This document shows, one piece after another, positions 1 to 64,000 of a DNA stretch of 64,000 nt. The first letter of the stretch is position 1. Every line of letters starts with the position of its first letter. The translations under genes were made by a program, and so were the position numbers. Source of the stretch: Octopus vulgaris (taxonomy: Eukaryota). The stretch is from assembly GCA_951406725.2 (NCBI GenBank), contig OX597836.1, positions 14,508,001 to 14,572,000 on the forward strand. Reading direction: 5' to 3'. Under the pieces are notes generated by a model. The model saw only the letters and a program-made list of their open reading frames with translations, was not told the origin of the DNA and ran no database searches.

Positions 1-31682: not shown

Positions 31683-32071
31683 GTTGAAAGTTATAGAAAA
31701 ACAAAAGACGAAGGCAGGTGTATAAACAAGCAAGTGTATTAGTCTGACGCTCGGGAAAAATGAAAAAAACAACTTATATATATAATTATAATGGGGGTTC
31801 AGCTAATTATAGAATATTTTATAAATATATTTACGTTTTCGTTTCTCGTTGAGTTCTACGTCTATTTGTGGTGTCCTGCACACACGTATATATATTTATA
31901 TATGCATGTATATATACATGTAGATGTAGGTACGTACATATATGTTTGTATGTATGCATATATTTTATTTATTACACTATTGTATGACTGAGCGCCTTCG
32001 CGTCGATTCGATTCGATTCGTTTGGTCTCGTTTCGTTTCTTCTTCTCTAAGCTGGTTCTTATATATATATA

Positions 32072-32104
<33 letters not shown>

Positions 32105-32891
32105 GACTGTGATCCTCTACACACATACACATATATATATATATATATATATTTATTTATATATTGTATAGACTTATCGATATACGCGCTGATATGTTAT
32201 ATGCCACGGAGGATTCTATTATACTAACTCTCGTTTTGTTAGAGGTAGTGTGTATATGCTCAAAGAATGTGTATGTACATACACCCCTACACACCAATAT
32301 ATCATTATACACTCGCACACATTCAGACGTGCAAACACATTCACACATTCATGTGTATATGTATGTGTGCATGTATGTGTGCACGCGTCTACATGTACGC
32401 ACGTCGCGTATGATACGTGTATGCAACGTACATTTGGTCGTGAGCAAATACGAAAGAAACCGGAAGAGCGTCACCCCTCCGAAGCGTTGTGTAAACAAGC
32501 TATTATGACAGGAAAACAATCTAAGGGAGATCAACAGTTATATAGAAATTACGTTCTGCTCTGATGAATAGCCTGATGATCCGAAACTGCTGGCCAATGA
32601 ATGCCGGACGCTGAACTTTTAATTTATACAGTAAATATTTACTCTACGTAAGTATTGAGTTCTCTTTTCTTTTGTTCGTTGTGTCACCATGTTTTGTGAT
32701 GTCGCCCACGCACTTCTAGTAATGAATATATATATGTGTGTATTTGATATATTTAGATGTACATTTATAAGTGTATGTCTTTCTCTTCATATCTGTGTGT
32801 GTCTGTGTGATTTTGTGTGTATATGCTTGTGCGAGTATGCGTGTTTCCGCGTTTGTGTGTGTATGTGCGTGTGTATATACACACATATATG

Positions 32892-33017
<126 letters not shown>

Positions 33018-33157
33018 CATATATATAATATATATATATACATATAGATATATACATATATATATATATATATATACATATATTTATGTAAATACATATA
33101 TGTATGCGTGTAAATGCAAATGAATGTGAGTGCTTCTCTGTCCCCTCCCGCTCTCTT

Positions 33158-33198
<41 letters not shown>

Positions 33199-33356
33199 CG
33201 ATATATAAATCTATATATACATATATACAGACACACACACACTTACACACATATATATATACACATGTATATATGTAGGTATATATATGTGCGTGCGTGT
33301 GTGTGTGACGTAGATACTGACAAATAGTTAACTTGCGAGATAGCTAGCTAGCTAGC

Positions 33357-33468
<112 letters not shown>

Positions 33469-33473
33469 CAGAT

Positions 33474-33526
<53 letters not shown>

Positions 33527-33816
33527 GAGAGAGAAAGGGGGGATTGAGAGATGACAGCTATTAATCAGGATTCTAAAGAGATTCATTTTGATAACGGATG
33601 CTGTTAATGATCACCACACCGCCACCCCACCCCCACCACCACCACCATTTCTTCCGTCACCACTGTTCCTAACACTACTGCCTCAACCACCACCAGAACC
33701 ACCACCACCGCCAACAATAAAACGATATTACCAAAACAGGTCAAATTAGCTTCCTTGCTGTTTATATATATTATATATATATATTGCTGTTTATATATAT
33801 ATATATATATATTGCT

Positions 33817-33857
<41 letters not shown>

Positions 33858-33937
33858 CGTGTTCTTTATAATTTTATACACCTTTTTTTCTTCACTCTTT
33901 TGCCTACAAACATACACACACCTACACATGCACACGC

Positions 33938-33980
<43 letters not shown>

Positions 33981-34163
33981 CACATATACATGGACACTCA
34001 CACACTCACAAACACACGCGCGCTCATTCTGTCTCTCCGTCTCCATTTTACCTTTGTTTTTACAACCTTTCTTTCCGTTTCTAATCGGCCGTTTTTCTCC
34101 TAAACACACACATTCTGTGAATGGGTGTGCATGTGTGTGTATACGGCTGTGTGCGAAGTGTGT

Positions 34164-34204
<41 letters not shown>

Positions 34205-34586
34205 ATCCTTAAACGGCAATATCTTCCGAGAAACCACTAAATCTCAGTTGCAATTGAGCTAAAGTAATCGAATTAATAAGAAATATATACATTGGTGTGT
34301 GTACGTGTGGGTATAAATATATATATGTGTATGTGTGTGTGTGTGTGTGTGTGTGAGTCATATATACATTTGTGTGTGAATATATGTGTATTTATATATA
34401 TATATATACATTCGAATTTATGTATATTTGTGTATATATTCATACATAGACGTATTCATGTCTATGTAGGTATATATACATACACTGAATTTTGCATGTA
34501 TATCTATTTATACATATATGTACGTATGTATGTATCTCTCTATCTCTCTATATATGTATGCATATGTATGTATATGCGTGTATATG

Positions 34587-34634
<48 letters not shown>

Positions 34635-34798
34635 TACCTCTCCATCTTTCCCTATCTCTCTCTATATATATATGTATGTACATATATATATATATATATA
34701 TGCACATATATGTATACATATATACATATATATACACACATATATATATACATATATATTATATTATATAAATATATATATATATGTATATATATATG

Positions 34799-34867
<69 letters not shown>

Positions 34868-35554
34868 TTTGTGTGTGTGTGTCTGTAGTAGTAGTAGTAG
34901 TAGTAGATATGTCTGCACGTGTGTATTTATTTACCACTGTATCTATACGTATGCTTTGCAAAGACGTCGGGATTGCTAAAACGAACACACCACTAATACT
35001 ACCACAGATACTAGCCTTAACTTCCACCACTGTCATCACCAACACCTATACACCACCAATACAACCAAATAATATCCAATATCGCTGGCATAACAAACGA
35101 GGCCACCTCCACCACTGACACCATCTCCACCACCACCACCACCACAACTACAACAAACACCACTCTACACCACCACCGACACCACCACCACCAGTGCCAT
35201 CACCACCGTCACTACCGCCACCATAATCGTCAACAACAACAACATTCCTACCCCCTCAGAATCACCACAGCCGCTGACTCCGATGCCGGTATAGTTTTCT
35301 CCGATTTATTACGCATGCGTGACTCTCTCTCGGCAACTCGCCATCATTACTAAAACTATGAAAAACCAACACACCGTTCCTATATGAATTACGCACGACC
35401 CTCACCACCGCCACCACTTCCATCGTCGCCGTCGCCGCCATTGGAACCATCCACCAAATCGCTACCATGATGAAAAATATGGTAACATTGTGTGTTATTA
35501 TCGCTTGTCTGGGGTTATGAAATATTGTCAACGTGTGTGTGTGTGTATGTATAT

Positions 35555-35614
<60 letters not shown>

Positions 35615-35901
35615 ATGTTTATATATATGCATATATATATATATGTGTGTGTGTGTGTCTGTGTGTAAATATACATATGTGGTTATATATATAGGCATAT
35701 ATATATATATTGAACTACATATGCATACCCATATATATTTATATACATACATACACACACACACATATATATATACGCATACATATATAATATACAAATA
35801 TATATATGTATATATATATATGTATGTATGTATATACACATACATATACACGAACACATATACGCATATGTAAAGATAATATATATATAAATAGGGCATA
35901 C

Positions 35902-35942
<41 letters not shown>

Positions 35943-36105
35943 TTATATGTGTGTTTGTATCCAAACACATCCATATACTTTATATTCTACGCGTTACATA
36001 GAAACACTAACACATGCTCATATCTATGTACATATATGTATATACACAGCATACACACATACACACACATATATATATATACTTACGCACATATTTGTAT
36101 TTATA

Positions 36106-36188
<83 letters not shown>

Positions 36189-36533
36189 CATATACACATA
36201 CATATATGAAACAATAATATTTTGACACCTAATAAATTTAATATGTAAATGTATTCATTTCGACTTAACGTAGAGTTAAATATGCAATTCCTCGCTCCAT
36301 TGGCTAATATTTTCATCCATAAATGTTACTACCTCTCAACGCCTCTGTCTATATACGTGTGTATATATATATGGAAATGTTGTAGCGAGTGTTGACGATG
36401 ATGGTGATGGCGGCGCTGTTGGCGGTGGTCGTCTGGCTGGTTATGGCGGCGGTGAAACGAGGCAATGATAATATAAGTGGTGTGTGCGTGTTTGTGTACG
36501 TATGTGTGTGGGTTTGTGTGCATGCACGAGTGT

Positions 36534-36588
<55 letters not shown>

Positions 36589-36896
36589 ATGAACGCTTGC
36601 CGGTTTACAGTAACGGTTCTTGTTGCAGTTGAGTGCAGTGATATTAAATCTGTTATAGTTAATGTGTTTATTATTTTATATTATATCATTTCATATTATT
36701 ACTTTTTTTTTTCGTTCTTTCTTCGGATTGTGTGTGTATGTATGTTTTTGTATGTGTGTGTGTGTATGTATCTGATGTGAGGTGGTGCGTGCATGGTTGT
36801 AGCGGTGGTGGTGGGTGTGTTGGGTGTGACGTAGTGGCGTGGATGGATGCATATCGGTTTTTTAAACCCCGTGTCACGTATACGTAACCGTGAAGG

Positions 36897-37047
<151 letters not shown>

Positions 37048-37092
37048 CTCTGTCTGTCTCTCTGTCTGTCTCTCTATCTGTCTCTCTATCTG

Positions 37093-37149
<57 letters not shown>

Positions 37150-37263
37150 ATGTCTATCTATCCATCCCTATACACACAAGCATACGGTAAAGAGCCCACT
37201 GGATGAAGTACATATATACATATATGTATGGATAGTCATATACATACACATACCCAGATACAA

Positions 37264-37294
<31 letters not shown>

Positions 37295-37343
37295 TGTGTA
37301 AATATATGTATATATATGTGTGTATGTATATATATATATATAT

Positions 37344-38415
<1,072 letters not shown>

Positions 38416-38608
38416 TACATATGTACATATATACATATACATATATACATATATATACATACATATATATATATATATATAATAATATTAATAATAATAT
38501 TAGGGAGTAAATCCAAACTAATTTAATATATATATATATATGTATGTATATATATATATGTATATACATATATACATATATACATATATATATGTATTTA
38601 TATATATG

Positions 38609-38672
<64 letters not shown>

Positions 38673-39162
38673 AGTTAAACACTGACGAAAACCGAATTCA
38701 GAACTCTAGTTTTTTACCATAAGATATAGAATTGCGTTTGATATATCCTTGGGCATCTGTAGTATTGGTGGGGCCGAGTTCGGGGTAGTTGCCCGAGAAT
38801 GCTTTTAGGTTGTCGCATGTTCATTGATAAATAGCAGCCAAACCTCTCTTGAATTACACTGTACAGTCTTATGAAAGAGAATACAGGTTGGATAATTCTA
38901 GCGTATGATATGCGTTGTCTGAGGAAAAAAAAAGGCCAAGACAGTCAAGGCTAGTATGCTTCTGATTCGAGATCAACAGTATAAAGACTTACTCGTGGTC
39001 AACTGAATCAATGCTCAGCTTAGATAAACTGGATCAGTGTGATGTTAGATCACCTGAATCAGTAACGTTCTTTGATAAATCAGATCAGTAATAGTCATAC
39101 ACACTACGTAAATCCGATATGTATTGATCTAAGATTGACTTGAACAATTGTATGTATGTATA

Positions 39163-39222
<60 letters not shown>

Positions 39223-39301
39223 CATATGCATATACATGTATATATATACATATACATTTATATATACATATACATTTATATATACATATCCATATATATA
39301 C

Positions 39302-39350
<49 letters not shown>

Positions 39351-39480
39351 AAAAAATACAAACTGGGACAAGAACGTAAAACATTTAGAAGACGATACAA
39401 AAAACACGGACGGGACATTCGAAGCCTTCAATCTTCAGTCAAGAACCGGATCATCCTCGCAATATATACATACACGCATG

Positions 39481-39559
<79 letters not shown>

Positions 39560-39961
39560 ACATATGTAAGGCGAGCTGGTGGAATCGATAGCACTCCGGG
39601 CAAAATGCTTGGTGGCATTTGGTCCATCTTTATATTCAAATTCCGCCGATGTCGACTTTGCTTTTCATCCTTTCGGGATGAATGAAATCGTTACAGTTGA
39701 CCACTGGTATCGATTTATTCTACTTACACACTCCCCCAAATCTACTGGCCTTTTGCCAAGATTTAAAACAGATGTATGTATGTACATGTGCTTTTTTTTT
39801 ACTGTTCGACTAAAATTTTTCAAGACGGGGCCTCAGCTTGGCCGCAGTCTAATGACTGAAACAAGTAATACATGTAAGACCGTTATCGAAAAACTCCAGA
39901 CAAATTTAATCAGGAAACAATAAACACGTACAATATATATACCGGAATTAATCAAACCGGA

Positions 39962-40049
<88 letters not shown>

Positions 40050-40175
40050 GTACATATATATATATATATATAAAATATATATATATATATTTTATAAGGG
40101 TAGAAGTTGATATCAATCAATTAAAACCAGTGGCCTAGAATATAAAAAAAACCCTGAAGATTAAAATATTTTTAC

Positions 40176-40661
40176 ATACAAAATTTAAAGGACTGACCAC
40201 TAAAAGTGGACGGTCAACATGCTAGGTATAGACGTCAAATCGCTATTTTCCACAAAGAATATGTTCTCAAATAAAAACCCAGCACGAACCAAAGCATTAA
40301 AAATAAGCAAGACAAATGAAAATATACGAAATAAAAATGATTACCTATGTACCGATCAGTTTCGATTGTTATTATCCACGCATGTGGATACCCGCAATCT
40401 GCAAATTGTATTTCTATATGACAGACTATGCTGATGAGATTGCGGGTATCCACATGCGTGGATAATAACAATCGAAACTGATCAGTACATAGGTAATCAT
40501 TTTTATTTCGTATATTTTCATTTGTCTTGCTTATTTTTAAAGCTTTGGTTCGTGCTGGATTTTTATTTGAGAACATATTCTTTGTGGAAAATAGCGATTT
40601 GACGTCTATACCTAGCATGTTGACCGTCCACTTTTAGTGGCCAGTCCTTTAAATTTTGTAT
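40176..40661. repeat. Long inverted repeat, 225-bp arms (40176-40400 / 40437-40661), 36-nt spacer; Penelope-type fold-back
   Basis: Arms are reverse complements with about 4 mismatches; this explains the twin ORFs 40219+ and 40618- that share an N-terminus. Confidence 0.95.
40426..40492 (+). ncRNA. Type I hammerhead ribozyme with minimal palindromic stem III
   Basis: CTATG-CTGATGA-GATTG[...]CAATC-GAAA-CTGATCAG-TA-CATAG: intact core, stems I and II pair, GUA cleavage triplet. Confidence 0.88.
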
Positions 40662-40799
40662 TTTATATATATATATATAATAACGGTAATCCCAGGATGG
40701 AATTTATAAATATTTAATGCATCGCTACGCGCGTTTCCACAGGTATCATGAATTTTAAGATCATAGTCCGTATTCTTGAGATGGTTACATATATACATG

Positions 40800-40840
<41 letters not shown>

Positions 40841-41220
40841 ACACACACACGCACACACACACAACACACACTCACACACATATGCATATTGATACGGGCA
40901 TGGGCATATGAACGTATGTATGTATGTATGTACGTATGTATGTATGTATGTATGTATGTATGTATGTATGTATGTATGTATGTATGTATGTATGTATGTA
41001 TCTATGTTTGTATGTATGTGTGTATGTATGTATGTATGTCTGTATGCATGCATGCATGCATGTGTGCATCTATTTATGAATGCATGTGTGGTATACATAA
41101 ACCATCCGCTGCATAAAATTGAACTGTGCCGAAACAACACAAATCTGTGATGCTTGTATAGTTTTTGGTTGCGTGAGTATGAGTTTGCGTGTGTGTATGT
41201 GCGTGTGTGTGAGTGTATGT

Positions 41221-41280
<60 letters not shown>

Positions 41281-41639
41281 GTGTATGCATACCCACACAC
41301 AAACTCACGCAAGCAACCACACAGATATATACACACACGGACACACCCACACGTGCGCGCATTGAAATGGGATATTAATATATTTCAGATTATGCATATT
41401 TATTGCACATACAATCAAGCATGTATAGTCATGTGTGACCACTCATATTTCACACATACATACAGAAAGTCAGTCATCAATATCTAAATATGTATATACT
41501 TGTGTATATACATACATACACACACACATATATATATATTTGTATATATAATGAATGATAACTATACTACTACACAAATATATACGAATATGTGAATATG
41601 TACGTATATATATATATTTATTTGTATATCTATCTATCT

Positions 41640-41693
<54 letters not shown>

Positions 41694-41718
41694 GTCTGTC
41701 TATCTATCTATCTATCTA

Positions 41719-42322
<604 letters not shown>

Positions 42323-42755
42323 ATTACATCATTTGTAATCAAGCCTATGTTTGTTTTTGAAGCGCCGAAACGTATTGTAGTACAAGTAGAAAGGTGTACT
42401 TTTTTTTCAACGCGTAAATACTGATAGAACAGAATATATAGGATTGAATCGTTACAGAGCAGAAGAATCTGTCAGCAACCAGCCCAGGTATATGTATATG
42501 GTATATGTATATGTAAATGTGTTTATATGTGTGTGTGTGTATGTGTCTGTGTTTGTCCCTCCAACATCGCTTGACAACCGATGCTGGTGTGTTCATGTCC
42601 CCTTAACTTAGCGGTTCGGCAAAAAGAGACCGACAGAATAAGTACGAGGCTTAGAAAGAATAAGTCCTGGGGTCGATTTGCTCGACTAAAGGCGGTGATC
42701 CAGCATGGCCACGGTCAAAGGACTGAAACAAGCAAAAGAGTAAAGATATATATAT

Positions 42756-43091
42756 AAATAAATGAAAGAATGGAGTTGAACGACGAATTAACAAAATTCC
42801 TTTATTTTATTTTCGACATATGTTTCGAAGGCTGCATATTCCTAATTTCGAAGGAATAAGGGGTGCATTATGCCGCCTTCTCGTCAGGAAAAGTAAGGAA
42901 CTTATGTCAGCATCAAGATGCACAAAAACTTTTAGATGCCTGCCCACACGGAGCCCATAGCGATGAGAAGGCGGCATAATGCACCCCTTATTCCTTCGAA
43001 ATTAGGAATATGCAGCCTTCGAAACATATGTCGAAAATAAAATAAAGGAATTTTGTTAATTCGTCGTTCAGCTCCATTCTTTCATTTATTT
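42756..43091. repeat. Long inverted repeat, 127-bp arms (42756-42882 / 42965-43091), 82-nt spacer
   Basis: Arms are near-perfect reverse complements. Confidence 0.95.
42810..42892 (-). ncRNA. Type I hammerhead ribozyme with extended branched stem II and palindromic stem III
   Basis: Minus strand: TTTTC-CTGACGA-GAAGGC[...]GCCTTC-GAAA-CATATG-TC-GAAAA; GUC triplet. Confidence 0.88.
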
Positions 43092-44304
43092 GTATTACAA
43101 AAAACACGCAAATTTCCACACGATAGCACGTGATCTCTGCCCTAGGCATGTAGCTTCAACCGTGTTTTTCTGACGTGAATTTGCTACCCAGGTACCGGTT
43201 AACCGAATTATCCATAATAAGATAATTCATTCAACTACTCAATTATATATATATATATATAATATGCACATACATGCACGCACACACACACACACACACA
43301 CATATACATATATATATATACATACACACGCACACATATATAGATGTACATTTGAATGCATGAGAACACGCACGCACATATATCATTTTAGTAAATGTGT
43401 ATGTTTGTGCATGTTTTCTTGTGTGTGCTTGCGTGTGTGTTTGTTTGTGTGTATGAGTACGATCGGATATAGTATCGAATGCAGAATGGTACAGACTATA
43501 AACCAAGTTTCTATGTTTATTTGTTCCCAGAAGCCCTTCGAAAAAGTAATCAGTTAAGAAACCGATATGTTGGTTAATTGCCTATAAATATATAAAAAAA
43601 GTTAGTAATATAAATAAACAGAGATCGATATTAAAACAGCAGAACACATTGAGTAAATAGAATGACATGCAAACGTAAATCTATAAATACATGTGTATGT
43701 GGCTGTGTGTTTGTATGTATGTATATATATATATATATATATACGTATAATAAAGTGAAGTGACAAAGGAATTAGCGATTATGTTACAGCTGTTTCAGTA
43801 ATAGATATATCTATTTACAAATATATAATTATATATATATAAAGTGAGTGACAGACAGACAGACTGATTGATATAAAATATTTACATCTATATCCATATA
43901 AAGCCGTATACATGTAAATATATCCATGCATACATACATATATGGTGTTATTTATTTATATATCTGTCTGTCTATCTACATGTATGTAAGTGTGTGTGTG
44001 CGCATGCGTGTGTGTGTTGCGTGTGTTGTGTGTGTGCGTGTGTGTGTGTATGTGTGTTTGTGTGTGTGTGTGTGTGTGTTCTTAGATAATAGTATTTGTG
44101 GTGGTTTGGTGGGAATAATTGTGATAGTTCTTATCGTTGTGGTGATTATGGTGATGGTGATAATGATAATGATGACGACGAAGAATGATGATGATGATGA
44201 GGATGATGATGATCATGATTGTGGTGGTGGTAGTGGTGGTGGTGATGATGATGATGGAGATGATGGTCATATGATGATGATGGTGATGGTAGTGGTGACA
44301 AGAA

Positions 44305-44347
<43 letters not shown>

Positions 44348-44970
44348 GTGATGGTGATGGTGATGATGGTGATGATGATGATGGTGGTTATGGTGAAGAT
44401 GATCACATGATGATGATGATGGTGATGTTAGTGGTAACGATGACGATGATGATGATGATGATGACGATGATGATGATGATGATGATGATGATGATATGAT
44501 GATGGTTGTGATGAAAAAGACATCGATGATAGAAAAGGTAGTGGTAGTGGCAGAGATGAAGTTGTTATGATGATTTTCCTTTTTGTTGTTGTTGTTGTTG
44601 TTGTTGTTGTGGTGGTGGTGGTGGTGGTGGTGGTGGTGGTGGTGGTGGTGCTAGTGGTAGTGGTGGGTGTGTTGATGATATCGTGGTGATGGGGGGATCC
44701 CAATGATGATGTAGGGACAGGTTAATGTAAAAATGTCAGTCAGATTTCATGTAATTAATTTTATGTTTTGGTTTATTAAAGAAATTGACTTCACCTTCAT
44801 ATTTGGTCTATATACACATATTCTACAGTAGCTGGCACACACAAACAAACAAACACATAAATATGACTCAAGTATGATATTTTGCGCTATGCCTACCCCC
44901 AAAAAGTCCCCCACCAACACCCCTTTAAACCTGCCTAAATGTATAAATGCCAATACAATTCTTGTTAACT

Positions 44971-45021
44971 AGCTTCCTGAAGATTTCTCTTGAATGAAAC
45001 AGTTCTAGTCCTGTAGAAGCT
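44971..45021 (+). ncRNA. Type I hammerhead ribozyme with a looped stem III
   Basis: AGCTTC-CTGAAGA-TTTCTCTTGAAT-GAAA-CAG ttctagtc CTG-TA-GAAGCT; 6-bp stem I; the first stem II pair is a U-U mismatch. Confidence 0.7.
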
Positions 45022-45059
45022 CCTTCTATATAATAAATATATATATATATATATATATA

Positions 45060-45224
45060 GGCGCAGGAGTAGCTGTGTGGTAAGTAGCTTGTTTACCAGC
45101 CACATGGTTCCGGGTTCAATCCCACTGCGTGGCACCTTGGGAAAGTGTCTTCTACTGTAGCCTCAGGCCAACCAAAGCCTTGTGAGTGGATTTGGTAGAC
45201 GGAAACTGAAAGAAGCCCGTCGTA

Positions 45225-45274
<50 letters not shown>

Positions 45275-45450
45275 TGTGTGTGTTTGTCCCCCTAGCATTG
45301 CTTGACAACCGATGCTGGTGTGCTTATGTCCCCGTTACTTAGCGGTTCGGCAAAAGAGACCGATAGAATAAGTCCCGGGGTCAAGTTGCTCGACTAAAGG
45401 CGGTGCTCCAGCATGGCCGTAGTCAAATGACTGAAACAAGTAAAAGAGTA
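45060..45450 (+). mobile_element. SINE family A, full length
   Basis: tRNA-like head GGCGCAGGAGTAGCTGTGTGGTAAG...GGTTCAATCCC, internal TA/TG array, tail GACTGAAACAAGTAAAAGAG. Confidence 0.9.
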
Positions 45451-45928
45451 TATATATGCTTTCGGTGCGAATGGTCTTGTTTAACGGTGTCGAGTTTTAC
45501 AATTCTGTAAATAATAATAACGGCAATTTTTTTTATAAGCTTAAGGCTTATAGCGATCACCGTGCAAATGACTAAGGAAAATAGATTAATAATGGGGAAT
45601 ATAAGCCATCAGTAACATGCTTGGTCGTGTTAACAAAGGGATGCGGGTTCGAGTACCACGCGTACGGGAAAGCCTACTTTTTTTTTCTGTCGAGGGCAAT
45701 TATTAGACCATTTTTCTTAGTCATTCGCATGGTGGTCGCTATAAGCTTTAAGCTTTTAAAAATATTATATCATATATATATATATATATATGTATGTTTG
45801 TATGTATGTATATATATATGTATATATATAGTTAATCCAGACATGAACAAAGAGAAAACACAACAACGCGAGGACGTGGAACAAGTATAGTGTTATTGGA
45901 CGCTCAGGAAAGGAAAGAAAAAAGGAGG

Positions 45929-45963
45929 ATTCAACGTTTCGAGCGGAGCTCTTCGTCAGAAAC
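45929..45963 (-). ncRNA. Minimal hammerhead-like motif (CG stem III), Penelope remnant
   Basis: Minus strand: GTTT-CTGACGA-A-GAGC TCC GCTC-GAAA-CG-TT-GAAT. Confidence 0.55.
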
Positions 45964-46492
45964 ATAGGAAAAGGAAAGATCTAAGGAAGGGAAGACGGAG
46001 AAAGAGAATCGCCAACAATACACACGCGTTTCACACACACACACACACACACACACATTTATGTATGTATGTATGTATGTATGTATGTATGTATATACGT
46101 TTATGTAACAGACACACACATGCACACACACACACTTACATATACGTATATATATACATACACATATACATACATACATACATACATACATACATACATA
46201 CATACATGCAAACGTATACGTATATATGTATGTATGTATGTATGTATGTACATCTGTTTTAAAAAGCTGCAAGTAAGGAGTGAAAACAAAAGTTAGGAAG
46301 ACAAAAACAAACTTATGTTTCGATATTTCGGGTTAAAATCAGTTTATCAAGAGAATAATAGAAAAAGAGGGTAGATATATAGAGAAAAATACCAATCCCC
46401 CACTATATTTCATTTTCATTCCTTATGACTTAAAAGTAATTTTCAGAACTCCATATCACAAAGCATCACGAAAGCTACACAAATTGAATATA

Positions 46493-47141
46493 TATAAGTT
46501 GGTGCATAATTATTGCGGCTTTTTTCAACAAATTTTATTCAACAGGCGTAGGAGTGGCTGTGTGGTAAGTAGCTTGCTTACCAAACACTTGGGTAAGTGC
46601 CTTCTACTATAGCCTCGGGCCGACCAAAGCCTTGTCAGTGGATTTGGTAGACAGAAACTGAAAGAAGCCCGTCGTATATATGTATATATGTTTATATATA
46701 TGTACGTGTGTGTATATGTTTGTGTGTCTGTGTTTGTCCAACCAACATCGCTTGACAACCGATGCTGGTGTGTTTATGTCCCTGTAACTTAGCACTTCGG
46801 TAAAAGAGACCGATAGAATAAGTACTAGGCTTACAAAGAATAAGTCGTGTGGTCGATTCGCTCGACTAAAGGCGGTGCTTCAGCATGGCCGCAGTCAAAT
46901 GACTGAAACAAGTAAAGAAGTAAAAGAGTAAATAGTAACAAAAACAATAACAATATTTAACAAAAACATCTTTAAATGACGGTCTGACCGTCTGCCAAGC
47001 AAATGGCAAGCAGTAATTGAAGTAGATTGTGAATATGCTCCGGAATAATCATTTAAAGATGTTTCTGGTACATGTTGTTATTGTTTTTGTTGAATTAAAT
47101 TTGTTGAAAAAAAGCCGCAATAATTATGCATCAACCCAATA
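46493..47141. mobile_element. Palindromic mariner-type MITE interrupted by a SINE family A copy (46545-46930)
   Basis: TIRs TATAAGTTGGTGCATAATTATTGCGGCTTTTTT / AAAAAAGCCGCAATAATTATGCATCAACCCAATA; the palindrome resumes after the SINE. Confidence 0.85.
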
Positions 47142-47142
47142 T

Positions 47143-47229
<87 letters not shown>

Positions 47230-47299
47230 CGACCAGTCCATCAGATATAGTTACACATCGCTGGTTACAATGCGTTCGCATTGTTTTAGCCTTCGAACA

Positions 47300-47610
<311 letters not shown>

Positions 47611-48523
47611 CGTGTGTAGTTATATATCGATATATATGTGTGGTCCCTTGAACTTTCAGCTCCTGGAAGGATCCTTGCAAACTTCGCCGCGTTATACGAC
47701 TTATTTGGGACGTGGTTTTTGATCTGACGAAGAGCAGCCCTCTTTAGGTGCGGCCTTCTATGGAAAGTGAAAGTAAAAGCGGAAATAAAGAAAGAAAGAA
47801 AGAATAGAATCGACACTAGTACTTGCACAACTGCTTGTATGTGCGCGTGTGTTTGTATATGTGTGTATGTGTATCTGTGTGTGTATGTTGGCGGCGGTGG
47901 TGGGGTTTCTTGCGGGGGTGTTGAGATATAACGTTAAAATCAATGACATTTTACAAATACCAATCAATTGGAGAAACCTAGTGGCTGTCTGTCTGTCTGT
48001 CTGTTTGCCTATCTGCGCATCTATTTATCGAGTACCGCTTGAAAAGGAGGATGAGAATAGAGAGGAAAGTATTGTCGAATGAAAGTTTCAATAAAACAAT
48101 GGGTAAATGTGGCAAGAATGGTCAGTACGAAAGACGACACCATTTTAAGCATAAATCAGTAACGAAAAGAGAAAACGAGAGGAAAGGTTCTTACTCTTAT
48201 GGACATTTTGAACTGCCTGAGGTGCCCTTGGTCTTTTTTGTAGGTTTTTCTTTCCAAGGCTACACCTAAACTTCCCCCCCCCTCTTTGTGGAACTTTATA
48301 TATATATATGTCTTTCCTATTTTGCACATAACACAGCCCAACGATCCCTATTGATCGAACTTTTTCTTTTGTGTCCCACCTATCCCACCTCGAAAAGAAA
48401 AACTCTACATTGTATTTCATCTATTTTTTGTGTTTAGCCCTGTGTGGCCATAATAAAAACATATCTAATTGCCCCCTCTCACACACTCTCTCTCTCTCTC
48501 TCTCTTTCTCACTCTTCCACACA

Positions 48524-48556
<33 letters not shown>

Positions 48557-48807
48557 CACACATATATATATACAAACAAACAAACAAGCGTCGTTATAGT
48601 CTACTCAATACAATCTTAGTATACTTTACGAAACTGACGACAGCTGGTTGTAGTTTCAATCTATAGTTTAAATCTTGCCATCTCATAAGCAAATAGAAAA
48701 TTGACTCTTTTGTGAAATGACAAACAGTTACTTTTTGTTCGCAGTTTATTTGTTTCATTTTACACACAAACACACACACACAAACATACACACACACACA
48801 CATACAC

Positions 48808-48842
<35 letters not shown>

Positions 48843-49058
48843 CATATATACATATATACATACATACATGCATACATACATACATACATAGCGGGCGATG
48901 GGTAAATTGTCGCCATTTAAAATTTTTTTATTTTGCATATGTGCATTATTTGTTTTTGATTTCGTTGACTCAAAGTATAGTAGGGTCAGTTGGGCACCAT
49001 CTGTGAGAAAAATAGCACCATGATGCAATTTACTCAGAAATTTGGAAATGACAAGCTG

Positions 49059-49091
<33 letters not shown>

Positions 49092-49207
49092 GGCGGTGCC
49101 CCAGCATGGCCTTGTTTTATTTATATTTCCTGAGCGCCATACTAATACAATTGTTTGTTTGTTTTCCACCTGCCTTCGTCTTTTGTCTATTTTCATAAAG
49201 CTTCCCG

Positions 49208-49240
<33 letters not shown>

Positions 49241-49341
49241 GGAGTAAACACATGAATGTGAAACAAGGTGGAAAAAGAGTACTCAAATACCATTGGTAGA
49301 GTAATATGCTTTATTTAAAGCAGCAGAAAATTCAACAAAAC

Positions 49342-49379
49342 CTGTTACTCTGAGTTTCCCGTTGCCGTTCATCGGACAG
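49342..49379 (-). ncRNA. Minimal hammerhead ribozyme variant (CCGAUGA core) in a Penelope-like end fragment (~49239-49400)
   Basis: Minus strand: CTGT-CCGATGA-ACG GCAA CGG-GAAA-CTCAGAG-TA-ACAG. Confidence 0.65.
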
Positions 49380-49543
49380 TTTTTGCTAGCAAAAATTAAA
49401 TTTAGTAGGAGGTGTTTTCAGTAAACACCGCACAGCCATCGATGCCGATGGAGAAAGAGGTGCCCTGTCTAATTATTACATGATGGCATCGATGTAGATG
49501 TATGTTATAGAAATGAAAACGCCATCGACGTACACGAACGCAG

Positions 49544-49578
49544 TATAAAAAGGGGTAATTTACAACTGACACGCATTC
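49544..49578 (+). promoter_or_regulatory. TATA box and initiator-like motif upstream of the viral-type PLA2 ORF
   Basis: TATAAAA at 49544, GCATTC ~30 nt downstream, ATG at 49585. Confidence 0.5.
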
Positions 49579-49584
49579 GGCTGG

Positions 49585-49737
49585 ATGCCACCGATAAGGA
49601 AACACCTCCGGCGCAAAACCAAAGACGGCGAGTTCTACCAACCAGGCTACGAATTCCTTGGACCTGGTACAAACATATGCAAACGCAGATACGACACACC
49701 ACTAAACGCTATAGACACAGCAGTGGAGGCGCAATAG
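49585..49737 (+). pseudogene. Truncated parvovirus VP1u / adintovirus-Polinton type phospholipase A2 (endogenous viral element)
   Basis: Hand translation: MPPIRKHLRRKTKDGEFYQPGYEFLGPGTNICKRRYDTPLNAIDTA|VEAQ*. PGY.FLGPG is the Ca-binding loop; P.N..D.A leads to the catalytic HD, which is lost where the SINE begins at 49723. At 50 aa it is shorter than any ORF in the track. Confidence 0.8.
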
Positions 49738-50108
49738 CCCAGTGGTTAGGGCAGCGGACTCGCGGTCATAGGATCGCGGTTTCGATTCCCAGACCGGGCG
49801 TTGTGAGTGTTTATTGAGCGAAAACACCTAAAGCTCCACGAGGCTCCGGCAGGGTGTGGTGGCGACCCCTGTAGTACTCTTTCGCCTCAACTTTCTCTCA
49901 CTCCACTCTTACTTCCTGTTTCTGTTGTACCTGTATTTCAAAGGGTCGGCCTTGTCACTCTCTGTGTCACGCTGAATATCCCCGAGAACTACGTTAAGGG
50001 TGCACGTGTCTGTGGAGTGCTCAGCCACTTACACGTTAATTTCACAAGCAGGCTTTTCCGTTGATTCGGATCAACCGGAACCCTCATCGTCGTAACCGAC
50101 GGAGTGCT
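49723..50108 (+). mobile_element. SINE family C, full length
   Basis: tRNA-like head plus the tail shared with the 7606 copy. Confidence 0.85.
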
Positions 50109-50136
50109 TCCATCCATTCTTTTCTATTCTAAACCA

Positions 50137-50263
50137 TCGCTCGTTTTCACCAAAACAAGCGCTGGCAAACAAATCACTGCCCTAACCCCTTATAGGCGCC
50201 TTATAGGGGGGGGGTTAGGGCAGTGATTTGTTTGCCAGCGCTTGTTTTGGTGAAAACGAGCGA
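50137..50263. repeat. Perfect hairpin, 53-bp arms (50137-50189 / 50211-50263), structured 21-nt loop
   Basis: Arms are exact reverse complements; the apex has CCTTATAGG twice around GGCGCC. Confidence 0.95.
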
Positions 50264-50879
50264 GTAACAGGTTTTGTTGAATTTTCTGCTGCTTTAAATA
50301 AAGCATATATATATATATATAGTATATAAAGTATATATATATATATATATATATATATACTTAAGTGTACATATATAATTTTACGTATATATGTATATAT
50401 ACATATATATGCATATATATATGTACATGAAGTTGTGTGTACGTGTGTTTGTGCGTGTGTGTGTATGTATGTCTGTGTGTACATGGTTGTTTGTGTGTAT
50501 GTTTGTGTGTGCGTGTATGTATATGTGTATGTGTGTGTGTGAAGTACCACTCATTTGTCATTTCTTTGTCTTAGTCATTAACCAAAGATTAATTAACCTT
50601 TTTCCCTTTACTTCAGACGAAATGCTTCAATGACATCTGGCTTATGTTTATGTCATTAAATGCCTCTCTCTAATAAGCTAACCGTTAATTACAATGATTC
50701 CTAACAAAAACATAAAAGCCACAAATTTTTGGGTGATGGTCATAGTTGTGTAGATTCGATTATAGTCGATATCAACAATCGACAAGAACTTAATATTTTA
50801 TCGATCCTGGAAGTTACAAAAGGCTAAAATTGACCACAGTTAAATTTGAACTCAGAACGTAACGGGATGCAAGTGTTTC

Positions 50880-51332
50880 TTATATACCATGAAAAAACCT
50901 TGTTTCATGTCATGCGAGATACCCCACAAACAAAATGAAAGAGAAAAAAGCTTCAAAAGATCAACCGATTCCTTATATGACTTCCCACACTGAAATTGGC
51001 TACGCCCCATTTTCAACCATAACTTTTAATTTTGATGCATTTTGTTCAAACTTCATGCCAGCATTACTTAGGACTCAAGGGATCGTTGAATGCTGTAAGT
51101 TCCCCCAAAACGAAAAAAAAAAGTAGATGAGTGGAAAAAAAAACGATAAACCGATTCCTTATGGGATTTCCCAATAAAATTGTCTGCAACTCATTTTCAG
51201 CCAAAAGTTTACCAATTTCAACGGACTTCGCTCATACTTGACGTTGATGTTACTTAGTTTGGTTTGAAATAAATAGCTTGATTAGCTTAATAATCCTAAC
51301 TTAATCCCGAGCAAAGCCGGGCTATACTGATA

Positions 51333-51333
<1 letters not shown>
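50880..51333 (+). mobile_element. Helitron-like non-autonomous remnant
   Basis: 3' hairpin CCCGAGCAAAGCCGGG followed by CTATACTGATAGT (degenerate CTAG-T); internal duplication of CCGATTCCTTAT. Confidence 0.5.
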
Positions 51334-51390
<57 letters not shown>

Positions 51391-51469
51391 TATAGATAGA
51401 TAGATACATACATACATACACACATACATATATACACACACATACATACATACATATTTGGGATAGAGA

Positions 51470-51779
51470 AGAGAAACTGTATACAGCTGTGGACATTTGG
51501 TGCCCGACTGATGTTAACCTGAAGCTGAAGATAGGTGAAAAAGTGAATACCTATGCAGAGCTACTTAGAAATCTGCAGTTACTCGATCCAGACTACAAGT
51601 TCAGGTTTATACCTGTAATTACTGGGGCCCTGGGATATGTAGGACACTGCCTAAATACAAATCTTGAGAAATTAGGCTTCTCAAAGCCAGAAAGAAGAAA
51701 TCTAATTCGAAGACTACGGATCCAATCCATCACTGTAACTGTAAAAATCTGTAAAACTTTCCAGAAGTTTATCATTTAA
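51470..51779 (+). pseudogene. 3' end of an R4/Dong-type LINE ORF (restriction-like endonuclease C-terminus)
   Basis: DIWCPTDVNLKLKIGEKVNTYAELLRNLQLL..YKFRFIPVITGALG resembles the RLE C-terminus (D..P.D.N...K..EK...Y..L ... PV..GALG). Confidence 0.75.
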
Positions 51780-52903
51780 AATATATATGAACATGTCGTT
51801 ATATGCAACTATATATATATATGAGAATATACAAAATAAGAAAATGGAGAAATACATCTAAATCATTTATCAACTACCAGATAATACCCAATCACATACT
51901 TTATTAAACCACTACATAAAAATATATAACAAAACAGCGTACATGAATGAGTAATACAATACAATAAGTATAATCATTATAAGAGGATATAAATAAATAA
52001 ATATAAATAGATATAAATATAAATATACATTTATAAAACATTCAAATCTGCATATACACATACATGCAAACAAAAATACCCTGTTGTCGATGTGGAAATT
52101 GCAATGAAGGAGCCTTGGATCTGGGTTGGAAACCGAATATTTCTCTATTGGTAAGAAATTTTGAGATAAAACTGAATAATGATACACATACTTATAACAG
52201 TATATGGATACAGAATTACCTGACAGAAACAAAGTAGGTGTTTTTACATGCTTATATCTCTACTTACACACACAAAACACACAGACAAACATGCATACAC
52301 TCATACACATGCATATATGCATATGTGTATATAAGTTACACACACACACACAGCTGCTTGAGGTTACAATTTTGACGTAAGTTGACACAACCTGTCTCAA
52401 CTTCTGTCGACCGTACGTTGGTATTTATATTTTCTTAGCGACTTCCATAAACTCTGAGTACATTTCGTCGGGGTTAGTGGTAGCACAGGCGATGGTAGAG
52501 GTGGTGTCGGTTGTTGTGATAGAAGTTGTTATTGTAATTGTGGCGGTGGTAGTGGTGGTCGTGGTCATCGTTGTCGTTGTCGTCGTCATTCAGGCGGTTG
52601 TGGTGAAGGTGGTGGTAGTGGTTTCCTATTGGAATGTTTTTTGAGTTTTTTTTTTTTCCAAATCGCACTTATTTTACGCGAGGAAAATTTGACTGCTATT
52701 TCTTGCATTGAGGAACCTCCACCCGTTAAATATCTGATAACGTATACTGCACTGCCTTGTTCCATACAATTGACTGACAAAATGCTTGAAGGATACATAC
52801 AGCTGTGCAATATTGAACCCATATTTATTTTATACAATCTGAGAACCAGTAGATAGTTCAGTTGTCAGAAAGTGTGTATGTATGCGTGTGCATGTGTGTG
52901 TAG

Positions 52904-52964
<61 letters not shown>

Positions 52965-53076
52965 AATATATTGGTAAAAACGGCAAGATAACAAAAGAAA
53001 GAAAGAGACCTGAATATTATGTAAATAGAGGAATTTATCTGTAAATGTAATATGTGACAATTATTCGGTAGCCAAG

Positions 53077-53135
53077 ATAAAACTCTGAGTTTCGGATGCA
53101 GAGGTGGAAATCCACGCCGCCATCTCTTCGGTTAT
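53077..53135 (-). ncRNA. Hammerhead variant (CCGAAGA core, CTCAGAG stem III)
   Basis: Minus strand: ATAA-CCGAAGA-GATG[...]CATC-C-GAAA-CTCAGAG-TT-TTAT. Confidence 0.55.
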
Positions 53136-53763
53136 GCGGCCATCGGAAAAAACGCTAAGTTAAGAGAAAGTCAAGTAAAAATAATCTTATTTCGGGGTTT
53201 AGTACCACAGCTTCTCCTGCAGCAACCACCACCAAGAACAACAGCAACCACAACGACAACAATAATAAAGAAGAGAATAATGGTGATGATGATAATTGAA
53301 ATGTAAAAATCCCTGGGGAAATGTTGCTTACATCATTTCTAAAAATAGTTCAACGATTTCTGATTTGGCCAGGGTCAAAATACAGATCTCTTGAAATGTT
53401 CACCAAACCATGACGCCAAAACAAAGCACCAATCAACTTAAGTAATTTAGTAAAATCACACACTGATTGGTCAGAATACAGTTAGCAAAAATTAACATTT
53501 TGGAGCCTATACAAATGTATTTAAGGGACACAGTTTAGCCATCTCACTACAGTTGTAAATTGTAAAACATAACTGTCACCACGGCTATATAAACCTGAAG
53601 ATTGCATAGTTTAATGCATGAAAGTACTAGTTCAATCAGAACGGACATTTAACATTCTATCGTTTCATTATATTATATTATATTATATTATATTATATTA
53701 TATTATATTATATTATATTATATTATTATAAGATTGTAAATAAAACGTGAAAATCTTTGAGTG

Positions 53764-53802
<39 letters not shown>

Positions 53803-53991
53803 TATATTCGTAGATAGACATATGTTCATATATGTGTTTGTATGTGTAAGAAAAAATTGATATTACGAAGTCATAATAAAATTTCAATAGTCCCTTCACT
53901 TTCAATTTTATACATACATAAAAAACATACTCTTACACAGAGGTGGGTGCGTGTGTGTGTATATGTGTGTGTGTGTGTATACATATGTACG

Positions 53992-54027
<36 letters not shown>

Positions 54028-54377
54028 TGCATTTATATATTCTTTTATTCTTTTACTTGTTTCAGTCATTTGACTGCGGCCTTGCTGGAGCACCGCCTTT
54101 AGTCGAGCAAATCGCCCCCAGGACTTATTCTTTGCAAGCCTAGTACTTATTCTATTGGTTCTCTTTTGCCGAACCGCTAAGTTACGAGGACATAGACACA
54201 CCAACATCAGCTGTCAAGCGACACACACACGCACACACACACACACACACACACATAAATACCCTGTCATGGGTTTGGCAAAGTATCTTCGTAACGAAAA
54301 GACACATCTTCCTCATACAAGATCTGTAAGTCAACGATACAGCCTTGTCACACATATGCGCGGACGCACAAGCACAC

Positions 54378-54443
<66 letters not shown>

Positions 54444-54890
54444 ACAAGCACACCCTTTGTCACGCAGCTTTTCCCTAAGTATTTACTGCGGAATACTCAA
54501 CCACACACACACCATAATGCAAATAGATATTTATTTGCCTTATGAATCGAACTCAGATACTCATCGCAGATACTGACGGAGGACACATTTTCTTTAAACG
54601 TCAGCTGAACAAACAATATTCTATTGTTGTTTTTTACATTTTTTTCGTTTTGTTTTACATAAATATGTCGCAATTTGTTTTTGCTTTATTTGTTGTTGTT
54701 TTTTTCTCTAACATTCTGTCACATTTTACACCTCCAATTACCAAACAGCTACCTTCGGCACCACTAACTCTAACACGGTTGTGCACGTCTACCACCACCA
54801 CCACCACTATCACCACCACCAACACCTTCACTACCACTACCACTAATACAACTCTCTAATAATCTCGAGCATCACCGACACCACCACAAC

Positions 54891-55260
54891 TATTGGGTTG
54901 CCCGGAAAGTTCGTGCCGATTTTTAAGCTTTTTCCAGTCAATTGTAAGGTCAGTAAGTACTTGCCATTACATTTTTAATCAACCAAATATGAATCACTTT
55001 GTTGCACAATGCGTCTCCATCTTTCGCTTCATTTGAAAATACCCTCTTCCCAGAATTGAAGTGGGTTTCATGACAAAGAATTCATCAAGGTATCTTTTAA
55101 CGTCATCCAAGGAATTGAAATTTTTACCGTTAAGACTGAATAAGTGGAAATCCGAAGGAGCAATATCTGGTTGATATGGAGGGTGGGGTAACACATCCCA
55201 GCCGAGCTGCAGCAATTTTTGTCTGGTTCCCAAAGCATCAAGTGCCGAAAATGAACTTTC
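54891..55260 (-). mobile_element. Mariner 3' fragment with one TIR
   Basis: LGWDVLPHPPYQPDIAPSDFHLF (YSPDLAP.D motif); TIR TATTGGGTTGCCCGGAAAGTTCGTGCCGATTTT. Confidence 0.9.
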
Positions 55261-55669
55261 TTATCTTCCAGTTTAAAGGGTTACAGAATTAACACAGGTT
55301 ATAGGAACATAAACCTTCTTCCACGAAAAGATTGCTTAAACTGTGCTCTAAATGGAGGTGTAGTCAAATCCTGTTTTATGTACTCAACCATGTTCTAAGA
55401 TAAGTCGAAAGGTGAGCTACTATAAATCGGCACTATAAGTAACAACAAGAACGATATTATTAGTAACAGCAGTAGCAACAACAACAACAACGGCAAGAGC
55501 AACACGTGTATTTCTCGCACCCGCAAAGAAAGGAAAATACAATATATGTATGTATGTTTGTGTATATGTATGTATGTATGTATGTATGCATGTATGTATG
55601 TATGTATGTATGTATGTATGTATGTATGTATGTATGTATGTTTGTATGTATGTATGTATGTATGTATGT

Positions 55670-55720
<51 letters not shown>

Positions 55721-55941
55721 TATGTCCGAAGTCAGGACGCCATGATAGATCGTTAGCTCCTACACGCATTTTTTTCTCTCCTTGTTTCTCTCCTTGTTTT
55801 TTTCTGTGTATACTTCTGTCGAAGACCGTAGGCTCGAAATGTAAAAGACTTTTTCTATTTCTATTCCTGAGCACTATACTAATACATTTGTTTGTTTGTA
55901 CTCCACCTTTCATCTTTTGTTTATTTTCGTAAACCTTCCCG

Positions 55942-55991
<50 letters not shown>

Positions 55992-55993
<2 letters not shown>

Positions 55994-56340
55994 TCTTTTA
56001 CTTGTTTCAGTCATTTGACTGGAGCCATGCTGGAGCACCGCCTTTAGTCGAGCAAATCGACCCCAGGACTTACTCTTTGTAAGCCTAGTACTTATTCTAT
56101 CGGTCTCTTTTGCCGAACCGCTAAGTTACGGGGACGTAAACACACCAGCATCGGTTGTCAAGCGATGTTGGGGGGACAAACACAGACACACAAACACACG
56201 CACACATATATATACGACGGGCTTCTTTCAGTTTCCGTCTACCAAATCTACTCACAAGGTTTTGGTCGGGCTGGGGCTATAGTAGAAGATACGTGCCCAA
56301 GGTGTCACGTAGTGGGACTGAACCCGGAACCATGTGGTTC
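55992..56340 (-). mobile_element. SINE family A, 5'-truncated
   Basis: Reverse complement of the family A body and tail. Confidence 0.85.
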
Positions 56341-56392
56341 GTACGGTCAGAATTACTGCTTTCCACTTACCTCCATTTTGCTCTCTATAACA

Positions 56393-56443
<51 letters not shown>

Positions 56444-56521
56444 ACTCTTTCATCGTAGAAACTAGAATAAACAAACGCTCTCTCTCCAGCTCCAAAAAAT
56501 ATAATAATAATAATAATAATG

Positions 56522-56573
<52 letters not shown>

Positions 56574-57243
56574 TAATAATAATAATGATAATTGAGTACA
56601 ATGTATACTATGAGTTTCTTTGCCCTAGGAGTCGGGAAGACACTCGGCAAGAAATGGAAGCAAATTTGAAAGAAGAAAAAAAAAAGTAATAATAATAATA
56701 ATGATAATAATAATGATAATAATTATAATAATAATAATAATTGGAAGTGTTATCATGTACATTGTTTTGTCTTGGTATAAAAGATGGCCTACAGCAAATA
56801 TTCTGCTCAATACCACAGATTTGCTTGTCAGTTGTTTGACCGTAACCAGTTGAGCATGTCCCTTAGTGGCTGACGATATGTGCATCTCTGATCACGAGCA
56901 GAAGTAGTGGGGGAGCATCATAGCCATGTGTTGAGAGGGATTCTTTGGGGTTTGAATAATTCACCTCTGGAAACATGGGTGGTTCTTTCAACATCCTTAA
57001 ACAACCCTTATTCAGGGACCGTTTGAGCGGGATGGGCTACTCAACCTGAAGAAAATTCTAACTGGGCCCCACCTGCAAGGTCATGTGCTGTTTATCTTGA
57101 TATGAGATCACCATGTCGCGCACATATGGTTGTGATGCATGTGCCTGGTGTACCCTTATCAGACGGGTAGTCATGATGGGTATATTGGGCTTCGTATATT
57201 TTACCCCAGTGTCACTTTGATGGCATGAACTGCTCTCTCACTC

Positions 57244-57343
<100 letters not shown>

Positions 57344-57894
57344 GAAACCCCTAATCAAAAATAATAAAAAGAAAATCTAATAAACCCCCAACTGATGTGG
57401 GGTAGGGGGTAGGGTGCACCCTACCCCTACCCACGCCTGCTCTCCCCCTCCTTCCACAGGCTACAGTCACTGATTTGTTCTTTCCTGTCCAAATCACGTT
57501 TCTCAAATAACAGACACCGTTTGGGGATGCTTGCACCTTAGCTGCTTCACCACCCTCACAGCTGCCGCCCCCGCCAAGAACACCAACACCAACACCAAGA
57601 CTAACCACCAGTACCACGGCCGTCGCCGGCACCATTACCACCACCGCAGTATCCACCGCTACCATTGCTATCATAGCTATCAGCACCACTCTTACCACCA
57701 CTCCCACCAACGCCGCCGCCTCGCTGCAACTGATACCACAACCACGAAAACTACAACACCAATATCAATACCACAGCCGTCGCCACCACTTCCACTACCG
57801 CCGTTGCCAACACTACCACTGCCGCCGGTTGGTCTGTCTGAGCTCATGTTGTCCCAGCTGTGTCAATTTTTTTAAGACGCTAGGATGCACTTTC

Positions 57895-58290
57895 GTTTCT
57901 ACTCTAGGCACAAGGCCCTAAATTTTGGGAGAAGGGGCCAGTCGATTAGATCGAATCCTGTACAAAACTGGTACTCTATTTATCGACCCCGAAAAGATGA
58001 AAGGCAAAGTCGACCTCGGCAGAATTTGAACCCAGAACGTAAAGACAGACGAAATATATATTTCTTTACTACCCACAAGGGGCTAAACACAGAGAGGACA
58101 AACAAGGACAGACAAACGGATTAAGTCGATTACATTGATCCCAGTGCGTAACTGGTACTTATTTAATCGATCCCGAAAGGATGAAAGGTAAAGTCGACCT
58201 CAGCGGAATTTGAACTCAGAACGTAACGGCAGACGAAATACCGCTAAGCATTTCGCCCGGCGTGCTAACGTTTCTGCCAGCTCGCCGCCT
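57895..58290 (-). mobile_element. SINE family B with internal duplication
   Basis: Two GTCGACCTC.GC.GAATTTGAAC blocks; ends CTGCCAGCTCGCCGCCT. Confidence 0.85.
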
Positions 58291-58490
58291 TTCGATGTCA
58301 TGACGATATAGACAAACAGACAGACAGACAAATACATAGGTAGGTAGGTACATAAGTAGGTAGGTGAGTCTATCAATACAGATATGTATATATGCAAATA
58401 GTAGGACAATTAAAAGTGTAGTATGTTTACATATGTTTTTTTTTTATTTCTTTAAATTACCTCACTTAACGCATGCGTCTTTTGCGCAAT

Positions 58491-58555
<65 letters not shown>

Positions 58556-58999
58556 CGAGAGAGAGAGAGAGAGTGTGTGTGTGTGTGTGTGTGTATTGAC
58601 TGAAAGGAACGCAAGAGCAGAAAGCAGTTACAGGATTTTAAACGTCGTAAAATAGAATACTGTGACAGACAATACAAATAAAAGTTTATTGTCGAAGGTT
58701 TTAACGTTCAACTGTTTCCATATTTTCAATCTGCCGATGTATCTATGTGGGTTGATTGATTCACTGATAGATAGAAGATGGATAGACAGATGGCTATATT
58801 AAGCGACACATACTTAAGTACAATCAAAGTAAAATAACCTTAGCGAAAAAAAACTGGGTATGTTATTTTTACCTTTTTATGTGCAGCAGCCCAAAAGATG
58901 AGCCGATGCTGGAGCACCGCAATTAGCTAAGGTTTTGCTGGGTTTAAAAAAAAAAATTATTTGGTTTAACTGCTTATCCATATTGTTAGAGTTGACAGA

Positions 59000-59433
59000 G
59001 GATCTTTTCGGTTTGAACGGCAGTTTTTTCTAGCGGTGTCATATGAAACTGTCACCCATAATTATTACCCTAGTATCGATCTATTGCATTTCAATCTGTT
59101 TTAGGGTTAGGGTTAGTTAGGGTTAGGGTTAGGGGTATGGGGAAGGTTATCTTTTTTTCTTCAGAAATGTAAATAAACCCAATCTGTTTCTTAAACGAGG
59201 GACATATTCATACGACACAGAATGTTTTCACCTCAATAGACGTCTTTGATCGGTTGAAATTGCAGAAATGAAAGAAAAAGAACAACAAATATCTTACAAA
59301 CTATAGAATTTTCTCAATAAAGCCAAGAGAAAAAGATGTTTTATAAACACATTCTACCAGTATACGAAGTTTAAAAGTGTTTAGTTACGTGGAAATTATT
59401 TTTAAAAAACTGCCGTTCAAACCGAAAAGATCC
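59000..59433. mobile_element. Intact 434-bp MITE: 30-bp TIRs, 8-bp TSD, internal TTAGGG repeats
   Basis: TIR GGATCTTTTCGGTTTGAACGGCAGTTTTTT is perfect at both ends; TTGACAGA duplicated at 58992-58999 and 59434-59441. Confidence 0.93.
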
Positions 59434-59549
59434 TTGACAGATACATACATCGACAAAAATAAAAGTAGAATATGATATAAATAAAAGAAATAAATGCGAC
59501 CTTTTAAAGCTTAACTAGGCTCCTGGGCCCGGTTTCCCGGTTTCAATGG

Positions 59550-60655
59550 CGTATATGCTTGGGGAGGCATGAGTTAAATAATTGGTATTGTTTAGAATCT
59601 GCGGGTTTATAAAAGATGTCTGTTTCGATGTGGTTGTTAACTATTTTAATTAGGATGTCAAGAAAAGGGAGTTGTTTACTGTTGTGTTCCATGGTGAATT
59701 GTATGTTGTTATTAATGTTGTTAAGCATTATTTTGAAATCGAGGAGTTTGTCCATGCTGTCTTTCCAAAGTATGAAGCAATCATCTAAATACCTCTTCCA
59801 GTTCTCCTTTAAATAGCAATGAAATGAGGCGCCATATTTTTCTAGTGATGATTGGTATAACTTAAGTTCTAGGTAACCCATCGGAACAGAGACCTGGGAG
59901 ACACTTGCTGCCAACCGCTCATCCTGGCGCAGCGCAATCACCGTGGGAGCAGGGACAGCCGAGGAGGGACGGATTCGGTCAGCGGAGCAGAAACGTCAGA
60001 TGCGTAAAGCCAGAGCCGCCTGCACCAGTAGCACGGCCCCTACCCACTTCTGCCCCACCTGTGGGGGGGGGCTTCCTTGCCCGGATTGGCCTCACCAGCC
60101 ACCTCCGGTCTCATGGCGCCAGTTCCATCAGATGATGTCAGTTGGTCATCTTCGAACCGAAGGACGAACATTCACAAGGTAACCCATTACAAGGTTTGCA
60201 ATCACTGGGTCTGCTTGAGTTTCCATTGCAATTCCACATGTTTGTCGATAGTAAACTGTATCGAACATGAAATAGTTGTTCAGCAGGATGAATTTGAGTG
60301 CTGCGATTTTGAATCTGTGGTTAATGCATCCTGGGATCTCTTCTGGGTATTTTTCTAGCCAGAAAGTGATTGCTTCTATACCATAGTTGTGTGGGATATC
60401 GGTGTACAAATCCACTACATCGAATGATACTAACAGGGTTCCTTTCTTTACTGTCTTCGGGAGGTGATACAACATGTCTAGGTCATCCCTGATAAAGTTT
60501 TTCCCATATTTTAAAAACGGTTTAAGTAAGATGTCGAGGAAGTTGCTCAAACGGTGGGTTTCACAAGAAGGGCCAGCTATGATGGGTCTCAGTTTGAGGT
60601 CAGTAGGGGAGGGACATTAATGCATAGGCTTGGAGAAACTTTGCAGGCTTTTACA
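59550..60655 (-). pseudogene. Penelope-like element reverse transcriptase fragment, split by an insertion
   Basis: RPIIAG...LVSFDVVDLYTDIP...YRQTCGIAM...IANLVMGYL | MGYLE...WKRYLDDCF...IQFTME...LPFLDI...DIFYKP: PLE RT motifs. Confidence 0.9.
59882..60176 (+). mobile_element. 5'-truncated RTE-clade LINE with 11-bp TSD
   Basis: WETLAANRSSWR...FCPTCG..FLARIGLTSHLRSH (RTE C-terminal zinc finger, frameshifted at a G run); AGGTAACCCAT duplicated at 59871-59881 and 60177-60187. Confidence 0.9.
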
Positions 60656-60656
60656 A

Positions 60657-60764
<108 letters not shown>

Positions 60765-61228
60765 GTATATATATATATATAATGATTATTGTTTGATTAT
60801 ACTGCGCCTCCAAACCCCGTCAACCTTCAGTGCTGTCGAGGATAACCTAGAACAAGGATCTTTATTGGGAGAACAATAAGGACCTTGAATAAGAACCAGT
60901 GATAGATCCACCCTATTTAACTACCTTCCCAGTAATTCTTTACCCGCAATTTTTTTTCATAACTGCTCTCTAAAGAATTAGCGAGTAGGATGCGATAACC
61001 TGTTACCTTTTAATCTTTTAATCTTTTACTGATTGCGGCCATGCTGGGGCACCGCCTTGAAGAATTAATTTTAGCCGAACGAATCGACCCCAGTAATCAT
61101 TTTTGTAAGTATAGTATTTATTCTATGAATCAATCATTCTCTTTTGCTGAACCACTCAGTTACAAGAACGTAAATACACCATCACCAGTTGTCAAGTGGT
61201 GGTGGTGGGGGGAGAAACACAGACACAG

Positions 61229-61269
<41 letters not shown>

Positions 61270-64000: not shown

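Follow-up and report, generated by a model that had tools for sequence, protein, structure and literature searches.

A probable parvovirus-like fossil in a likely Penelope-like fold-back of Octopus vulgaris, and related fossils with the capsid gene before NS1

Introduction

In the Octopus vulgaris contig OX597836.1 we analysed a stretch of 64,000 nt (hereafter the window, whose positions are used for the locus throughout), and found viral DNA enclosed by an inverted repeat. We consider it probable that this is a parvovirus-like fossil, consisting of two pieces of the viral genome and a SINE, which lies in the right arm of a TA-anchored, likely Penelope-like fold-back and is likely captured filler. 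The window fossil is dead, yet it led us to related fossils in which the capsid gene precedes NS1. If contigs of natural viruses confirm this order, the lineage would depart from a gene order that is stated to hold throughout the family; if the order is true, one may also ask how the replication protein can be produced first although its gene stands second. In addition, the patching of viral DNA into a retroelement fold-back at its joint is a candidate germ-line route for non-retroviral DNA viruses.

Layout of the locus

All genome-wide comparisons were made in the 2.8-Gb assembly, whose contigs are called C1, C3, C4, C14, C18, C20 and so on, and extracted loci bear L-numbers. The parts of the locus are as follows.

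49209..49238, no strand: left (TA)n run, the fold-back's target type, seen in the sequence; other copies also lie in (TA)n
49240..49395, minus: left arm, likely the pLTR end of a Penelope-like element, of a high-copy fold-back; layout compared in 29 copies
49240-49303: one-sided 64-nt tail, part of the left arm and found on this arm only
49342..49379, minus: putative motif of hammerhead shape, its core (CCGATGA) being non-canonical and its stem II mismatched, from sequence and variant counts
49380-49395: palindromic apex of the left arm
49396..49405, no strand: 10 nt at the left joint, viral or filler, matching neither the fold-back nor the C18 copy
49406..49584, plus: viral region upstream of the capsid gene, with two small stem-loops, a 24-nt motif (49456-49479) and TATAAAA at 49544; 72% identity to C18 over 49406-49721
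49585..49722, plus: first 46 codons of a PLA2-capsid (VP1-type) gene; 39/46 amino acids identical to C18
49722..50115, plus: full-length host SINE without target-site duplication, standing at the missing viral middle
50116..50136, plus: 21 nt of viral flank of the hairpin base, identical to the equivalent position in the C3 copy
50137..50263, no strand: 127-nt hairpin with a 53-bp perfect stem and an asymmetric centre, likely a viral terminal palindrome
50262..50308, plus: right arm of the fold-back, shortened to 47 bp, lacking 29 nt beside the apex and overlapping the hairpin by 2 nt
50304..50360, no strand: right (TA)n run, seen in the sequence

Much of this had been described in a first-pass annotation, and its basic measurements were confirmed. 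The 47-bp copies at 49304-49350 and 50262-50308 are inverted and identical at 47/47 positions. The hairpin is perfect, its two 53-nt arms (50137-50189 and 50211-50263) being 100% complementary around a 21-nt centre, and the 2-nt overlap with the right copy is the GA at 50262-50263. A TATA box (TATAAAA, 49544) precedes the PLA2 frame (ATG at 49585), and the SINE between the arms spans 49722-50115.

The fold-back and its Penelope affinity

A first look at the arm family gave 1662 candidates, of which 40 were scored, mostly at 96-99% identity, and the layout was compared in the best 29 other copies, chosen by their likeness to the window arm. An adjacent inverted arm is present in 25 of these 29; the 47-bp inverted ends are therefore the usual fold-back of this family. 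The outer end of the inverted arm falls at, or at most 6 nt from, the point matching 49304 in 23 copies, and the part just after the apex is deleted in four of the 29. Compared with intact copies, the right arm in the window lacks 29 nt directly after the apex, their place being taken by the insert. The possibility that the two 47-bp copies are independent insertions of a common repeat was thus not borne out, as they are the arms of one fold-back family in a one-event layout.

The window locus and most of the 29 copies are bordered by (TA)n. An insertion bias towards (TA)n is known in Hydra, Naiad and related Penelope-like clades, and it is because of the layout and the target type that we label the repeat as the likely end of a Penelope-like element. 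No open reading frame with the RT or GIY-YIG domains of the arm's own family was found in the 29 loci; at L017, the arm is joined to a piece that resembles the C-terminus of a PLE endonuclease, possibly that of another family.

A hammerhead had been proposed on the minus strand at 49342-49379. The shape is indeed present, but with CCGATGA as its core and mismatches in stem II the motif is non-canonical. CCGATGA is the core in most arms, and CTGATGA occurs in three of the 50 matched arms. No Rfam hammerhead model gave a match at E<=10, and Rfam otherwise returned miRNA-type matches to hairpins and microsatellites, all below gathering scores. At L012:1654-1690 a right arm begins at the predicted cut site, a hint of cleavage at this point in some of the family's RNAs.

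Two other fold-backs in the window had been likened to this one for their arm-filler-arm layout. The layout is common to them, but they have no sequence in common with the arm repeat; they (40176-40661 and 42752-43095) belong to other families, and are probably other Penelope-like ends. By eye, each has a hammerhead-like string near its centre, which in 40176-40661 is CTGATGAG...GAAAC with a long stem II. On C3, an open frame of 445 aa at L043:438-1775 encodes RT and GIY-YIG domains of Penelope-like type, both partial, and lies approximately 3.5 kb from the hairpin described below. This ORF was rejected, as it does not carry the window arm.

The PLA2 stub and its capsid gene

Against the Pfam family Phospholip_A2_4 (PF08398), the stub in the window scores 18.7 bits (E 0.0021), below the cut-off of 23.9, and in alignment it stops before the catalytic His-Asp of its relatives. 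The C18 paralogue and the public relative P0002 both passed the PF08398 cut-off. The parvoviral-type PLA2 of the first-pass annotation stands, but as a 46-codon stub ending before the catalytic pair rather than as a full ORF, and the window locus encodes no working PLA2.

The PLA2 cassette has one other DNA-level copy in the assembly, on C18 (72% identity), where it continues as a PLA2-capsid gene of 600 codons with two in-frame stops. The window and C18 stubs are equal at 39/46 residues, and their differences fall at codon positions one, two and three as 10/4/21, mostly at the third. Nine relatives were found in public assemblies, five of which are proteins of 606-621 aa without stops, and their longest contigs measure 2.0-4.5 kb. 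A search of the whole library gave 115 representatives at E<=0.001; the long protein P0077 (PF24514) among the representative matches was rejected as a false match driven by repeats. Scans of IMG/VR and of the JGI metagenomes with the capsid and NS1 found no relative.

The N-terminus of the capsid protein matches AAV VP1u. A PLA2 motif in the VP1 N-terminus is found in most parvoviruses, though not in all, and parvoviral capsid proteins are single jelly-rolls that assemble into T=1 shells. No Pfam family matches the capsid body. Its Atlas features (0.93-0.94) point mostly to parvoviral capsid clusters, with a smacovirus capsid at rank 3. An alignment-based model of the capsid has low confidence (pLDDT 36.7), and its top Foldseek matches are parvovirus capsids (E ~5e-4, TM ~0.2). 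A single-sequence fold of the C18 capsid with stops read as X was unusable (pLDDT 30). Members of the Parvoviridae have linear ssDNA genomes of 4-6 kb that are packaged in virions, and the relatives' contigs of 4.0-4.5 kb fit this size.

PLA2 domains are also known in Polinton-like viruses, and Polinton/adintovirus elements carry a protein-primed polymerase, an integrase and a double jelly-roll capsid. We find such an origin of the PLA2 very unlikely, as the domain forms part of a parvovirus-like capsid protein whose gene neighbours NS1; no Polinton/adintovirus-type genes occur among the ORFs scanned at C18 and C3.

The hairpin and the 24-nt motif

The window hairpin is likely a terminal palindrome of the virus. 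Its centre is asymmetric, with the longer G run on the outer arm. One other DNA-level copy is present in the assembly, on C3 (87% identity), and it has the same 21-nt neighbour as the window copy. A 24-nt motif lies 50 nt inward from the stem base of the C3 hairpin, and in the window it recurs at the same distance inward from where the viral homology begins on the left; the two are identical at 23 of 24 positions. A genome-wide search for the hairpin-core pattern gave three loci only (window, C3, C1), and the control gave none. The C1 core forms a long palindrome located approximately 550 nt downstream of an NS1 fragment with the 24-nt motif on either side.

Whether the PLA2 and the hairpin co-occur elsewhere had been raised as a check on the first-pass reading. 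They are not joined at other loci, but the 24-nt motif is common to both, and on C1 the hairpin core has NS1 as its neighbour; this ties the PLA2 promoter, the hairpin and NS1 to one virus lineage, without any of the pieces being joined. Parvovirus genomes carry hairpin palindromes at both ends. Here we detected a single type of hairpin, which both in the window and on C1 lies towards the 3' end of the coding strand, and a left-end hairpin at no locus. The single match to the hairpin core in IMG/VR encodes neither capsid nor NS1, and we took it as chance.

The window stem has no mismatches, and the C3 and C1 copies are decayed, so that the window locus keeps the assembly's one undamaged copy of the hairpin. 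At L103:3940-4310 (C1), the long palindrome around the core is imperfect, with a tandem duplication of ~60 nt in one arm. The C1 NS1 fragment has a unique 47-nt inverted duplicate in (TA)n. Inside the C3 hairpin, L043:5412-6050 contains a TGACGTCA site, a (TA)n run and two inward-facing GTAAGT donor-like sites, and has no match to capsid or NS1; a similar TGACGTCA followed by (TA)n is seen on C1. This hairpin end possibly holds an inward-facing promoter.

NS1 and gene order in the related fossils

As NS1 reference we used P0149, a natural public relative that is not in the window. It matches Parvo_NS1 (E 3.8e-16) and AAV Rep (E 1e-8), corresponding to an SF3 helicase, and has no match to Pfam Rep_N, the HUH endonuclease domain of parvoviral NS1. 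The Atlas clusters that come nearest to it consist of full NS1 proteins, part of which carry Rep_N. A Parvo_NS1 search of the genome gave eight loci, and searches with P0149 and the capsid gave more; gene order was mapped in 24 ten-kb regions.

NS1 of the P0149 type maps beside the capsid family at C14, at two sites on C20 and, weakly, at C18. The capsid gene is upstream of NS1 on one strand at four independent fossils: C14; C18; C20 at 32.07 Mb; and the C20 pair at 34.47/34.49 Mb, which is 98% identical and was counted once. These four loci share at most 69% DNA identity, in short stretches. The C18 fossil has a LINE between the two genes, and its NS1 match, with E 0.001-0.002, is weak. At C20 32.07 Mb, the interval from the capsid stop to the likely start of NS1 measures 93 nt and contains a TATA box; the NS1 there has a large internal deletion. 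At none of the 24 regions is an NS1 end followed by a capsid start, the capsid is absent after NS1 at the two loci having an NS1 end and trailing sequence, and no locus mapped in these regions shows an ambisense layout.

An awkward observation is that the C18 locus also carries a duplicated 5' piece of NS1 (L041:5450-5772 and 8591-8884, 89% identity), with one copy on each side of the capsid gene. Both duplicates end at the same base, and the upstream copy meets the capsid promoter at the point where the viral homology of the window starts. We read this duplicate as the product of a rearranged or circular template; the viral genome may have been circular, which would give the same capsid-NS1 adjacency.

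Five loci (L063, L064, L065, L066 and L061, on C9, C29, C5, C12 and C14 at 64.3 Mb) hold a second NS1 lineage, 26-30% identical to P0149, one of them with a 332-aa open frame. In the 24 regions mapped, no capsid match was found at the loci of this second lineage. L061 has pieces of both NS1 lineages within 2.5 kb. The C20 pair (L100/L101, 34.47 and 34.49 Mb) stems from a segmental duplication, at least 9.4 kb long and 98% identical between its copies, in which the capsid-NS1 fossil is present twice.

The chances seem to us about even that these fossils stem from an unnamed and still circulating cephalopod parvovirus-like lineage with the order hairpin, promoter, PLA2-capsid, promoter, NS1, hairpin, for which Penelope joints would be a recurring entry to the germ line.

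Origin of the window locus

The suggestion that a Penelope insertion holds DNA of a hairpin-ended virus has held up, as the arms are the family's normal arms and the filler, which had only looked viral at first, belongs to the parvovirus-like lineage defined by the C18 capsid, its relatives and the NS1 neighbours. We infer that the capture took place at the centre of the fold-back, and the steps may have been as follows. Two cDNA ends of the element would have been joined head-to-head in a (TA)n run. A near-complete viral genome, spanning approximately from the base of the left end to the right hairpin, would then have been patched into the joint by way of short microhomology, which on the right amounts to 2 nt; this would have happened either at insertion or when the palindrome broke later on. 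A SINE would subsequently have inserted 21 nt inside the hairpin base, its other end becoming joined within the capsid gene, or alternatively two SINE copies may have recombined; either way, approximately 3.5 kb of capsid and NS1 would have been removed. The remnant would then have been inherited, as it is common to runs labelled as two different organisms. A second junction of the same arm with capsid sequence, on C4 (see below), speaks for this capture model, but it is the single such case in 24 other regions. We saw no empty site, which we also count against the model.

With the capsid-first order, the two viral pieces would be the near-left and right ends of the genome, and the size of the relatives suggests that ~3.5 kb is missing between them. 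Because the stem is perfect compared with the decayed C3 and C1 copies, the viral DNA appears to be approximately as young as the arms, unless palindrome correction kept the stem clean; this state of the stem fits a recent entry. The SINE family has 4390 candidates, the best other copy being 97% identical. The SINE in the window diverges from the family majority at 11/393 positions, six of them near-private, and the arms at 2/203; these ages do not differ significantly (Fisher p 0.24-0.72) and do not order the events. A target-site duplication of at least 8 nt is found in 22 of the 29 nearest SINE copies, a few of which may be microsatellite coincidences, and none is found at the window SINE.

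This absence of a duplication, together with the indistinguishable ages of SINE and arms, would also fit an origin of the whole insert in one retrotransposition event, in which the element's RT jumped serially from right-arm RNA to the 3' hairpin end of the virus, to SINE RNA and to the capsid region before the left arm was joined. All four parts, namely right arm, hairpin end, SINE and capsid stub, point the same way on the plus strand, and the start of the right arm is 3-5 nt away from the site where the hammerhead is predicted to cut. Two of these jumps, however, would have to land at or leave from internal viral positions, and the SINE has a 3' joint like those of ordinary insertions. The right arm's first bases are present after the apex as well, which places the insert inside a right arm already begun. 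We regard serial jumping as unlikely, though it survives better than the other alternatives.

Somewhat less likely still is that an older viral remnant with its SINE was enclosed later by the arms, through local rearrangement or two insertions. On C4 at 132.9 Mb, the same arm is fused directly to an inverted piece of an existing capsid fossil (E 1.9e-6), a joint that may be an inversion of an older fossil; C4 is the one region among the 24 other 10-kb regions where the arm is joined to viral DNA. The arm repeat is also very common, and the SINE is nominally more diverged than the arms. Against later enclosure, the arms are identical at 47/47 positions in a one-event layout, with a long tail on one side and a short end on the other; neither inner joint has a (TA)n target, and the viral stem is undecayed.

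The possibility that the assembler mis-joined the right half (hairpin and right arm) at a palindrome beside two high-copy repeats depends on the read support of the joints. Four runs hold at least half of the sampled words, and runs X5-X20, with smaller word shares, were left out. On the left, an X1 contig covers 49367-49746 and an X3 contig 49368-49701, both with no differences, and an X4 contig, under another organism label, covers 49366-49746 (381 nt) with five; X1 or X3 may be the assembly's own sample. The contigs of X1, X3 and X4 reach 28-30 nt into the arm, and those of X1 and X4 reach 25 nt into the SINE, in both cases below the 31-letter bar. The right joints (SINE-hairpin-arm) are spanned by none of the listed contigs, and the right side rests on the assembly. 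The hairpin bins have depth in X1 and X3, to which the C3 copy contributes, and X4 has none on the hairpin; the raw-read run X21 gave six reads only, none on the viral part. The hairpin is nevertheless distinct from its C3 counterpart (87%), the assembly offers no other source for it, the 21-nt flank is the correct viral neighbour, and the right arm completes the family layout. We find a mis-join improbable.

The tidy layout might suggest an undescribed composite mobile element made of arms, PLA2 and hairpin, as the first-pass annotation had offered as its second option, or a PLA2 of Polinton/adintovirus type, but this is the least credible explanation, given that the cassette and the hairpin each have one other copy, at different loci and without these arms, and that the PLA2 is the N-terminus of a parvovirus-like capsid near Parvo_NS1-type genes. 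The locus is a one-off fossil, with no machinery to move.

Comparison with known viruses and elements

The papers compared here are cited from portions of their text. We found no published description of the capsid-first order or of viral capture in Penelope fold-backs, in a search that covered few subscription journals and one supplement (PMC5013282); in the portions of PMC9616810, PMC13282606 and bioRxiv 2026.07.22.740005 considered, neither is described. That supplement (Francois et al. 2016) lists NS fragments of Sepia, Euprymna and Octopus and one Octopus VP fragment. Its Sepia and Euprymna helicase pieces resemble P0149 by eye, and the lineage was therefore glimpsed in 2016; its Octopus bimaculoides piece resembles the second NS1 lineage of the assembly. 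The fragments listed there differ from our loci in being short and single-gene, and the text and rows consulted give no gene order, terminus or integration route.

The lineage is filed as parvovirus-like, in no subfamily. It shares with the Parvoviridae a PLA2 at the capsid N-terminus, an NS1 with an SF3 helicase, a hairpin and the occurrence of broken fossils in host DNA (PMC11357303, PMC13426907). Contigs of 4-4.5 kb are a further common trait, as is the TATA box ahead of the capsid gene; at C20, NS1 is preceded by one as well. In the text consulted of the 2024 review PMC11357303, NS on the left and VP on the right is given as the order of all parvoviruses, whereas here the capsid is upstream of NS1 on the same strand at four loci; the capsid body here also differs in having no Pfam family match.

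A partly similar arrangement is that of the megaparvoviruses, in which a PLA2 ORF lies upstream of NS1 and the capsid downstream (PMC13426907). The Swazi bat megaparvovirus lineage shares with our fossils the PLA2-bearing ORF upstream of NS1, but it has a separate, PLA2-free capsid ORF downstream of NS1 and a genome of ~6.4 kb (PMC13426907), whereas here PLA2 and capsid form one ORF upstream of NS1.

As for the fold-back, Penelope-like elements, including those that target (TA)n such as in Hydra, show a one-sided tail, an inverted 5'-truncated copy and a (TA)n target (PMC8557442), all of which are seen here. In the Penelope-like PAc, an ATG lies 26 bp before the cut (PMC11167929), and here one lies within the hammerhead region, 27 nt before the predicted cut. 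Our family departs from the described Penelope-like elements in its tail of 64 nt, compared with 30-40 nt there, in the non-canonical hammerhead core of most copies and, at this locus, in a fold-back centre that is filled with viral DNA.

What the first reader, a model, noticed from the sequence alone, without database searches (positions are those of the whole stretch)
49544..49737. Endogenous parvovirus/adintovirus-type phospholipase A2 fragment missed by the ORF track
Seen: MPPIRKHLRRKTKDGEFYQPGYEFLGPGTNICKRRYDTPLNAIDTA with a basic NLS-like N-terminus, TATAAAA 41 nt before the ATG, and ATCGA motifs upstream (49438, 49487, 49524). Established: the PGYxYLGPG...D..A..HD signature defines the parvoviral VP1u PLA2 (Pfam Parvo_coat_N) and PLA2X of Polinton/adintoviruses. 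The SINE cuts the frame just before the HD dyad. Inference: trace of a DNA virus that reached the germline; few are described in cephalopods.
Basis: partly seen in the sequence, partly recalled or inferred. Interest (0 to 1): 0.75.

Follow-up and report, generated by a model that had tools for sequence, protein, structure and literature searches.

The report
Parvovirus capsid fossil inside retrotransposon
A short, broken piece of the capsid gene of an unnamed parvovirus-like virus, with its promoter and probably a viral end-hairpin, sits in this animal genome between the inverted ends of a jumping gene, a fossil of a virus group that has left traces in octopus and cuttlefish.

Summary
Real. 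49585-49722 encodes 46 residues whose only Pfam match is PF08398 (E 0.0016, below the cut-off). Relatives decide the identity: an Octopus vulgaris protein (85% identical) and unnamed 606-621-aa proteins on contigs of up to 4.5 kb carry the PLA2 at the front of a long capsid-type protein, whose look-alikes are parvoviral VP1s (the fold model is poor). So it is a parvovirus-type VP1 start, not adintovirus PLA2X. The SINE (49723-50115) does more than interrupt: no further VP sequence exists in the window. Best reading: a young, non-functional endogenous parvoviral fragment captured in a Penelope-like insertion. Parvovirus-related sequences in cephalopods were already listed in 2016 (PMC5013282 supplement), so this is a new member of a known kind; the virus lineage has no named virus among its hits. 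NS1 linkage, copy number and the hairpin's origin are untested.

The parts
49209..49238 (.). (TA)n tract, left boundary and likely target of the insertion
   Evidence: sequence; (TA)n described as a preferred PLE target in PMC8557442
49240..49390 (-). Penelope-type terminal repeat (pLTR-like), 3' end abutting the (TA)n; inner boundary approximate
   Evidence: holds the hammerhead-like motif and the source of the inverted arm; no PLE consensus was available to fix the boundary; family assignment is inference
49342..49379 (-). Minimal type-I hammerhead-like motif (stem I 4 bp, short stem II with one mismatch, palindromic stem III, one core change); predicted cut between 49346 and 49345
   Evidence: only hit of a hand-made descriptor in the 64-kb window, 0.13 hits per shuffled window over 100 shuffles; descriptor was revised after seeing the site; Rfam gave no hammerhead family
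49393..49543 (+). Unique 151-nt stretch upstream of the promoter with three CATCGA words; probably viral (NS end or promoter region), not shown
   Evidence: single copy in window; no Pfam hit in the frames tested; CpG o/e 1.4; word repeat marginal
49544..49577 (+). TATA box with an initiator-like CATT 31 nt downstream: candidate VP promoter
   Evidence: 2 of 31 TATAAAA words in the window have such a word at +27 to +35; initiator consensus is recalled
49585..49722 (+). First 46 codons of a parvovirus-type VP1: basic N-terminus, PLA2 calcium-binding loop, start of the catalytic helix
49723..50115 (+). SINE that ends the frame (stop at 49735-49737); no target-site duplication
   Evidence: 82-87% identical to four partial copies elsewhere in the window; 5' edge by alignment; only a 6-nt shared word away from the edges
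50137..50263 (.). 127-nt hairpin, 53-bp perfect stem, 21-nt middle with two tandem mini-palindromes: candidate parvoviral telomere
   Evidence: (-79.8 kcal/mol for 50116-50310, z -18.4, 0 of 200 shuffles); single copy in window
50262..50308 (+). 47-nt inverted, truncated copy of the left terminal repeat (49304-49350), 100% identical; overlaps the hairpin by 2 nt; followed by TA-rich repeat

Best explanation
An endogenous fragment of a parvovirus-type ssDNA virus: the VP promoter and first 46 codons of VP1, plus probably one terminal hairpin, lodged between the two inverted ends of a Penelope-like retrotransposon insertion in a (TA)n tract. In the virus, this N-terminus is the phospholipase A2 used for endosomal escape (established for parvoviruses; PMC11357303, 10.1101/224584). 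Here it is dead: a SINE ends the frame before the catalytic pair and the rest of VP is gone. Shown: the coding identity, the break, the hairpin, the inverted arms. Inferred: (1) the family is Parvoviridae rather than another PLA2-bearing ssDNA group (about 0.85-0.9); (2) the hairpin is the viral telomere, in the place expected downstream of VP in a monosense genome with an internal deletion (about 0.6); (3) viral DNA entered during the Penelope insertion itself, the reverse transcriptase or repair synthesis jumping from element to viral template and back to an inverted element end through 2-nt microhomology (about 0.45), the SINE arriving separately with loss of target DNA; (4) the insertion is young or its arms have been homogenised.
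For: 85% identity over 46 of 46 residues to O. vulgaris P0001, which continues into a region 73 of 140 identical to P0002. P0002 and P0008-P0011 are 606-621 aa, PF08398 at the N-terminus, on contigs of 2080-4470 nt. ESM Atlas: the top three clusters for P0002 are VP1-type (PF08398 plus PF00740, Cossaviricota; 0.93-0.94). Profile vs PDB: 18 hits, all named VP1 or capsid, best E 1.6e-6, with a second weak stretch in the capsid part. Foldseek vs BFVD: all 11 hits at E up to 0.001 are parvovirus or densovirus VPs, 10 of them aligned over 634-802 columns. Tree of N-termini: window peptide with P0001, P0003, P0004, 100/100. 6 of 7 differences to P0001 fall in residues 1-19 and 1 in the 27-residue PLA2 core (Fisher p 0.015), as expected if the two diverged as viruses. 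Hairpin geometry resembles the 113-nt Y hairpin of AdMADV (45-nt stem, two side arms over 23 nt; PMC3820778). Flanks fit the PLE pattern of an inverted 5'-truncated copy, hammerhead in the pLTR and (TA)n target (PMC8557442, PMC4209133). 0 mismatches in 100 paired positions of the two inverted repeats (95% upper bound 3%).
Against: No NS1 or other viral gene was seen in the window and none could be linked to the relatives. The capsid-type part alone matches no Pfam family and no PDB sequence. The fold model is poor (mean pLDDT 33.9, pTM 0.21), TM-scores of the BFVD hits are 0.09-0.17, and the PDB fold search gave nothing at E up to 0.001. Atlas hits for P0001 residues 118-268 were led by unnamed RNA-virus clusters, parvoviral capsids only at 0.88-0.89. 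Other long perfect hairpins occur in this window (40354-40483, centre of a 490-nt palindromic element; 9232-9304). The two-arm fold is less stable than the computed minimum (-68.2 vs -73.9 kcal/mol) and the tandem 9-mer in the loop is marginal (215 of 5000 shuffles). The clustering of differences is not significant if the cut is put at residue 17 (p 0.40). Rfam does not call the hammerhead.
Confidence: 0.75

Rival explanations
1. Same viral fragment, but integrated by ordinary break repair into a pre-existing Penelope inverted-repeat insertion (palindromic junctions are fragile); the retrotransposon is the landing site, not the carrier.
For: Inverted PLE ends arise without any virus (PMC8557442); parvoviral DNA is known to enter germlines and to lie beside transposable elements (PMC5013282). 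The SINE runs sense to the viral gene, so it cannot have been copied from SINE RNA in the same first strand as the left element end (inference from orientation), showing at least two events.
Against: Arms are 100% identical over 47 nt and the hairpin joins the right arm through a 2-nt overlap close to the hammerhead cut site, which suits a single synthesis event but does not exclude repair.
Confidence: 0.35
2. The hairpin is not viral: it is a host palindrome (MITE core or fold-back product of the Penelope insertion), and only 49393-49722 comes from the virus.
For: Two other perfect hairpins of 31- and 47-bp stems lie in the window; the SINE separates the hairpin from the coding piece; no sequence match for it was found.
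Against: Unlike the 490-nt palindrome at 40176-40661 its stem stops at 53 bp with unrelated flanks; it is richer in G+C (0.51 vs 0.40 and 0.26), single-copy in the window, and matches a densovirus telomere in size and layout.
Confidence: 0.35
3. Polinton/adintovirus PLA2X gene fragment.
For: PLA2X is similar to the parvoviral PLA2 domain (PMC8502044); two relatives are short (P0003 129 aa, P0004 122 aa).
Against: The nearest relative P0001 and five others run on into a long capsid-type region; P0004 follows the VP1 alignment past the PLA2 domain (45 of 95 identical to P0002); no long ORF in the window was recognised as polinton-like (read by eye).
Confidence: 0.04
4. Capsid gene of a CRESS-type or other hybrid ssDNA virus that carries a PLA2 domain.
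For: An Atlas cluster dominated by Cressdnaviricota with PF08398 scores 0.90; BFVD rank 14 is a Cressdnaviricota capsid, E 2.8e-3.
Against: Parvoviral VP1 clusters and structures rank higher in both searches; 4.4-4.5-kb contigs and a 127-nt hairpin fit a parvovirus (4-6 kb; PMC11357303).
Confidence: 0.08
5. Chance match or host secretory PLA2 exon.
For: Pfam score is under the gathering cut-off.
Against: E 1.4e-17 to P0001; E 2.5e-9 with an independent profile against E 2.1 in the reversed control; no host PLA2 family among Pfam or PDB hits.
Confidence: 0.01

Closest known systems
Parvoviridae VP1 unique region PLA2 (Pfam PF08398) and endogenous parvoviral elements (PMC9707805; 10.1101/224584)
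   Same: Calcium-loop motif near the N-terminus of a long capsid-type protein; truncated, TE-disrupted germline copy; partial terminal palindromes beside an endogenous copy have been reported before (pit viper element).
   Different: PLA2 starts only about 14-20 residues after the first Met; three more residues between the loop and the helix than in PDB chain 9me0; the capsid part matches no Pfam capsid family; no named virus among 10 hits at E up to 0.01.
Cephalopod parvovirus-related sequences of Francois et al. 2016 (PMC5013282 supplement)
   Same: Genomic NS-like sequences in Octopus bimaculoides, a 565-nt VP-like transcript JR446908 in O. vulgaris (best hit AAV, 33%), NS-like ESTs in Sepia and Euprymna; mollusc sequences branch outside known genera.
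   Different: Those are table rows found by BLAST; promoter, hairpin and insertion anatomy are not described in the parts read. Whether JR446908 or the NS pieces belong to this lineage was not tested.
Acheta domesticus mini ambidensovirus telomere (PMC3820778)
   Same: 113-nt Y hairpin, 45-nt stem, two side arms over 23 nt, G+C rich; its VP is rank 2 in the BFVD fold search (E 8.8e-8).
   Different: No sequence comparison was possible; there the VP TATA lies inside the terminal repeat, here the hairpin lies downstream of VP; our middle section is asymmetric.
Penelope-like element insertions (PMC8557442, PMC4209133, PMC11167929)
   Same: Hammerhead-like motif in the terminal repeat, inverted truncated copy at the far end, microsatellite target.
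   Different: The space between the arms holds viral DNA and a SINE instead of the element's RT/endonuclease 3' end; the two ends differ by 64 nt, longer than the 30-40-bp tail described.
Adintovirus PLA2X (PMC8502044)
   Same: PLA2 motif.
   Different: PLA2X ends in a pX-like domain; the relatives here continue for about 500 residues.

Membership tests
Parvoviridae-derived endogenous element | VP1u PLA2 calcium-binding loop at the N-terminus of VP1 | tested here: met
   PF08398 only hit; motif in 9 of 13 relatives, the other 4 lack the region
Parvoviridae-derived endogenous element | Catalytic HD pair | tested here: not met
   Absent from this copy because the SINE ends the frame three codons earlier; present in 8 of 13 relatives, not in P0001
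Parvoviridae-derived endogenous element | PLA2 fused to a single jelly-roll capsid protein | tested here: inconclusive
   Tested on relatives only: Atlas and BFVD point to parvoviral VP1; strand pattern compatible but pLDDT 33.9; capsid-only profile no PDB hit; PDB fold search blank
Parvoviridae-derived endogenous element | Linked NS1 with SF3 helicase | not testable with these tools
Parvoviridae-derived endogenous element | Palindromic hairpin telomere | tested here: inconclusive
   127-nt hairpin of fitting geometry, but no sequence link to a viral end and other palindromes in the window
Parvoviridae-derived endogenous element | Genome of about 4-6 kb | tested here: inconclusive
   Longest contigs for relatives 4470 and 4409 nt; contigs may be partial
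Parvoviridae-derived endogenous element | Embedded in host chromosome with decay | tested here: met
   Flanked by microsatellites and host repeats, SINE inside; read-level support not checked
Adintovirus/Polinton PLA2X | PLA2 followed by a pX-like C-terminal domain, separate from the capsid genes | tested here: not met
   Nearest full relatives continue into a 500-aa capsid-type region; definition from PMC8502044
Adintovirus/Polinton PLA2X | Linked pPolB, integrase, ATPase, double jelly-roll capsid | tested here: inconclusive
   None recognised among 143 frames of 110 aa or more in the window (read by eye; 7 selected frames scanned); context of relatives unavailable
Penelope-like element insertion | Hammerhead motif in the terminal repeat | tested here: inconclusive
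   Descriptor hit, unique in window; one core change and one stem II mismatch; no Rfam call
Penelope-like element insertion | Inverted 5'-truncated copy flanking the unit; microsatellite target | tested here: met
   47-nt inverted arm, 100% identical, (TA)n on both sides
Penelope-like element insertion | Repeat maps to the end of an RT plus GIY-YIG ORF | not testable with these tools
   No repeat library or whole genome on hand; an RT-like remnant at 59543-60616 shows no link to this repeat

The most novel reading that the evidence does not exclude
A Penelope-like retrotransposon captured parvoviral DNA, telomere included, by template jumping during its own insertion: a route of virus endogenisation that the paper searches did not find described, for an unnamed parvovirus lineage that has repeatedly entered cephalopod germlines. 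Because the element's strand runs antisense to VP and the hairpin would give 53 bp of double-stranded RNA, the cassette could also feed antiviral small RNAs.
Probability: 0.3. Interest if true: 0.75.

Novelty: new member of a known kind. Interest (0 to 1): 0.48.

Why it matters
It pins an otherwise host-less group of parvovirus-like capsid sequences (9 unnamed hits at 51-100% identity to P0002) to cephalopods through germline copies (O. vulgaris P0001, cuttlefish Acanthosepion pharaonis P0016, this locus). If the hairpin is the telomere, the locus preserves a cis-element that short-read viral contigs usually lose (recalled). If the capture was made by the Penelope element, it gives a testable mechanism for how non-integrating ssDNA viruses reach invertebrate germlines. 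The peptide itself is almost certainly non-functional.

Tried and rejected
Search for the rest of VP after the SINE or elsewhere in the window: tblastn with 13 relatives and two profiles found only 49585-49734. Target-site duplication around the SINE: none. Pfam on 6 other frames at or near the locus: no hit. NCBIfam on 6 proteins: no hit. Rfam: no family at gathering score among the listed rows; the MIR5380 match to the hairpin (70 of 150 bits) is a generic stem match; no hammerhead family. First hammerhead descriptor missed the site through lazy matching and gave 2 unrelated hits with about 1 per shuffle; it was rewritten. Hairpin and viral stretch against plasmids and phages: no match, so no sign of vector origin. 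ARAGORN: no tRNA call in the SINE. P0005-P0007 from the representatives search (3 of 6 hits) are repeat-rich unrelated proteins and were dropped. Capsid-only profile against PDB: 0 hits. PDB fold search: 0 hits at E up to 0.001. CATCGA as a special motif: not enriched window-wide (18 seen, 26 expected), locally marginal. A tree with named densovirus, Parvovirinae and PLA2X references could not be built because no such sequences could be fetched; the tree holds only the 10 N-termini found here. Cluster membership and accession numbers of P0001 could not be looked up. Viral and metagenome contig collections stayed unchecked.

Full report
Observation. The frame starts at ATG 49585, runs 46 codons to 49722 and is closed by four SINE-derived codons and a stop at 49735-49737. 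TATAAAA lies at 49544 and an initiator-like CATT 31 nt further on (the initiator consensus is recalled); 2 of 31 TATAAAA words in the window have such a partner. PF08398 is the only Pfam hit (E 0.0016, 19.1 bits, cut-off 23.9, profile positions 4-29 of 80). A profile made from 9 unnamed relatives finds the frame at E 2.5e-9 among 1898 six-frame pieces; the next piece scores E 1.0 and the reversed window E 2.1 at best. The CATCGA triplet is marginal (189 of 5000 shuffles). The source organism is not given; an octopus is inferred from the closest relative and from recalled repeat families.

What the protein is. The search among longer proteins gave one hit, P0001, an Octopus vulgaris hypothetical protein of 268 aa on an 84-Mb contig, 85% identical over all 46 residues. 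P0001 found P0002 (608 aa, contig 4470 nt, E 1.9e-58), and P0002 found 10 proteins at E up to 0.01 among 4587 candidates: itself, 8 more unnamed ones and a cuttlefish (Acanthosepion pharaonis) protein; none is a named virus. The representatives search gave 6 hits, of which P0001, P0003 and P0004 are relatives and 3 are spurious. The alignment shows a PLA2 domain at the very N-terminus, a spacer, and a region of about 490 residues that is 52-77% identical among the longer members and 73 of 140 identical between P0001 and P0002. 8 of 13 relatives keep the HD pair; P0001 does not; 4 lack the region. PLA2X of adintoviruses ends in a pX-like domain (PMC8502044, passages), so this architecture argues against it. 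For a parvoviral VP1: Atlas top clusters, 18 PDB VP1 or capsid chains by profile, driven by the PLA2 part, and 11 of 11 BFVD hits at E up to 0.001. Against over-reading: the model has mean pLDDT 33.9, TM-scores are under 0.2, the PDB fold search and the capsid-only profile found nothing, Pfam knows no capsid family for any of 14 members, and the Atlas search with the P0001 capsid piece was led by RNA-virus clusters. NS1 was not seen. In a tree of 10 N-termini the window peptide groups with P0001, P0003 and P0004 (100/100); no named reference is in that tree. Six of seven differences to P0001 fall in residues 1-19 (p 0.015; p 0.40 with the cut at 17), which suggests two integrations of related viruses rather than decay of one locus (inference).

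The break. The SINE begins at 49723, three codons before the position of the catalytic pair. There is no target-site duplication and no further VP sequence anywhere in the window. The gene is therefore truncated and largely deleted; the product, if made, would lack the active site.

Twenty-one bases after the SINE lies a 127-nt hairpin (50137-50263) with a perfect 53-bp stem (z -18.4). Its middle holds two tandem mini-palindromes. The telomere of Acheta domesticus mini ambidensovirus is a 113-nt hairpin with a 45-nt stem and two side arms over 23 nt (PMC3820778, whole text), and all parvoviruses are described as ending in such hairpins, with VP on the right (PMC11357303, passages and section 5; PMC9707805, passages). 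The two-arm fold is 5.7 kcal/mol above the computed minimum, the tandem is marginal, and the window holds two other perfect hairpins, one the centre of a 490-nt palindromic element. I put the telomere reading at about 0.6. The whole piece is framed by an inverted repeat, 49304-49350 and 50262-50308, identical over 47 nt, with (TA)n outside both ends. The left copy carries a minimal hammerhead-like motif on the minus strand, the only descriptor hit in the window (0.13 per shuffled window; descriptor revised after seeing the site), not called by Rfam. Hammerheads in terminal repeats, opposite-strand pairs, inverted truncated flanking copies and (TA)n targets are described for Penelope-like elements (PMC4209133, parts 1-2 of 4; PMC8557442, passages; PMC11167929, passages). 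The right arm overlaps the hairpin by 2 nt and starts 3-5 nt before the predicted cut site. Neither the hairpin nor the viral stretch matches plasmids; the hairpin matches no phage.

How it most likely arose. Shown: order and orientation of the parts. Inferred: synthesis primed in the (TA)n copied the element's end, moved onto minus-strand viral DNA (the strand many parvoviruses package), and finished on an inverted element end; a SINE inserted separately and the middle of the viral DNA was lost. The rival, repair-driven integration into an existing inverted junction, is nearly as likely. No mismatch in 100 paired positions suggests youth or homogenisation.

Prior art. Francois et al. 2016 (PMC5013282; passages, sections 5 and 6, supplement rows) list genomic NS-like sequences in O. 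bimaculoides, a VP-like transcript in O. vulgaris and NS-like ESTs in Sepia and Euprymna, and note that mollusc sequences fall outside known genera. Endogenous parvoviral elements with an intact calcium loop, lost catalytic core and partial hairpins are known in vertebrates (10.1101/224584, passages). Searches for Penelope + endogenous viral element + capture + parvovir and for parvovir + mollusc + endogenous + Octopus bimaculoides returned 0 papers; searches returned nothing on this lineage by their listings; 10.64898/2026.07.22.740005 held no relevant passage. The library lacks most subscription papers, and bioRxiv supplements were not visible, so absence from print is not established.

Verdict. 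A real endogenous parvovirus-type VP1 fragment, new member of a known kind, from an apparently unnamed cephalopod-linked lineage, made more interesting by a probable telomere and Penelope-type framing. Interest 0.48.

Noticed in passing
window 2621-3616 (-): Long coding exon with a DMA (DMRTA) motif, Pfam PF03474 E 1.4e-16: part of a DMRTA-type transcription factor gene.
   Followed up: partly
window 59543-60616 (-): Broken reverse-transcriptase remnant with motifs recalled as Penelope-type; no Pfam or NCBIfam hit; interrupted by an unrelated stretch near 59870-60145.
   Followed up: partly
window 40176-40661: 490-nt palindromic element, 94.7% self-complementary, between TA-rich tracts; MITE-like.
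   Followed up: partly
window 9232-9304: A+T-rich perfect hairpin (31-bp stem) next to a repeat fragment.
   Followed up: no
window 59000-59435: Another element with inverted ends, holding a few TTAGGG-like units.
   Followed up: no
window 49111-49207; also 12537-12640, 31344-31445, 31649-31772, 55849-55972: A second (TA)n-abutting repeat family, 78-88% identical among copies, directly left of the cassette; resembles a Penelope-type terminal repeat by recall only.
   Followed up: partly
window 51396-51779 (+): 127-aa frame resembling the C-terminal restriction-like endonuclease of a non-LTR retrotransposon (recalled); no Pfam hit.
   Followed up: partly
P0001 and P0016: Annotated host 'hypothetical' proteins of O. 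vulgaris and A. pharaonis are themselves decayed capsid genes of this virus group; P0001 lacks the catalytic His and stops at 268 aa, P0016 is a mosaic with microsatellite-derived text.
   Followed up: partly
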